Translations under genes and position numbers: made by a program | Assembly: GCA_021146305.1 (NCBI GenBank) | Contig: GCA_021146305.1_4336.1 | Source: a phage | Reading direction: 5' to 3' (one strand) | DNA: 43,091 bases | The notes under the pieces: generated by a model | Told to the model about the DNA's origin: nothing | Seen by the model: only the letters and a program-made list of their open reading frames with translations | Databases searched by the model: none | Part shown: positions 1-43,091 of the stretch, one piece after another | Layout: each line of letters starts with the position of its first letter | How positions within the stretch are numbered: the first letter of the stretch is position 1

Positions 1-1996
1 GCTGGTAGCGACGCCACGCCAGCCAGTACGCTTGCTGATAGTTACGTACACCCTTCGATTCGTACTCCTCGGTGTTCGCGCCGAGTTCTTCCGGGATATA
101 AATCGTCTCCTGTACGTTTGTATCCGGGTCAATGTACGAGAACGACAGGCTATCGTAGGTTGTCGAATCGTTGAACGTGCGCGTCCATTTCTCCGTACCG
201 GTCGTTTTGCTGCGGTGGGTGAAAACCATCTCAGGCCCCGCAACAGGACGGTCGAATCGCAGCATAATATCAGCACCTTTACGGTATGCCGTACAAAACA
301 CGGCTTCCGCGATGGTCTGAACGATGTCTTGCATGGTTGTGTCGTAGTCGTCGAATGTGTAGCAGAACTGCCCGGCTAATTCACTGTCAAAATACGACTC
401 AATTTCTTCCTGCACGGCAAGTAACTTGTCCATATTTGCCGTTGTCAGTTCCAGATTACCCACCACAGGGTCACGCGCCAGCCTGATTAGCGACTGCACG
501 GCCTGAGTGTTCGGTGTCATTACCGTATCGAATACGCCGTTACCTAAGTATTTGTAGCACATCTCGGTTGCAATCATGCGCAGTTCCGGTTCGGACACCT
601 CGGCTGCACGTGGGGTTTGTTTACGGGCGCAGTGTACGGTAGTACGGTTGCCGTAGTGGGGGGTTGTGTCCAGCGACTGCCCATACAGATTAGTGAAAGT
701 AACCTCGTCGCTAACAGTACCTTCAAAATCTTTATCGGTGTCCGAAACACGACGCATACGGGCGCGGAATCTGGAAGCAGTTGGTAAACTTCCGTAAAGA
801 GTAATCCCTGTGTAATCCGTGTTCCGGCCTGTTACGGTTCCTCGTACGGTAAATATGTCACCTACAGGCTGTTTCAATTCATCTACCATCTGGTATTGCA
901 GTTCGACTGTCACTGAAGCGCGGCTATAGTCGCCGTTGTATTTGTACATGCCGTTGCTGGCAGCCACATTGGCTACAACACGGTCGACGGTTCCGCGGGT
1001 GATGTACGCCCATTCAGAGAGGGAAGCCGCGTAAGTATCCGCCGGGCCTATAAGATGGTTGCCCTCTTCACCTATAAACCACACAGACGTCCCTAGCTGG
1101 TTCCATATTGATTGATTTGTACTGACGTCCACAATAAGGGTCGTTTCACTAACAGAAAGAACCGTGTACCTCCCGTCCAGGTTAACCTCATTACCCAAAG
1201 ACCCTGGGGTTGTATCTGCATATACGTTATCGAAGTATGCCAGGTCCCCGACCGCCAAAAACTCATCGAAACCAGCGTCATCGCCTACTACAACGCCGGT
1301 TGTTCCCTGCCGCTGGACAGTGTAGTCCTGCACGTCTATAGCGATATCATTAGGGGCGGGAAGAACAGCGCCATCGACATCGGCGTTTTTAAATGTAACG
1401 TACAACTTCTGGTCTATCGGGTCGCCAATATGCAATTGTGGGGCGTTGGTGTTATTCGGCGAAGTGTAAGGGGAATACACCGCCACCGACGAGCCAGTTA
1501 TCTCGCTGATTCGGGTATCTGCCTCAGTTACACCGTCTTCCTCAATATGCAGATACCCTCGACCGGCGTCATAGTACGCATATTCAATAAGTACCCCAGA
1601 GGCATTAAACACCTTATATGTTTGCATCAGGTCATTGGGGATGGTCTGCACTGTCCCGCAGATATCATAAGAACGCTCGTAAGGCCGTGGCTTGTTTGAG
1701 CGGTCAGTAAGACTGTTGTTAGGCGACGTAGCCTGATTGTTGGTAGCGGAATAATTAGCGTTAGCTGCTGTGTTTAGCCCGAACAATTTGGCAATTGGCT
1801 TAAGGATGAAACTGAATACACTACCGATAGCGTCGCCGATGCCGCCGCCAGCACCCTCTATAATATGATACACGGCGTCTTCGTCTTTAAGCGCTTCGAA
1901 GTCGTCTGTTACATCTGTATCATCGCCAATCTCACCGAGGTAGACGCGCACAGGCACCCCGTCAGGAATATGGTTAACGACAAAATCTATCGGCAT
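1..1996 (-). CDS. tail tip / host-specificity protein (lambda J-like position); 3' end runs off the window start
   Basis: Minus-strand frame open from ATG at 1994-1996 down to position 2 (about 665 codons) with protein-like composition; directly downstream of the NlpC/P60 tail gene; plus-strand ORF 1112-1699 is its antisense shadow. Function inferred from position and size only. Confidence 0.55.
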   Translation of the reverse strand, partial: MPIDFVVNHIPDGVPVRVYLGEIGDDTDVTDDFEALKDEDAVYHIIEGAGGGIGDAIGSVFSFILKPIAKLFGLNTAANANYSATNNQATSPNNSLTDRSNKPRPYERSYDICGTVQTIPNDLMQTYKVFNASGVLIEYAYYDAGRGYLHIEEDGVTEADTRISEITGSSVAVYSPYTSPNNTNAPQLHIGDPIDQKLYVTFKNADVDGAVLPAPNDIAIDVQDYTVQRQGTTGVVVGDDAGFDEFLAVGDLAYFDNVYADTTPGSLGNEVNLDGRYTVLSVSETTLIVDVSTNQSIWNQLGTSVWFIGEEGNHLIGPADTYAASLSEWAYITRGTVDRVVANVAASNGMYKYNGDYSRASVTVELQYQMVDELKQPVGDIFTVRGTVTGRNTDYTGITLYGSLPTASRFRARMRRVSDTDKDFEGTVSDEVTFTNLYGQSLDTTPHYGNRTTVHCARKQTPRAAEVSEPELRMIATEMCYKYLGNGVFDTVMTPNTQAVQSLIRLARDPVVGNLELTTANMDKLLAVQEEIESYFDSELAGQFCYTFDDYDTTMQDIVQTIAEAVFCTAYRKGADIMLRFDRPVAGPEMVFTHRSKTTGTEKWTRTFNDSTTYDSLSFSYIDPDTNVQETIYIPEELGANTEEYESKGVRNYQQAYWLAWRRYQ

Positions 1997-2052
1997 CCCG
2001 ACGTGTTTTGTACGGTCGAAAGCGCCTTCAGCGTTTCGCGTGTAGTGCAGGA

Positions 2053-2418
2053 TTATCGCCAAAATTCAATCTCCGTGTACGTGTCTCCGAGGTCCACCAG
2101 CCTGTCAAGCCGTACCTGACGGGATGCAAGCTCGCAATGACTCACCATCCCGTCGAAGTAAACTCCAGCGTGCCACACGATACGACCCCCGCGGCGATAA
2201 CCCATAAGCACCGCGCAGAAGTTTTCAGGCTTATCAATTTTTGTAAGCCCCTTCGTGTCACGGTGGCCTTCGTCAAACGCTTCGTTAATTGCCGTTGGGC
2301 TTGTAACGTCGAACGCAGGGGTTTCTAACCCGGCATCCGCGCGGACAATGCGCACGTGATGCCAGCAATTGCGCTTGCGAAAGTCGTAAGGTATGCCCGT
2401 GTAGTCGTTAATATTCAT
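2053..2418 (-). CDS. NlpC/P60-family tail assembly peptidase (lambda K-like position)
   Basis: 121 aa; Cys and His motifs compatible with a papain-like NlpC/P60 fold (RNCWHH ... WHAGVYFDGMVSH); sits between minor tail genes and the J-like gene. Confidence 0.55.
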   Translation of the reverse strand: MNINDYTGIPYDFRKRNCWHHVRIVRADAGLETPAFDVTSPTAINEAFDEGHRDTKGLTKIDKPENFCAVLMGYRRGGRIVWHAGVYFDGMVSHCELASRQVRLDRLVDLGDTYTEIEFWR

Positions 2419-2945
2419 GTGGTCAACAGGCCGCGTAATAACGGTATCTCTTTAGGTGTCATCAGTATACCAGTGCTTCGCTGGTTCAGCATAGGTGTAC
2501 CAACATCCGCGGAGAACTCGCCCTTCTCCTGGTTGATGGCCTGCAACTCATACATGACAGGACCGTCAGCCGGATAAGACAGGTCTGTGCTGACGTAACG
2601 ACGGAAGACGAACTTCGGCAACTCGGTGTTACTCATAGGGATTTTATCCATCTCATCGTCAAGTTGATTGAGGATATCCGGTAAAGTAAACGTAGTCGTC
2701 TGGTCCATATCACTGTTGTTAGCCGCCCCCGACGCCTCCATCGGGGTAGGTTCGAATGTGATAATTTCGCCTGTCTCCAGTGTTGCCGTGAGTTCCTGTA
2801 ACCCGCGCACAAGATAGTACGTCTTAGACAGCAACGGGTGGCTGATTTGCAACGTGATGTAGTCCATCTCGCCGTCGGGGTTGGAGGCCAGCTTACGGCG
2901 ATAGGCGGCTTCTACTGATTCCTGGCTCATTGCATCGGTTCCCAA
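2415..2945 (-). CDS. minor tail protein (by synteny)
   Basis: 176 aa; ATGA-type 4-nt overlap with downstream gene; located between tape measure and NlpC/P60 gene. Confidence 0.4.
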   Translation of the reverse strand: MGTDAMSQESVEAAYRRKLASNPDGEMDYITLQISHPLLSKTYYLVRGLQELTATLETGEIITFEPTPMEASGAANNSDMDQTTTFTLPDILNQLDDEMDKIPMSNTELPKFVFRRYVSTDLSYPADGPVMYELQAINQEKGEFSADVGTPMLNQRSTGILMTPKEIPLLRGLLTT

Positions 2946-3427
2946 ATTCGTGGAAACGTTGATTGTGCGGTTCCGTAGGCTTTAAGGAAACACCCCAGCC
3001 CGTCACCATAACAACCATACAAATCCGGCAGATTGTTAACAAGGCACTGGTTCTCAAGGTCCTGGAACGGCGATTTCTCGGCGGTTGCCGTGAAAGTAAT
3101 TGTCCAGTTAATCCCGTCTTCAGTGGACTCGGCGACGGTGGATGTAATGGTGACTTGATAATCCTCAATACCCATGCCGAAGTCGTGCGCCATCCAGAAA
3201 CTTGACGCGCCACCATCGACTTTCTCGAGGAACGACAGAAACGCCTGCCGCCCCATTGCGGATGTAATCAGGGTTACGCTTATCGGAAACACGTCGTAAT
3301 ACGTGTCACGGCCCTGACGCACCCCGCCGCCAGCTAAATCGACGCTCCAGACGTTGTTACGTCTGGTCATTGAGTAGCCTTTTGACACTATAGGGCGGAG
3401 GCTACGTGGGAAATATAATTCGGTCAT
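2927..3427 (-). CDS. minor tail protein (by synteny)
   Basis: 166 aa; start codon overlaps the tape-measure stop (TAATG coupling). Confidence 0.4.
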   Translation of the reverse strand: MTELYFPRSLRPIVSKGYSMTRRNNVWSVDLAGGGVRQGRDTYYDVFPISVTLITSAMGRQAFLSFLEKVDGGASSFWMAHDFGMGIEDYQVTITSTVAESTEDGINWTITFTATAEKSPFQDLENQCLVNNLPDLYGCYGDGLGCFLKAYGTAQSTFPRIWEPMQ

Positions 3428-5766
3428 TATTTAAACCCCGGCGCATTTCTTGTGGCCTTGCGGGCCTTGCTAATCTTACTGTTACTGTTCTGCAAAGAGG
3501 CAGCCACTTGCTCCTCGATGATGATACGCAAACGGCCTTCATCATCTTGCTCAGTGGATACGTTGCCGATTTGAGAACTCGTGTTGTTTACGATAGTAAC
3601 ATTAGACGGTCCGGAAGAAGACCCGTTTTGCCCCATAATTTCTTTCATCTGCTGTGCGGTGCGTACACGTGACGCACCAGCGGGCATGATAACTTCCGGT
3701 TTACCGCGTTCGGCGATGGTTGAAGCCTGCCCCGCGGATAACTGTCCGCCCTGTTCACGTGCGGACCTGATAGCGGAAATCTGCGCCATACCCGCCCCAA
3801 CGGCAGCGGCGGCAGCTACAGGAGCCAGGAATGGGCCAACTACAGGGATAGCCGCCGTGGACTTGTACGCCTCGATAGCCGCGGTGTAAGTGGCTATGGT
3901 GGCCTGTACGATAGCGAATGCCTTATACGCACCAGAGGCCTCGCCCAACGCAGACCCGATGTTTGAGGCCATGTTACCGAAGGCGGTTGCCGTTGCGTCG
4001 GCACGCTTGGTTGCGTATTGCTCATTGATGGCGTTAAGCGCGGCCTGATACTGCTTCTCACTAATAAGACCCTGCTCACGGTACTTATCGGCTACCGCCA
4101 GTTTCTGCTGTTCCTGGATGTCGAGAAGCTCAAGCTCAGTAGCGTTCTGGCCCATAATCTGAGCCATGAAGTCTTCACCTTTCTGGTTCTTTTCCTGCCG
4201 TTCTTTCTCTCGTTTAGCGAGTTCCTCCTGGCGAGCAGTGTCCGCTTCCAGCATAATCTGCGTCTTGGCGTTTTCGTACTGCTGGTCGCTAAGAAGCTGA
4301 TTGCCGTAAAACTCCTGTAGCTTGGTTAACTGCTGTTCCTGGTTGGCTTCTATTTTCTGGAATACGTCATCATTGAGATGAATTGACTGATAGTAGAAAT
4401 CCTCCGCGGCTTTCTTCTGGCGCTCGAACGCATCCGCTGCTTTCTTAGCGGCTTTTGCACCCGCGCTATCATCTTCAGATCCGCCGCCGGTACCAGTTAC
4501 CTTAAATTTACTAAGCCCTTCTTCCTTAGCGGCTTCTTTGTCGATGTCATACGCTGCGCGTTTAAGCGCGACGATATTTTGCTGAGCCTCCACCTGTTCG
4601 CGGAAACTTTTACGTGTCAGGTCCGCAACGTCGCGCTGAGTATCCAGTGCCATCCCCAGCTGGAAGTTAATATTTTTTGCTACGTCTACGGATTCCCCTG
4701 GTGTGAAGGCGGCCTTAACCAGCCGACCGGCATCCTGCGCCCCTTTAACCATATCCTCAAAGAAGCGCTCCATCGCGGTAAATTCTTCCGCGATGAAATC
4801 GAGCGCATCGGCGGCTGATTCCGCTATGGTTGTCGCCGTTTGTTCGCCGCTATCCGTGATACTTTTGCTACTAAAATCCCAAAGCTCATTTAGCCCGTTT
4901 ATCGCATCACCCACGAAACCAAATGCCGCGTCGAATGACATCTCTATTGCGCTTCCTACTTCCGACGCGATGTCACCCCACATACGCATCTCTGCGGCAA
5001 GTTCACCGGACGCAACCTGTGCGTTAAGTTCCTGGATTAAATCATCGATGTATCGGATAGGTTCGGCGAGCGCACCAACATCAAGACTGGTAGCCAGCGT
5101 CATTTTTAACTGCGACCATGAGTCGCTGGCACTGGCGATGGCCCCGTTAAGTGTGTTGGCCTGGTCCGCCATAGCCCCCGCGAAGTTTACGTTACCGATG
5201 TTGAGCAGGTATTGCTCGATGTCGGCAGCGCTCTTCTTAACTACCGTAGTAGTACCCTGGAATGTAAATTCAACATCGTTTTTGTTCTGTTTGGCCTTGA
5301 TACCAAATTCTTTAAGGCGCTCAAATTCAAAAGTACTAGCGTCTGCAACCGCCTCAATCATCTGATTCAGGTCTTTACCCATAGCAGCGGCGGTGTTTCC
5401 GTAGGAACGCAACGCTTCTTCTGACGGTGTAAGACCAAGCGCCACAAGTTTACGGAATCCCTCTACCGCCTGTTCAAGGCCATACGGAGTGTCGCGCGCG
5501 AAGTCTTGCAGGATGCTTAACGCCTGTCTTGCACCCTGCGTGCTTCCGGTTAGTGTTTTCAGGCTGGCGGACATCTTGTCCAGTTGCCGATGGGATTCTA
5601 CCAGTTCCTGTGCGGCCTTGTAAGCGGTAGCGGCGACGATGGAAGCGAGGCCCGCTACCGCAGCTCCGGCTACCTTTGCAGACTTGGAAAGGTTATCAAG
5701 ACGGTCTGATGTAGCTTTCGCGCCTTGCTCTGATACTTTTACAACTAAACTAGCTACATCAGCCAT
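3427..5766 (-). CDS. tail tape measure protein
   Basis: 779 aa, Ala/Gln/Glu-rich with extended coiled-coil character; largest gene of the tail block; preceded by two small chaperone-like ORFs and followed by minor tail genes. Confidence 0.85.
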   Translation of the reverse strand: MADVASLVVKVSEQGAKATSDRLDNLSKSAKVAGAAVAGLASIVAATAYKAAQELVESHRQLDKMSASLKTLTGSTQGARQALSILQDFARDTPYGLEQAVEGFRKLVALGLTPSEEALRSYGNTAAAMGKDLNQMIEAVADASTFEFERLKEFGIKAKQNKNDVEFTFQGTTTVVKKSAADIEQYLLNIGNVNFAGAMADQANTLNGAIASASDSWSQLKMTLATSLDVGALAEPIRYIDDLIQELNAQVASGELAAEMRMWGDIASEVGSAIEMSFDAAFGFVGDAINGLNELWDFSSKSITDSGEQTATTIAESAADALDFIAEEFTAMERFFEDMVKGAQDAGRLVKAAFTPGESVDVAKNINFQLGMALDTQRDVADLTRKSFREQVEAQQNIVALKRAAYDIDKEAAKEEGLSKFKVTGTGGGSEDDSAGAKAAKKAADAFERQKKAAEDFYYQSIHLNDDVFQKIEANQEQQLTKLQEFYGNQLLSDQQYENAKTQIMLEADTARQEELAKREKERQEKNQKGEDFMAQIMGQNATELELLDIQEQQKLAVADKYREQGLISEKQYQAALNAINEQYATKRADATATAFGNMASNIGSALGEASGAYKAFAIVQATIATYTAAIEAYKSTAAIPVVGPFLAPVAAAAAVGAGMAQISAIRSAREQGGQLSAGQASTIAERGKPEVIMPAGASRVRTAQQMKEIMGQNGSSSGPSNVTIVNNTSSQIGNVSTEQDDEGRLRIIIEEQVAASLQNSNSKISKARKATRNAPGFK

Positions 5767-6118
5767 CGTTTCTACCCTCGAAAATAGCGTCTAAGCTCAT
5801 GATGATGTCAGATTCAAACATGCCTATATTCTGGCCTGAAACGGTGCTATATGCCACTAAATCCGACCATCTTAACTGTTCACGCGGATACATCTTGATG
5901 CCATCATCGTCCACTCGGCGGGTGAATTTGATTTCCCTGTACTTCTCGAAGGTGGTTAATAGCTCAGGGGGGCATTCTGGCCCGGTGTCCTGCGTTGCTT
6001 CCGGCGCGTCTTGCATAACCCCCATAGCAATTAGCGCGGCTTTATGCCCGTCGGAGATACTGTCAAACTCCCGCCGTTTGTGGCGAGTTATGAAGTTCCA
6101 ACGGGCAAACTGGAGCAA
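5759..6118 (-). CDS. tail assembly chaperone, frameshift-extension ORF (T-like part)
   Basis: 119-aa frame whose first in-frame start is TTG; the frame stays open upstream into the 3' end of ORF 6124-6540, consistent with expression as a -1 frameshift fusion. Confidence 0.45.
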   Translation of the reverse strand: MLQFARWNFITRHKRREFDSISDGHKAALIAMGVMQDAPEATQDTGPECPPELLTTFEKYREIKFTRRVDDDGIKMYPREQLRWSDLVAYSTVSGQNIGMFESDIIMSLDAIFEGRNDG

Positions 6119-6123
6119 CGCGT

Positions 6124-6133
6124 CTACTTTTCC
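6124..6133 (-). other. candidate -1 programmed ribosomal frameshift site
   Basis: Minus-strand heptamer GGAAAAG directly followed by the TAG stop of ORF 6124-6540; the -1 frame is the open frame of 5759-6118. Non-canonical heptamer, so tentative. Confidence 0.35.
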
Positions 6134-6540
6134 TGCAATTGGTGAAGCTGTTCGTTGTGGAAAACAACAACGTGTTCAGCGAGGCGTTTATATTGTGAAA
6201 AAAGAGTATTCAGGTTCTCTTTATTAAATTCATCGTCGAGACTCCAACCGTTAACCAGTTCAAGTGCTAACTGGCGGTTAAGGTCCGTCGCGGCGTCTTC
6301 CATCTTAATGTTATATTCCGAGAAATCTTTCAGTTCCTCGCATTTATCACGAAGCGGCTTCAGTTTACCTAACGACGCGCGGTACGCCAGGGTAAATGCA
6401 CGCATGGCTTTAACCGCAACGTCTGCCTCCGGTGAAACAACGTTCAGCCACTCCCCTGAATCGGTGCCGTCTTTCAGTGGGATCGGCATACGGGCGCCTT
6501 TTTCTGCCTCAGCTTCGTAATAAAAATCAGAAAGTTTCAT
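6124..6540 (-). CDS. tail assembly chaperone (G-like)
   Basis: 138 aa acidic protein immediately upstream of the tape measure gene; canonical chaperone position. Confidence 0.5.
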   Translation of the reverse strand: MKLSDFYYEAEAEKGARMPIPLKDGTDSGEWLNVVSPEADVAVKAMRAFTLAYRASLGKLKPLRDKCEELKDFSEYNIKMEDAATDLNRQLALELVNGWSLDDEFNKENLNTLFSQYKRLAEHVVVFHNEQLHQLQEK

Positions 6541-6647
6541 TCTTTAATCCTTTGGTTAAGAGGTTACGGGTTAAGGTTAATGCGCCAGACGGGAACCACC
6601 CGCTTTTCGTGTGCGACACTAGGCGCAAAATTATTCTATCACATTAC

Positions 6648-6676
6648 TTGCACACCCCAATATAATAGTGTACTAT
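6648..6676 (+). promoter_or_regulatory. sigma70-like promoter with operator palindrome
   Basis: TTGCAC (6648-6653), 17-bp spacer, TACTAT (6671-6676); palindrome TAATAG-tgta-CTATTC (6663-6678) overlaps the -10; about 40 bp upstream of ATG 6718. Confidence 0.55.
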
Positions 6677-6717
6677 TCACTTACACCAACGATGTTATCC
6701 CAAACAGGAGCTACACC

Positions 6718-6909
6718 ATGACGGGTATTACTATGTTCTTCTTAATCATTATCGTTTTAGTTTATTTTATTCCATTTCTCGTGGCGCATATGCGCGACCA
6801 TAAAGCGAAATTAGCGATATTCATGGCTAATCTGTTTCTTGGATGGGTTCTGCTGCCGTGGGTATTTATTTTAATCTGGGCTTGCAACTCGAATGTCAAA
6901 GAGAAGTGA
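6718..6909 (+). CDS. small membrane protein
   Basis: 64 aa from ATG 6718 preceded by AGGAG; two hydrophobic helices (FFLIIIVLVYFIPFLVA and LFLGWVLLPWVFILIW). The track ORF 6580-6909 is longer, but the internal ATG has the RBS and promoter. Confidence 0.55.
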   Translation: MTGITMFFLIIIVLVYFIPFLVAHMRDHKAKLAIFMANLFLGWVLLPWVFILIWACNSNVKEK

Positions 6910-6946
6910 GCTAGTATAGGACAAATCCTAAGCACGAGGAATAAAC

Positions 6947-8077
6947 ATGGCCCGGAAGAAAATAACCGACGAACAGTTGCAGGAAGAATTGAACGCCGGT
7001 ATGAAGAATGTAGATATCGCCCGTAAATACGGCATCTCAGACCGCGTAATTCGTATCCGTAAAGCGAAGCTGGCTAAGAAAGGCGTGGGCCACGGGCGCG
7101 ACGTTAGCCACCTTGTGCCAGACGGCTACAAGATTAAAGGAACGTCGTCACTTGTGGACGAGTTCGGCAACACTAAGTTGCAATGGGTTAAGACTGATAC
7201 CGACGCCGAACGTCAGGTTGAATTGATGAAAGCCGTAATAGAGGGCATGAAGTCAGAGATTACGCCCGTTGCGCCTGTTAAAGCGGCGCGCGCCAAACGT
7301 GACGACAAGCTACTCAATCTTTACACTGTATCTGATTTCCATCTCGGTATGCTGGCATGGGCCGATGAGAGCGGCGACGACTGGGACATGAAGATTGCAG
7401 AAGACCTGTTCTCTCGGTGGTTCGACGCGGCGTTTCAGAAAGCACCGGATGCAGGAACAGGAGTTATTAACCTGCTTGGGGACTTCGCACACTTCGATAG
7501 TCTTGATGCCGTTACCCCCGAGTCGCGCCATGTATTAGATGCGGATACTCGCTATCAGAAACTGGTACGTTACATGATTCGTATGGTCCGCCGTGTTGTT
7601 GATATGGCGCTGGTTAAGCATCACACAGTAAAACTTTTAATCGTTCAAGGTAACCACGACCCTGTTGGCTCCGTATGGCTTGCCGAAATGTTCACGGTTT
7701 TATACTCAAACGACAGCCGAGTGATTGTTGATACGTCGCCGGATGTTTACAAGATGGTGCAACACGGCAAAACGACGCTGTTCTTCCATCACGGGCATAA
7801 AGCACGATTCGACGCTATCGAACCGGTTATGATTGCCAAGTTCCGTAAAGCGTTCGGCGAGAGTGTTTACAGCTACGCCCACGTAGGCCATCTGCACCAC
7901 CAGAAGATTGTAGAAAGCCGTAACATGATTGTTGAGCAACACCGCACCTTAGCGGCTAAAGACGCCTACGCCTCTCGCGGCGGATGGATGTCGGGCCGCA
8001 GTGCAAATGTAATTACTTATAGCGCCGGATATGGTGAGGTCGCACGTTTAACTATTTCACCGGAGATGCTGGGATGA
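6947..8077 (+). CDS. HTH-containing calcineurin-like metallophosphoesterase
   Basis: 376 aa; N-terminal helix-turn-helix-like segment, then ordered metallophosphoesterase motifs SDFHLG, GDFAHFD, GNHD, HHGH, GHLHH (motif I resembles SbcD/Mre11 DWHLG); AGGA RBS. Confidence 0.7.
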   Translation: MARKKITDEQLQEELNAGMKNVDIARKYGISDRVIRIRKAKLAKKGVGHGRDVSHLVPDGYKIKGTSSLVDEFGNTKLQWVKTDTDAERQVELMKAVIEGMKSEITPVAPVKAARAKRDDKLLNLYTVSDFHLGMLAWADESGDDWDMKIAEDLFSRWFDAAFQKAPDAGTGVINLLGDFAHFDSLDAVTPESRHVLDADTRYQKLVRYMIRMVRRVVDMALVKHHTVKLLIVQGNHDPVGSVWLAEMFTVLYSNDSRVIVDTSPDVYKMVQHGKTTLFFHHGHKARFDAIEPVMIAKFRKAFGESVYSYAHVGHLHHQKIVESRNMIVEQHRTLAAKDAYASRGGWMSGRSANVITYSAGYGEVARLTISPEMLG

Positions 8078-8562
8078 AAGATATTGTAATTTTCGATTTA
8101 GACGGGACATTGGCCGACGGTACCCATCGCTTACACCTGTTACCAAAAGATAACTACGGAGAAACGTGGGCGTGGAAGCCATTTAACATGGCCTGCAAAG
8201 ATGACGCTCCGATATACGACAATATCCATTTGTGTAGCGTACTGTGGCATTCCGGACTTACTATAATTATCCTTACCGGGCGAAGTGATGACGCTGAGGA
8301 GGAGACTCGCGAATGGTTACGAGAGAATAACGTTAGGTTTGACACGCTAATCATGCGCAGCAAACACGACAACAGAAAAGACATCGTAATTAAAGAAGAG
8401 GTGTTGCGTGCTTTCGGACTGGAAAGAATCTTGTGTGCGTTCGACGACTCTCCAGCGGTAATAAAGCATTTCCGTGACCTCGGCATAACCGCACACGCAG
8501 TTACCGAATACGACTGTAACGGGAACTCTACACACTTAAAACCACACGGGAGCGATAAATAA
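8074..8562 (+). CDS. HAD-superfamily phosphatase (polynucleotide 3'-phosphatase / nucleotidase-like)
   Basis: 162 aa; N-terminal FDLDGTLADG (HAD motif I, DxDGT) plus downstream RKD..KEE segment; resemblance to the T4 Pnk phosphatase domain is recalled from memory, not aligned; ATGA coupling to upstream gene. Confidence 0.6.
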   Translation: MKDIVIFDLDGTLADGTHRLHLLPKDNYGETWAWKPFNMACKDDAPIYDNIHLCSVLWHSGLTIIILTGRSDDAEEETREWLRENNVRFDTLIMRSKHDNRKDIVIKEEVLRAFGLERILCAFDDSPAVIKHFRDLGITAHAVTEYDCNGNSTHLKPHGSDK

Positions 8563-9116
8563 TGGCTAAGGTAATTATTCTTAATGGCCCTGCGGGTTGC
8601 GGGAAAGACACGCTTGCTATGGCGCTGGTAGAAATGGGCTTTGCGAAAGGAACTACCAGTTTCAAGAATCCAATGTTCAATATTGCTTTGGCAGCGTTAG
8701 GCCAGGATGCTTACCACGAATTTCTCGACGGCTACGACGACCGGGCGCGGAAAGAAAAACCCGAGGGTTTTCTTAATGGGTTGTCCCGCCGCCGGTTAAT
8801 GATTGCCATTTCTGAGCAATTCATTAAACCGGTATTCGGCGATGATTATTTCGGTAAGTATCTTGCTGAAAACTTGCCTGACGGCGACGAAGTTTTTGTA
8901 GTGTCCGATGGTGGATTCGCCAGTGAAGTTGCCCCTATCGTCGCCGCGGGGCATGACGTGCGAATCGTCCGCCTCCATCGTGACGGCTATACGTTCATCC
9001 GCGATAGCCGTGGCTATCTGTACGATGTTAGTGGTGTAAAAGATTACGACACCTACATCATACCGGGTGACGTTAAATCGAACGTTATAGACATTGCTTT
9101 AAAATTAGGTTTGTAA
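8562..9116 (+). CDS. P-loop kinase (dNMP kinase / polynucleotide kinase-like)
   Basis: 184 aa; Walker A GPAGCGKDT; overall pattern resembles phage dNMP kinase family (recalled, not aligned). Confidence 0.6.
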   Translation: MAKVIILNGPAGCGKDTLAMALVEMGFAKGTTSFKNPMFNIALAALGQDAYHEFLDGYDDRARKEKPEGFLNGLSRRRLMIAISEQFIKPVFGDDYFGKYLAENLPDGDEVFVVSDGGFASEVAPIVAAGHDVRIVRLHRDGYTFIRDSRGYLYDVSGVKDYDTYIIPGDVKSNVIDIALKLGL

Positions 9117-9146
9117 GAAAAAGGCCCCGAAAGGGGCCTTAGTTTT
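9117..9146. terminator. bidirectional intrinsic terminator
   Basis: aaGGCCCC-gaaa-GGGGCCtt hairpin (8-bp GC stem, 9121-9140) with A-run upstream and T-run downstream, between convergent genes 8562-9116 (+) and 9145-10317 (-). Confidence 0.8.
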
Positions 9147-10317
9147 ATGCGTAGGTGATACGTTGAATTACGATAGACGACTGGTACTGATTGCCGGTAG
9201 CCTGGCCTTCAATGGACTGAGTGATTGACTCAGGCCCACCAATCTCAGGTGTAACCGCCGTAAGCTCTGCACGTTTCAAACTGAAAGACATAGCCCCGTT
9301 TACCCCTGCCAGAATAGAGTTAATCTCTACCTGCTGCTCGTTGATAAACTTCTGAATCATAGCCATGTCGTACAGCTTGCCGGAGATGGAGAAGGTGTTA
9401 GCCGCGCGGCTACGTTCCACAAACGCTACGTTAGTGTTGCCGAGTTCGAACTGTGCGGACGCGCTGTTGTCGTTGGTGATGGTAAGGCTATCGCAACGCA
9501 ACGGGGTAGAACCGTCGAACACGGAAACGTCAACCGAAGAGAACGGCTCATCACCAAAAGTAACAGATGAGAAGTTGGAACCGGTCGGCGGCGTAGTGAG
9601 AATCTCCTGACTGCGACCGATGAATGGGAAGCTGCCAGTTACCATCGCGTTAACAGCCTGTTCGATGGTAAAACCAGAAACTTCCACGCCTTTGGTTAAC
9701 GTGTACGCGTCAGTACCGCCGCACTGGCCTTTGTACCAGGTAAGGATAGAGAACGTCTTACACGTGTTACCGGTTTCCAGCGTGTCGCCGGTTTTAGCCT
9801 TACTAGTTTTTGTCTCGGGGGTCAGGGTGTGTTGGATGCCCGCACCAGTAACAACCGTAGCCGTTACTGCAGTAACAATAAATGGTTTTGCGTTATCGCC
9901 TGTTAAATCGGTAAATGCAATCAGGTCGCCTATCCCAACTTCGTCAGCGATAAAACTGCCGGTAGCGCGTGTGAACGTCTTGCCTGCAGGCGCGACGGTA
10001 ATTGATAGCCCGGTCAGAGAACTACCGGATTGCCATGTAGAGCCTAAAGCACCCGCCAGCCAGTCGTCCTGGCTTTTCGAGCTAAGCTCAATAGCGTATT
10101 CTCCGCTAACCTGCTTGTTACCGGTGCGGATTGACGTAGTTTCACGGCTGCCGTCCAGTTCGTTGGAGGTCAGCGTGTCGCGGGTAATGGCAGGAACGCC
10201 ACCTGTGTTACGCAATGGCGACCAGACCGGGTTAGTCGGTGTTACGCCAGGGGTAGTTTCTGCCACATAGAATTGCGCAGTATTCGCGCCCTTAAAAGGA
10301 GTTGTAGCCATATTCAC
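9145..10317 (-). CDS. major tail protein (by synteny)
   Basis: 390 aa, Thr/Ser/Gly-rich; in transcription order lies just before the tail chaperones and tape measure; ends at a strong terminator. Confidence 0.55.
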   Translation of the reverse strand: MNMATTPFKGANTAQFYVAETTPGVTPTNPVWSPLRNTGGVPAITRDTLTSNELDGSRETTSIRTGNKQVSGEYAIELSSKSQDDWLAGALGSTWQSGSSLTGLSITVAPAGKTFTRATGSFIADEVGIGDLIAFTDLTGDNAKPFIVTAVTATVVTGAGIQHTLTPETKTSKAKTGDTLETGNTCKTFSILTWYKGQCGGTDAYTLTKGVEVSGFTIEQAVNAMVTGSFPFIGRSQEILTTPPTGSNFSSVTFGDEPFSSVDVSVFDGSTPLRCDSLTITNDNSASAQFELGNTNVAFVERSRAANTFSISGKLYDMAMIQKFINEQQVEINSILAGVNGAMSFSLKRAELTAVTPEIGGPESITQSIEGQATGNQYQSSIVIQRITYA

Positions 10318-10730
10318 AGCCTCTTGGTGAATGCAATAAAGTTAATTGACAATGGTCGTTTGGCCCATCCGTTTTCTACAATCAGCGGCCCCAGGCTAAC
10401 CGATTGAACCTCGGCGCAGATGTCGTTACGTGAAAATGACTTACCTGCTTTAAACGCCGTGTTAAGTAAGTCTGCCATTTTATTGATTGGCGCGCTACCT
10501 TTCACCGATGCGTAGTTAATGTCTATCTGATAGACACCGGCGCGTTGTTCCGTGAAGAATAAGTCAGCCTGCTCGGTATCCGCCAGCAACATGTAACTTG
10601 CCAGATACGGCGTATCTGTTGACGTCGGCGCGTCGACGTTTTCAAGCGCTACCTTGATGCCGTTGGTGGTTCCGAAGGCTACCAGCGGCACATCAAACGC
10701 TTTTGTTAAGTCCTCAAAGTAGCCCATCAT
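10314..10730 (-). CDS. tail completion / terminator-type protein (by synteny)
   Basis: 138 aa; ATGA-coupled within the neck-tail gene run. Confidence 0.35.
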   Translation of the reverse strand: MMGYFEDLTKAFDVPLVAFGTTNGIKVALENVDAPTSTDTPYLASYMLLADTEQADLFFTEQRAGVYQIDINYASVKGSAPINKMADLLNTAFKAGKSFSRNDICAEVQSVSLGPLIVENGWAKRPLSINFIAFTKRL

Positions 10731-11122
10731 CTCACCTTGCTAGCTTCTTCGTTAATGAGTTGCTGGAAGCGGGACACGTTAGTCCTGACGAATCCTTGCG
10801 GGGCCTGTTGCGACCAGCCATACTCCAGCCGTTGTGCATACGGCAGGTTATTTGTCAGCGTGAACTCATGCCAGTCGGTGGCTTTCAGCACGAAACTTGT
10901 AACGTTTCCGGTTGCTGTGTTTCCTGATTTATCCGTAGCATCCGTAATCCCGGAAGCAGGAGTACCGCCAGATGCCATCCAGTTCATGCGAAACCGACCA
11001 GTATCTACCGGACTCGCCTTTATAATAGCGGAAAACAGCTTGATAGACACCTGACGCATCACCTTCTCAGGGTTCTTCTTCGCCTTTTCCACGAACTTAG
11101 AGACGTCCAGCGCGAAACTCAT
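10727..11122 (-). CDS. head-tail joining protein (by synteny)
   Basis: 131 aa; translationally coupled with neighbours. Confidence 0.35.
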   Translation of the reverse strand: MSFALDVSKFVEKAKKNPEKVMRQVSIKLFSAIIKASPVDTGRFRMNWMASGGTPASGITDATDKSGNTATGNVTSFVLKATDWHEFTLTNNLPYAQRLEYGWSQQAPQGFVRTNVSRFQQLINEEASKVR

Positions 11123-11478
11123 TTTCTCACCTGAATAAAGTAGGCCACAACATCATCGTTAACCACCTTTTTCTCAATGGCTACGACGGACCATTGCTCG
11201 CCGCCGAATTGCACTTTGTCTTCCATCTTAGGAACGACGCTGTAATCGGCTTTAACAATCATGTCACCAGCCTGAATCGTCGTACCGTTCACCAGACCCG
11301 CATTAACAGGAACCGGAACGGCCTTCAACGGCAACACTTCATCCGCAGACCAGACGTACTCACCGAGAACTTCATCCCACACTTTCGAGCCAGCGCGAAT
11401 CAGAGATACCGTGCTACCGAATTTGGTTAACAGGCGTGTACCCACGCCTTGCATACGTTTACTGAAAGCTGTGCTCAT
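11119..11478 (-). CDS. head-tail joining protein (by synteny)
   Basis: Start chosen at internal ATG 11476-11478, which forms an ATGA overlap with the stop of 11475-12092; the track ORF extends to 11532. Confidence 0.35.
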   Translation of the reverse strand: MSTAFSKRMQGVGTRLLTKFGSTVSLIRAGSKVWDEVLGEYVWSADEVLPLKAVPVPVNAGLVNGTTIQAGDMIVKADYSVVPKMEDKVQFGGEQWSVVAIEKKVVNDDVVAYFIQVRK

Positions 11479-12092
11479 CGGGCGGCCTCCAGTCTCGAGA
11501 TAACCAGTAGCGCGGATGGTGCTGTACCCCATGCGGTTACGGTAGCCGCTTGCGGGTATACGCCGCCGAAGTTGCTTCCGGCGCTATCCCGCATAATCTG
11601 AACGGCAAACGTCTGGCCTGCTGTTGGGTTAATAACAACGCGAGATTCAATCTGGATTGTGGTGTCCGCGCTTACCAGTTTCGTGGCGGCAGGTGAGCCG
11701 TACTGAGCACCGTTCAGAAGAATGCGTGATAACAGGATAGACGTTCCGCTGGCACCTGTGCGGCCTGCCTGTAACTTGATGCGAACGGCGTAGTTACCGG
11801 CGGTGTTGAATGTAACCAGCCCCGCAGCATTAATCATTACCGGGTCGGATGCACTACCCTGAGCTGCACCGAAAGTTAACTGCAATGCCGTATCTACCGC
11901 GGTAGGCGCTTGGGTTACCGTAGACGCGGCACGGAGAACTTCAACCTCTTTAACACCTGGAGTGGCGTAAATAGGTGAGTCAGCCATCTGTGTCATTACC
12001 TCGCGCAACGCTGCTGGGGTAATAAGCCCGGTAGTGTTATCGGGGAGGTTTGCGCCGATAAGAGTAAACATCTCTGATTTAGTCTTCGCCAT
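11475..12092 (-). CDS. neck / head-completion protein (by synteny)
   Basis: 205 aa, Ala/Thr/Gly-rich. Confidence 0.35.
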   Translation of the reverse strand: MAKTKSEMFTLIGANLPDNTTGLITPAALREVMTQMADSPIYATPGVKEVEVLRAASTVTQAPTAVDTALQLTFGAAQGSASDPVMINAAGLVTFNTAGNYAVRIKLQAGRTGASGTSILLSRILLNGAQYGSPAATKLVSADTTIQIESRVVINPTAGQTFAVQIMRDSAGSNFGGVYPQAATVTAWGTAPSALLVISRLEAAR

Positions 12093-12094
12093 TT

Positions 12095-12607
12095 TTAACC
12101 CCGGTACACATTAAATGAGAAGCCGTTGTTAAGACCACCACACAGTAACGGGCGTAAGGCGTCGTCAGCGGCGGTAATCGCGGTTGTGGTCCCGCTGTTG
12201 CCGTTGTTGAAGTAGGTAACTGTTACCGCACCCTCTACACGCTCGGTCTGCACGGAACGTCCATCGGAGTTAGCCCGAACATCAGTGCCCGCTCCATAAG
12301 TAACAGCAGCGATTACCTGCGCACGGATTAACTGCGACGGAATAACATTATCAGCTACGGTGAAGCCGTTTAGTGTTGTCCCTGTACGCGGGTACGCCAG
12401 CGACTGTTCAGCGGATACACGTCTACCACACATCTGCGGTTCTGCAAGCCCGACATAAGTAGCGCCGTTGCGCAGGGCTACTTCGGCGGCGGTATCATCT
12501 GCCGGTAACTCAAGACCGTAATTAGCCGCTAACGCGCGGGCGTCAGTCAGACTAACGTAACTGTCAGCGTTAGGTACTATCGACCCGTCTTCCACGATTA
12601 GCGGCAT
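12095..12607 (-). CDS. head-tail adaptor (by synteny)
   Basis: 170 aa; start preceded by AGAGG. Confidence 0.35.
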   Translation of the reverse strand: MPLIVEDGSIVPNADSYVSLTDARALAANYGLELPADDTAAEVALRNGATYVGLAEPQMCGRRVSAEQSLAYPRTGTTLNGFTVADNVIPSQLIRAQVIAAVTYGAGTDVRANSDGRSVQTERVEGAVTVTYFNNGNSGTTTAITAADDALRPLLCGGLNNGFSFNVYRG

Positions 12608-12610
12608 AAA

Positions 12611-12790
12611 TTATTCCTCTGATTTACGGCGACGACGCTTAGCACCACCGCCGTTGTTGTGCGCTTCTTCGTTGTCCGGTTGAGTCGCAACCAGTTCATC
12701 CGCTTCTACCACACCGCGAACAGGCATCACCTGACCGTCTACAATATCAACGTGGGTGTACTTTTCGCGGATTACATAATTATCTGCCAT
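12611..12790 (-). CDS. small hypothetical protein
   Basis: 59 aa from ATG 12788-12790 to TAA at 12611-12613; basic C-terminus (KRRRRK); below the track size cut-off. Confidence 0.3.
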   Translation of the reverse strand: MADNYVIREKYTHVDIVDGQVMPVRGVVEADELVATQPDNEEAHNNGGGAKRRRRKSEE

Positions 12791-12826
12791 GACCTTTCCT
12801 TATTACGGCCCCGAAGGGCCGCTGTA

Positions 12827-13168
12827 TTAAGACACAGTTGCTACAGTGCTGCGGGAGATAATATTACCATACGCATCGTGAACAACCACTTTATACGTAC
12901 CGGAGTCGGCGGCAGTGGCCGATGCTTTAGCATAGGTAGCTGCGGTAGCCCCGGCGATGGCGTTGTTATTCTTATACCACTGGTAAGAATATGGCTCCAG
13001 ACCACCGGCTACCGTTACGGTCAGCGTCATAGTTTCACCTGTGGGCACTGCGGTAGTAGCCGCCAGCGCGGAAGAGAAAGACGCAGGAGAAATAGTCGCC
13101 ATGTCAATCTTAGCGCCCGGGGCGTCAGCGGAGACGCCGGTGATACGTCGCTTCAATACGTCTACCAT
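12827..13168 (-). CDS. Ig-like domain protein (possible capsid decoration)
   Basis: 113 aa; beta-rich motif TLTVTVAGGLEPYSYQWYKNN...SGTYKVVV typical of Ig-like (Big_2-type) domains; immediately downstream of the major capsid gene. Confidence 0.5.
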   Translation of the reverse strand: MVDVLKRRITGVSADAPGAKIDMATISPASFSSALAATTAVPTGETMTLTVTVAGGLEPYSYQWYKNNNAIAGATAATYAKASATAADSGTYKVVVHDAYGNIISRSTVATVS

Positions 13169-13185
13169 TTAGTAATCCTCTTAGT

Positions 13186-13212
13186 AAATGAAAAGAGGGA
13201 CCGAAGTCCCTC
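13186..13212 (-). terminator. intrinsic terminator after the capsid gene
   Basis: Hairpin AGAGGGAC-cgaa-GTCCCTCT (13193-13212) followed on the minus strand by a T-run (plus-strand A-run 13188-13192). Confidence 0.7.
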
Positions 13213-13229
13213 TCGATTATAGCTTAACC

Positions 13230-14279
13230 TTAAGCACCGACACCAGTTACCAGGAAGGCAATCGGTACGTGCTTGCGGTCAACCACACGGTTCCAGTTGG
13301 AGGCGTTCGCCAGGTCCTGCCAGGAAGCAGAGCGCGGGGTAGTCTCGGTGCCGTTGCCAGTGATTACTGCACTGGTGAAGCTGTAACCAAACGGATGTAG
13401 CAACCAGGTCTTACGGGTCCACAGGGTTTCAACGCCGCCGCCGTTGCCGCGGGACGCTTCGCGCTCGTATTCCAGCGGGTTGGACGGAGAACCTTCACCG
13501 TAACCGATAGCGCCGTTGCCGAAGATGATGGAGATGAACTTACTGGTCCGGCCAGCGCCGACTACGGTCATGCTGTCGTCAACAATCACGCGGTAGCCCT
13601 GGTAGGTGGCGAACATGGTGTTGTTGTCCGCGTCACGGATGAAGTCGATAAGCTGCTGCTTACGTGCCTGCGCATAAACGAAGCTATGCATCGCGATAGC
13701 CCCCAGCACTTCACCGCCGTTGCCCATCAGCGCATCACCCATAGTCTGGGTAGCGTCGATGAACGCACCGGAGTCGAAGCCCAGAGTAGCGGACACGTCG
13801 ATTACCATGTCATTCTGCTCGTGGTAAGCATCGGTAGCGGCTACGTTGTCGTTGTACAGACCGAGCGCGGTAGCAATAAGACGGCGTTGTGCCTGGCGCT
13901 GCCAGAAGTTATCCAGACGGGACGCTACGGATTGCAGCGGGTTCTGGCTGGTCAGTTCTACAGTCAAATCCGCCTGACCGAAACCTTCGTTCAGGTATGC
14001 AACGCGGGCCATCATCTCGCCGGTCTGCACGTTACGCGGGGTGGCGATGTCCTGGTATACGTCGTTCGAGTAGTTCGGCTCGATAGAGGTATCAATCGCT
14101 TTCCAGAAAGGAATATTAGCGACGTTGGACGGGCCGCGGGCAATCTCGGCGGCGTATGGGGTCGGGGTCAGAATACCAGACTGGAAGAACGCGGTTTTTT
14201 CTACCGGGTCCTCGGTCATATAAGACGCCAGGACCGGGATGTTGCCAGTTACGATATCGCCGATAGTGGTAATTGCCAT
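13230..14279 (-). CDS. major capsid protein
   Basis: 349 aa; abundant-protein context (own downstream terminator, preceded by scaffold gene); composition typical of HK97-fold capsid proteins. Confidence 0.8.
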   Translation of the reverse strand: MAITTIGDIVTGNIPVLASYMTEDPVEKTAFFQSGILTPTPYAAEIARGPSNVANIPFWKAIDTSIEPNYSNDVYQDIATPRNVQTGEMMARVAYLNEGFGQADLTVELTSQNPLQSVASRLDNFWQRQAQRRLIATALGLYNDNVAATDAYHEQNDMVIDVSATLGFDSGAFIDATQTMGDALMGNGGEVLGAIAMHSFVYAQARKQQLIDFIRDADNNTMFATYQGYRVIVDDSMTVVGAGRTSKFISIIFGNGAIGYGEGSPSNPLEYEREASRGNGGGVETLWTRKTWLLHPFGYSFTSAVITGNGTETTPRSASWQDLANASNWNRVVDRKHVPIAFLVTGVGA

Positions 14280-14281
14280 TA

Positions 14282-14983
14282 TTATTTCCTCAGGGCTTTA
14301 AGTTGCCGTTCAAATTCGGCAGGGTTCGATTTATACAGGGCTAAACGCTCTGCTTCACTCATGTCTTTAAACGCTGGTGCGGCCCCGCCGCCTTTGCTAC
14401 CGGAAGCCCCGCCGCCGGAAGCTGCATTTGCTTTGATCAAATGCGAAAACGCCTTGTGTTCGCGCAGGTATTTGCGGAACTGTTCCGGGTCAGTCGTGAT
14501 TACGTTACCGTCTGCACCAACAAACTTAGTAACCACATCATCGCCTTCGAACTCAGTCTTAACGAACGGCGCAAGAATGTCCACTGCTTCTGGGGTAATA
14601 AAGTCACCCGCGAAAGAGCCTAGCACCGCTTTACGTTCGCTGCCGAGGATACGCTCTGCCATTCTGGAGATGCGACCGTCTTTCTCGGCTAACACCGGGT
14701 CATACTGGCTACGAATCGTCTTTTCGAACTCATCCATCTTACCAGCGGCTTTTAACGCCTCCTGGTGCGCGCGCTGCCGTTCTTCTTCGGCCTCTTTTGC
14801 TTTGCGAGCGGCTTCTTTCTTCTCCGCCAACAATGCTTCCTGATTAGCCTTAAGCCCGGCAACTTCTTTCTCAATCAGCGCCTGAACTTCTTCAGCAGTG
14901 AACATTTTCGGCGCGTCACCGCCACCAGCTTTATCTTCTGCCCCAGCTTCTTCCTGGAACGGATAACGTAAAAAACGATTCAT
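14282..14983 (-). CDS. scaffolding protein
   Basis: Start placed at in-frame ATG 14981-14983 (MNRFLRYPF...); Ala/Glu/Lys-rich coiled-coil protein immediately upstream of the capsid gene. Confidence 0.6.
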   Translation of the reverse strand: MNRFLRYPFQEEAGAEDKAGGGDAPKMFTAEEVQALIEKEVAGLKANQEALLAEKKEAARKAKEAEEERQRAHQEALKAAGKMDEFEKTIRSQYDPVLAEKDGRISRMAERILGSERKAVLGSFAGDFITPEAVDILAPFVKTEFEGDDVVTKFVGADGNVITTDPEQFRKYLREHKAFSHLIKANAASGGGASGSKGGGAAPAFKDMSEAERLALYKSNPAEFERQLKALRK

Positions 14984-15065
14984 AGTCAGTATGTCCCCTG
15001 GACGTTGGAACCCGGGCCACCCGGATTTACATGTCAAGAATAAATTATTCCAACATGCAAGGCAA

Positions 15066-15329
15066 CTATTCCAGAATATTCCTCACATAATCCTGCAACT
15101 GGAATACTTTCAGACGCAGTTGCCGCACGCATTCGGCGTTCTGAACGTCTATAGCCAAATCCTCGTCAGCATCGCTACTTGGCGGGGCCAGTTTGCACGG
15201 CGGCTGCATCATCGTCGTATCCGGGGATGGAATTGGCGTTGGCGACGGCGCGGTACTTGAGCTGCACGCGCTCAGGGTCAAAAGTGCACACGCTGCGACC
15301 AGGCGTCTTAATGTACTTAACGACTTCAC
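15066..15329 (-). CDS. o-spanin (Rz1-like outer-membrane lipoprotein)
   Basis: 87 aa; signal peptide with lipobox LSAC, Pro-rich mature region; gene overlaps the 3' part of the i-spanin gene in another frame. Confidence 0.6.
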   Translation of the reverse strand: MKSLSTLRRLVAACALLTLSACSSSTAPSPTPIPSPDTTMMQPPCKLAPPSSDADEDLAIDVQNAECVRQLRLKVFQLQDYVRNILE

Positions 15330-15561
15330 GGGTGATTACCTCTGATTTCGTCTTGCCTTCGTTGTCAGCGGCTGCGGCCTTTGATTCATCCTGCTGCTGC
15401 CGTTGTGTTTTCTTCGCTAACTCAGCCTGTGCTTTCTGCTGCTGCTGAGAAACTAGATTCGCCCGGCCTTCGTTCCAGCCGCTGCGGTACTGATAGATGC
15501 CGTGTGCGTAAGCCAGGATGATGAAACATGCTCCCGCTACGACAGTTGCTTTAAGATTCAT
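15175..15561 (-). CDS. i-spanin (Rz-like)
   Basis: 128 aa; N-terminal transmembrane helix (VVAGACFIILAYA), Gln-rich coiled-coil periplasmic region; overlapping partner lipoprotein gene. Confidence 0.65.
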   Translation of the reverse strand: MNLKATVVAGACFIILAYAHGIYQYRSGWNEGRANLVSQQQQKAQAELAKKTQRQQQDESKAAAADNEGKTKSEVITREVVKYIKTPGRSVCTFDPERVQLKYRAVANANSIPGYDDDAAAVQTGPAK

Positions 15562-15671
15562 GTTTCTCCTTTCTCGATAAGTAAAGCCCCGCCATAAAGC
15601 GGGGCGCTAGTCCTTATCATTTAAACATAGAAACGGCGTAATCTCAGTAAACCAGTTACTTTTTACACAAG

Positions 15672-15826
15672 CAATAGAGTATGGCCCTTCCGAACGCGTC
15701 AGCGTAACTACACTCAGGACTTACGTCCCGCTCCGTTACCTGCCCGCGCCGCGGTCGCTTGTTCATACTTCACAAGCTCAGGTGGAGCTTAGCACATTTT
15801 TAGTGAAAAGTCAACTATTCGAATAG
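15672..15826 (-). promoter_or_regulatory. conserved promoter + structured leader module, copy 1
   Basis: Leftward promoter TTGACT (plus coords 15809-15814), 17-bp spacer, TAAGCT (15786-15791), with palindrome CTATTC-GAATAG (15815-15826) just upstream; about 110-bp conserved leader 15672-15778 shared with copy 2, including stem ggac-ttac-gtcc (15717-15728). Confidence 0.55.
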
Positions 15827-15880
15827 TTTATTCCAACATTTACAATTGAGTGGAATAACCGGAATACATAAACAAATAGT

Positions 15881-15909
15881 TTGCGCACCCCAATATAATA
15901 GGGTACTAT
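15881..15909 (+). promoter_or_regulatory. sigma70-like promoter with operator palindrome
   Basis: TTGCGC (15881-15886), 17-bp spacer, TACTAT (15904-15909); palindrome TAATAG-ggta-CTATTC (15896-15911); near-identical to the promoter at 6648-6676. Confidence 0.55.
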
Positions 15910-15936
15910 TCATTCTATCGAACCGGGGAGGCCGTC

Positions 15937-16038
15937 ATGTTAGTCGTTATTTCAGTAGTAATTGCAGTTGATGCGGTGATGTTTCTTTGGGCTTGTAGCG
16001 GTATTGGTGACATTGACACGGGTAATGGTGAACTATGA
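15937..16038 (+). CDS. micro-peptide, hydrophobic
   Basis: 33 aa (MLVVISVVIAVDAVMFLWACSGIGDIDTGNGEL); GGGGAGG RBS; stop overlaps the start of the next gene (ATGA). Confidence 0.4.
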   Translation: MLVVISVVIAVDAVMFLWACSGIGDIDTGNGEL

Positions 16039-16379
16039 AATATATTAAATTAGCAGTAGCAGGTGTTGTAGCCGTTTGTTTGAGTGGTTGCGTAAGGTCG
16101 TTGCCAGACCCGGCTTTACAGGTTTATCAGGCAGGGGATACAACGGCAACATGTAATCAGTTACTATCGAGAATCGCCACGACAAAACAAGCTCAAGCCA
16201 ACGCTACGCACCGTGTTAATAAGCAAATAGGTACTAACGTTGTACTCGGTGTTACAGGCGCATTCCTGATTGTTCCGCTGTTCTTTATGGACACGGGCGC
16301 CGGGCCTTCTATGGACGAGATGACAGCCGGTAATCGTCTGTCGCAGTTACAACAAACATACGACGAGAAATGCAAATGA
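16035..16379 (+). CDS. lipoprotein with internal hydrophobic segment
   Basis: 114 aa; signal peptide ending in lipobox LSGC; later hydrophobic stretch VVLGVTGAFLIVPLFF. Confidence 0.6.
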   Translation: MKYIKLAVAGVVAVCLSGCVRSLPDPALQVYQAGDTTATCNQLLSRIATTKQAQANATHRVNKQIGTNVVLGVTGAFLIVPLFFMDTGAGPSMDEMTAGNRLSQLQQTYDEKCK

Positions 16380-16447
16380 CAAATAGTGTGATGTTTTATG
16401 TTGTTTTGTGGGTATCGGCTGCGGTTATCACCGCGATGTTCATATAA
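16376..16447 (+). CDS. micro-peptide, hydrophobic
   Basis: 23 aa (MTNSVMFYVVLWVSAAVITAMFI); ATGA overlap with the lipoprotein stop; very short, so tentative. Confidence 0.3.
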   Translation: MTNSVMFYVVLWVSAAVITAMFI

Positions 16448-16451
16448 AAAT

Positions 16452-16474
16452 AAAGCCCCGTAAGGGGCCTTTTA
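16452..16474. terminator. bidirectional intrinsic terminator
   Basis: GCCCC-gtaa-GGGGC hairpin with A-run upstream and T-run downstream; closes the plus-strand island and the convergent gene 16475-16936. Confidence 0.6.
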
Positions 16475-16936
16475 TCATTCTGGCTTAGTAACCTTCGCCG
16501 CTTTGCTTACCGCCTCTACTCCATCGGCATCAGTAACTTTAACGAAGTATTCGCCGACCGCATTAACCGTCAGAGACAGAGCCTCCTCAGGCGCATTCAC
16601 CACTTCCTTACCGTCTTTGTACCAGGTCAGAGAATACGGCGCTTTGCCTGCCTTAACCTCGACAGTGATGGTTGCGCTGCCGCCCGCCAGTTCAGCGTCC
16701 TGCGGTTGCGCAGAGAAATACACGTCGCCAGCGTCCGCCAGATACGGAATTTCATAAAGCATACCTGCGGCGGGCAACGCAATACCGGTTTTATCTGCAA
16801 ACGGCATATCATCTACCGGTGTACCGAGTACACTTTCGTCCCCAATAAATACCACGTTCTCGCCAGAGCCAGACACGCGGGCGTACTGGACTACGCGACG
16901 AGACGGTACGTCAGTTACTTTGAAAAAGCCCATCAT
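16475..16936 (-). CDS. Ig-like domain protein (head or neck associated)
   Basis: 153 aa; C-terminal segment ATITVEVKAGKAPYSLTWYKDGKEV...GEYFVKVTD is Ig-like and similar in pattern to 12827-13168. Confidence 0.5.
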   Translation of the reverse strand: MMGFFKVTDVPSRRVVQYARVSGSGENVVFIGDESVLGTPVDDMPFADKTGIALPAAGMLYEIPYLADAGDVYFSAQPQDAELAGGSATITVEVKAGKAPYSLTWYKDGKEVVNAPEEALSLTVNAVGEYFVKVTDADGVEAVSKAAKVTKPE

Positions 16937-17979
16937 TATTCCCCTTTCAGATAATCAGCAACACGTTTATCGAGTTCCGCCATCTGCTTAAGCGTGAGCG
17001 GATTCCCGAAACCATCTACAGATATTACGCGAAACTCTTCCGGCGATATACCGCTGTTACGGAAAATCTTACCTCGCACCGGGCCGAGCGCCTGGTCCTG
17101 AAACCACGCCGGTTGTTGTTTAAGGAACTCGTAGTAAGTGGTGTCTGCGCTTACCTGAGTACCTCCGTCCGCACCCTTAGCCGCGCGTTTTGCGCCTTTA
17201 TCAAGGAAGTCGAACTCTGAACTGATTACCGGTGCAGTGGTACTTCGGCAATTAGGATGGGCTGGTGGCATCGGACCTTTACCGATTTCCCACGTCATTC
17301 CGTCTCTGGCCCTGCAAATCGTGCTGGTACGGCTGTCCAGCGTCGACACCCACTCGTATTTCTCGATGATGTCGTCGTTCTGGCGGTACGTCTCGTTACG
17401 GGCCTCGTTGGATACGTGTGACAGCGCGGTGCGGATTACCGTAGTCGCGTTACGTTCTGAGATGTCGGCTAGTCCACCAGCGCCAACAACATTCTTAACA
17501 ATCTGCCGTGTGGTTTGACCTTGCACAAAGCCCATCTTAACTCCAGTTACAAGACGTGCTACTTCCGTTTCGCCCCATCCAGACATCAGCTTGGTGAAAT
17601 CAACGGGCTTGTCGCTCAATGATAATGGTTGAAACTCGGCAGCGGCCCATACCTGCTCAGCGGTAGGCGTAACAAATTCCGCGTCTACGTTGGCGGTCAG
17701 TGTCTTTACGTTCCACTCAGCCTCATACGCGGCCAGTTCCTTAAGGTCTTCTGTCAGCTTTGTTTGCCAGTCACCGGTAAGGCCTGCCAGTGCTTCTTCG
17801 AGGTCGCGTAACAGTTTATTCAGCCGTGCGGTGCTACGCCCGTCGTCACCGAATAACAACACCTGCCGTTTGATTTCATCACGCATCTCCTGAATGAACG
17901 GTGTGAGGCCTTTCACTTCACCGGATGCGGTGCGTTGCAGCCATATCTGGTGGCTGATTAGAGATGTAAGTAAGCTCAT
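16936..17979 (-). CDS. head morphogenesis protein (minor head, Mu F / SPP1 gp7-like position)
   Basis: 347 aa immediately downstream of the portal gene with 1-nt coupling to the next gene. Confidence 0.6.
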   Translation of the reverse strand: MSLLTSLISHQIWLQRTASGEVKGLTPFIQEMRDEIKRQVLLFGDDGRSTARLNKLLRDLEEALAGLTGDWQTKLTEDLKELAAYEAEWNVKTLTANVDAEFVTPTAEQVWAAAEFQPLSLSDKPVDFTKLMSGWGETEVARLVTGVKMGFVQGQTTRQIVKNVVGAGGLADISERNATTVIRTALSHVSNEARNETYRQNDDIIEKYEWVSTLDSRTSTICRARDGMTWEIGKGPMPPAHPNCRSTTAPVISSEFDFLDKGAKRAAKGADGGTQVSADTTYYEFLKQQPAWFQDQALGPVRGKIFRNSGISPEEFRVISVDGFGNPLTLKQMAELDKRVADYLKGE

Positions 17980-18060
17980 ATACCCTCCTGTTTCGATATG
18001 ACAATCATATCAGTCGGTAACGTATTGGCATAATCATACGCATTTAAGGTTAAAAAGAGC

Positions 18061-18092
18061 TTGATTAAATTCTACATTCAAATGTAGAATTT
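18061..18092 (+). promoter_or_regulatory. promoter overlapped by a perfect 12-bp inverted repeat
   Basis: TTGATT (18061-18066), spacer, extended -10 TGTAGAAT (18083-18090); inverted repeat AAATTCTACATT-ca-AATGTAGAATTT (18067-18092). Confidence 0.55.
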
Positions 18093-18121
18093 AAACGTAC
18101 ACTTAAACAGGAGAAATACAC

Positions 18122-18775
18122 ATGAAACTGCAAACATTAGAGTTCCCTTATGGAGAAATCACTTTTGACCGTGAAAACTTTATTAACGTAAACGAGCTGG
18201 TTGACCAGATGAACCGTTGGCGTTTAGACAACGGCATGGGGGCCAGAGAGCTTCGCCAGGTCATGGCAACGGATGGCTTCAAGATTTTCAAGGAGGAATG
18301 CGAAAAACAACTCGGAATCGAGAATGCCATAAGGGCGACGAAAGGCCGAAACGGTCGCACCTTTGCATGTCTCCATCTGGCAGTATATATTGCTGAGCAA
18401 TACAGCGCCTATTTCCATTTCCTCGTTATCGACCGCTTTATCACGCAACGGCAGGTAGAACTACGAAACATTGGCGCGGTGAGCTTTGTCGAGCTTAACG
18501 CTGCCGTTAGTCGAATGATCGAGCGCACGGAGGGAAGAATTGGCCACAGTGGACACTTCATACAGGTGGCTAAAGCGGTAAAGGAATCCGTAGATATCCG
18601 CGACGTAACGGGTTTCGATACATGGGACTCTCAGGATGCGAAGACCAATCAGTTGCGAAGTGACATCCAGAAAGCTCTGGTGACGCTTCTTGACATGGAG
18701 GCCGTTAATACATGGGGTGAACTGAAAGAGGCGATACCTCGGGTTGTGCGTAAATGTGCGGCTAATATACGTTAA
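18122..18775 (+). CDS. KilA-N domain protein
   Basis: 217 aa; N-terminal ~100 aa fit the KilA-N pattern (GRNGRTFACLHLAVYIAEQYSAYFHFLV); AGGAGA RBS; plus-strand gene inside a minus-strand structural block. Confidence 0.55.
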   Translation: MKLQTLEFPYGEITFDRENFINVNELVDQMNRWRLDNGMGARELRQVMATDGFKIFKEECEKQLGIENAIRATKGRNGRTFACLHLAVYIAEQYSAYFHFLVIDRFITQRQVELRNIGAVSFVELNAAVSRMIERTEGRIGHSGHFIQVAKAVKESVDIRDVTGFDTWDSQDAKTNQLRSDIQKALVTLLDMEAVNTWGELKEAIPRVVRKCAANIR

Positions 18776-18776
18776 A

Positions 18777-18803
18777 ACTAAGGCCCCTAGCGGGGCCTTT
18801 CTA
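18777..18803. terminator. bidirectional intrinsic terminator
   Basis: AGGCCCC-tagc-GGGGCCT hairpin (18781-18798) flanked by A-run and T-run. Confidence 0.7.
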
Positions 18804-18804
18804 T

Positions 18805-20274
18805 TTACTCCTGTTGTTGCGCGGACTGCGGAATTTCTCCTGCTACCTGAGCAACCGCACCCAACGGCAGCGGTGCGTCCCCAATAGCGTTCTGAATGTC
18901 CTCATCGGTCCAGTCGGTTACGCCAGCCTTACGCAACGCGGCGTAGTAAGCAGTAGCTGGTAGCAGGCCTGCGTTAATGTCCGCCATCCACTGAGTGCGG
19001 TCCTGAGCTGTCATCGGTTGCAGGAAGAACTCCATGTTCAGCTTGAATTCAATCTCTGTGTCTTCGCGCAACCCTAGCATCGCCGCTACCCAGCGCAATG
19101 CATCGGTATACGCCATACTTACGTTACGTGCGATTGTCGCCATAACAGACGTATCCGCGCCACGTTGCAGGCGGGCGGATTCGGCGGTGATTTGCTGCGT
19201 CGGGGTGATAAGCTGCGCACCAATCTGAATGGCCTGATTCTCTTTATCCAGCATATTCTGTTTGGCGAGGTTGTTCTCTCCTGCCTGAACAAGAAATGCA
19301 TTGCCGCCGTAACCGATGTTATGGCCCGAACGCGACCCCATGCGCACGCCGTGAGGGTTGGCTTCTTTCCACTGTTCCATGCTCATGTTCTCGCCAGGGG
19401 CGATGAACAGAGTAGGCTGGCCTACAACGAAGCTGGATTCCTCGTTGTCCGCGCTGTTGCGGAAATGCCCGATATTAAGCTCAGCTAACGGCAGCAAAGG
19501 TGCATCATCAATGGTCACATCGTTGTTGCTTGCCCCAATGAACGTGAACGGGATTTTGCCCCGTAACTGTTCGCCAAGTTCCGGGAATATTTCGATTACA
19601 TCATCCTGAGCGCCACCTTCGGCATCGAAGCGATAGATTCGCTGGCGGTAGCGCCCGTCAATCAAATCGAGAACGCGGTATTGTTCACCGAACTTTGTTT
19701 CGAACTCTGCACTTGGTTCTGAGTATTCCCACACCTCACGTAACACGACCATCGTCACACGGTTCACTGAGCCGATGCGGGTCAGTCGCCAGTTGATGAT
19801 GTTCTCAGCAGTGTAGAATGCAATGACCGGGTTTAGTAACCCCGCGTTCTGTTCGGCTGCCGTCGCCGCGGCTGTCTCCGGGGCGTCCACCAGCAACCCG
19901 CCACGGCCTATCGAGTTAAGCTCCATCAGCGTATCCTGCGCGTGCTGCCACAGCCCGACACCTGAACCGTCAGCGTTGTGCAACAGGTACTCAAGTTCAG
20001 GCGGGATAATCTGCTCAGGGTCTTTGCGCATCACTGACCCCGTCATCCCCACCAGCGTGCGTTTGGTGAAATTGTAGCAGATAGCGCCGTTCTCGTATTC
20101 TTCCTGTCGCTGTGCTGCGTAGGTCTGGTCAGGCTCGTTCTTCCCGACGTTGCGCAGATAGCGGATAAGGTCGCCTTCAAGAGCGTGGCGTACCTTCTGC
20201 CATTTATCGAAGTGATGCAGCCATTCCCGGTGTTTTGTCTTAACACCCTGATTCTGACCGTTCATAGTTAACAT
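18805..20274 (-). CDS. portal protein
   Basis: 489 aa; immediately downstream of the terminase large subunit and upstream of the head morphogenesis gene. Confidence 0.75.
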   Translation of the reverse strand: MLTMNGQNQGVKTKHREWLHHFDKWQKVRHALEGDLIRYLRNVGKNEPDQTYAAQRQEEYENGAICYNFTKRTLVGMTGSVMRKDPEQIIPPELEYLLHNADGSGVGLWQHAQDTLMELNSIGRGGLLVDAPETAAATAAEQNAGLLNPVIAFYTAENIINWRLTRIGSVNRVTMVVLREVWEYSEPSAEFETKFGEQYRVLDLIDGRYRQRIYRFDAEGGAQDDVIEIFPELGEQLRGKIPFTFIGASNNDVTIDDAPLLPLAELNIGHFRNSADNEESSFVVGQPTLFIAPGENMSMEQWKEANPHGVRMGSRSGHNIGYGGNAFLVQAGENNLAKQNMLDKENQAIQIGAQLITPTQQITAESARLQRGADTSVMATIARNVSMAYTDALRWVAAMLGLREDTEIEFKLNMEFFLQPMTAQDRTQWMADINAGLLPATAYYAALRKAGVTDWTDEDIQNAIGDAPLPLGAVAQVAGEIPQSAQQQE

Positions 20275-20286
20275 TGAATAATCCTC

Positions 20287-21558
20287 TTAAAGTGCGAAAG
20301 TCACCGGGACGTTAATAACTGGTTTGCGAATCGGCATTTCATACGCGATAGGGTATGTGGTTCCATCATTCGGGTGGTCCACACCGCCTGATTTATCCGG
20401 TTCGCCGTTCTTGTCGTAAGCCTGTTGCTCCAGGCATCGTGCGGTAACAGGGCAAGCCTGTTCATTAATCATGACCATACCAGATTCAAGCGCCTTATTC
20501 ATCGCCGCTACGCGGTCTTTAACCGGTGGGTTTGTCGATTTAGCGCGCACTTCGAAGCCGGCCTGCTGTAACTGGGCAATATCAGATGTGCTGGCGTTGT
20601 TACTTTTACGGTTTTTACCGCTTGCGTCGGGGTACATAACGATATAGTGGCCCTTACTTTTCCAGCGCTCTGTTACGGCTCTCACCACATCGGGCGTATC
20701 GAACATATCCACCAACTCGGCGACTGCATGCCAGACTTTGCCACGTTGCACGTAAACTGTACTAGCCATGTGGCCTACGTTAAAGTCCTGCCCGATATAC
20801 AGAGTCTCGCCTGGTTTTATTGTTTCGCGGCTGCTGTTTTTCCTGCGGTCATAGGCGTAATAGACAGTCCCCGCCGTCAGGTTGACGAACTCGCCGTTGA
20901 TGTAGGCGTCAATCAACTGACCTGGGTATGTGTCGCGTAACGACTGCACATAATCTTCTGGCAGGAACGGGTTAGACAGGGTGGACGCCTGAATCATCTC
21001 GTAGCCTGGATTCTTTTTGACTACCCAGCGGTCATGTACGAAACGGAATCCTTCCGGGGTAGTGAACACGGAAACGGTATTAGCAGGTTTCGGTGTAATA
21101 GGTTTATATGTCCGCGGCAACTGGCGGTTACGGGCGATGACTTTGTTCCACGCGTGCTCGGCGTGCTCCATGTTAAGGGTGTCCAACTCGTCGATTTTCG
21201 CACGAAACGATTCGTAGCCAACGATTCGTGCTGGATTATCAAGTGTACGCAGAACAAAATCCCCAAATTGTCCGGAAGACGTATAGATTATGTTGTCAGA
21301 CTTGTTGTATTTGTACCGGATACCCCAGTCGGTGAGCTTTTCTTCCATACGCGGTGCAAGGATGAGGCGCACCAGGTCATAAGTCGGCTCATACATGGCG
21401 ATGATAGAATCGCTACCACCTTCCATGCTGTCGAGTAGTGCAGAGTTGCACATAACTTCGGATTTACCCGTACCGAAGCCAGCTACGAATGCCGGAAACT
21501 TGCAATGCATACCGAGAAACGCGCCTTGCGGCTCCGTTGCCGTGATATTAACGTTCAC
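20287..21558 (-). CDS. terminase large subunit
   Basis: 423 aa; N-terminal Walker A-like GFGTGKS, size and position typical; 11-nt overlap with the upstream small subunit gene. Confidence 0.85.
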   Translation of the reverse strand: MNVNITATEPQGAFLGMHCKFPAFVAGFGTGKSEVMCNSALLDSMEGGSDSIIAMYEPTYDLVRLILAPRMEEKLTDWGIRYKYNKSDNIIYTSSGQFGDFVLRTLDNPARIVGYESFRAKIDELDTLNMEHAEHAWNKVIARNRQLPRTYKPITPKPANTVSVFTTPEGFRFVHDRWVVKKNPGYEMIQASTLSNPFLPEDYVQSLRDTYPGQLIDAYINGEFVNLTAGTVYYAYDRRKNSSRETIKPGETLYIGQDFNVGHMASTVYVQRGKVWHAVAELVDMFDTPDVVRAVTERWKSKGHYIVMYPDASGKNRKSNNASTSDIAQLQQAGFEVRAKSTNPPVKDRVAAMNKALESGMVMINEQACPVTARCLEQQAYDKNGEPDKSGGVDHPNDGTTYPIAYEMPIRKPVINVPVTFAL

Positions 21559-22057
21559 CGGACACCACCTTAATTGTTACTTCGCTGATTGGCTCGTCGC
21601 GTACTTCTTCGGCGACAACTGTTTTATTCAGGCCCAGTTTCGCGGCAGCAAACGTAGCAGAGATGCCCGCGGCCCCCGTTTCAGTGAAGTATGCCTCTTC
21701 CAGCGCCTGTGCTGTCTCCCAGGCTTCTGCAAATGCGGGAATCTCACGCAGCCAAAGCTTAATAATCGGGATAGTGACTCCGATGTGTAAGGCGAAGCGG
21801 GCCAGTGACGGTGGTTTATCCTGAATCAGCGGGCGTTCGTCGCCCTTGGACGTAGGCACAAGTTCCCACGACGTGCGGTCGAAGAACTCGATTAACGCGT
21901 CACAGTAGTCCGGGTCCCACAATGCCGCAGAATTACGGGATGATTGATAAAGGCTCTGTTTACCACGCGGTCGTTTACGGCGACGGTTTGCGCTAACAGC
22001 TTCTTCATGTGCAGCTTGTACCACCTCTGGCGATGGCTGCTTAAGTTTCAGCTTCAT
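21548..22057 (-). CDS. terminase small subunit
   Basis: 169 aa from ATG 22055-22057 (AAGGGGA RBS); the track ORF begins at an upstream GTG; basic N-terminal region. Confidence 0.6.
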   Translation of the reverse strand: MKLKLKQPSPEVVQAAHEEAVSANRRRKRPRGKQSLYQSSRNSAALWDPDYCDALIEFFDRTSWELVPTSKGDERPLIQDKPPSLARFALHIGVTIPIIKLWLREIPAFAEAWETAQALEEAYFTETGAAGISATFAAAKLGLNKTVVAEEVRDEPISEVTIKVVSGER

Positions 22058-22152
22058 AGAATCCCCTTGCATATGCGTCTGACCATCAGAGCGCACCAGA
22101 CGCGCCCTACGCGTCTAAAGGGATTATATAAGGGGATTGGGCGGGATGTACA

Positions 22153-22175
22153 GAAAAGCCCTCCGTAGAGGGCTT
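22153..22175 (-). terminator. intrinsic terminator between early-left genes and the terminase genes
   Basis: Hairpin AGCCCTC-cgta-GAGGGCT (22157-22174) with minus-strand T-run. Confidence 0.65.
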
Positions 22176-22233
22176 GTATCAGTTATATAGGCCGTGGCGT
22201 GGCGCTCGTTTACCGTCGCCGCCGTAATGGTCG

Positions 22234-22506
22234 TTAGCTTCCGCTATAACCCAGGCATTCGGAAAGACTAAAAGTTGCATTAAATTCCTCAAGGTCTATT
22301 TTACGAATACATGGTGAAAGGCAATCAGCGAAAACCAACTCACCAGAATCAATAACGACGAATCGCCAGCCTTTGAATATGTTCTCGGAAATACCCTCCG
22401 CAACTTCGCGTACATTAGGCATGTGTTCTGGGAAATCGTGGAAGTTTCTGGACAAAAATTCAAGTGCCTCACACCGGTTTATGTGGTAGTTATCATATTC
22501 AATCAT
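22234..22506 (-). CDS. hypothetical protein
   Basis: 90 aa; ATGA-coupled to the upstream ORF. Confidence 0.45.
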   Translation of the reverse strand: MIEYDNYHINRCEALEFLSRNFHDFPEHMPNVREVAEGISENIFKGWRFVVIDSGELVFADCLSPCIRKIDLEEFNATFSLSECLGYSGS

Positions 22507-22763
22507 TCCCCGCTCTCCTCTCGCGCAATGCGTTGCTCTGTTTTAGTGATACCACGGCGCGTGAATAACACCGGGCTTGTCTTAACGTGCGTCATAAGGC
22601 GGTTATTATAAATTACATGGCGCTCGCATTTCACGTCTTTGCTGTACTTCGCAATAGTCATTTCGTTGAGGCCTGTTTGTCGGCACGTCTCCGCCATCGT
22701 GCCAAATTCTTTAATAAGGTTAGGAATGCTGGTAATCATCCTAAGAAATTCCTCGTCGTCCAC
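22503..22763 (-). CDS. hypothetical protein, possible HTH
   Basis: 86 aa; segment CRQTGLNEMTIAKYSKD is HTH-like. Confidence 0.4.
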   Translation of the reverse strand: MDDEEFLRMITSIPNLIKEFGTMAETCRQTGLNEMTIAKYSKDVKCERHVIYNNRLMTHVKTSPVLFTRRGITKTEQRIAREESGE

Positions 22764-22930
22764 ATCGCATTCGGATATTTGTTATCGCGGTCCTGCACTA
22801 CGGCGACCATGTTGCCGCGTTGCACCAGGCAGAAGTGCCGTTGCTGCTCGCCGTTGTAGCGTCGCCAGATTGCCTCTTCTATTGCTGCGTTGATGTCACT
22901 GAACACTGTCTCTACCCCACATAAACCCAA
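22736..22930 (-). CDS. hypothetical protein
   Basis: 64-aa track ORF overlapping its neighbour by 28 nt; start uncertain. Confidence 0.25.
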   Translation of the reverse strand: MGLCGVETVFSDINAAIEEAIWRRYNGEQQRHFCLVQRGNMVAVVQDRDNKYPNAMWTTRNFLG

Positions 22931-22992
22931 TCAATACGCCGATAAAATAACCTGCTGCTACAAGGCCAATAACCACCTCGAGACTCATACTC

Positions 22993-23184
22993 TTACCCCA
23001 CTATCTCATCACCGAGCCACGCCGTTTCTCGTATATCATCGACCACACAGGCAGCATGCTCACGGCTAATTGCAAAAATGTAGAAGCTGAACTTCTTCCC
23101 GTCGGCGTCGATGTGGCTAACCGAGTATGGTTTCCACAGGATGCCATCAATAACTACCGGTTCAGGCGCTTTCATACCCATCAC
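22993..23184 (-). CDS. hypothetical protein
   Basis: 63 aa; tightly packed with neighbours. Confidence 0.4.
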   Translation of the reverse strand: MMGMKAPEPVVIDGILWKPYSVSHIDADGKKFSFYIFAISREHAACVVDDIRETAWLGDEIVG

Positions 23185-23359
23185 CTGGGGCTTTGTTCAG
23201 GTTGAAGCGGTTAATCAGTTCACGGCGTGTCTCATAAAGCGACTCCACCATTTGCTCGGCTACCGCGATTTTAGTATTCAGGACGTGCATCACATGGCCG
23301 ATGTCTACGCCGCCGTTAACAGCCTCCACCATCATCTTTTCGTATTCACGGTCGGTCAT
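23162..23359 (-). CDS. hypothetical protein
   Basis: 65 aa. Confidence 0.4.
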   Translation of the reverse strand: MTDREYEKMMVEAVNGGVDIGHVMHVLNTKIAVAEQMVESLYETRRELINRFNLNKAPGDGYESA

Positions 23360-23514
23360 TCTTTACGCTCCCCCCACATGCGATTGAGATACTTGTTCTT
23401 GTCCGGCCCCGGGAAACTGTTACGTTTCATCAGTTCCTCGCGTGTCGGGAACGGGGTGTGACTGACTTTACGGCCTACTCGTAATGGTTGGCTTACTTGA
23501 CCTTGTTCGCTCAT
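23356..23514 (-). CDS. small hypothetical protein
   Basis: 52 aa from ATG 23512-23514 to TGA 23356-23358, read manually; ATGA-type coupling at both ends. Confidence 0.35.
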   Translation of the reverse strand: MSEQGQVSQPLRVGRKVSHTPFPTREELMKRNSFPGPDKNKYLNRMWGERKE

Positions 23515-23660
23515 TTCTTCTCTCCTGCATAAGCTGCTTTAAGTGTCTGCATCGCAGCGAACCAGAACGCGTCCGCTGGAATGCTGTTGCTCAGGTTACT
23601 AACTGCGATGCGCGCCATCAGTTGCGCGTCTTTGAATGCTTCGATATCTGTGATTTTCAT
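23511..23660 (-). CDS. small hypothetical protein
   Basis: 49 aa from ATG 23658-23660 (GGAG RBS) to TGA 23511-23513, read manually. Confidence 0.35.
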   Translation of the reverse strand: MKITDIEAFKDAQLMARIAVSNLSNSIPADAFWFAAMQTLKAAYAGEKK

Positions 23661-23857
23661 TAGTTATTCTCCAGTATTTCTAACGCTTTCACGATGTAAC
23701 GTTTACGTAAAACATCAGTCTGCGCGCTATTAGCCCTGCGTATGTAGCCCGCAGCAGCCCTCATCTGTAGTTTTTCCACCGAACCATTCCCTATAACTGA
23801 TGCGATACATTTAACTTCGAGTTCTTCGGTTATTTCTATCGTCGATACGTTGCCCAT
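23660..23857 (-). CDS. hypothetical protein sharing a domain with 25835-26275
   Basis: 65 aa; C-terminal AGYIRRANSAQTDVLRKRYIVKALEIL matches IGYIRRANSAMTDTLRRQYLSKALEEL in the other protein; GGAG RBS. Confidence 0.5.
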   Translation of the reverse strand: MGNVSTIEITEELEVKCIASVIGNGSVEKLQMRAAAGYIRRANSAQTDVLRKRYIVKALEILENN

Positions 23858-23891
23858 TTCTCTCTACTCCGTTCTCGTTGTCGATGAAGTA

Positions 23892-23920
23892 AATATAATA
23901 GGGTCGAGGATAATAGTCAA
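23892..23920 (-). promoter_or_regulatory. sigma70-like promoter (leftward)
   Basis: On the minus strand TTGACT (plus coords 23915-23920), 17-bp spacer, TATATT (23892-23897); directly downstream of the lysis-cassette terminator. Confidence 0.6.
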
Positions 23921-23942
23921 CTAGTCATCACAGAAAATAGAT

Positions 23943-23972
23943 AAAAAAAATCCCGGCTGGGTCAGGGCCGGG
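23943..23972 (-). terminator. intrinsic terminator after the endolysin gene
   Basis: Hairpin CCCGGC-(9 nt)-GCCGGG (23952-23972) followed on the minus strand by a run of 8 T (plus-strand A-run 23943-23950). Confidence 0.75.
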
Positions 23973-24038
23973 ATAAAACTGGAGAGCAGAGGGATGGAGC
24001 AGGAGGTGATTTAAGTATCGTCGGATTAGTCTTATGTG

Positions 24039-24578
24039 TCAACCTTTCACCGCGCGCCCGATAGCCTCAGCCTCCTGCCACGGTTTACCGTCGAACAGCG
24101 CCAGACGACCGGCGGTACGACGACGCAGTCCAAGTATCGGTTTGCCGTTCTGGTTGATGAACAGCGCCAGCTTAGCCCGCAGAGTCGTGACGTCACCAGA
24201 ACGCAGTGCCTTACCTGTGCCAGTAGTAGCCGCAATCACACCGGCACCAGCGTTATACACCAGGTCGCACACTGCGTCGAACTGTGCCTGTGTAAGCGAA
24301 TGGTGTGCTGCCGCATCAACTGCGGCTACAGCCTTAGCCATATCACGATTCAGTAACAGGAGTCCTTGTCCCTTCGTAATCTTCTGTCCTTCATACACAT
24401 GAGGGCCATAGCTTCCGTACCCAATAGTCAGGTACTTCTCATTCGGTGTAGCGCGATACGCGGTTCCGCGGAATCCCTCGAACGCGGCAGTGAATTTGAT
24501 GCCATTATCTGAAATATTTCGAGACACGCTTATGTCCTCCGTACGACAGCCACGCCTGACGAATCTGGCGCAGCGCAA
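24039..24578 (-). CDS. endolysin, GH24 lysozyme-like
   Basis: Catalytic-region pattern FEGFRGTAYRATPNEKYLTIGYG typical of T4/P22-type lysozymes; follows two membrane proteins; no N-terminal hydrophobic segment; true start may be internal to the track ORF. Confidence 0.75.
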   Translation of the reverse strand: MRCARFVRRGCRTEDISVSRNISDNGIKFTAAFEGFRGTAYRATPNEKYLTIGYGSYGPHVYEGQKITKGQGLLLLNRDMAKAVAAVDAAAHHSLTQAQFDAVCDLVYNAGAGVIAATTGTGKALRSGDVTTLRAKLALFINQNGKPILGLRRRTAGRLALFDGKPWQEAEAIGRAVKG

Positions 24579-24777
24579 CTAAAGTGATTAATGTCTCAGG
24601 TAGCGTAGGTGGCATGCTGCCCTGTAACAAGTGGATACAACCGGCGGCGCAGACAATAGCAGTTAGGATATACAGCACACGACCAAACAGGCCATCATCT
24701 ACGCTGGGGTGGTATACGTTAAACAGCGATGTGCTCCCGATTGCGAGCATACCACCAAACCAGAATAACTCATTCAT
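24505..24777 (-). CDS. holin-like / antiholin membrane protein
   Basis: 90 aa from ATG 24775-24777 (GGAGG RBS); two to three hydrophobic helices; between holin and endolysin. Confidence 0.5.
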   Translation of the reverse strand: MNELFWFGGMLAIGSTSLFNVYHPSVDDGLFGRVLYILTAIVCAAGCIHLLQGSMPPTLPETLITLVALRQIRQAWLSYGGHKRVSKYFR

Positions 24778-25078
24778 TACCGCCTCCGCGACGTGCGATG
24801 TATTCTCCGGCGACAAGGCCAGAGAGACGGGAATAGATTGGCATCCAGAGAATGGCAATGATGAATCCAAGGCCCGCTATTTCGCGTTCACCTGCGATAC
24901 CGAACCATTGAGCGGCGAGAGGCGCACCGAATACGGCGCACGCAAAGCCAGTGGCGAGAAAACAGAGAGCATCGACAGGGCCGGTAATAGTGGCTTTGTG
25001 TTGCCGTAAGCCTATTACCCCGCCAGCTAATGCGGCAGCGAGAAGCCATCCCGTCACTGTTTCAGTAAATTTACCCAA
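24770..25078 (-). CDS. holin
   Basis: 102 aa starting at TTG with GGAGG RBS; multiple transmembrane helices (TGWLLAAALAGGVIGL, ALCFLATGFACAVFGAPLAA, GLGFIIAILWMPIY); first gene of the lysis cassette. Confidence 0.6.
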   Translation of the reverse strand: MGKFTETVTGWLLAAALAGGVIGLRQHKATITGPVDALCFLATGFACAVFGAPLAAQWFGIAGEREIAGLGFIIAILWMPIYSRLSGLVAGEYIARRGGGNE

Positions 25079-25153
25079 GATGAATCCTCCAGGTGCGTAT
25101 TAAGTATGCAGTAACTGGAGGATAGCACGGTTAGGAATTATCTTAATAACGGT

Positions 25154-25447
25154 TTATTTATGACGCCAGATGTATTGTCGTCTCTGCGGTTTCGATGGAA
25201 TATCATCGTATCCCAGCGATTTCCAGTAATTAAATAACCGATTAGCGATAGCTGCGCGTTCCTGTGTTTTAAACTCACCGAGGTTAACGGCCTTCCCGTT
25301 CTGGAATCCACAGGCGCGGATAGCTTTACGCCGTTCTTGTATCTCTGGGTACAGCACGTTACGGCGACGCTTGTGTATACGTGTCTTCGCTCTCGGTGAC
25401 CGCGGCGCAAGGCCGCTTCGTTTCAGGATGTCAGTTGCAAGAGACAT
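25154..25447 (-). CDS. putative DNA-binding protein (AP2-like)
   Basis: 97 aa from ATG 25445-25447 (GGAGG RBS, TAATG coupling); basic; segment GFQNGKAVNLGEFKTQERAAIANRLF resembles AP2-type domains; low certainty. Confidence 0.4.
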   Translation of the reverse strand: MSLATDILKRSGLAPRSPRAKTRIHKRRRNVLYPEIQERRKAIRACGFQNGKAVNLGEFKTQERAAIANRLFNYWKSLGYDDIPSKPQRRQYIWRHK

Positions 25448-25635
25448 CACTCCACCCCCTCCACATGTGTAACCGACCCACAGTTCGCGCACTCGACGTA
25501 ATCAGGGTACTGGTCTTTGTATTTCTGTAACTCAGCTTCAAGTTTCGCGTAATCTTCGTAAAGCACTAACACGCCCTCAACATCAGGAGTAAACCCGAAT
25601 ATCTGGTCGTAGGTATATCTCTGCACCATAATCAC
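25447..25635 (-). CDS. hypothetical protein
   Basis: 62 aa; AGGAG RBS; C-terminal CANCGSVTH. Confidence 0.45.
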   Translation of the reverse strand: MIMVQRYTYDQIFGFTPDVEGVLVLYEDYAKLEAELQKYKDQYPDYVECANCGSVTHVEGVE

Positions 25636-25834
25636 TTCTCCTGTTTACCAAGTCGCTTAGGTGAGCAGATAGCGCGTACCTCTGAATCGTTTGGCTTGTC
25701 ACCCTGAAACAGAAAGTGCGCGTTCTCTGCAGCGCGTGCCGCTGACTGGCACGCCTCCATCGAGTAAAACGTTTCTGATGCCGCGAGTTGCATCTGGCCT
25801 GCGGACAATACTCATATAAAGAGGATGCTGGTCA

Positions 25835-26275
25835 TCAGAGGTATCTCCCGCACGTTTCACATATTTTTGTACCAAACGGCGCGGAGCCATCTGTTACTAC
25901 ATAATAGTAACTGTGGCGGCATTCCTGCGCGTCTTCTTTCCGGCAACCGGATTTCTCAGGCGCATCCTTACATCCGAGTTCCTCAAGTGCTTTGCTAAGG
26001 TATTGGCGGCGCAGGGTGTCAGTCATTGCACTATTTGCCCGCCGGATGTACCCAATCGCGCCTTTAGGGTCCAGGTCAACGATTGAACGAAGACACATAA
26101 CCTCGTTTTCAGCGCAATCCAGCGCACAGGTTAGTTCCTTAATCTGCGCCGACGCGTCACGTAACTGATTCTTTAGTGACTGCACTTCATGCACCAGGTC
26201 TTCGCACTGGTTGCTGTTTACCTGCTGCCGTAGTTGGTCAATCAGGTACTCGAATACTTCGTTTTTGTTACTCAT
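25835..26275 (-). CDS. coiled-coil protein with shared domain and C-terminal Cys4 motif
   Basis: 146 aa; GAGGAG RBS; N-terminal coiled coil, central IGYIRRANSAMTDTLRRQYLSKALEEL shared with 23660-23857, C-terminal C-x7-C ... C-x2-C zinc-ribbon-like motif. Confidence 0.55.
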   Translation of the reverse strand: MSNKNEVFEYLIDQLRQQVNSNQCEDLVHEVQSLKNQLRDASAQIKELTCALDCAENEVMCLRSIVDLDPKGAIGYIRRANSAMTDTLRRQYLSKALEELGCKDAPEKSGCRKEDAQECRHSYYYVVTDGSAPFGTKICETCGRYL

Positions 26276-26306
26276 CTTCTGTCTCTCCTCTAGTTTGTGT
26301 AAATGA

Positions 26307-26335
26307 ATAGTAGCCTATTCTATCTTAGTGTGCAA
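26307..26335 (-). promoter_or_regulatory. sigma70-like promoter with operator palindrome (leftward)
   Basis: Minus-strand TTGCAC (plus 26330-26335), 17-bp spacer, TACTAT (26307-26312); perfect palindrome GAATAG-tagc-CTATTC at 26305-26320. Confidence 0.55.
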
Positions 26336-26356
26336 GTAAATTTTATTGGTGTTTGT

Positions 26357-26446
26357 ATTGTCGCATTTCCTGCAATAGTCGCTTGGATTGTTGCATCTCC
26401 TGCAATAGTCGCTTGGATTGTTGCGTTTGGTGAAAGTGTCGCTTTT
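26357..26446. repeat. 30-bp tandem direct repeats (2 near-identical copies + 1 degenerate)
   Basis: attgtcgcatttcctgcaatagtcgcttgg (26357-26386), attgttgcatctcctgcaatagtcgcttgg (26387-26416), degenerate third copy 26417-26446. Confidence 0.8.
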
Positions 26447-26468
26447 TGACGACACTAAGTTAAAGTTG

Positions 26469-26490
26469 TACGCTGCTGTGTAGCAGCGTA
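26469..26490. other. perfect hairpin (9-bp stem, 4-nt loop)
   Basis: TACGCTGCT-gtgt-AGCAGCGTA; a second hairpin AGTGTCG-(8 nt)-CGACACT lies at 26435-26456; both downstream of small ORF 26513-26662 and may act as minus-strand terminator or protein-binding site. Confidence 0.5.
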
Positions 26491-26512
26491 AGTCACTAAG
26501 CCAAATATTAAC

Positions 26513-26662
26513 CTATTGACCTGTTACACCAGCTCCGGCTTGCACACCAGCTTTCCACGCCCGCCACGCGAGACGTGTCTTAACGTTCAGGTACTCTTTC
26601 TTCGAACCCTTGTTAACCGGCAGGCCCTCGACGACGGCCCACCGTTCGAATGCTTCTCTCAT
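26513..26662 (-). CDS. small hypothetical protein
   Basis: 49 aa read manually (MREAFERWAVVEGLPVNKGSKKEYLNVKTRLAWRAWKAGVQAGAGVTGQ); ATGA overlap with the upstream ORF. Confidence 0.35.
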   Translation of the reverse strand: MREAFERWAVVEGLPVNKGSKKEYLNVKTRLAWRAWKAGVQAGAGVTGQ

Positions 26663-26805
26663 ACCAGAACCTCGCATTCATCCCGATACACGAACAATAA
26701 TGACCCTTTGTACTCAATCATAAAACCATAATGGTTGCTGCTGAACGCCAGAAAAACATCACCTACCGAGATACCGAAATCTATAAGCCTGCGTCGAATT
26801 TTCAT
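26659..26805 (-). CDS. small hypothetical protein
   Basis: 48 aa read manually (MKIRRRLIDFGISVGDVFLAFSSNHYGFMIEYKGSLLFVYRDECEVLV); GGAGG RBS; TAATG coupling. Confidence 0.35.
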   Translation of the reverse strand: MKIRRRLIDFGISVGDVFLAFSSNHYGFMIEYKGSLLFVYRDECEVLV

Positions 26806-26993
26806 TAACGGCAACCTCCCTCAGAGTCGTCGGCACGAGCATCATGATTAGATGCCGTTCTCTCCCTCACTTCGACCATCCTTCCTACCTCTGCGGCGTA
26901 ATACACATACAGCTTTATTGCGTAATCTTTATTACTTGTCGTCTCTGAGATAACCCCGTCGACGTATACGTCATAAATTAATTCTCCCATCAC
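26805..26993 (-). CDS. hypothetical protein
   Basis: 62 aa, acidic C-terminus; ATGA overlap with the upstream gene. Confidence 0.45.
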   Translation of the reverse strand: MMGELIYDVYVDGVISETTSNKDYAIKLYVYYAAEVGRMVEVRERTASNHDARADDSEGGCR

Positions 26994-27175
26994 TTCGCCC
27001 CTTTGAATTTAAAATTGTTGCCGATGAGTTCTAAATCACATTTACGGAGTAACCCTTTGCCGTAACCTGCGACGCTATTAACCTCCACAAAACCGAACCA
27101 CATTAGCTTCGATTCTATTATCGTAAATAAATTGCCTGTAAATTTATTCCGCACCAATTGACCCTTCTTAAACAT
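26990..27175 (-). CDS. hypothetical protein, first gene of the leftward early operon
   Basis: 61 aa from ATG 27173-27175 with AAGGAG RBS; about 30 bp downstream of the promoter at 27211-27239. Confidence 0.5.
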   Translation of the reverse strand: MFKKGQLVRNKFTGNLFTIIESKLMWFGFVEVNSVAGYGKGLLRKCDLELIGNNFKFKGAK

Positions 27176-27210
27176 AACCCTCACTCCTTATGTCTCGTTT
27201 CGATAAGTGA

Positions 27211-27239
27211 ATAGTAGCCTATTATGTTGGGGTGTGCAA
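27211..27239 (-). promoter_or_regulatory. sigma70-like promoter with operator palindrome (leftward early)
   Basis: Minus-strand TTGCAC (plus 27234-27239), 17-bp spacer, TACTAT (27211-27216); palindrome GAATAG-tagc-CTATTA at 27209-27224. Confidence 0.55.
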
Positions 27240-27281
27240 GAGATTAGTTACGTTGCCGTTGTGATTCTTTTGTTTCTTTAA

Positions 27282-27337
27282 AGAGTACGCAACGCAGTGG
27301 GTGGGCGTTAGCCCACCCCAGCGGAGTGAAGTACTCT
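27282..27337. other. nested stem-loop in the early-left leader
   Basis: Outer inverted repeat AGAGTAC (27282-27288) / GTACTCT (27331-27337) enclosing inner hairpin GGGTGGGC-gtta-GCCCACCC (27299-27318). Confidence 0.45.
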
Positions 27338-27404
27338 CTACCTTGCTTACGGCAACTATAGAAACTTTTAATTATCAGTGACTTGAGTATTTAGGCGGGA
27401 TTAA

Positions 27405-27548
27405 CAATAGACTTTGGCCCTTCCGAAAGCGCCAGCGGAACTACACTCAAGTGCCTAATGGCACGCGTTGCGTTCCCTGCCGCTCCGCGGTCGCTTGCGA
27501 TATCTCACAAGCTCAGTGAAGCTTAGCATATTTTTAAGTAAAAGTCAA
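27405..27548 (-). promoter_or_regulatory. conserved promoter + structured leader module, copy 2
   Basis: Leftward promoter TTGACT (plus 27543-27548), 17-bp spacer, TAAGCT (27520-27525); leader 27405-27512 aligns with copy 1; stem gtgcc-taat-ggcac (27451-27464) replaces ggac-ttac-gtcc of copy 1. Confidence 0.55.
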
Positions 27549-27595
27549 TACCAGAAGCATCTTTTGTATCTTAGTAACTTTGTGTGGTGTTTTGG

Positions 27596-27624
27596 TTGCT
27601 TTTACATTCACGCTATCCTATACT
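27596..27624 (+). promoter_or_regulatory. sigma70-like promoter (rightward early)
   Basis: TTGCTT (27596-27601), 17-bp spacer, TATACT (27619-27624); about 30 bp upstream of ATG 27656. Confidence 0.5.
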
Positions 27625-27655
27625 CGTTTTCACCAAACAAACAGGAGATATAAAA

Positions 27656-27838
27656 ATGCAGCATTACATGACACAGAATGAAGTGGCTGAACGTATCGGG
27701 GTGACACGTCAAACCATTAATAACTGGTTGCGCAGCGGTAAATTCCCTGATTGCTGTATTAAGGTTATGGGTCGCCGTTTACCAGGAACATTTGACCGTA
27801 ATAAAGTTGAAGCATGGATTAAGGAGAACGTGAAATGA
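27656..27838 (+). CDS. HTH DNA-binding protein (AlpA / excisionase-like)
   Basis: 61 aa from ATG 27656 with AGGAGA RBS; helix-turn-helix VAERIGVTRQTINNWLRSG. Confidence 0.55.
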   Translation: MQHYMTQNEVAERIGVTRQTINNWLRSGKFPDCCIKVMGRRLPGTFDRNKVEAWIKENVK

Positions 27839-28047
27839 TTGGGCGTATGGGTTGTTACTTTGAAAACTGTAAAGTTAAATACTGGTTTAAGTTTGCGTCG
27901 GAAATTACTGACAGCGGATTCTATGCGGAAATATGTAAGCCTAATCATTTGTCGGAACCGACACGCATTATTAAGATGTCAGCAGACGTGTTAAGTAAAT
28001 GCCGCTTCTATGATTCCGAGCACGCGTGGTTTTCTGGTTGTAAATAA
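27835..28047 (+). CDS. hypothetical Cys-rich protein
   Basis: 70 aa; ATGA coupling to the HTH gene. Confidence 0.45.
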   Translation: MIGRMGCYFENCKVKYWFKFASEITDSGFYAEICKPNHLSEPTRIIKMSADVLSKCRFYDSEHAWFSGCK

Positions 28048-28115
28048 AAGAAACCCCAACGCCAGAACGTCGGGGCTAAAGTACAAATCATCAAAGTAAG
28101 CATAAGGATTATACA

Positions 28116-28244
28116 ATGACAAAGTTAATAGTTCCACAGCTACGCCGCCAGAAACACGGCGCTGATTTCTTCGCACCGGTAAAGATGAACCGCGCAATGC
28201 GCCGTATGCAGGAAGCCTTAGAACGTGCGGAGAAAAAGAAATGA
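28116..28244 (+). CDS. small basic protein
   Basis: 42 aa (MTKLIVPQLRRQKHGADFFAPVKMNRAMRRMQEALERAEKKK); AAGGA RBS; stop overlaps the ATG of the next gene. Confidence 0.35.
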   Translation: MTKLIVPQLRRQKHGADFFAPVKMNRAMRRMQEALERAEKKK

Positions 28245-30493
28245 ATATTGTTTTTGCAACGCTGCGTAACACATTCGATAAAAACCCTGTAGCGCGTGAA
28301 ATGCCGCTGGAGCAGTTCGTAGAGTATGTCTGCGATACATCGAAGCGTTTATCCGTGGATCCGTCGTGGTCTAAGGAAGAGTACGACGCTGCCAAGATTA
28401 AGCAGAAAGCTATTGCGCCTGTTGGTGGTCGCCGTAAGAACGCTATTCTTGAAGACAGTGTGGTTAAGTTCGACTTTGACCATCTCAACCGTACTCAGTA
28501 CCGCGACCTGACCCGCAAATTCAAGAACGCTCCGTTCTTCAATATTCTGCACACAACGGCGTCGCATCAGCACGCGTGTAAAAACGGTGATTACGCCTTT
28601 CGCGTTCTGGTTCCGGCTCGCACTCCGTTTAACTCTAACGACGCGTGGATGGTGCAACGTGCTATTTGTGCAGAGTTAGAAATAGATGAAGCCTTGCGTG
28701 ACCACTGCACGGAAGACGGCAACCGCCTTATCTATCTGCCACATAGAGAGTCAAAGATAACGGTTACAGAAGGGCGTGTTATCCGTGCCGAGCGGTACAT
28801 CAAGAAAGCCGAAGAGATGGGGTTGAGTAAACGTGAAGTTAAGACACTTGCCGCCGATGAGTATGGGCTTAACGCTGATATAGCGCATTTCTGCGAAGCC
28901 GAGCTTGGCCTTGACGCTTTATCTTCCGGGCGCGGGTACGAAGTCCCATGCCCTAACGAACATCTGCATACAGGCAAAGGCTCCACAAGCATCATGCTTG
29001 ATGGTAAAGAAGTGCGCTTTGTGTGCCAGCATACAAACAACGGCGCTTGCACCGAGCTTAACCGCCGACAGCATTTGGCCCTGCGTATGTGCGGCCTGCC
29101 AGACGAGCTTAACGTAGACAAGCAACCTATCAGTATTAACAGCATTCGTGCGGCTCTGCCTGATTTACCGGATGAAGAGATTGAAGAACTGCACCGCACA
29201 GAGAACGAGGAGCCTGTAACTTGCACGCTGGAAGACCTTGAAGAAGAGGACGAGTTACCAGAACCGGTAAAGGCTGATTTCGTCGTAGAAGGGTACATGC
29301 CGTCGGATTGTATCTGGGATATTGTCGGGGAATCCGGCACGTACAAATCATTCTATACGCTGGGGATGATGTACCTGAGCGCCACCGGGTACCGGTTTGC
29401 GGGGGCTGACACCCAACGTTGCCACCATTTCTATATTGACGGCGAGGGTGGTGCAGCTACACGAACACGTATTGATGCACTCGCGGCTAAATATGGCGAG
29501 GAAGGTAAAGATTATGTACATGTCATCGATATGGGCGAAATACTCGCTACGCATGGTGATAAAAAAATTCCAGCTCTAATCCGCAGGATGCGCGAAACCG
29601 CAGGGGATGAACCTATTGGCATGGTTGCCTTCGACACCCTTAACCAGACGCTGGCCCTGACGATTGATAAGTTCGACGAGAACAGTTCATCAACGGCAAT
29701 CGGTATGGGTAAAGTTATCGCCATCCTGAAAGAAGTGCGCGATGCAACTAAAGCCGCTGTCGGTGTCGTTCACCATACTCCGAAGGGCGGAAAGAAAGCC
29801 CGCGGCAGTGGAGCATTGTATGCGGGTGTCGACGTGGAACTGACAATCGAACGCGCTACCGACCGTCAGATAAACGTATACCACTCTAAATTTAAGCACG
29901 GTCCGCAACAGAAGACGGTTGGCATGGTACTGGAGTCTGTACAGTTCCGTGAAGCACCGCCGCCGAAAGAGTACCGCGCGGTTGAGTTCCTCGGTAGCAC
30001 AGAGGAATACGGCACAATAGTAAACCTTGACCTGCCTGAGCCGCACAAGGCGCTTGTATTGATGCCGTGGGGTTTCGAGCCGTTCAAAACTGACGAGGAG
30101 AAAGAGCGGGAAGAAGGGTTGACGAAAGAAGGTAAAGAAAATGTACGTAAAACCGTAGAGAACGCCGTCAACAGTTCGGAGGCCACGATACTCGCGGCGT
30201 TTGAACTGGCGGAAGGAACCTACAACGGCAACGAAGGCATCACGGTATCCGCAGCGAATAAGCTCGCGCAGTCTGGCCCCAACGCAAAGGCGTTTAACTC
30301 CAAAGAAGCCATAGAACGCGGGAAGATTAAGAAAATGGTTGAGGCTGGGTATCTTGTTCCGGGTACTGACGAAAACAATCAGATAATCCCAGGCCGTTAC
30401 AGACTGAACACCATGATAACAGATAACAAGATTCCGAAGACAATATACGAACCGAATGAAATGCTGACAGTGACCGAGGAGGATTTGGAATGA
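28241..30493 (+). CDS. replication protein: primase-like N-terminal region + RecA/DnaB-type P-loop ATPase
   Basis: 750 aa; Cys/His cluster (CPNEHLH...C..H...C) suggesting a zinc-binding primase-like domain; central Walker A GESGTYKS; acidic C-terminal region. Confidence 0.55.
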   Translation: MNIVFATLRNTFDKNPVAREMPLEQFVEYVCDTSKRLSVDPSWSKEEYDAAKIKQKAIAPVGGRRKNAILEDSVVKFDFDHLNRTQYRDLTRKFKNAPFFNILHTTASHQHACKNGDYAFRVLVPARTPFNSNDAWMVQRAICAELEIDEALRDHCTEDGNRLIYLPHRESKITVTEGRVIRAERYIKKAEEMGLSKREVKTLAADEYGLNADIAHFCEAELGLDALSSGRGYEVPCPNEHLHTGKGSTSIMLDGKEVRFVCQHTNNGACTELNRRQHLALRMCGLPDELNVDKQPISINSIRAALPDLPDEEIEELHRTENEEPVTCTLEDLEEEDELPEPVKADFVVEGYMPSDCIWDIVGESGTYKSFYTLGMMYLSATGYRFAGADTQRCHHFYIDGEGGAATRTRIDALAAKYGEEGKDYVHVIDMGEILATHGDKKIPALIRRMRETAGDEPIGMVAFDTLNQTLALTIDKFDENSSSTAIGMGKVIAILKEVRDATKAAVGVVHHTPKGGKKARGSGALYAGVDVELTIERATDRQINVYHSKFKHGPQQKTVGMVLESVQFREAPPPKEYRAVEFLGSTEEYGTIVNLDLPEPHKALVLMPWGFEPFKTDEEKEREEGLTKEGKENVRKTVENAVNSSEATILAAFELAEGTYNGNEGITVSAANKLAQSGPNAKAFNSKEAIERGKIKKMVEAGYLVPGTDENNQIIPGRYRLNTMITDNKIPKTIYEPNEMLTVTEEDLE

Positions 30494-30804
30494 ATATTTA
30501 CGATTTTATAGATAACCCGTTTAAAGCAGTGAAGGCAGGATACCGCCCGTCATACCTGACATGTGTTTCCGCTGTAAGCAACAACTGGTGGACTTTTTGT
30601 GTGTATGCAGCGGGGATTTTTGCGGAGTTTAAAGACATTTTAGACATGACGCTGGCAGAGATTATAAAGTGCCTTTTCAAATTAATTATATCGATAACTA
30701 TTGTTATAAGTTTTCCTGTAAGTGCGTGGTTTCTCGCCTGGATTCAGTACCTGAACGTGCAACACACTATTAAGAATTTGGAAGAACTCGATAAGTTGCT
30801 ATAA
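30490..30804 (+). CDS. membrane protein
   Basis: 104 aa with two to three hydrophobic helices; ATGA coupling to the upstream gene. Confidence 0.5.
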   Translation: MNIYDFIDNPFKAVKAGYRPSYLTCVSAVSNNWWTFCVYAAGIFAEFKDILDMTLAEIIKCLFKLIISITIVISFPVSAWFLAWIQYLNVQHTIKNLEELDKLL

Positions 30805-30827
30805 AAAGAAAGGGGCTTTAAGCCCCT
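30803..30827. terminator. intrinsic terminator (mainly minus strand)
   Basis: Hairpin AGGGGCT-tta-AGCCCCT (30811-30827) with A-run 30802-30810 on the plus strand (T-run on the minus strand); overlaps the last codons of the XRE gene. Confidence 0.5.
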
Positions 30828-31033
30828 TCACCTAACGCCAGCCACTTGGCGTCTACTTCCAGAACTTCCGCCAGTTTGAACAGCGTTGCCGGGCGGACGT
30901 CCTGAGTTACTCCAAGTGCCAGTTGGTTAATCGCGCCCTGGGAAACGCCGGTCAGGGCCGCCAAACGGCGCTGGGAGATGCCGAGTTCTTTACGGCGTTG
31001 TTCTACACGGATACCTAGTTCAGATGGTTGCAT
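30818..31033 (-). CDS. XRE-family (Cro/CI-type) HTH transcriptional regulator
   Basis: 71 aa; HTH ISQRRLAALTGVSQGAINQLALG; strong AAGGAG RBS; divergently oriented inside the rightward replication operon, with two operator palindromes just upstream. Confidence 0.75.
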   Translation of the reverse strand: MQPSELGIRVEQRRKELGISQRRLAALTGVSQGAINQLALGVTQDVRPATLFKLAEVLEVDAKWLALGEGA

Positions 31034-31062
31034 GTCAGTTACTCCTTAGTCAGTTGATATGT

Positions 31063-31126
31063 GAATAGTACCATATTAATTATTTTAGAAAAGCCCATTG
31101 ACATGTGAATAGTTCGCTATTATAGT
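31063..31126. promoter_or_regulatory. divergent promoter / operator region of the XRE gene
   Basis: Two palindromes GAATAG-tacc-ATATTA (31063-31078) and GAATAG-ttcg-CTATTA (31107-31122); rightward promoter TTGACA (31098-31103), 17-bp spacer, TATAGT (31121-31126); leftward promoter for the XRE gene has only a weak -35. Confidence 0.55.
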
Positions 31127-31154
31127 TAGCCCATACCAAACGAGAGGGGCAGAT

Positions 31155-31382
31155 ATGAACACAATCACTGGGGCCATAGCTAAAGGTTTTCGAGCAATTT
31201 TCGGCGCTCCGCAAGAAGTGTGCACAAAACATAAATTTGTACTTTCTTGCGTAGTAGGGGATGAGTTTGATGGGTTCGATAAACTTGTTGTCTGCGACCA
31301 TTGCGGGCAAGAAGCTATTCAACACTCAAACGGTAAATTTGAACTAATAGACGATAGCCTTACTGAAGGCGACGGTGAGTAA
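31155..31382 (+). CDS. hypothetical acidic protein
   Basis: 75 aa; Cys motif C..C...CDHC; first gene downstream of the promoter at 31098-31126. Confidence 0.45.
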   Translation: MNTITGAIAKGFRAIFGAPQEVCTKHKFVLSCVVGDEFDGFDKLVVCDHCGQEAIQHSNGKFELIDDSLTEGDGE

Positions 31383-31406
31383 CTTACACAAACAGGAGAG
31401 AAACAA

Positions 31407-31907
31407 ATGTTAGAGAAATTCTTAGTATTGCTGGAACGTTTCGTAGTTGCACATGAACTGATTGCCGCGAACAGTGCGAAACAAGTTGTTCAGGTTGCCA
31501 CGCCGCTGGAAGTAGAGACGGTATCGTACACCAAAGAAGCGGTAGCTGAGTGCGCTGAAGAAGCAACAAAAGAAATCCCGGTTGAAGGTGAAGACGTAGT
31601 TGACACTAAACCGGCGGAGGAAGAGAAGCCAAAACGCAAGCCGCGTAAAGCTAAAGTAGAGGAACCTGCGCCAGAACCGGAAGAAGAGAAAGAAGAAGTC
31701 GATTACAAGTCTCTGCGTGACCAGATTCAGGCCATCGACGATGCAATTAATGAAGGTCCTAGCGATGCCGCGTGCGATGATTCTGATGAACTGCTGGAAG
31801 AGTTCACAGGTAAGAAGATGAAGATTGCCGCGATTAAAGACGAAGACCTGGTTGAGTACCTGGAACGCCTGACAGCAATCAAGAACAAGTATTTCGGAGA
31901 AGAATAA
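31407..31907 (+). CDS. hypothetical acidic protein with Lys/Pro/Glu-rich linker
   Basis: 166 aa; AGGAGAGA RBS; central low-complexity KPAEEEKPKRKPRKAKVEEPAPEPEEEKEE. Confidence 0.5.
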   Translation: MLEKFLVLLERFVVAHELIAANSAKQVVQVATPLEVETVSYTKEAVAECAEEATKEIPVEGEDVVDTKPAEEEKPKRKPRKAKVEEPAPEPEEEKEEVDYKSLRDQIQAIDDAINEGPSDAACDDSDELLEEFTGKKMKIAAIKDEDLVEYLERLTAIKNKYFGEE

Positions 31908-31912
31908 CTATC

Positions 31913-31932
31913 AGGCGGCCTTCGGGCCGCTT
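31913..31932 (+). terminator. weak intrinsic terminator / attenuator
   Basis: Hairpin GGCGGCC-ttcg-GGCCGC followed by a short T-run. Confidence 0.4.
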
Positions 31933-31950
31933 TAACGGAGGGGCGGAAAT

Positions 31951-32223
31951 ATGATTTACCAACTCTACCGCGCCGTAGACAGGCGGGATAACACAGAGGC
32001 GTTGTGGCTGTTGCGTGCGCCGTCCGGTGCGCACCAGATGGAAGAGATGGCGTACTTAGGCAAAGTACCGCGTCCTAAAGATATAGGTCGTCACGTGTCG
32101 CGGATTAAACGCACGACATTCGCCAAGCCCGACTTTTATGTCTTCGAGTCGATGTATGGATGGGCCTTACATTGCGACCACAAGACACGGCATTTAATTG
32201 ACCAGTGGGAGAACAGAGCATGA
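31951..32223 (+). CDS. hypothetical protein
   Basis: 90 aa; GGAGGGG RBS. Confidence 0.45.
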   Translation: MIYQLYRAVDRRDNTEALWLLRAPSGAHQMEEMAYLGKVPRPKDIGRHVSRIKRTTFAKPDFYVFESMYGWALHCDHKTRHLIDQWENRA

Positions 32224-33461
32224 TTCTAAAAGAACGAGGCGGCAATAATGATGTACACGCCTTACTGTCACCGTCAGGCGCTAAAAAGTGGCTGTCATGC
32301 GCTGCGTCGCTGGCGTGTGAAAAAGATATCCCTAACACGTCGGGTAAAGCCGCGGTATTAGGAACCGCCATGCACACCATAGCTGAGGTCCATCTCAACG
32401 CCTATATACGCGGCACTGCGTTGCCGTTGGAGCGTGAAGTCGGCGCTTACGTACTGGATGAAGGCAAAGGTCAGATTAAGGCGCTAATCAGCCCGATGAA
32501 AGGCGCGGTACTGATTACGGCGGACATGATTGAGCAGGTGCGCAAGTACACCGACTACTGCAAAGCGATTATAGACGTAGCGACTTACGCCAAGCTGGAA
32601 ATGCGTGTCAATCTTACTGAGGTATTGCATCCGGGGTATGAAGGCGTTGAGACGTTCGGAACCGCTGACCTCGTTGCTGTCCAGGAACTGGCAAACACCG
32701 ACGAGCACATGCTCATTATCGGCGACCTGAAAACCGGGCGGCATCGCGTCGAAGCGAAAGAAAACAAGCAGCTTATGCTTTACGCGCTCGGTGTTTATCG
32801 TCGACTCAAGAGACGTTATAACATAACAACCGTTCGTCTGGTCATCTTCCAGCCTTACGCTGGGGGTGCGACAGAGTGGGGCATCTCGGTTGAAGGACTG
32901 GAACTGTTCGCTAAGTTCGCACAGAAACGCGCGCTGTTAGCGCTTGATGCGTATTTCCGTGGCAAGAAGAACCTGAAAGCGTCGGACTTCAAGCCGTCGG
33001 TAGATGGTTGTCAGTGGTGCCGGTTCTCTGAACAATGCGCTGCGCGTACAAAGACGGTTAATTCTGTACTGGCGGAAGAACTGGAAGACGACTTTGTGCT
33101 GGAACTGACGCCGGAGCAACTCGTAGCTGAGTATGAGAAGTTGCCGCTGTTGCGCCAGCACATCGACAAGGTTGAGAAAGCTATGGCGGCCGCGTTGCAT
33201 TCAGGTAAGAAAGTTCCTGGTTACAAGTTGGTTGAGGGCCGCCCGGGCAATCGTGCGTGGAAAGACGCAGAGAAAGTGGCTGGCAAGTATGGCATAGCGC
33301 TAATGAAGCAAGTGCTCATGACGCCAACCGAAGCGGCTAAAGTCATACCGGAAGATGAACTGAAAGACTTCATTACCCGTAAGCCAGGCGCACCATGTGT
33401 TGCAACGGCAGACGACAAACGTCCTGAGTGGAATAGGGTAACAGAGGAGGATTTAGAATGA
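32205..33461 (+). CDS. RecB-family (Cas4-like) exonuclease with Fe-S cysteine cluster
   Basis: 418 aa; PD-(D/E)xK signature (DLVAV ... EHMLIIGDLKTG) and Cys pattern C-x2-C-x5-C (CQWCRFSEQC) plus an N-terminal Cys, as in Cas4/AddB-type nucleases. Confidence 0.65.
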   Translation: MGEQSMILKERGGNNDVHALLSPSGAKKWLSCAASLACEKDIPNTSGKAAVLGTAMHTIAEVHLNAYIRGTALPLEREVGAYVLDEGKGQIKALISPMKGAVLITADMIEQVRKYTDYCKAIIDVATYAKLEMRVNLTEVLHPGYEGVETFGTADLVAVQELANTDEHMLIIGDLKTGRHRVEAKENKQLMLYALGVYRRLKRRYNITTVRLVIFQPYAGGATEWGISVEGLELFAKFAQKRALLALDAYFRGKKNLKASDFKPSVDGCQWCRFSEQCAARTKTVNSVLAEELEDDFVLELTPEQLVAEYEKLPLLRQHIDKVEKAMAAALHSGKKVPGYKLVEGRPGNRAWKDAEKVAGKYGIALMKQVLMTPTEAAKVIPEDELKDFITRKPGAPCVATADDKRPEWNRVTEEDLE

Positions 33462-33661
33462 TTCAAGTAAATGAAATGCCCACAGATAAAGATTTTGTGA
33501 TGATATGGCGCTGGGGCGGTTATATCCATTCGGAATCGTTTACGTTCCTGAACGGCACGATGGAGCGATACAACCATGTGGAGGATGAATTCGAACCCGT
33601 TGATATGAATGATTTCGAGAACATAGTCCGTATTGCGAAATTTTATTTGACACCTGAATAG
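33458..33661 (+). CDS. hypothetical acidic protein
   Basis: 67 aa; ATGA coupling to the exonuclease gene. Confidence 0.4.
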   Translation: MIQVNEMPTDKDFVMIWRWGGYIHSESFTFLNGTMERYNHVEDEFEPVDMNDFENIVRIAKFYLTPE

Positions 33662-33675
33662 TTAGCTATTATAGT
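33647..33675 (+). promoter_or_regulatory. sigma70-like promoter with operator palindrome
   Basis: TTGACA (33647-33652), 17-bp spacer, TATAGT (33670-33675); palindrome GAATAG-ttag-CTATTA (33656-33671); same architecture as the promoter at 31098-31126. Confidence 0.55.
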
Positions 33676-33742
33676 TCTAATCACTGGCCGGGCAGTTCCC
33701 GGAGTAAACTTTGAAATATAAACTGAAAAGCGAGAAATCAAG

Positions 33743-34369
33743 ATGGGTATTAAACTGAATCTGCGTAAAGTAAACACTGCTTGGGTTAACGTATTCGAAC
33801 GCGAAAAAGACCGTGAAAACGATGATGGCTCAATCACTAAAGGTCAGTACAGCGCAACCATTATCCTGCCGTCCGACCATGCTCAAATCGATGCGCTCTA
33901 CGACACTGTTTACGCTGTAGTTGAAGAAGCGTTGGGTGCTGCCGCTGCCGAGAAATGGATGAAGTCCAACTACGGCGAAGGTAAGCACATGGATAAATGC
34001 GCGATTAAAGACATTGCCGAGCGCGACAATCCATTTGAAGACTTCCCGGAGGGCTTCTACTTCAAAGCGAAGGCACAGAAGCAGCCGCTGATTGTAACCT
34101 CTAAAAAAGGTGAGACTCAGGTAGAACAGGACTTCAATGTAGACGGTGAACAGATTGAAGGTGAACAGGTTTACAGCGGCTGCGTCGCTAACGTAAGCGT
34201 TGAAATCTGGTTCAGCCAGAAATACAAAGTCCTCGGCGTTAACCTGCTGGCGATTAAATACGTTGGCGAAGGCAAAGCGTTCGGCGGTTCTAAAGTCGCT
34301 GCGAGCGTCAATGACCTGGAAGACGACGAAGAAGATGAAGCACCGCGCCGCGAACGTCGCCGCCGCTAA
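33743..34369 (+). CDS. single-stranded DNA-binding protein-like (tentative)
   Basis: 208 aa with acidic C-terminal tail (DLEDDEEDEAPRRERRRR); directly upstream of the DNA polymerase gene; assignment by analogy only. Confidence 0.4.
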   Translation: MGIKLNLRKVNTAWVNVFEREKDRENDDGSITKGQYSATIILPSDHAQIDALYDTVYAVVEEALGAAAAEKWMKSNYGEGKHMDKCAIKDIAERDNPFEDFPEGFYFKAKAQKQPLIVTSKKGETQVEQDFNVDGEQIEGEQVYSGCVANVSVEIWFSQKYKVLGVNLLAIKYVGEGKAFGGSKVAASVNDLEDDEEDEAPRRERRRR

Positions 34370-34388
34370 TATCTGAACCGATTTAACT

Positions 34389-34410
34389 AAGGCCCTTCAT
34401 TGGGCCTTTT
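34389..34410 (+). terminator. intrinsic terminator
   Basis: AAGGCCC-ttcatt-GGGCCTT hairpin followed by TTTTT. Confidence 0.75.
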
Positions 34411-34430
34411 TACTAAGGGTCGAAAATACC

Positions 34431-36614
34431 ATGCCAGAATTACTCTACTTAGACTTTGAAACCTACAGCGACATCGATTTAAAGAAAGTCGGTTCCTACG
34501 CTTACGCCGAACACCCGTCAACCGAAGTGCTTATCTGCACATATGCTTTTGATGACGAGCCTGTACAGGTATGGGATTGCACCGACGGCAGCGACATGCC
34601 GGGCGATTTGCACCGCGCGTTGCGTCGTCGGGTCAAACCCAACAGCCGTACCAAGATGGTGTGGCACAACGGCTCAATGTTCGACCGCCTCATCATGAAG
34701 AATTGCTGGGGCTTTGATATTCCGGTAAGCAACACCATTGATACGATGATTTGGGCGTTTCGCCACGCGCTGCCGGGTTCACTTGACGCATTGTGCGAAG
34801 TGCTTGGCGTGTCCGCCGACAACGCGAAAGACAAACGAGGCAAGGCGCTGATTCAGCGTTTCTCTAAACCGACGCCGAAGAACTACAAAATCCGCCGCTA
34901 CACCGCAGAAACTCACCCTGACGAGTGGGCGATGTTCATCAGGTACGCCGTGAGCGACATCACTGCGATGCGTGAAGTCTTCCATAAGCTGCCGCGTTGG
35001 GGTAACTCCGAGTTCGAAGACCGTGTACTGGAACTTGACCAGTTAATCAACGACCGCGGATTTAAGGTTGACGTCGCACTGGCGGAAGCCGCGATTGAAG
35101 CCGTAGAGAAGCACAAGGCACAGTTACAGGAAGAAGCTCAACGTAAATACGGCGGCTCGCTTACCGGTAAAGACTTCCTTCCGATTCTGCGTGAACTTGC
35201 GCCCGCGCACCGCATACACAATGCACAGAAGTCGACGCTTAACGACCTGTTGGCAGATGATGATTTACCGGACGACGCCCGGATGATTATCGAAATGCGC
35301 CTCGGGGCCGCGTCAACAGCGTCCACGAAATATAACCCGCTGCTGTTAGGCCGCTCGTCGGACGACCGACGCCGCGGTTGTATCCAGTACGGTGGGGCAA
35401 AGCGTACGTTACGGTTCGCGGGTAAAGGCTTCCAGCCACAGAACCTGGCGCGTGGGTACTATCACGATGATGAACTGGATAAAGGCATTTCAGCGTTACT
35501 TAAGGGCCGGGCGCACCGCCGATTTGACGTAGCCAAGCTGACGGCATCTACCGTTCGTAGCTGCATTATACCGGAAGCTGGGCATAAGTTTGTCGTCGCC
35601 GATTACTCTAACGTTGAGGGTCGCGGGCTTGCGTGGCTGGCAGGCGAAGAAACCGCGCTAGATACGTTCCGCGCCGGACTGGATATTTACTGCGTAACAG
35701 CAGGTAAGATGTTTGGCATGGAGCCGGATTACATTAAGAAAGAACGTAAAGACTTACGCCAGATTGGTAAAGCCTGCGAATTGGGCCTCGGATACGCGGG
35801 CGGTGTCGGTGCTTTCGTTCAGTTCGCTAAAAACCTCGGCCTTGACCTGGTTGATATGGCTAAAACAATGGACGGTACTTTCCCGGACCATATATGGGCC
35901 GCTACTGCACGCGGATATGAATGGGCGCGTATTCAGGAAGCAAAGCGACCGCCGCATCCGGGTGAAAAGGATGACCGACCATCATATATTCTTGATAAGA
36001 AAGTGTGGCGCACCTGTGACGCTATCAAGCGCATGTGGCGCGAGTCCCACCCGGAAACAGTAGCGTTCTGGCGGGATATTGAAGACGCCGCTATGGCAGC
36101 TATCCGCAATCCAGGTAAAGAGTTCACTGCGGGACCGCGGGGTGTTAAGTTTTCGCGTAACGTAGAAACGGACAACAACGGCAACAAAGTCGCTGGTTGG
36201 TGGTTGCGCATGACGTTGCCGTCGGGTCGCGTTATGTCTTATCCGGGCGTCGGGTTGAGCGTGTCGAAAGAAACAGATGGAGACGGGAAGGTGTCTACTA
36301 ACGTGCGCATAAAGTACCAGGGCGAAAACCAGTTAACCAGGCAGTGGGGCTTCCAGTACACCTACTCTGGTAAACTGGTGGAAAACTGTACTCAGGCGCT
36401 GTGCCGTGATTTGCTGGCTAACGCCCTGCTGAACGTAGAAGCAAACGGATACCCGATTGTGCTTCACGTACACGATGAGATTATCTGCGAGACACCAGAT
36501 TTACCAGAATACAATGTTGCAGAGCTTGAGCGGTTGATGTGCGAATTACCGGAATGGGCTGAGGGGTTCCCTCTTGTAGCAGAAGGTGCGGAGATGAAGC
36601 GTTATGCTAAGTAA
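34431..36614 (+). CDS. family A DNA polymerase with 3'-5' exonuclease domain
   Basis: 727 aa; Exo I-like YLDFETYSD; polymerase motif A VVADYSNVEGR, motif B RQIGKACELGLGYAGG, motif C HVHDEI. Confidence 0.85.
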   Translation: MPELLYLDFETYSDIDLKKVGSYAYAEHPSTEVLICTYAFDDEPVQVWDCTDGSDMPGDLHRALRRRVKPNSRTKMVWHNGSMFDRLIMKNCWGFDIPVSNTIDTMIWAFRHALPGSLDALCEVLGVSADNAKDKRGKALIQRFSKPTPKNYKIRRYTAETHPDEWAMFIRYAVSDITAMREVFHKLPRWGNSEFEDRVLELDQLINDRGFKVDVALAEAAIEAVEKHKAQLQEEAQRKYGGSLTGKDFLPILRELAPAHRIHNAQKSTLNDLLADDDLPDDARMIIEMRLGAASTASTKYNPLLLGRSSDDRRRGCIQYGGAKRTLRFAGKGFQPQNLARGYYHDDELDKGISALLKGRAHRRFDVAKLTASTVRSCIIPEAGHKFVVADYSNVEGRGLAWLAGEETALDTFRAGLDIYCVTAGKMFGMEPDYIKKERKDLRQIGKACELGLGYAGGVGAFVQFAKNLGLDLVDMAKTMDGTFPDHIWAATARGYEWARIQEAKRPPHPGEKDDRPSYILDKKVWRTCDAIKRMWRESHPETVAFWRDIEDAAMAAIRNPGKEFTAGPRGVKFSRNVETDNNGNKVAGWWLRMTLPSGRVMSYPGVGLSVSKETDGDGKVSTNVRIKYQGENQLTRQWGFQYTYSGKLVENCTQALCRDLLANALLNVEANGYPIVLHVHDEIICETPDLPEYNVAELERLMCELPEWAEGFPLVAEGAEMKRYAK

Positions 36615-36735
36615 ACTGATTATCGCGGTACTGGCGGGATTCGCCGCCGGTGTCTATTGTCACGAGGGCCAATACGGCATGATGGTCGCCGTATTGGGTA
36701 TGTTAGTAGCAATTTATCTGTGGGTGCTGGAATGA
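36604..36735 (+). CDS. micro-peptide, hydrophobic
   Basis: 43 aa (MLSKLIIAVLAGFAAGVYCHEGQYGMMVAVLGMLVAIYLWVLE); overlaps the polymerase stop. Confidence 0.3.
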   Translation: MLSKLIIAVLAGFAAGVYCHEGQYGMMVAVLGMLVAIYLWVLE

Positions 36736-36821
36736 AAATTTACTGGTTATACGAAGAAGACTGCCGAATCTGTCCGCGCTGCGGGATTGAGCATACGAAA
36801 CGTGAGGGGTGTGTATTATGA
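36732..36821 (+). CDS. micro-peptide with CxxC motifs
   Basis: 29 aa (MKIYWLYEEDCRICPRCGIEHTKREGCVL); ATGA coupling. Confidence 0.3.
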   Translation: MKIYWLYEEDCRICPRCGIEHTKREGCVL

Positions 36822-36967
36822 CAATGTTTGTATTTAGGACCATAGTAACCATGCTCGCACTGTTACTCGGCGCGGGAATAGCTGCGATGTTCTGTTACGG
36901 CCTGTTCTTTAAGTTTGTTGGCGTTGCCGTTCTCGGAGGAGCGTTTATAACCTGGGTTCTGCGCTCA
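36818..36967 (+). CDS. micro-peptide, membrane
   Basis: 49 aa, two hydrophobic segments; ATGA coupling on both sides. Confidence 0.35.
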
Positions 36968-37251
36968 TGACCCCGGAAGGCAAGATTCAGAAATACGCAA
37001 AAGAGCAATTCGAGGCCATTGGCGGCCTCGTTCGTAAACTTTCGTACGAGGGGCGCTCCGGCGCCCCTGACCTGCTGGTAATTCTCCCCGGCGGCATCGT
37101 CTGGTTCGTCGAGGTTAAGAAAGACGAAAACACGAAGCCAGACACGCACCAGTTACGTGAGCATGAGCGGATGCGTAAACGCGGTGCAAATGTTTTTGTC
37201 GTTGGTTCGTTCAAACAGGTTGACGACCTAATAGCGAACTATTATAGTTAA
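36967..37251 (+). CDS. VRR-NUC domain nuclease
   Basis: 94 aa; PD-(D/E)xK core GAPDLLVILPGG...VEVKK typical of VRR-NUC. Confidence 0.6.
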   Translation: MTPEGKIQKYAKEQFEAIGGLVRKLSYEGRSGAPDLLVILPGGIVWFVEVKKDENTKPDTHQLREHERMRKRGANVFVVGSFKQVDDLIANYYS

Positions 37252-37281
37252 TCACACACCAACAATATAAGGAATTGAGAA

Positions 37282-37473
37282 ATGAAACACGAATATGACC
37301 GTAAACCAGCACGTGACATCGTACCGGGTGACATGATTTTCAACGTTAAGACCCGCCAGCCTGTTGCCGTTGATACTGTGTTCGTCGAGTCAAACGGTAA
37401 ACTGGTTATCGAAGATGTAACTGGTAACGTTACGGCGTTCGGGCGTAAAGAGCTGGTGCTGGTGGCAAAATGA
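37282..37473 (+). CDS. hypothetical protein
   Basis: 63 aa; AGGAA RBS. Confidence 0.45.
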   Translation: MKHEYDRKPARDIVPGDMIFNVKTRQPVAVDTVFVESNGKLVIEDVTGNVTAFGRKELVLVAK

Positions 37474-38153
37474 TTGTCTGGTCATTGTTTGACGGTTCGG
37501 GCCTTATGGCCCAACCGTGGGCAGAAGCGGGCCATACTTGCTATTGTTTCAACTACGACGGTGCCGACCACGGCGACTACGCGCGATTGGGCGCAAAAGT
37601 TGAACACGAGAACATCCACTATATAAACGCGTGGATTGATAATAAGTTCGACTTCGAGGTTTCGCCAGATATTATTTTTGCGTTCCCTCCTTGCACAGAT
37701 TTAGCCGTTAGTGGTGCGGCGCATTTCGAAACGAAGCGTAAGAAGAACCCAACGTTTCAGGTAGAGGCTGTTATCACATGCAAAGTGGCGGCACGCCTGG
37801 CTAAAAGGTATAACGTACCTTATATGATTGAGAACCCAGTTAGCGTCCTCTCGTCTTTGTGGCGTAAGCCCGATTATGTGTTCAATCCTTACGAATACGG
37901 CGGCTATCTACCGGAAGACGATACGCATCCAATGTTCCCTGAATACATAAAACCCCGAGACGCGTACCCTAAAAAGACATGTCTTTGGACGGGTAATGGT
38001 TTCGTAATGCCGGTTAAGTCAGGTGTTGCCGTGGGTGATGGGTATTCTGACCGGCACAACAAACTTGGTGGTAAATCAGTGCGGACAAAAACAATCCGCA
38101 GCCTTACTCCTCGGGGTTTCGCAAAAGCAGTTTACGAGGCTAATCATGTCTAA
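37470..38153 (+). CDS. compact DNA (cytosine-5)-methyltransferase-like protein
   Basis: 227 aa; motif I LFDGSG, motif IV FAFPPC (candidate catalytic Cys), motif VI ENP; shorter than typical C5-MTases with no obvious target-recognition domain. Confidence 0.5.
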   Translation: MIVWSLFDGSGLMAQPWAEAGHTCYCFNYDGADHGDYARLGAKVEHENIHYINAWIDNKFDFEVSPDIIFAFPPCTDLAVSGAAHFETKRKKNPTFQVEAVITCKVAARLAKRYNVPYMIENPVSVLSSLWRKPDYVFNPYEYGGYLPEDDTHPMFPEYIKPRDAYPKKTCLWTGNGFVMPVKSGVAVGDGYSDRHNKLGGKSVRTKTIRSLTPRGFAKAVYEANHV

Positions 38154-39570
38154 GTTTCAAAGGCGCGAATATCAGAAGCTCATGACTTCGTTCATGCTAC
38201 AGCATCCGCGCTGTAATATCTGGTGCGGCATGGGAGGGGGCAAAACCTCCTCAACTATGTGGGTGCTTAATCGCCTGTTTCGCAACGGGCAGCTTACAGA
38301 AGATGACCGCGTGTTAATCCTCGCCCCGTTACGTGTTGCGTCCGGTACGTGGCCCGCTGAACAAGAGAAATGGCAATTCCCTTGTCTGCGTGTCGTAGAT
38401 GCAACTGGTTCGGAGAAGCGCCGCATCGCAGCGCTGGAGTCAGATGCTAACGTGGTGTGCACTAACTACGAAGTTATCGAGTGGCTAATTGACTACTACG
38501 GCAAAGACGACTGGCCTTTTACGGTTATCGTTGCCGATGAAAGCACGAAGCTTAAATCGTTCCGCAGCCGTTCGGGTGGTAGCAAGCGGGCAAAGGCGCT
38601 CAGCAAGGTTGCGTTCGGAAAGGTTAAGCGTTTCATCAACCTGACAGGCACACCGTCACCAAACGGCCTCAAAGACTTGTGGGGTCAGAACTGGTTTATC
38701 GACGCTGGCGAGCGCCTCGGCTCTTCGTACACAGCATTCACCGACCGCTGGTTTAACTCGGTACAGAAAGGTAAATCGGCCATGGCCCGCGAGTATCATG
38801 CACGACCGGGTGCGGATAATGAGATTCATCAGAAGATGAAAGACATCAGCCTGACCATAGACCCTGCCGAGTGGTTTGGTTGTGAAGCGCCTGTTATCGT
38901 ACCGGTGGAAATAGACCTGCCGAAGAAAGCGCGTCAGGCGTACATAGATATGGAGGAGAAGTTATTCGCAGAACTGGAGAGCGGGGAAGTTGAAGCGGCT
39001 AACGCTGCGGCGAAGACCTCAAAGTGCTTGCAGATTGCATCTGGTGCTGTATATGTATCCGGGCCAGACGGCGAAGCAACCAAAGAATGGGAGAAAGTGC
39101 ACGACACGAAACTGGATGCGCTCGAGTCGATTGTTGAGGAGTTGCAGGGTGCGCCGTTGCTGGTAGCCTATCAGTTTAAACACGAACTGGAGCGTATCCT
39201 TAAGCGATTCCCACAGGCACAGGCGTTCGCCAAAGGCGCTAGGGGGAACAAGCAGATGGAAGCGTGGAACCGTGGGGAAATCGAGATTTTATGCGTGCAT
39301 CCTGCGTCAGCCGGGCATGGTTTGAATTTACAGGACGGGGGTCATCATCTGGCGTTCGTCTCGCAAGGCTGGAACCTTGAGCACTATTTGCAGGTTGTTG
39401 AGCGCATAGGCCCAGTCCGCCAGAAACAGGCGGGTCACGAGCGCCCGGTGTTCCTTTATCACATCGTTGCTAAAGACACTCTGGACGAGGTTGTCGCCGC
39501 GCGTACCGACGAGAAGAAATCGGTACAGGAAGAGTTGCTTAATTACATGAAGAGACGAGGTAAGAAATGA
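38146..39570 (+). CDS. SNF2-family (DEAD-like) helicase
   Basis: 474 aa from ATG 38146 (GAGG RBS); Walker A GMGGGKT, DEST box, LTGTP motif; the track ORF starts upstream at 38023 in the same frame. Confidence 0.75.
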   Translation: MSKFQRREYQKLMTSFMLQHPRCNIWCGMGGGKTSSTMWVLNRLFRNGQLTEDDRVLILAPLRVASGTWPAEQEKWQFPCLRVVDATGSEKRRIAALESDANVVCTNYEVIEWLIDYYGKDDWPFTVIVADESTKLKSFRSRSGGSKRAKALSKVAFGKVKRFINLTGTPSPNGLKDLWGQNWFIDAGERLGSSYTAFTDRWFNSVQKGKSAMAREYHARPGADNEIHQKMKDISLTIDPAEWFGCEAPVIVPVEIDLPKKARQAYIDMEEKLFAELESGEVEAANAAAKTSKCLQIASGAVYVSGPDGEATKEWEKVHDTKLDALESIVEELQGAPLLVAYQFKHELERILKRFPQAQAFAKGARGNKQMEAWNRGEIEILCVHPASAGHGLNLQDGGHHLAFVSQGWNLEHYLQVVERIGPVRQKQAGHERPVFLYHIVAKDTLDEVVAARTDEKKSVQEELLNYMKRRGKK

Positions 39571-40082
39571 TGGATTTCGAAGAGTTTCTACTTAAAGCTC
39601 ATCTGCTGGCGCGTGGGTTTGACGCTGACCGTCTCCAGGTAGTCTTAGCCCCTGGAGTAGCTACGTTTTACCTGTGGGGGTTTGACGGTAGGCTTCGCGG
39701 ATACCAGCATTACAAACCACATGCCGAAAAGAACTGTAAAAACCCTAAAGACGCGCGGTACTTTACCAGAACAACAAGGCCGTGTTTATGGGGGCTTGAG
39801 TATTTGCCGGAAAGCGGGGTGGTATTTGTTACCGAAAGCATATTCAAAGCCGTAGCCTTGATGAATTGCGGGTTCAATGCTGTAAGCGCACTGGGGTCAA
39901 ATATATCAACAGACCTACGGCAGCAAATGTCACTTTTGCCGTATGACTGGGTGTGCGCTGGCGACAATGATAAAGCTGGATTAAAGTTCAGCAAAACATT
40001 CACCAGAGGATTTGTATCTAACGACCTTGATGAACTTTGTGAAGAAGAAATAACGTATCTTGCGAGGAAATTTACCAGATGA
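39567..40082 (+). CDS. TOPRIM-domain (DnaG-like) primase protein
   Basis: 171 aa; acidic TOPRIM-like motifs VFVTES and CAGDNDKAG. Confidence 0.5.
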   Translation: MMDFEEFLLKAHLLARGFDADRLQVVLAPGVATFYLWGFDGRLRGYQHYKPHAEKNCKNPKDARYFTRTTRPCLWGLEYLPESGVVFVTESIFKAVALMNCGFNAVSALGSNISTDLRQQMSLLPYDWVCAGDNDKAGLKFSKTFTRGFVSNDLDELCEEEITYLARKFTR

Positions 40083-40216
40083 ACATCATAGCCCCAATTC
40101 CGGCATTGCAAAAACGTATCAAGGAACTCGAAGAAGAGGTTCTGCGGCTACGTCAGCAAAGAGACGCCGCTAATGCGCAACTGGCGTTTGTACTGGAGAA
40201 GTTATCAGAAGAGTAG
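40079..40216 (+). CDS. small coiled-coil protein
   Basis: 45 aa (MNIIAPIPALQKRIKELEEEVLRLRQQRDAANAQLAFVLEKLSEE); ATGA coupling. Confidence 0.35.
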   Translation: MNIIAPIPALQKRIKELEEEVLRLRQQRDAANAQLAFVLEKLSEE

Positions 40217-40247
40217 AGAAAAGGCCCCGTTTGGGGCCTTAGTTTAT
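40217..40247. terminator. bidirectional intrinsic terminator
   Basis: AAGGCCCC-gttt-GGGGCCTT (40221-40240) then T-rich tract; separates the rightward replication operon from the convergent tailspike gene. Confidence 0.85.
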
Positions 40248-42584
40248 TTAACTGTTTGTCAGGGTAGCCACTAATGTCTCAAGCGCTATAATCCTTTTCT
40301 CTAACTGAGCTGCTTTACGTCGCTGTAACGCAGCCTCTAATATCAATACCTCATCATAACGAATACCATACCGCTCCCCTGCCGCCGTAGCTTTTGTTAA
40401 TACTTCCCCAGATTCCTCATCAATAATTTCCGGAGACGCTTCCCACTTATCGTAGCACAGGAAACCGTACTTAGTCGCGTCCAACCCGTGCCGGGTAAAC
40501 GCCTCAATTGCTCGTTGGGCTACTACTCCAAAGTGCCACCTAGCTGCATCCTCCCCCTTCTCTGCAACCCTATCCAGGTACTTATATTGAACTAAATTAA
40601 CTTCAGCCCAAGCGTCTAACATAGCGTCAGTTAATTCCAGGGGTAGTGTCTTGGCTCTCTCGTCAGACGTAACCGTAAACGCTGTTTGAGTGAATCCGCC
40701 GGACAAAGCTCTACTTGCCGACCCGATAGCGACGGTGTTTGCACTGGATGGTGTAATAGCCGTCGGGGCTATTTGAATATACGCCGATGCGTCAGAGGCT
40801 AAGCGTAAATAACCATTAACCAGAGAAATAGTTCGAGAAGTACCATCAGATGTGAGTAATTTTATCTGAGAGGTCGTACCTCCACCAATAGCCAAAGATG
40901 TAGCCCCGTCGGAAATTAGTCTGAATTTATCAGCTGTCACAAAAGGCAATGCAGAAGTATTTATATACTTAGTGAACCACTCAAACCTACCGGACATGGA
41001 CCCTATGTATTGTCCTATAGCGGGGGCGTGTACCACGTTACTGGTGGTAGTACCATCAATGCTAGAGACTCCGGTTATAGTAGATCGTGAACTAAGAAGA
41101 CTGTTCTTGGGTCCAGGGTGCTTTACTTCCACAAAGTTACGGGTAGTCCCTGTCTCTAGTGTAACAACCCCGGAAGCACTATACATAGGGAAAACCGATG
41201 CGTAGTTATTACTAGCTCCGTCTAAAAACCTAATAGAAGTCGCGGTTTGCGTTTGCCCTAAACTATTAGTTCCGCTGCACCCAACCATTAGAATATTATC
41301 AGCGGCATTATAGTTGCCTTGTAATGTAACGCCGTGTGCTTGCGTGGCCTCGGAGGAGGAGTAATCAGCTACAACATTTGTCACCAGATTACCTGAACCC
41401 TCGCCGGCGACCACAGCGGCATACTTAGCGTTATTAGCAACAACATTACTGATAATATTACTGCTAGGGGCATTGGTCGTCTCGGTGCCATTATAAACAA
41501 CGTGCTGACAGCTTTGCCCAATGACGCCACTAACAACATTACATTTAGCATCTGTTTTCAACTCAACCGCCCCGAATTGGGGGTAGTTTCGGGCGATAAC
41601 ATCGTTGATTATAGTATTACTTGCGGACTCAAACAGCACGCACCCCGCTTTTTTATTTGTAGCATACCCGGAGTAGTCACCCCGTATGCCGCTTACAATG
41701 TATCCAGACGGACCCCCATCGCTAGGGTATGCTACTAAACTAAATCCAGTTCCCTTTGCATTTTTAAAATCAATACCTTTAATAGTAACGTCCTGCCCAC
41801 CGGCGAAGGAAACCTGCTGACCCTGTGTGAAGTCCGTTGCCTTATTTCCTACAATACTCAGGGTGCTAAGTAGCCCTCCTGCAGGTTTATCAAAGATTAA
41901 GTGGTTTCCAGAATCGTTTGATTGTTTTAAAACCCCACCCCCTGTTCCGAATAGAGAGCATGTCGGGTGGGAGAGTAGCGACGTACTATACTCCCCTTGC
42001 GGTACAAGCACCCCGTTACTAGCTGTAAGCGCTCGGTTAAGGGCGTTTGTGTAATCAGGGTCAGTACCTAAATAGAAGTCCAGAACGGAAACTACTTCTC
42101 TATTTTTATCGTGTTGCGTCCTGCCGACAGCGTCGGTAAATGGTTGTCGGACGCCGACCATGGCATCACCTAATGTCGCATTGTCTGTGCTGGATAAATC
42201 ATTGCGCAAATCCGGGTCAGTCTGCGGCTTCCAGTTAGCGTCACCAACCGGGTTAAACGATGCGGGGACAACAACCGGCAGAGTCCCGGTATACGAGTAC
42301 CACGTCTTGCTTACAGGGTCATACACCACTTTGTCGCGGTCATTAGCGGTTAACGTACCACCAGTGGAAAAGTCCCATGACACCGGAGAAAAACCAGCGT
42401 CACGCAACACGGCTGGTAACGTCTTTTGGGTCTGCCCTGTAACGGCATTTGTCGCGTAATCAATATCGGCGCCACCTGCAATACCTCCAGATTTGCCAGT
42501 GATAACCTCGGCTTCGAAAATCTGGTGTTTCTTGGCGGTTTGTAAATCCGCCAGGCTTAAAACGTCACCGCATCCGCTTGACAT
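40248..42584 (-). CDS. tailspike / depolymerase-type receptor-binding protein with C-terminal intramolecular chaperone
   Basis: 778 aa; strong AGAGGA RBS; Gly/Asn/Thr/Ser-rich central region; C-terminal ~139 aa begins TSDERAK (S codon 40665-40667), the signature of the peptidase S74 auto-cleaving chaperone domain. Confidence 0.75.
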   Translation of the reverse strand: MSSGCGDVLSLADLQTAKKHQIFEAEVITGKSGGIAGGADIDYATNAVTGQTQKTLPAVLRDAGFSPVSWDFSTGGTLTANDRDKVVYDPVSKTWYSYTGTLPVVVPASFNPVGDANWKPQTDPDLRNDLSSTDNATLGDAMVGVRQPFTDAVGRTQHDKNREVVSVLDFYLGTDPDYTNALNRALTASNGVLVPQGEYSTSLLSHPTCSLFGTGGGVLKQSNDSGNHLIFDKPAGGLLSTLSIVGNKATDFTQGQQVSFAGGQDVTIKGIDFKNAKGTGFSLVAYPSDGGPSGYIVSGIRGDYSGYATNKKAGCVLFESASNTIINDVIARNYPQFGAVELKTDAKCNVVSGVIGQSCQHVVYNGTETTNAPSSNIISNVVANNAKYAAVVAGEGSGNLVTNVVADYSSSEATQAHGVTLQGNYNAADNILMVGCSGTNSLGQTQTATSIRFLDGASNNYASVFPMYSASGVVTLETGTTRNFVEVKHPGPKNSLLSSRSTITGVSSIDGTTTSNVVHAPAIGQYIGSMSGRFEWFTKYINTSALPFVTADKFRLISDGATSLAIGGGTTSQIKLLTSDGTSRTISLVNGYLRLASDASAYIQIAPTAITPSSANTVAIGSASRALSGGFTQTAFTVTSDERAKTLPLELTDAMLDAWAEVNLVQYKYLDRVAEKGEDAARWHFGVVAQRAIEAFTRHGLDATKYGFLCYDKWEASPEIIDEESGEVLTKATAAGERYGIRYDEVLILEAALQRRKAAQLEKRIIALETLVATLTNS

Positions 42585-42596
42585 ATAGAGTCCTCT

Positions 42597-43022
42597 TTAA
42601 TTAAAACCATTGCTGAATCCGTCGGAGAAACCGCTGCCGTATGGCGCGACGCCGTCGTATTTATAGAATCCGTCGTCATAGTTGTAGCCAGTAATCTTGA
42701 CCGTGCGGTCGTCGCCGGGGTCGATTGAAGAAACAACTATCTTCTGAGCATTATGCCTTGCTTCGTTGCCGAATGAAAACTCAGTTTTTAGTGCGCTATT
42801 CCCCGTGTAGATTGCTTCCTCCGGCGCGGAGAGCATAATCACCTCGCGGTCGTGGCTTCCTTTAATAACGGAGATACTCTGTACAGAGCCATCGCGCTTC
42901 TTAAGAATGATGGAATGGTCATCACCAGGAGTAAACGTAACAGGCTGAGACAGCGTCAGCGTAAGGCCATTGACGGCAACAACATAACCATCCTGCGGCG
43001 CGATACGCGAGCCTTTAACCAC
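42597..43022 (-). CDS. hypothetical tail-associated protein; start uncertain
   Basis: 141-aa track ORF beginning at GTG; the frame is open to the window end (43091) and continues in the same frame at the window start if the ends are joined; lies between the J-like gene and the tailspike. Confidence 0.4.
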   Translation of the reverse strand: MVKGSRIAPQDGYVVAVNGLTLTLSQPVTFTPGDDHSIILKKRDGSVQSISVIKGSHDREVIMLSAPEEAIYTGNSALKTEFSFGNEARHNAQKIVVSSIDPGDDRTVKITGYNYDDGFYKYDGVAPYGSGFSDGFSNGFN

Positions 43023-43091
43023 ACTGATTACGCCGCCGGGAGTAGCGAGAGCGCCTTCTTCGGTAGCTTCGAACTCTACGACAACTTTACT

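Follow-up and report, generated by a model that had tools for sequence, protein, structure and literature searches.

The one characterised member of the protein family considered here is Dcm of phage K42, encoded by a 711-bp gene, dcm, that sets off retron Ec86/Eco1 (10.1101/2023.08.16.553469; Wang et al., Cell Rep 43:114857, 2024). Wild-type K42 Dcm gives high levels of 5mC on the DNA part of the Ec86 msDNA, as measured by LC-MS, and the quadruple mutant C82A/E128A/K175A/K176A neither forms 5mC nor triggers the retron; K175 and K176 were assigned to substrate binding by superposition on DNMT3A (6F57) (10.1101/2023.08.16.553469). CCWGG has been proposed as its target, by analogy with the host Dcm and from msDNA mutants in a dcm+ host (10.1101/2023.08.16.553469). 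A second point of reference is CmoX, which is defined by an SPPC motif and by Arg350 in motif X contacting the carboxymethyl group, and is typically accompanied by a phage CmoA and a CmoY ligase (PMC12783734; PDB 8yf3).

We have studied a gene of this kind in a stretch of 43,091 nucleotides (hereafter the window) that belongs to a Kagunavirus (Guernseyvirinae) phage. From its conservation, its predicted fold and the analogy with K42 Dcm, it very likely encodes an active AdoMet-dependent DNA (cytosine-5) methyltransferase of a compact, phage 'Dcm-like' family (PHROG 757). The gene, its neighbours and the elements of its product are as follows.

36967–37251, plus strand: upstream neighbour, a PD-(D/E)xK / VRR-NUC-type nuclease of 94 aa (phrog_93 'endonuclease', 8.3e-33).
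37282–37473, plus strand: conserved hypothetical protein of 63 aa (phrog_4879), whose stop overlaps the methylase start (ATGA).
37470–38153, plus strand: predicted compact Dcm-like DNA cytosine-5 methyltransferase of 227 aa (ATG start, from the list of open reading frames).
37485–37502, plus strand: motif I, L6-F-D-G-S-G11, the predicted AdoMet-binding loop (placed by hhalign onto DNMT3A 'SLFDGIATG').
37683–37700, plus strand: motif IV, F72-P-P-C75-T-D77, with the predicted catalytic nucleophile Cys75 (aligns with DNMT3A 'SPCNDL' and M.HhaI 'FPCQAF').
37830–37838, plus strand: motif VI, E121-N-P123 (GAG AAC CCA), its glutamate equivalent to E128 of K42 Dcm.
37932–38078, plus strand: variable cassette, residues 155–203, a candidate specificity determinant (hypervariable loop at the position of the canonical target-recognition domain, TRD).
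37971–37979, plus strand: K168-K169-T170, where motif VIII of canonical enzymes has R-x-R (K168/K169 equivalent to K175/K176 of K42 Dcm).
38097–38129, plus strand: C-terminal R210-S-L-T-P-R-G-F-A-K-A220, a motif IX-like element leading into the last helix (from family conservation).
38146–39570, plus strand: downstream neighbour, a SNF2-family helicase of 474 aa (Pfam SNF2-rel_dom, 6.4e-13; phrog_62, 1.4e-166).

The relationship with the characterised enzyme is close. The genome of K42 is 95.4% identical to that of phage KarlJaspers/Bas06, whose ortholog bas06_0055 (711 bp) aligns with the window methylase over its full length at 57% identity (E 3e-97), and the four residues mutated in K42 Dcm (C82/E128/K175/K176) align with C75/E121/K168/K169 of our protein. 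Both proteins fall in the same family and the same length class (236 versus 227 aa), although K42 and Bas06 are Drexlerviridae in which the gene has another neighbourhood, and the window phage is a member of the Guernseyvirinae. The window methylase matches phrog_757 ('DNA methyltransferase') at 6.5e-87 over residues 1–226, and its homologs number more than 7,789, nearly all of 225–250 aa. At E<=1e-3, 1,984 representatives of clusters match it, and homologs occur in 1,526 phage records from many lineages. Among the nearest, Raoultella phage RP180 carries the methylase with 94.7% protein identity, and the DNA of the locus in Escherichia phages SZH-1, JSSK01 and phiWAO78-1 is 87–92% identical to the window. 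What is called 'DNA cytosine methyltransferase' in these four phages is the same gene as ours, under annotations that are computational only, and in annotated Kagunavirus-type orthologs it has the 63-aa ORF on one side and the SNF2 helicase on the other, as in the window. The family is thus already known, its members being labelled cytosine methyltransferases in many phage entries of GenBank, and our finding is real but ordinary: the novelty implied by a preliminary description of this DNA does not survive, given these widespread annotations and the work on K42 Dcm. For Kagunavirus, Jerseyvirus or Guernseyvirinae together with methyltransferase, the literature yielded genome announcements only.

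That description had read motifs I, IV and VI in ORF 37470–38153. All three are present in the 227-aa translation in the canonical order, F7-D-G-S-G11, then P74-C75, then E121-N-P123, with FAFPPC at residues 70–75 and the codon of Cys75 (TGC) read directly at 37692–37694, and their conservation shows that they are not there by chance. In 30 relatives with 59–96% identity, F7, G9, S10, G11, P73, P74, C75, T76, E121, N122 and P123 are invariant. Across 76 family representatives, with identities down to 34%, C75, E121 and P123 are found in all 76 and N122 in 73; the rest of motif IV is slightly more relaxed (F72 in 70/76, P73 in 69/76, T76 in 68/76), K168 and T170 at the motif VIII position are each kept in 75/76, and the C-terminal element, which leads into a helix predicted at 215–225, retains R210 in 75, S211 in 69, P214 in 72, G216 in 74 and A220 in 71 of the 76. 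Motif I reads S-L-(F/Y)-D-x-(T/S)-G through the family.

This pattern weighs against the idea that the protein is a catalytically inactive relic, or a DNA-binding regulatory protein that has retained the fold. A Pfam score below threshold and the dispensability of the gene in related phages could be taken in its favour, but the nucleophilic cysteine, the glutamate of ENP and about 20 more positions are invariant or nearly so in the 76 members, and the homolog loses both 5mC formation and retron triggering when four residues of its active site are mutated, which speaks against it as well. We therefore consider a relic highly improbable.

Comparison with canonical C5-methyltransferases gives a mixed picture at the level of sequence. 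Against Pfam PF00145 the methylase scores 17.1 bits, where the gathering score is 22, and over residues 3–100 only; at E<=0.01, the same model recovers just 3 of the 76 family members. No match was obtained in NCBIfam, nor any sequence-level match among solved structures, whether the single protein or a 30-sequence profile was used. When the family profile was aligned with hhalign to M.HhaI, motif IV alone was aligned, with negligible probability, and with DNMT3A the alignment covered motifs I to IV alone (E 3.9e-4), leaving the C-terminal half unaligned. The predicted fold, in turn, is that of a C5-methyltransferase, nearest to DNMT3, M.HhaI and CmoX.

Several differences from canonical enzymes can be seen in the motifs. 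The methylase has PCT and ENP where canonical enzymes have PCQ and ENV, motif X (GN(A/S)V) is not recognisable in it, and the canonical motif VIII, QxRxR, is absent, its place being taken by a strand without arginines, P-K168-K169-T170-C-L-W. This correspondence is drawn from the published superposition and from sequence resemblance to 'HRARYFWGN' of DNMT3A. In canonical enzymes, the arginines of motif VIII contact the target cytosine. As had been stated, the protein is much shorter than typical enzymes, with 227 aa against 327 in M.HhaI and 285 in the catalytic domain of DNMT3A; it ends just 54 residues after W173, whereas M.HhaI continues for 162 after R165. Bacterial type II enzymes (M.HhaI, M.HaeIII, the Dcm of E. 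coli) exceed it by about 100 residues and have a large TRD, which it lacks. To the catalytic domains of DNMT3A and DNMT3B it is only 13–17% identical, with TM-scores of about 0.45; it is some 60 residues shorter past motif VIII, carries lysine where their motif VIII has arginines, and is without a DNMT3L-type partner or regulatory domains. To our knowledge, an architecture of about 227 aa is the most compact of any C5-methyltransferase.

An alternative is that the enzyme is related to C5-methyltransferases but performs other chemistry on pyrimidine C5, as the preliminary description had also considered, for example the transfer of a carboxymethyl group from Cx-SAM, a cofactor that E. coli makes with CmoA. 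We find this very hard to sustain, because the characterised homolog yields 5mC, identified by LC-MS. In addition, no CmoA- or CmoY-like gene flanks the methylase in the window or in SZH-1, and CmoX is a full-size protein of about 333–350 residues that bears SPPC where the window methylase has FPPC. At the sequence level, no canonical motif X of the window methylase could be aligned to compare with Arg350. There is equally little reason to think of an RNA or tRNA cytosine-5 methyltransferase of DNMT2 type, or of an enzyme modifying nucleotides: DNA enzymes outscore DNMT2, in msDNA it is the DNA part that the homolog methylates, and the genomic context is one of DNA replication, so that this too seems most improbable. 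The other option raised at the outset, a compact C5-methylase, is the one that stands, on conserved catalytic residues, a predicted fold nearest to known enzymes of this class, and 5mC formation by a family member.

By homology with canonical enzymes, Cys75 in the FPPC loop would attack C6 of a flipped-out cytosine while Glu121 of ENP engages N3/N4 of the base; the methyl group of AdoMet would then be transferred to C5, and beta-elimination would free the enzyme. AdoMet itself would be bound through the LFDGSG loop, D57 and N28, a position at which most family members have Asp. K168 and K169 would lie where canonical enzymes have the arginines of motif VIII, and a short cassette in place of the large TRD would result in a minimal, DNMT3-like architecture.

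The absence of a recognisable target-recognition domain, claimed previously, is correct for a large TRD but overlooks a short hypervariable segment at the canonical TRD position. Between 'GFxMP' and 'RTKxIRS' the family has 11–55 aa, with a median of 23. One relative (P0004) is 96.8% identical to the window methylase over residues 1–154 and 95.8% over residues 204–227, but only 65% over residues 155–203. On these alignments, a short hypervariable cassette, located within residues 155–203 and exchanged between close relatives, appears to take the place of the large TRD. The window allele reads 'GYSDRHNKLGG', versus 'DNPGWAKTGG' in Bas06, the near relative of K42, and since the cassette differs from that of the characterised Dcm, the target motif may differ too. 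The window itself gives little guidance in this respect: CCWGG is not avoided (76 sites versus 60 +/- 8 in shuffles), and site statistics were uninformative about the target, with no C-containing palindrome standing out other than GATC, which is depleted. A tentative proposal, which we regard as possible but rather less than probable, is that we are dealing with the smallest natural DNA C5-methyltransferase scaffold, in which a swappable cassette of some 25–50 residues (155–203) sets specificity, and 'GYSDRHNKLGG' directs methylation to a motif other than the CCWGG proposed for the characterised 'DNPGW' allele. If that were true, the window allele would confer protection from another set of restriction enzymes and might go unnoticed by retron Ec86.

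The gene neighbourhood has been described as a replication operon with a VRR-NUC nuclease and a SNF2 helicase, and domain matches were found for both neighbours, that to Pfam VRR_NUC itself being below threshold (17.5 bits, cutoff 23.8). The 94-aa nuclease also matches phrog_5702 ('Holliday junction resolvase', 2e-19) and contains GAPDLLV ... VEVKK, the PD...ExK signature. The helicase most likely starts at the ATG at 38146, giving an overlap of 8 nt with the methylase stop that is annotated in phage SZH-1 as well. Between nuclease and methylase lies the 63-aa ORF, unmentioned in the preliminary description, which 448 phage records contain with an identity of 88% or more, every one of them from a phage of Guernseyvirinae type. 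Jerseyvirus PVP-SE2 keeps this ORF although it carries no methylase, so the two are not obligate partners. We considered this translationally coupled ORF as a specificity subunit acting in trans and rejected this, given its confinement to Guernseyvirinae, its conservation, its presence in that methylase-less Jerseyvirus, and the occurrence of the methylase elsewhere without it.

In related Jerseyviruses the methylase is absent at this locus while the same helicase and nuclease are kept, and in Drexlerviridae it does not adjoin replication genes. It is an accessory insert and not a core replication function. The earlier suggestion that its position fits DNA modification during replication has the replication operon and the overlapping start and stop codons in its favour, but in view of the accessory character of the gene and its absence in Jerseyviruses it is only weakly supported. 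The same facts bear on a reading in which the protein is an active C5-methylase with a main role other than anti-restriction, for example as a low-specificity or replication-coupled enzyme working with the helicase, or in the epigenetic control of phage gene expression or packaging. The overlap of stop and start codons with the helicase would agree with it, as would the same fold fused to helicase- or polymerase-like proteins in uncultured phages (BFVD entries of 1,397, 1,126 and 1,154 aa) and long homologs such as P0265, of 563 aa; moreover, the BASEL study reportedly found no simple correlation between these methylase genes and resistance to restriction. However, the absence of the methylase at this locus in Jerseyviruses and its location in Drexlerviridae argue against such a role, and the hypervariable, exchangeable cassette suggests selection on sequence specificity, as in restriction evasion. 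We hold such a role to be unlikely, albeit worth bearing in mind.

An anti-restriction role for the methylase is a reasonable inference, against which stands the BASEL finding of no simple link between these genes and restriction resistance. The gene is probably co-transcribed with the early replication genes, from which we infer that methylation would accompany the synthesis of the phage DNA, and the benefit would most likely be protection from restriction that is sensitive to cytosine methylation. In relatives, this comes with a cost, since methylation triggers retron Ec86 (10.1101/2023.08.16.553469).

The specificity determinants of so compact a family could interest enzyme engineers. As to the phages themselves, the gene indicates that the DNA of this Kagunavirus probably contains 5-methylcytosine, which bears on the reading of nanopore or restriction data from phages of this sort, as in phage therapy, and on their evasion of restriction and their sensitivity to type IV (methylation-dependent) restriction and to retron Ec86/Eco1.

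The window holds the whole, or nearly the whole, genome of a Kagunavirus-type siphophage (Guernseyvirinae) and, judged by its sequence, its gene at 37470-38153 is a member of the family of compact phage Dcm-like C5-methyltransferases: the product matches PHROG 757 ('DNA methyltransferase') full-length at 6.5e-87. Direct reading confirmed that the ORF is real and that it carries the motifs ascribed to it in the preliminary description (LFDGSG at residues 6-11, FAFPPC at 70-75, ENP at 121-123). The nuclease and SNF2 helicase placed beside it are also there, together with an intervening 63-aa ORF that had gone unmentioned.

Open reading frames of the methylase locus
36967-37251, upstream of the methylase: PD-(D/E)xK/VRR-NUC-type nuclease, 94 aa (phrog_93 at 8e-33; match to Pfam VRR_NUC sub-threshold only)
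37282-37473, between nuclease and methylase: 63-aa ORF (phrog_4879), its stop overlapping the methylase start (ATGA)
37470-38153, + strand: methylase, ATG start, 227 aa
From ATG 38146 (likeliest start), downstream of the methylase: SNF2 helicase (Pfam SNF2-rel_dom 6e-13; phrog_62 1e-166), overlapping the methylase stop by 8 nt

Farther upstream is a family-A DNA polymerase, and beyond the helicase a Toprim primase; phage SZH-1 is annotated with the same methylase/helicase layout. Region 36900-38200 shares 96% identity with Escherichia phage vB_EcoS-22664BS2; 444 phage records match it, for the most part from Salmonella and Escherichia Guernseyvirinae.

The family is large. More than 7,789 homologs, nearly all of 225-250 aa, were found in a collection of 5.8 billion proteins, and an exhaustive HMMER search yielded 1,984 cluster representatives at E<=1e-3, mostly of about 210-260 aa. 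Homologs occur in 1,526 of 50,697 phage records, including those of Drexlerviridae, Dhillonvirus, Vequintavirinae, Krischvirus and Webervirus and likewise of phages of Vibrio, Campylobacter and Arthrobacter, and many are already named 'DNA cytosine methyltransferase' or 'Dcm-like C5 cytosine methyltransferase'. The window protein scores 17.1 bits against Pfam PF00145 (gathering score 22), in an alignment limited to residues 3-100, and has no match in NCBIfam and no sequence-level match in the PDB, profile search included. Of 76 diverse members, no more than 3 match PF00145 at E<=0.01, so the family is a separate and divergent offshoot of the C5-methyltransferase fold, not a set of ordinary PF00145 members.

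Its activity is known from a relative, the Dcm of phage K42, studied in a preprint of Wang et al., Cell Rep 43:114857 (10.1101/2023.08.16.553469). There, the 711-bp 'dcm' gene was disrupted in all K42 mutants escaping retron Ec86, its expression was toxic only with the retron present, and LC-MS found high 5mC in msDNA with the wild-type protein and low 5mC with a C82A/E128A/K175A/K176A mutant (residues picked from a superposition of an AlphaFold model and DNMT3A 6F57) or an empty vector; a Dcm of the same kind was present in 34 of the 35 Ec86-sensitive phages of the authors' collection (10.1101/2023.08.16.553469). Later papers name phage Dcm as the trigger of Retron-Eco1. K42 and KarlJaspers, or Bas06, have genomes of 95.4% identity (10.1101/2023.08.16.553469). 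In the latter, the 711-bp bas06_0055 ('Dcm-like C5 cytosine methyltransferase') encodes a product that shares 57% identity with the window protein over its full length (E 3e-97). In the alignment, C82, E128, K175 and K176 of K42 Dcm correspond to C75, E121, K168 and K169. These experiments, together with the alignment, therefore establish the family as DNA C5-methyltransferases. The CCWGG specificity proposed for K42 Dcm, borrowed from host Dcm, is less secure, its sole support coming from changes to the msDNA stem in a dcm+ host.

Among 76 representatives, with identity down to 34%, C75, E121, P123, P140, Y166, W173 and P181 are invariant; K168, T170, R210 and G82 are each kept in 75, N122 in 73 and F72 in 70. 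Motif I reads S-L-(F/Y)-D-x-(T/S)-G family-wide, and strand 2 ends in Asp in 72 of 76 members, with Asn in the window protein, its close relatives and the characterised enzyme. That the nucleophilic Cys and the ENP Glu are conserved is a strong argument that C5-methyltransferase chemistry is retained. The invariant catalytic residues, and the DNA substrate of the relative, also tell against two other readings, RNA methylase and inactive relic.

AlphaFold2, given a 30-sequence alignment, yields a confident model (pLDDT 89.3, pTM 0.88), whose best 25 Foldseek matches are DNMT3A/B (E ~1e-6, TM ~0.45). The family profile aligns with DNMT3A over motifs I-IV (E 3.9e-4) and with M.HhaI over motif IV alone, both reference sequences having been checked against the PDB. 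The likeness to DNMT3 shows in the sequence too, in SLFDG, PC-x-DL and an 'xxxYFWGN'-like strand, past which (W173) just 54 residues remain, as against 162 past R165 in M.HhaI. CmoX, a phage cytosine C5-carboxymethyltransferase, also appeared among the fold matches, which raised the idea of carboxymethyl transfer or other chemistry; we disfavour it, as the relative's product is 5mC and both the CmoX signature and linkage to its partner genes CmoA/CmoY are absent.

The protein had been described as lacking a recognisable target-recognition domain (TRD), but one cannot simply call it missing: between the conserved 'GFxMP' and 'RTKxIRS', exactly where canonical enzymes have their TRD, lies the family's most variable part (11-55 residues, median 23). 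A close relative, P0004, shares 96.8% identity with the window protein over residues 1-154 and 95.8% over 204-227, but just 65% over 155-203 (window 37932-38078), so these residues behave as an exchangeable, mosaic cassette. Two chief alleles, 'GYSxQHxKLGG' and 'DNPGWAKxGG', recur in unrelated phage lineages; the window protein carries a variant of the former, GYSDRHNKLGG. The cassette is likely a mini-TRD, an exchangeable specificity module.

The methylase is accessory, an insert outside the core replication functions, because it is missing in Jerseyvirus PVP-SE2 (NC_073186.1, 2501-5154, compared with window 37282-39570), where the helicase directly follows the 63-aa ORF, because in Drexlerviridae it sits among small early genes away from replication genes, and because just 47 of the 444 records cover 36900-38200 to at least 80% at the DNA level. 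In PVP-SE2 the annotation gives the helicase an intein (2,466 bp versus 1,425 bp in the window); with the methylase insert, this makes the helicase locus a hotspot for mobile insertions. The 63-aa ORF, found in 448 phage records, all Guernseyvirinae, at 88% identity or more (mostly 95-99%), belongs to no family that could be detected beyond that group; its conservation far exceeds that of its neighbours, and it is translationally coupled to whichever gene comes next. Its presence in PVP-SE2 without a methylase rules it out as an obligate partner.

Counts of sites in the window do not point to the methylase target (CCWGG, 76 sites versus 60 +/- 8 in shuffles). GATC is nearly missing from 1-43091 (6 sites versus ~145 expected under a maximal-order Markov model, z ~-11.6), which suggests strong selection against it through Dam, MutH or GATC-specific restriction; CTAG is depleted too (27 versus 71), and no Dam gene is obvious near the methylase. 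Separately, DNA of phage S144 (Loughboroughvirus), a relative of phage Jersey in its capsid and portal proteins, resists all tested G/C-containing restriction enzymes; its authors found no known modification gene, and ORF63 is a 'putative methyltransferase' (PMC7432712).

As to its role, modification during replication had been proposed from its position in the replication operon, beside the nuclease and helicase genes; the position is as described, although the methylase itself does not belong to the core of replication. A replication-coupled, non-defensive role, though less probable, draws slight support from uncultured phages, in which the compact methylase fold or sequence forms a domain of far longer proteins annotated as helicase/UvrB-like or DNA polymerase (in BFVD, A0A6J5SE15 of 1,397 aa, A0A6J5NPY6 of 1,126 aa and A0A8S5V6E6 of 1,154 aa; elsewhere, P0265 of 563 aa and P0250 of 414 aa), hinting at physical coupling to replication proteins in some lineages. 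The other proposal, anti-restriction, fits an exchangeable specificity cassette, although the BASEL study saw no simple pattern between methyltransferase genes of this kind and restriction resistance. A gene of this kind is already known: close relatives carry the annotation, and a homolog of 57% identity has been characterised. Anti-restriction, the conventional explanation, is the most plausible, if unproven, benefit that it would bring to the phage.

What the first reader, a model, noticed from the sequence alone, without database searches (positions are those of the whole stretch)
40248..42584. Tailspike with C-terminal auto-cleaving intramolecular chaperone (TSDERAK): depolymerase-type receptor-binding protein
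The last ~139 residues begin with the S-D-x-R-x-K signature of peptidase S74 intramolecular chaperone domains, known from endosialidases and L-shaped tail fibres, which fold the upstream beta-helix and then cleave themselves off. The central region is Gly/Asn/Thr/Ser-rich as in polysaccharide-degrading beta-helix spikes. This predicts a capsule- or O-antigen-specific depolymerase; the substrate cannot be read from the sequence.
Basis: partly seen in the sequence, partly recalled or inferred. Interest (0 to 1): 0.45.

Follow-up and report, generated by a model that had tools for sequence, protein, structure and literature searches.

The report
K5-capsule lyase tailspike of a Kagunavirus
This gene encodes an ordinary phage tailspike of a known kind: a relative of the K5 (heparosan) capsule lyases with a self-cleaving C-terminal folding chaperone, so its sugar target can be predicted after all.

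Summary
A 778-aa ORF lies at 40248-42584, on the minus strand. Its last 139 residues begin with S640-D-E-R-A-K645 and match Pfam Peptidase_S74 (E=1e-13). They also match the solved chaperone domains of phi29 gp12 and K1F endosialidase.

Residues 176-639 align without a gap to the solved K5 lyase KflA (PDB 2x3h, E=1.9e-177, 59-60% identity). That alignment ends exactly at Ser640. The residues I recall as KflA's catalytic site (F202, E206, K208, H226, Y229) are all conserved.

The window is a nearly complete Kagunavirus genome. The spike is 96-98.5% identical to spikes annotated only as 'tailspike' in 11 GenBank records (8 distinct phages). One of these, PDP21_P8 (97.9% identical), has published host-range data: it lyses 9 of about 401 Escherichia strains. 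All 9 are among the 19 typed K5, and they carry several different O-antigens (Fisher p=1.4e-13).

Best reading: a trimeric heparosan (K5) lyase tailspike on a siphovirus anchor module, matured by autocleavage at Ser640. It is a new member of a known kind and of low interest. Enzyme activity and cleavage are inferred, not shown.

The parts
40248..42584 (-). Complete tailspike gene: 778 codons plus a TAA stop at 40248-40250. Predicted precursor mass is 81.9 kDa.
   Evidence: ORF list. PHROG tail-spike families, phrog_14895 at E=1.4e-231. 96-98.5% aa identity to annotated tailspikes in 11 GenBank records, 8 distinct Kagunavirus phages. Mass.
42591..42597 (-). Ribosome-binding site AAGAGGA, 6 nt before the ATG. 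It overlaps the stop codon of the upstream tail-tip gene, so the spike is translated as the last gene of the tail operon.
   Evidence: Read directly from the sequence. No above-background promoter in the region.
42195..42584 (-). N-terminal virion-anchor module, aa 1-130, shared among Kagunavirus and related Guernseyvirinae spikes whatever their enzymatic body.
   Evidence: Only nucleotides 1 to about 390 of the gene match other Kagunavirus spikes, at 85-91% nt identity. Many database spikes are 80-93% identical over the first 17-26% of the query only and carry other bodies such as PF12708. PHROG N-terminal tail-spike families cover residues 1-114. The Pfam Tail_spike_N hit at 77-112 is below cut-off (22 vs 25 bits).
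42060..42194 (-). Neck/linker and cap of the beta-helix, aa 131-175. This is the recombination junction between the anchor and the body.
   Evidence: Residues 132-187 match the segment just after the head-binding domain of the Sf6 and P22-type tailspikes (7sg7, 4urr, 2vbe; E about 4e-9 to 7e-9). The model shows short helices at lower pLDDT, 60-68.
41085..42059 (-). Right-handed parallel beta-helix, the predicted heparosan (K5) lyase domain, aa 176-500.
   Evidence: Gapless alignment to KflA 2x3h, 58.8% identity to K1-5 gp46 and 63% to the ElmA-like prophage spikes. The AlphaFold2 model shows a regular strand ladder with pLDDT mostly 85-98. Foldseek top hit is 2x3h_A, E=5.2e-43.
41481..41585 (-). 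Putative catalytic segment, aa 334-368 (YPQFGAVELK ... CQHVVYNGTE), with F337, E341, K343, H361 and Y364.
   Evidence: These align with KflA/K1-5 gp46 F202, E206, K208, H226 and Y229. F, E, K and Y are invariant in all 16 aligned family members. Q-H and Y-N are shared only by the three K5-lyase clades. That these residues are the catalytic site is my recollection of Thompson et al. 2010, which could not be read here. The letters at those numbered positions fit.
40668..41084 (-). C-terminal trimerisation stalk, aa 501-639. In KflA this region consists of strands intertwined between subunits.
   Evidence: 61% identical to K1-5 gp46 with no gaps. The monomer model is poor here (pLDDT 31-78), as expected for a domain that exists only in the trimer. 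The intertwined structure is from my knowledge of 2x3h, and PMC8822698 mentions it.
40251..40667 (-). C-terminal intramolecular chaperone domain (Peptidase S74), aa 640-778, 15.7 kDa. Predicted to be cleaved off, leaving a 66.3-kDa mature spike.
   Evidence: Pfam PF13884 at E=1e-13. 3gud E=3.9e-25, 3gw6 E=6e-22, 4uw8 E=1.9e-8. Foldseek to 3gud: TM 0.88, rmsd 1.8 A, 46% identity. Masses.
40650..40667 (-). Cleavage motif S640-D-E-R-A-K645. Ser640 is the predicted nucleophile and Lys645 the general base. The scissile bond is expected immediately N-terminal to Ser640.
   Evidence: Motif position. The deposited mature KflA chain (2x3h) ends at the homologous Ser, and the 3gud chaperone chain begins with it. 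The Ser/Lys dyad and the bond position come from my knowledge of endoNF (Ser911/Lys916) and T5 pb1.
40221..40240 (.). G+C-rich hairpin between the spike gene and the convergent 45-aa ORF (40079-40216, + strand). Probably a terminator for both directions.
   Evidence: Terminator scan: 8-bp stem with 6 G-C pairs, followed by a T-rich tail. Sequence read. The number of terminator-like sites in the region is not above shuffled expectation, so its position is the only argument.
42597..43091 (-). 3' end of the upstream tail-tip (J-like) gene, cut by the window end. The spike gene follows it directly, as in related phages.
   Evidence: 99% identical to residues 664-827 of fEg-Eco19 gp51, which precedes that phage's tailspike gp52.

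Best explanation
The gene encodes the single tailspike (receptor-binding depolymerase) of a Kagunavirus, a virulent siphovirus of E. coli. The protein has three modules. Residues 1-130 are the genus-wide anchor that fixes the spike to the tail tip. Residues 176-639 are a K5-lyase body: a right-handed parallel beta-helix followed by an intertwined trimeric stalk. Residues 640-778 are a Peptidase-S74 intramolecular chaperone. My proposed mechanism follows; each step is inferred. Three precursor chains (82 kDa) associate through the chaperone domains, which template folding of the trimeric stalk. The Ser640/Lys645 dyad then cuts the chain just before Ser640, releasing a 15.7-kDa fragment and leaving a stable 66-kDa-per-chain trimer. 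[quoted passage not shown] This uses the conserved Glu341/Lys343/Tyr364 (and His361) site. The phage thereby tunnels through the capsule to the cell surface. Shown here: the domain architecture, the homologies, conservation of the motifs, and a K5-restricted host range for a phage with a 97.9% identical spike. Inferred: autocleavage, lyase chemistry and trimer state.
For: ORF and motif. S74 domain: Pfam E=1e-13; 3gud, 3gw6 and 4uw8 by sequence; 3gud by fold, TM 0.88 and rmsd 1.8 A. K5-lyase body: 2x3h at E=1.9e-177 aligned to q176-640, ending exactly at the cleavage Ser; 9vvr at E=1.7e-229. The body is 59-60% identical to the KflA clade and 62-63% to the ElmA-like prophage spikes over 464 ungapped columns. 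Those two clades are themselves only 60-61% identical to each other. Foldseek top hit is 2x3h at E=5e-43. The catalytic segment is conserved, and the Q-H/Y-N signature is shared only by the three K5-lyase clades. The query clade has no excess of private substitutions: 32, against 30 for the ElmA-like clade and 46 for the KflA clade. Genome background is Kagunavirus. Host range: PDP21_P8 (OZ035783.1, 43594 bp) has a spike with 16 differences in 778 residues, none at the catalytic or cleavage residues. It was isolated on PDP21, a strain typed K5. It gives lysis on exactly 9 strains of the matrix. All 9 are among the 19 strains typed K5, Fisher p=1.4e-13. These 9 span phylogroups A, D and B2 and several O-types (O10, O2, O25, O75, O18, O17, and the ambiguous call O77/O17/O44/O106). 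Four ST69 strains with the same O-type call as PDP21 but capsule K96 are not lysed. The same host yielded podoviruses that carry KflA-clade spikes or belong to species whose reference genomes do. vKMB36, whose spike is 98% identical, makes plaques with halos (PMC11162368).
Against: No enzymology or processing data exist for this protein or its near-identical relatives. It is about 40% divergent from both characterised K5 lyases. The list of KflA catalytic residues is from my memory, because the paper was not available. I did not verify that the 820-aa prophage clade is ElmA; only its length and family fit. PDP21_P8 lyses only 9 of 19 K5 strains. On all but its own host the score is 1-2, meaning lysis only at high phage dose, which could be clearing without productive infection. 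vKMB36 infected only 2 of 77 UPEC strains, whereas K5-lyase vectreviruses in the same study infected 17-22%. The strains in the matrix are not phylogenetically independent, so the Fisher p-value is optimistic. Capsule types there are genomic predictions, not serology.
Confidence: 0.85

Rival explanations
1. The fold and chemistry are the same but the substrate differs. The spike would be a lyase for another acidic polysaccharide that co-occurs with, or is mistaken for, K5 in genomic typing. K5 lyase would then be only its nearest relative.
For: About 40% sequence divergence from KflA and the ElmA-like clade. Only 9 of 19 K5 strains are lysed, mostly at score 1-2. vKMB36 has a much narrower range than the KflA-type vectreviruses in the same panel. 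More distant family members (P0043-P0046) keep the FGAVELK...Y core but change neighbouring residues, so the scaffold can probably be retargeted.
Against: All 9 lysed strains are K5 and 0 of about 382 non-K5 strains are lysed. The Q-H/Y-N signature around the catalytic Tyr is identical to that of both characterised-type clades. Divergence is no greater than between KflA and the ElmA-like clade. Incomplete lysis of K5 strains is equally seen for the KflA-clade phages from the same host: PDP21_P1 does not lyse AN17, T147, ECOR-49, ECOR-51, NILS18 or NILS27. Post-adsorption barriers therefore suffice as an explanation.
Confidence: 0.07
2. The spike binds K5 capsule but is catalytically inactive or very slow. 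It would act as an adhesin only, as has been proposed for heparan-sulfate binding by the K5-lyase-like fibre of phage ES17.
For: Published work on ES17 argues that a K5-lyase-like domain mediates glycan binding (PMC7885116). The halos of vKMB36 are described as turbid. Scores on most K5 strains are low.
Against: Every residue I recall as catalytic in KflA is conserved, and the segment around them is nearly invariant. Halos, even turbid ones, indicate diffusible depolymerase activity. No insertion or deletion occurs anywhere in 464 aligned residues.
Confidence: 0.05
3. The C-terminal S74 domain is retained in the mature spike, for example as a distal binding domain, rather than being cleaved off.
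For: Nothing specific in the data. It is listed because cleavage was not observed here, and homology alone does not prove processing.
Against: The Ser and Lys of the dyad and the intervening D-x-R are intact. The domain matches the whole Pfam profile. The deposited mature KflA chain stops at the homologous Ser. In every characterised member known to me (endoNF, phi29 gp12, T5 pb1, KflA) the domain is released.
Confidence: 0.04
4. The spike is O-antigen-specific. This is one half of the first reader's alternative.
For: Many Kagunavirus and Jerseyvirus spikes on the same anchor module target O-antigens (title and abstract of PMC10408124, listed).
Against: The 9 strains lysed by PDP21_P8 carry several different O-types. 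Four strains with the same ST69 background and O77/O17/O44/O106 call as the isolation host, but capsule K96, are not lysed. The body is homologous to capsule lyases, not to O-antigen endoglycosidases.
Confidence: 0.01

Closest known systems
KflA, the K5 lyase tailspike of coliphage K5A (PDB 2x3h), and its near-identical copy gp46 of phage K1-5
   Same: The catalytic beta-helix and trimeric stalk are collinear and gapless (464 aa, 59-60% identity, E=1.9e-177). The F/E/K/H/Y catalytic segment is the same. The S-D-x-R-x-K chaperone junction is at the same place, and the chaperone domain is 57% identical. The K5 capsule is the inferred target.
   Different: KflA and gp46 (632 aa) have only a short N-terminal peptide that docks on an adaptor protein of an SP6-like podovirus. 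This protein has a 130-aa siphovirus (Kagunavirus) anchor plus a neck. About 40% of body residues differ. Activity is proven for KflA and only inferred here.
820-aa E. coli prophage tail protein (P0003/P0004), probably ElmA, the chromosomal heparosan lyase of E. coli K5
   Same: This is the closest body, at 62-63% identity and gapless, sharing for example ARNYPQFGAVELKT and CQHVVYNGTE. It has an S74 chaperone at the C-terminus.
   Different: The N-terminus is different (18-20% identity). The gene sits in a temperate prophage next to holin and lysis genes and occurs in 68 of 5426 complete E. coli genomes. The chaperone domain is only 46-47% identical. I did not verify that this cluster is ElmA; its length and family agree with my memory of Legoux et al. 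1996.
843-aa Kayfunavirus tail spike (PDB 9vvr; P0006/P0007) and the N4-like 'K5 lyase' spikes (UE-S5b and others, P0017)
   Same: These are KflA-clade bodies mounted on other phage chassis. They show that the same lyase-plus-chaperone cassette moves between morphotypes. The whole region q91-765 aligns to 9vvr at E=1.7e-229.
   Different: Their bodies are 90-98% identical to KflA, whereas this one forms a separate, third clade. Their N-terminal modules are T7-like or N4-like.
C-terminal intramolecular chaperone domains of K1F endosialidase (3gw6), phi29 gp12 (3gud) and T5 pb1 (4uw8); MEROPS/Pfam Peptidase S74
   Same: The domain, the Ser...Lys motif at its start, its C-terminal position after a trimeric beta-structure, and the fold (3gud: TM 0.88, rmsd 1.8 A, 46% identity) all agree.
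   Different: The passenger domains are unrelated: a sialidase beta-propeller, a phi29 appendage and a T5 fibre.
Tailspikes of Kagunavirus phages fEg-Eco19, EF2-1, vKMB36, PDP21_P8, fFiEco02, fPoEco01, VIPECOMC04 and VIPECOTPH05A
   Same: These are orthologues: 96-98.5% aa identity over all 778 residues, at the same genomic position after the tail-tip gene.
   Different: They differ only by point substitutions. They are annotated just as 'tailspike'. The vKMB36 paper states that the depolymerase showed no similarity to known depolymerases, which the present comparison contradicts.

Membership tests
Peptidase S74 / C-terminal intramolecular chaperone domain (CIMCD) | Match to the family profile above the curated threshold | tested here: met
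   PF13884, residues 640-701, profile positions 1-58 of 58, 51.8 bits against a cut-off of 22, E=1e-13.
Peptidase S74 / C-terminal intramolecular chaperone domain (CIMCD) | Conserved Ser and Lys, five residues apart, at the start of the domain (S-D-x-R-x-K) | tested here: met
   S640-D-E-R-A-K645. It aligns with SDERHK at residue 1 of 3gud and with SDARCK of K1-5 gp46. It is unchanged in the PDP21_P8 orthologue.
Peptidase S74 / C-terminal intramolecular chaperone domain (CIMCD) | Fold of the solved chaperone domains | tested here: met
   Foldseek of the AlphaFold2 model against 3gud_B gives TM(target) 0.88, rmsd 1.8 A over 121 columns. Hits to 3gw6 are at about E=1e-9 to 1e-8. Model pLDDT in this domain is 73-91.
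Peptidase S74 / C-terminal intramolecular chaperone domain (CIMCD) | Located at the extreme C-terminus directly after a trimeric beta-structured stalk | tested here: met
   The domain spans residues 640-778 of 778. The preceding 139 residues are homologous to the KflA stalk, and the 2x3h chain ends at the homologous Ser.
Peptidase S74 / C-terminal intramolecular chaperone domain (CIMCD) | Autoproteolytic release after trimer assembly | not testable with these tools
   This needs protein expression, followed by SDS-PAGE or MS of wild type against S640A and K645A.
K5 (heparosan) lyase tailspikes (KflA / ElmA type) | Full-length homology of the catalytic beta-helix and stalk to KflA | tested here: met
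   phmmer against 2x3h_A gives E=1.9e-177, with q176-640 aligned to chain 78-542. Identity is 59.5% to K1-5 gp46 over 464 ungapped columns.
K5 (heparosan) lyase tailspikes (KflA / ElmA type) | Right-handed single-stranded parallel beta-helix fold | tested here: met
   The AlphaFold2 model shows a regular strand ladder at 190-490 with pLDDT 85-98. The top Foldseek hit is 2x3h_A (E=5.2e-43), followed by other tailspike beta-helices.
K5 (heparosan) lyase tailspikes (KflA / ElmA type) | Conservation of the proposed catalytic residues (KflA Glu206, Lys208, Tyr229, with Phe202 and His226 nearby) | tested here: met
   The query has F337, E341, K343, H361 and Y364 at the aligned columns. Caveat: the residue list is recalled from Thompson et al. 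2010, which could not be opened. The letters at those numbered positions in K1-5 gp46 agree with the recollection.
K5 (heparosan) lyase tailspikes (KflA / ElmA type) | Phage host range restricted to K5-encapsulated strains | tested here: met
   This was tested for the 97.9%-identical orthologue in phage PDP21_P8, not for this phage itself. All 9 lysed strains are typed K5, 0 of about 382 non-K5 strains are lysed, and Fisher p=1.4e-13. K5 typing is genomic. Lysis on non-host strains is mostly at the highest dose.
K5 (heparosan) lyase tailspikes (KflA / ElmA type) | [quoted passage not shown] | not testable with these tools
   This needs purified protein and heparosan, with A232, PAGE or MS of the products.
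Kagunavirus (Guernseyvirinae) tailspike | Conserved N-terminal anchor module and gene position directly after the tail-tip (J-like) gene | tested here: met
   The first roughly 390 nt are 85-91% identical to other Kagunavirus spikes that have unrelated bodies. The upstream gene is 99% identical to the C-terminus of fEg-Eco19 gp51, which precedes that phage's spike. The rest of the window matches Kagunavirus genomes at 86-95% nt identity.
   The only similarity to K1F endosialidase is residues 609-769, the stalk end plus chaperone of 3gw6. No sialidase domain appears in the Pfam, PDB or Foldseek results.

The most novel reading that the evidence does not exclude
The Kagunavirus clade would be a functionally distinct third lineage of heparosan lyases. 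It might have a different cleavage pattern, processivity or tolerance of modified chains than KflA and ElmA. It might also bind or cleave the unsulfated domains of host heparan sulfate, giving a siphovirus the mucus or epithelium adherence proposed for the podovirus ES17. Nothing in the data excludes this. The 32 clade-specific substitutions and the weak, partial lysis of K5 strains leave room for it.
Probability: 0.1. Interest if true: 0.4.

Novelty: new member of a known kind. Interest (0 to 1): 0.15.

Why it matters
The practical value is modest. The result names the receptor (the K5 heparosan capsule) for a group of at least eight sequenced Kagunavirus phages. Several of them were isolated as therapy candidates, their spikes are annotated only as 'tailspike', and for one of them a publication reported no similarity to known depolymerases. 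K5 is a common capsule of extraintestinal pathogenic E. coli: in the Picard collection table, K5-typed strains include ST73, ST14, ST69 and ST131. Knowing the receptor helps with phage-cocktail design and host-range prediction. The enzyme would also be a third, about 60%-identical sequence variant of heparosan lyase. Such variants are of some interest for producing defined heparosan oligosaccharides. The case also illustrates one lyase-plus-chaperone cassette moving between siphovirus, T7-like, SP6-like and N4-like phages and prophages. None of this is conceptually new.

Tried and rejected
1. I tried to read the primary KflA structure paper (PMC2911314 and its DOI), the substrate-specificity paper (PMC3505012), Clarke 2000 (PMC94548) and Legoux 1996 (PMC178642). 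None is held. The catalytic residues and the identity of ElmA therefore rest on my memory. I checked the memory only against the letters found at those positions. Reviews that cite KflA do not list the residues.

2. The fEg-Eco19 paper says nothing about the spike beyond 'tail spike protein'.

3. A full-text search for 'PDP21' found only unrelated papers. The information was in the supplementary tables of the Gaborieau preprint.

4. Pfam has no model for the catalytic body. Only the S74 domain passes, and Tail_spike_N is below its cut-off. I therefore did not file the N-terminus under that family.

5. I searched the ElmA-like gene against complete E. coli genomes, hoping to tie it to K5 strains. 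It is in 68 genomes, including ST131, but capsule types are not given, so this was not informative.

6. I tested whether the window closes into a circle through the tail-tip gene. The direct join is out of frame. Comparison with fEg-Eco19 gp51 shows about 4 codons missing.

7. The O-antigen hypothesis and the endosialidase hypothesis were considered and rejected (see rivals and membership test).

8. The short ORFs on the opposite (+) strand inside the gene (at most 99 aa) were not pursued. The minus-strand protein is conserved end to end across hundreds of homologues.
Full report
**1. The observation**

The coordinates 40248-42584 delimit one ATG-to-TAA open reading frame of 778 codons. A Shine-Dalgarno sequence (AAGAGGA) lies 6 nt upstream of the ATG and overlaps the stop codon of the preceding gene. 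A G+C-rich hairpin (40221-40240) separates the stop codon from a convergent 45-codon ORF.

The motif S-D-E-R-A-K is at residues 640-645, so 'the last ~139 residues' is exact. The bare motif is weak evidence on its own. From amino-acid frequencies it is expected about once in the six-frame translation of the window and 0.009 times in this protein, and it occurs once, here. The domain behind it is not in doubt. Pfam Peptidase_S74 matches residues 640-701 over the entire profile at E=1e-13, 51.8 bits against a cut-off of 22. The solved chaperone domains also match: phi29 gp12 (3gud, E=3.9e-25), K1F endosialidase (3gw6, E=6e-22) and T5 pb1 (4uw8, E=1.9e-8).

The compositional remark is also correct. 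Gly+Asn+Thr+Ser is 40-42% in residues 176-639. It is 24.8% +/- 6.0% in 30 long ORFs of the window and 15.8% in the chaperone domain.

**2. What the body of the protein is**

A sequence search of solved structures says otherwise. Residues 176-640 align to the K5 lyase KflA of coliphage K5A (PDB 2x3h) at E=1.9e-177. The deposited mature chain ends exactly at the residue homologous to Ser640. Residues 91-765 align to an 843-aa tail spike (PDB 9vvr) at E=1.7e-229.

An AlphaFold2 model built on 47 homologues has mean pLDDT 78. It shows a regular beta-strand ladder from about residue 190 to 490 with pLDDT 85-98. Confidence is poor in residues 500-640, as expected when a domain that exists only as an intertwined trimer is modelled as a monomer. 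Foldseek against the PDB returns 2x3h first (E=5.2e-43, 55% identity). The chaperone domains follow, with 3gud at TM 0.88 and rmsd 1.8 A, and then generic tailspike beta-helices.

PHROG families for tail spikes cover the protein, the best at E=1.4e-231. Pfam has no model for the body, which is why a profile scan alone would leave it uncharacterised.

**3. Family structure**

A search of 5.8 billion proteins found the family on many chassis:
- 632-aa spikes of SP6-like podoviruses (the KflA / K1-5 gp46 type);
- 843-aa spikes of Kayfunavirus, the same kind as 9vvr;
- 784-aa spikes named 'K5 lyase' in 72-76 kb phages;
- 820-aa tail proteins of E. coli prophages;
- the query's own cluster, 97-98% identical, on contigs of about 43-44 kb.

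I aligned the region 176-639, which gives 464 columns with no gap in any of the twelve closest sequences. The alignment shows three roughly equidistant clades:
- the KflA clade, 89-98% identical within itself;
- the 820-aa prophage clade;
- the query clade.

The query is 59-60% identical to the first clade and 62-63% to the second. Those two clades are 60-61% identical to each other. Private substitutions number 32 for the query clade, 30 for the prophage clade and 46 for the KflA clade. The query lineage therefore shows no accelerated change, and most of its private changes are conservative.

The prophage protein sits next to holin and lysis genes and occurs in 68 of 5426 complete E. coli genomes. 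From memory it has the length of ElmA, the chromosomal heparosan lyase. Published work uses ElmA as a heparosan-specific lyase (PMC12834895). I could not verify that the cluster is ElmA. If it is, two enzymes that are only about 60% identical already share K5 specificity. That would make the same specificity plausible for a third clade at the same distance.

**4. Active site**

I recall from Thompson et al. 2010 that the proposed KflA catalytic site involves Glu206, Lys208 and Tyr229, with Phe202 nearby. The paper could not be opened, so this is a recollection. The letters at those numbered positions in K1-5 gp46 are indeed F, E, K and Y.

In the alignment these columns are invariant in all 16 sequences examined. 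In the query they are F337, E341, K343 and Y364, within YPQFGAVELK and CQHVVYNGTE. The neighbouring Gln-His (H361) and the Asn after the Tyr are shared by the three K5-lyase clades. They are replaced in four more distant relatives that are only 39-48% identical. The query therefore carries the signature of the K5-lyase clades specifically, not just the generic scaffold.

**5. Genome context**

The rest of the window matches Kagunavirus genomes (Guernseyvirinae, virulent E. coli siphoviruses) at 86-95% nucleotide identity. The spike gene is 97-99% identical at the DNA level, and 96-98.5% at the protein level, to 11 GenBank records. These represent 8 distinct phages: fEg-Eco19, EF2-1, vKMB36, PDP21P8, fFiEco02, fPoEco01, VIPECOMC04 and VIPECOTPH05A. 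All are annotated simply as tailspike.

Only the first roughly 390 nt (aa 1-130) are shared with other Kagunavirus spikes that carry unrelated bodies. This is the usual modular arrangement: a genus-specific anchor, a junction or neck, then an exchangeable enzymatic body. Residues 132-187 resemble the segment just after the head-binding domain of the Sf6 and P22-type spikes. The upstream gene is the tail-tip (J-like) protein, as in fEg-Eco19 where gp51 precedes the spike gp52. Downstream, on the other strand, lie a Toprim-like ORF and an SNF2-type helicase.

**6. Experimental evidence on specificity from the literature**

The preprint of Gaborieau et al. (bioRxiv 10.1101/2023.11.22.567924) tested 96 phages on 403 Escherichia strains. 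Its Supplementary Table 2 lists PDP21_P8 as a Kagunavirus of 43594 bp isolated on strain PDP21. This is GenBank OZ035783.1, which has the same length. Its spike differs from the query at 16 of 778 positions, none at the catalytic or cleavage residues.

In the interaction matrix PDP21_P8 scores above zero on exactly nine strains:
- ECOR-11, ECOR-49, ECOR-50, ECOR-51 and ECOR-64;
- IAI81;
- NILS18 and NILS27;
- PDP21.

Supplementary Table 1 types 19 strains as K5 in its ABC-capsule column, and all nine lysed strains are among them. With about 401 strains scored, the one-sided Fisher probability is 1.4e-13.

The nine strains belong to phylogroups A, D and B2. Their O-types are O10, O2, O25, O75, O18, O17 and the ambiguous call O77/O17/O44/O106. 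Four ST69 strains with the same O-type call as PDP21, but capsule K96, are not lysed. The determinant is therefore the capsule, not the O-antigen.

The same isolation host yielded a Kayfunavirus with a KflA-clade spike and three vectreviruses of species VEc3. The VEc3 reference genome carries a K5-lyase-type spike at 56% identity to the query. Independently, vKMB36 (spike 98% identical) forms plaques with halos. Its authors reported no similarity to known depolymerases (PMC11162368), a statement the present comparison contradicts.

Four caveats apply:
- Capsule types are genomic predictions.
- The strains are not phylogenetically independent.
- PDP21_P8 lyses only 9 of 19 K5 strains.
- Except on its own host (score 4), the scores are 1-2, meaning lysis only at high phage dose. 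That may be clearing without productive infection.

The KflA-clade phages from the same host also miss many K5 strains. K5 is therefore necessary but not sufficient for all of them.

**7. Mechanism**

The best-supported account is as follows. The 82-kDa precursor trimerises through its C-terminal S74 domains, which template folding of the intertwined stalk. The Ser640/Lys645 dyad then cleaves the chain immediately before Ser640. This releases a 15.7-kDa fragment and leaves a 66.3-kDa mature chain (masses). The mature trimer is held on the tail tip by residues 1-130. The beta-helix groove binds heparosan and cleaves the GlcNAc-alpha-1,4-GlcA linkage by beta-elimination, using the Glu341/Lys343/Tyr364 site. 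This lets the phage strip the capsule and reach the surface.

The architecture, homologies, motif conservation and K5-restricted host range of an orthologue are shown. The cleavage, the trimer and the chemistry are inferred from characterised relatives. Part of that inference rests on my own knowledge of endoNF, phi29 gp12, T5 pb1 and KflA.

**8. Rivals**

- A retargeted lyase for another acidic polymer (0.07) is disfavoured by the 9-of-9 K5 result and the shared active-site signature.
- A binding-only spike (0.05) is disfavoured by the intact catalytic residues and the halos.
- Retention of the chaperone domain (0.04) is disfavoured by the intact dyad and by the mature KflA chain ending at the homologous Ser.
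- O-antigen specificity (0.01) is effectively refuted by the host-range data.

**9. Novelty and verdict**

This is a known kind of object. K5 lyase tailspikes were cloned in 2000 and solved in 2010, and S74 chaperones have been well described since 2003-2010. Near-identical genes are already in GenBank.

What I did not find stated anywhere in the accessible literature is twofold: that this Kagunavirus spike group is a K5 lyase homologue, and that it forms a third clade beside the KflA and ElmA-like clades. That is a useful annotation, not a discovery. I rate it as a new member of a known kind, interest 0.15. Its interpretation is right at its core but wrong in claiming that the substrate is unreadable.

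Noticed in passing
window 1-1996 (-) and 42597-43091 (-): Both ends of the window fall inside the same tail-tip (J-like) gene. The start of the window encodes residues 1-659 of the fEg-Eco19 gp51 homologue (76% identity) and the end encodes residues 664-827 (99%). The direct join is out of frame and about 4 codons are missing. The window therefore looks like a nearly complete, circularly permuted Kagunavirus genome contig with a small gap at the junction.
   Followed up: yes
window 1-1996 (-), roughly codons 180-350 of the tail-tip protein: The tail-tip protein is mosaic relative to fEg-Eco19 gp51. It is nearly identical after about residue 440, but only loosely similar with several indels between about residues 200 and 330. 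This suggests a second exchangeable host-interaction segment next to the spike.
   Followed up: no
window 39567-40082 (+): The 171-aa ORF two genes downstream of the spike, on the opposite strand, has a weak Toprim_2 match (E=9.6e-5, just above cut-off). At the corresponding position fEg-Eco19 is annotated with a 486-bp 'HNH homing endonuclease'. I did not check whether these are the same gene annotated differently or a real replacement.
   Followed up: no
window 37470-38153 (+) and 38023-39570 (+): The mechanically listed GTG start of the SNF2-type helicase ORF overlaps the preceding 227-aa ORF by 131 nt. The real helicase start is probably further downstream.
   Followed up: no
literature: PMC11162368 (vKMB36, GenBank OR525703): The authors state that the vKMB36 depolymerase has no similarity to known depolymerases. 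Its spike is 98% identical to this one, which matches K5 lyase KflA at E=1.9e-177. [quoted passage not shown] I did not check whether this window has it.
   Followed up: partly
proteins P0043-P0046 (database homologues, no window coordinates): Four more distant relatives (39-48% identity in the body) keep the FGAVELK...Y core and the S74 chaperone. They replace the Gln-His and Asn that flank the catalytic Tyr in all K5-lyase clades. P0043 also has a Kagunavirus-like N-terminus (43% identity over 83 aa). They may be lyases for other capsule types built on the same scaffold.
   Followed up: no
Suppl. Tables 1 and 3 of bioRxiv 10.1101/2023.11.22.567924: Ten of the 19 K5-typed strains resist PDP21_P8. 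Among these ten, the two ST73 O6:H1 K5 strains (AN17, T147) resist every phage isolated on PDP21, although AN17 is lysed by AN17_P1, which carries a KflA-clade spike. K5 capsule is necessary but not sufficient, so other barriers (defence systems, secondary receptor) must act.
   Followed up: partly
L003 4001-6463 (E. coli prophage, GCA_053185005.1): The 820-aa ElmA-like lyase spike is encoded immediately upstream of a holin/endolysin/spanin cassette in a prophage. An identical copy is present in 68 of 5426 complete E. coli genomes, including an O25b:H4-ST131 strain. A capsule-degrading spike is therefore carried by temperate phages of lineages in which K5-typed strains occur (ST131 strains NILS19, NILS25 and NILS27 are typed K5).
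   Followed up: partly
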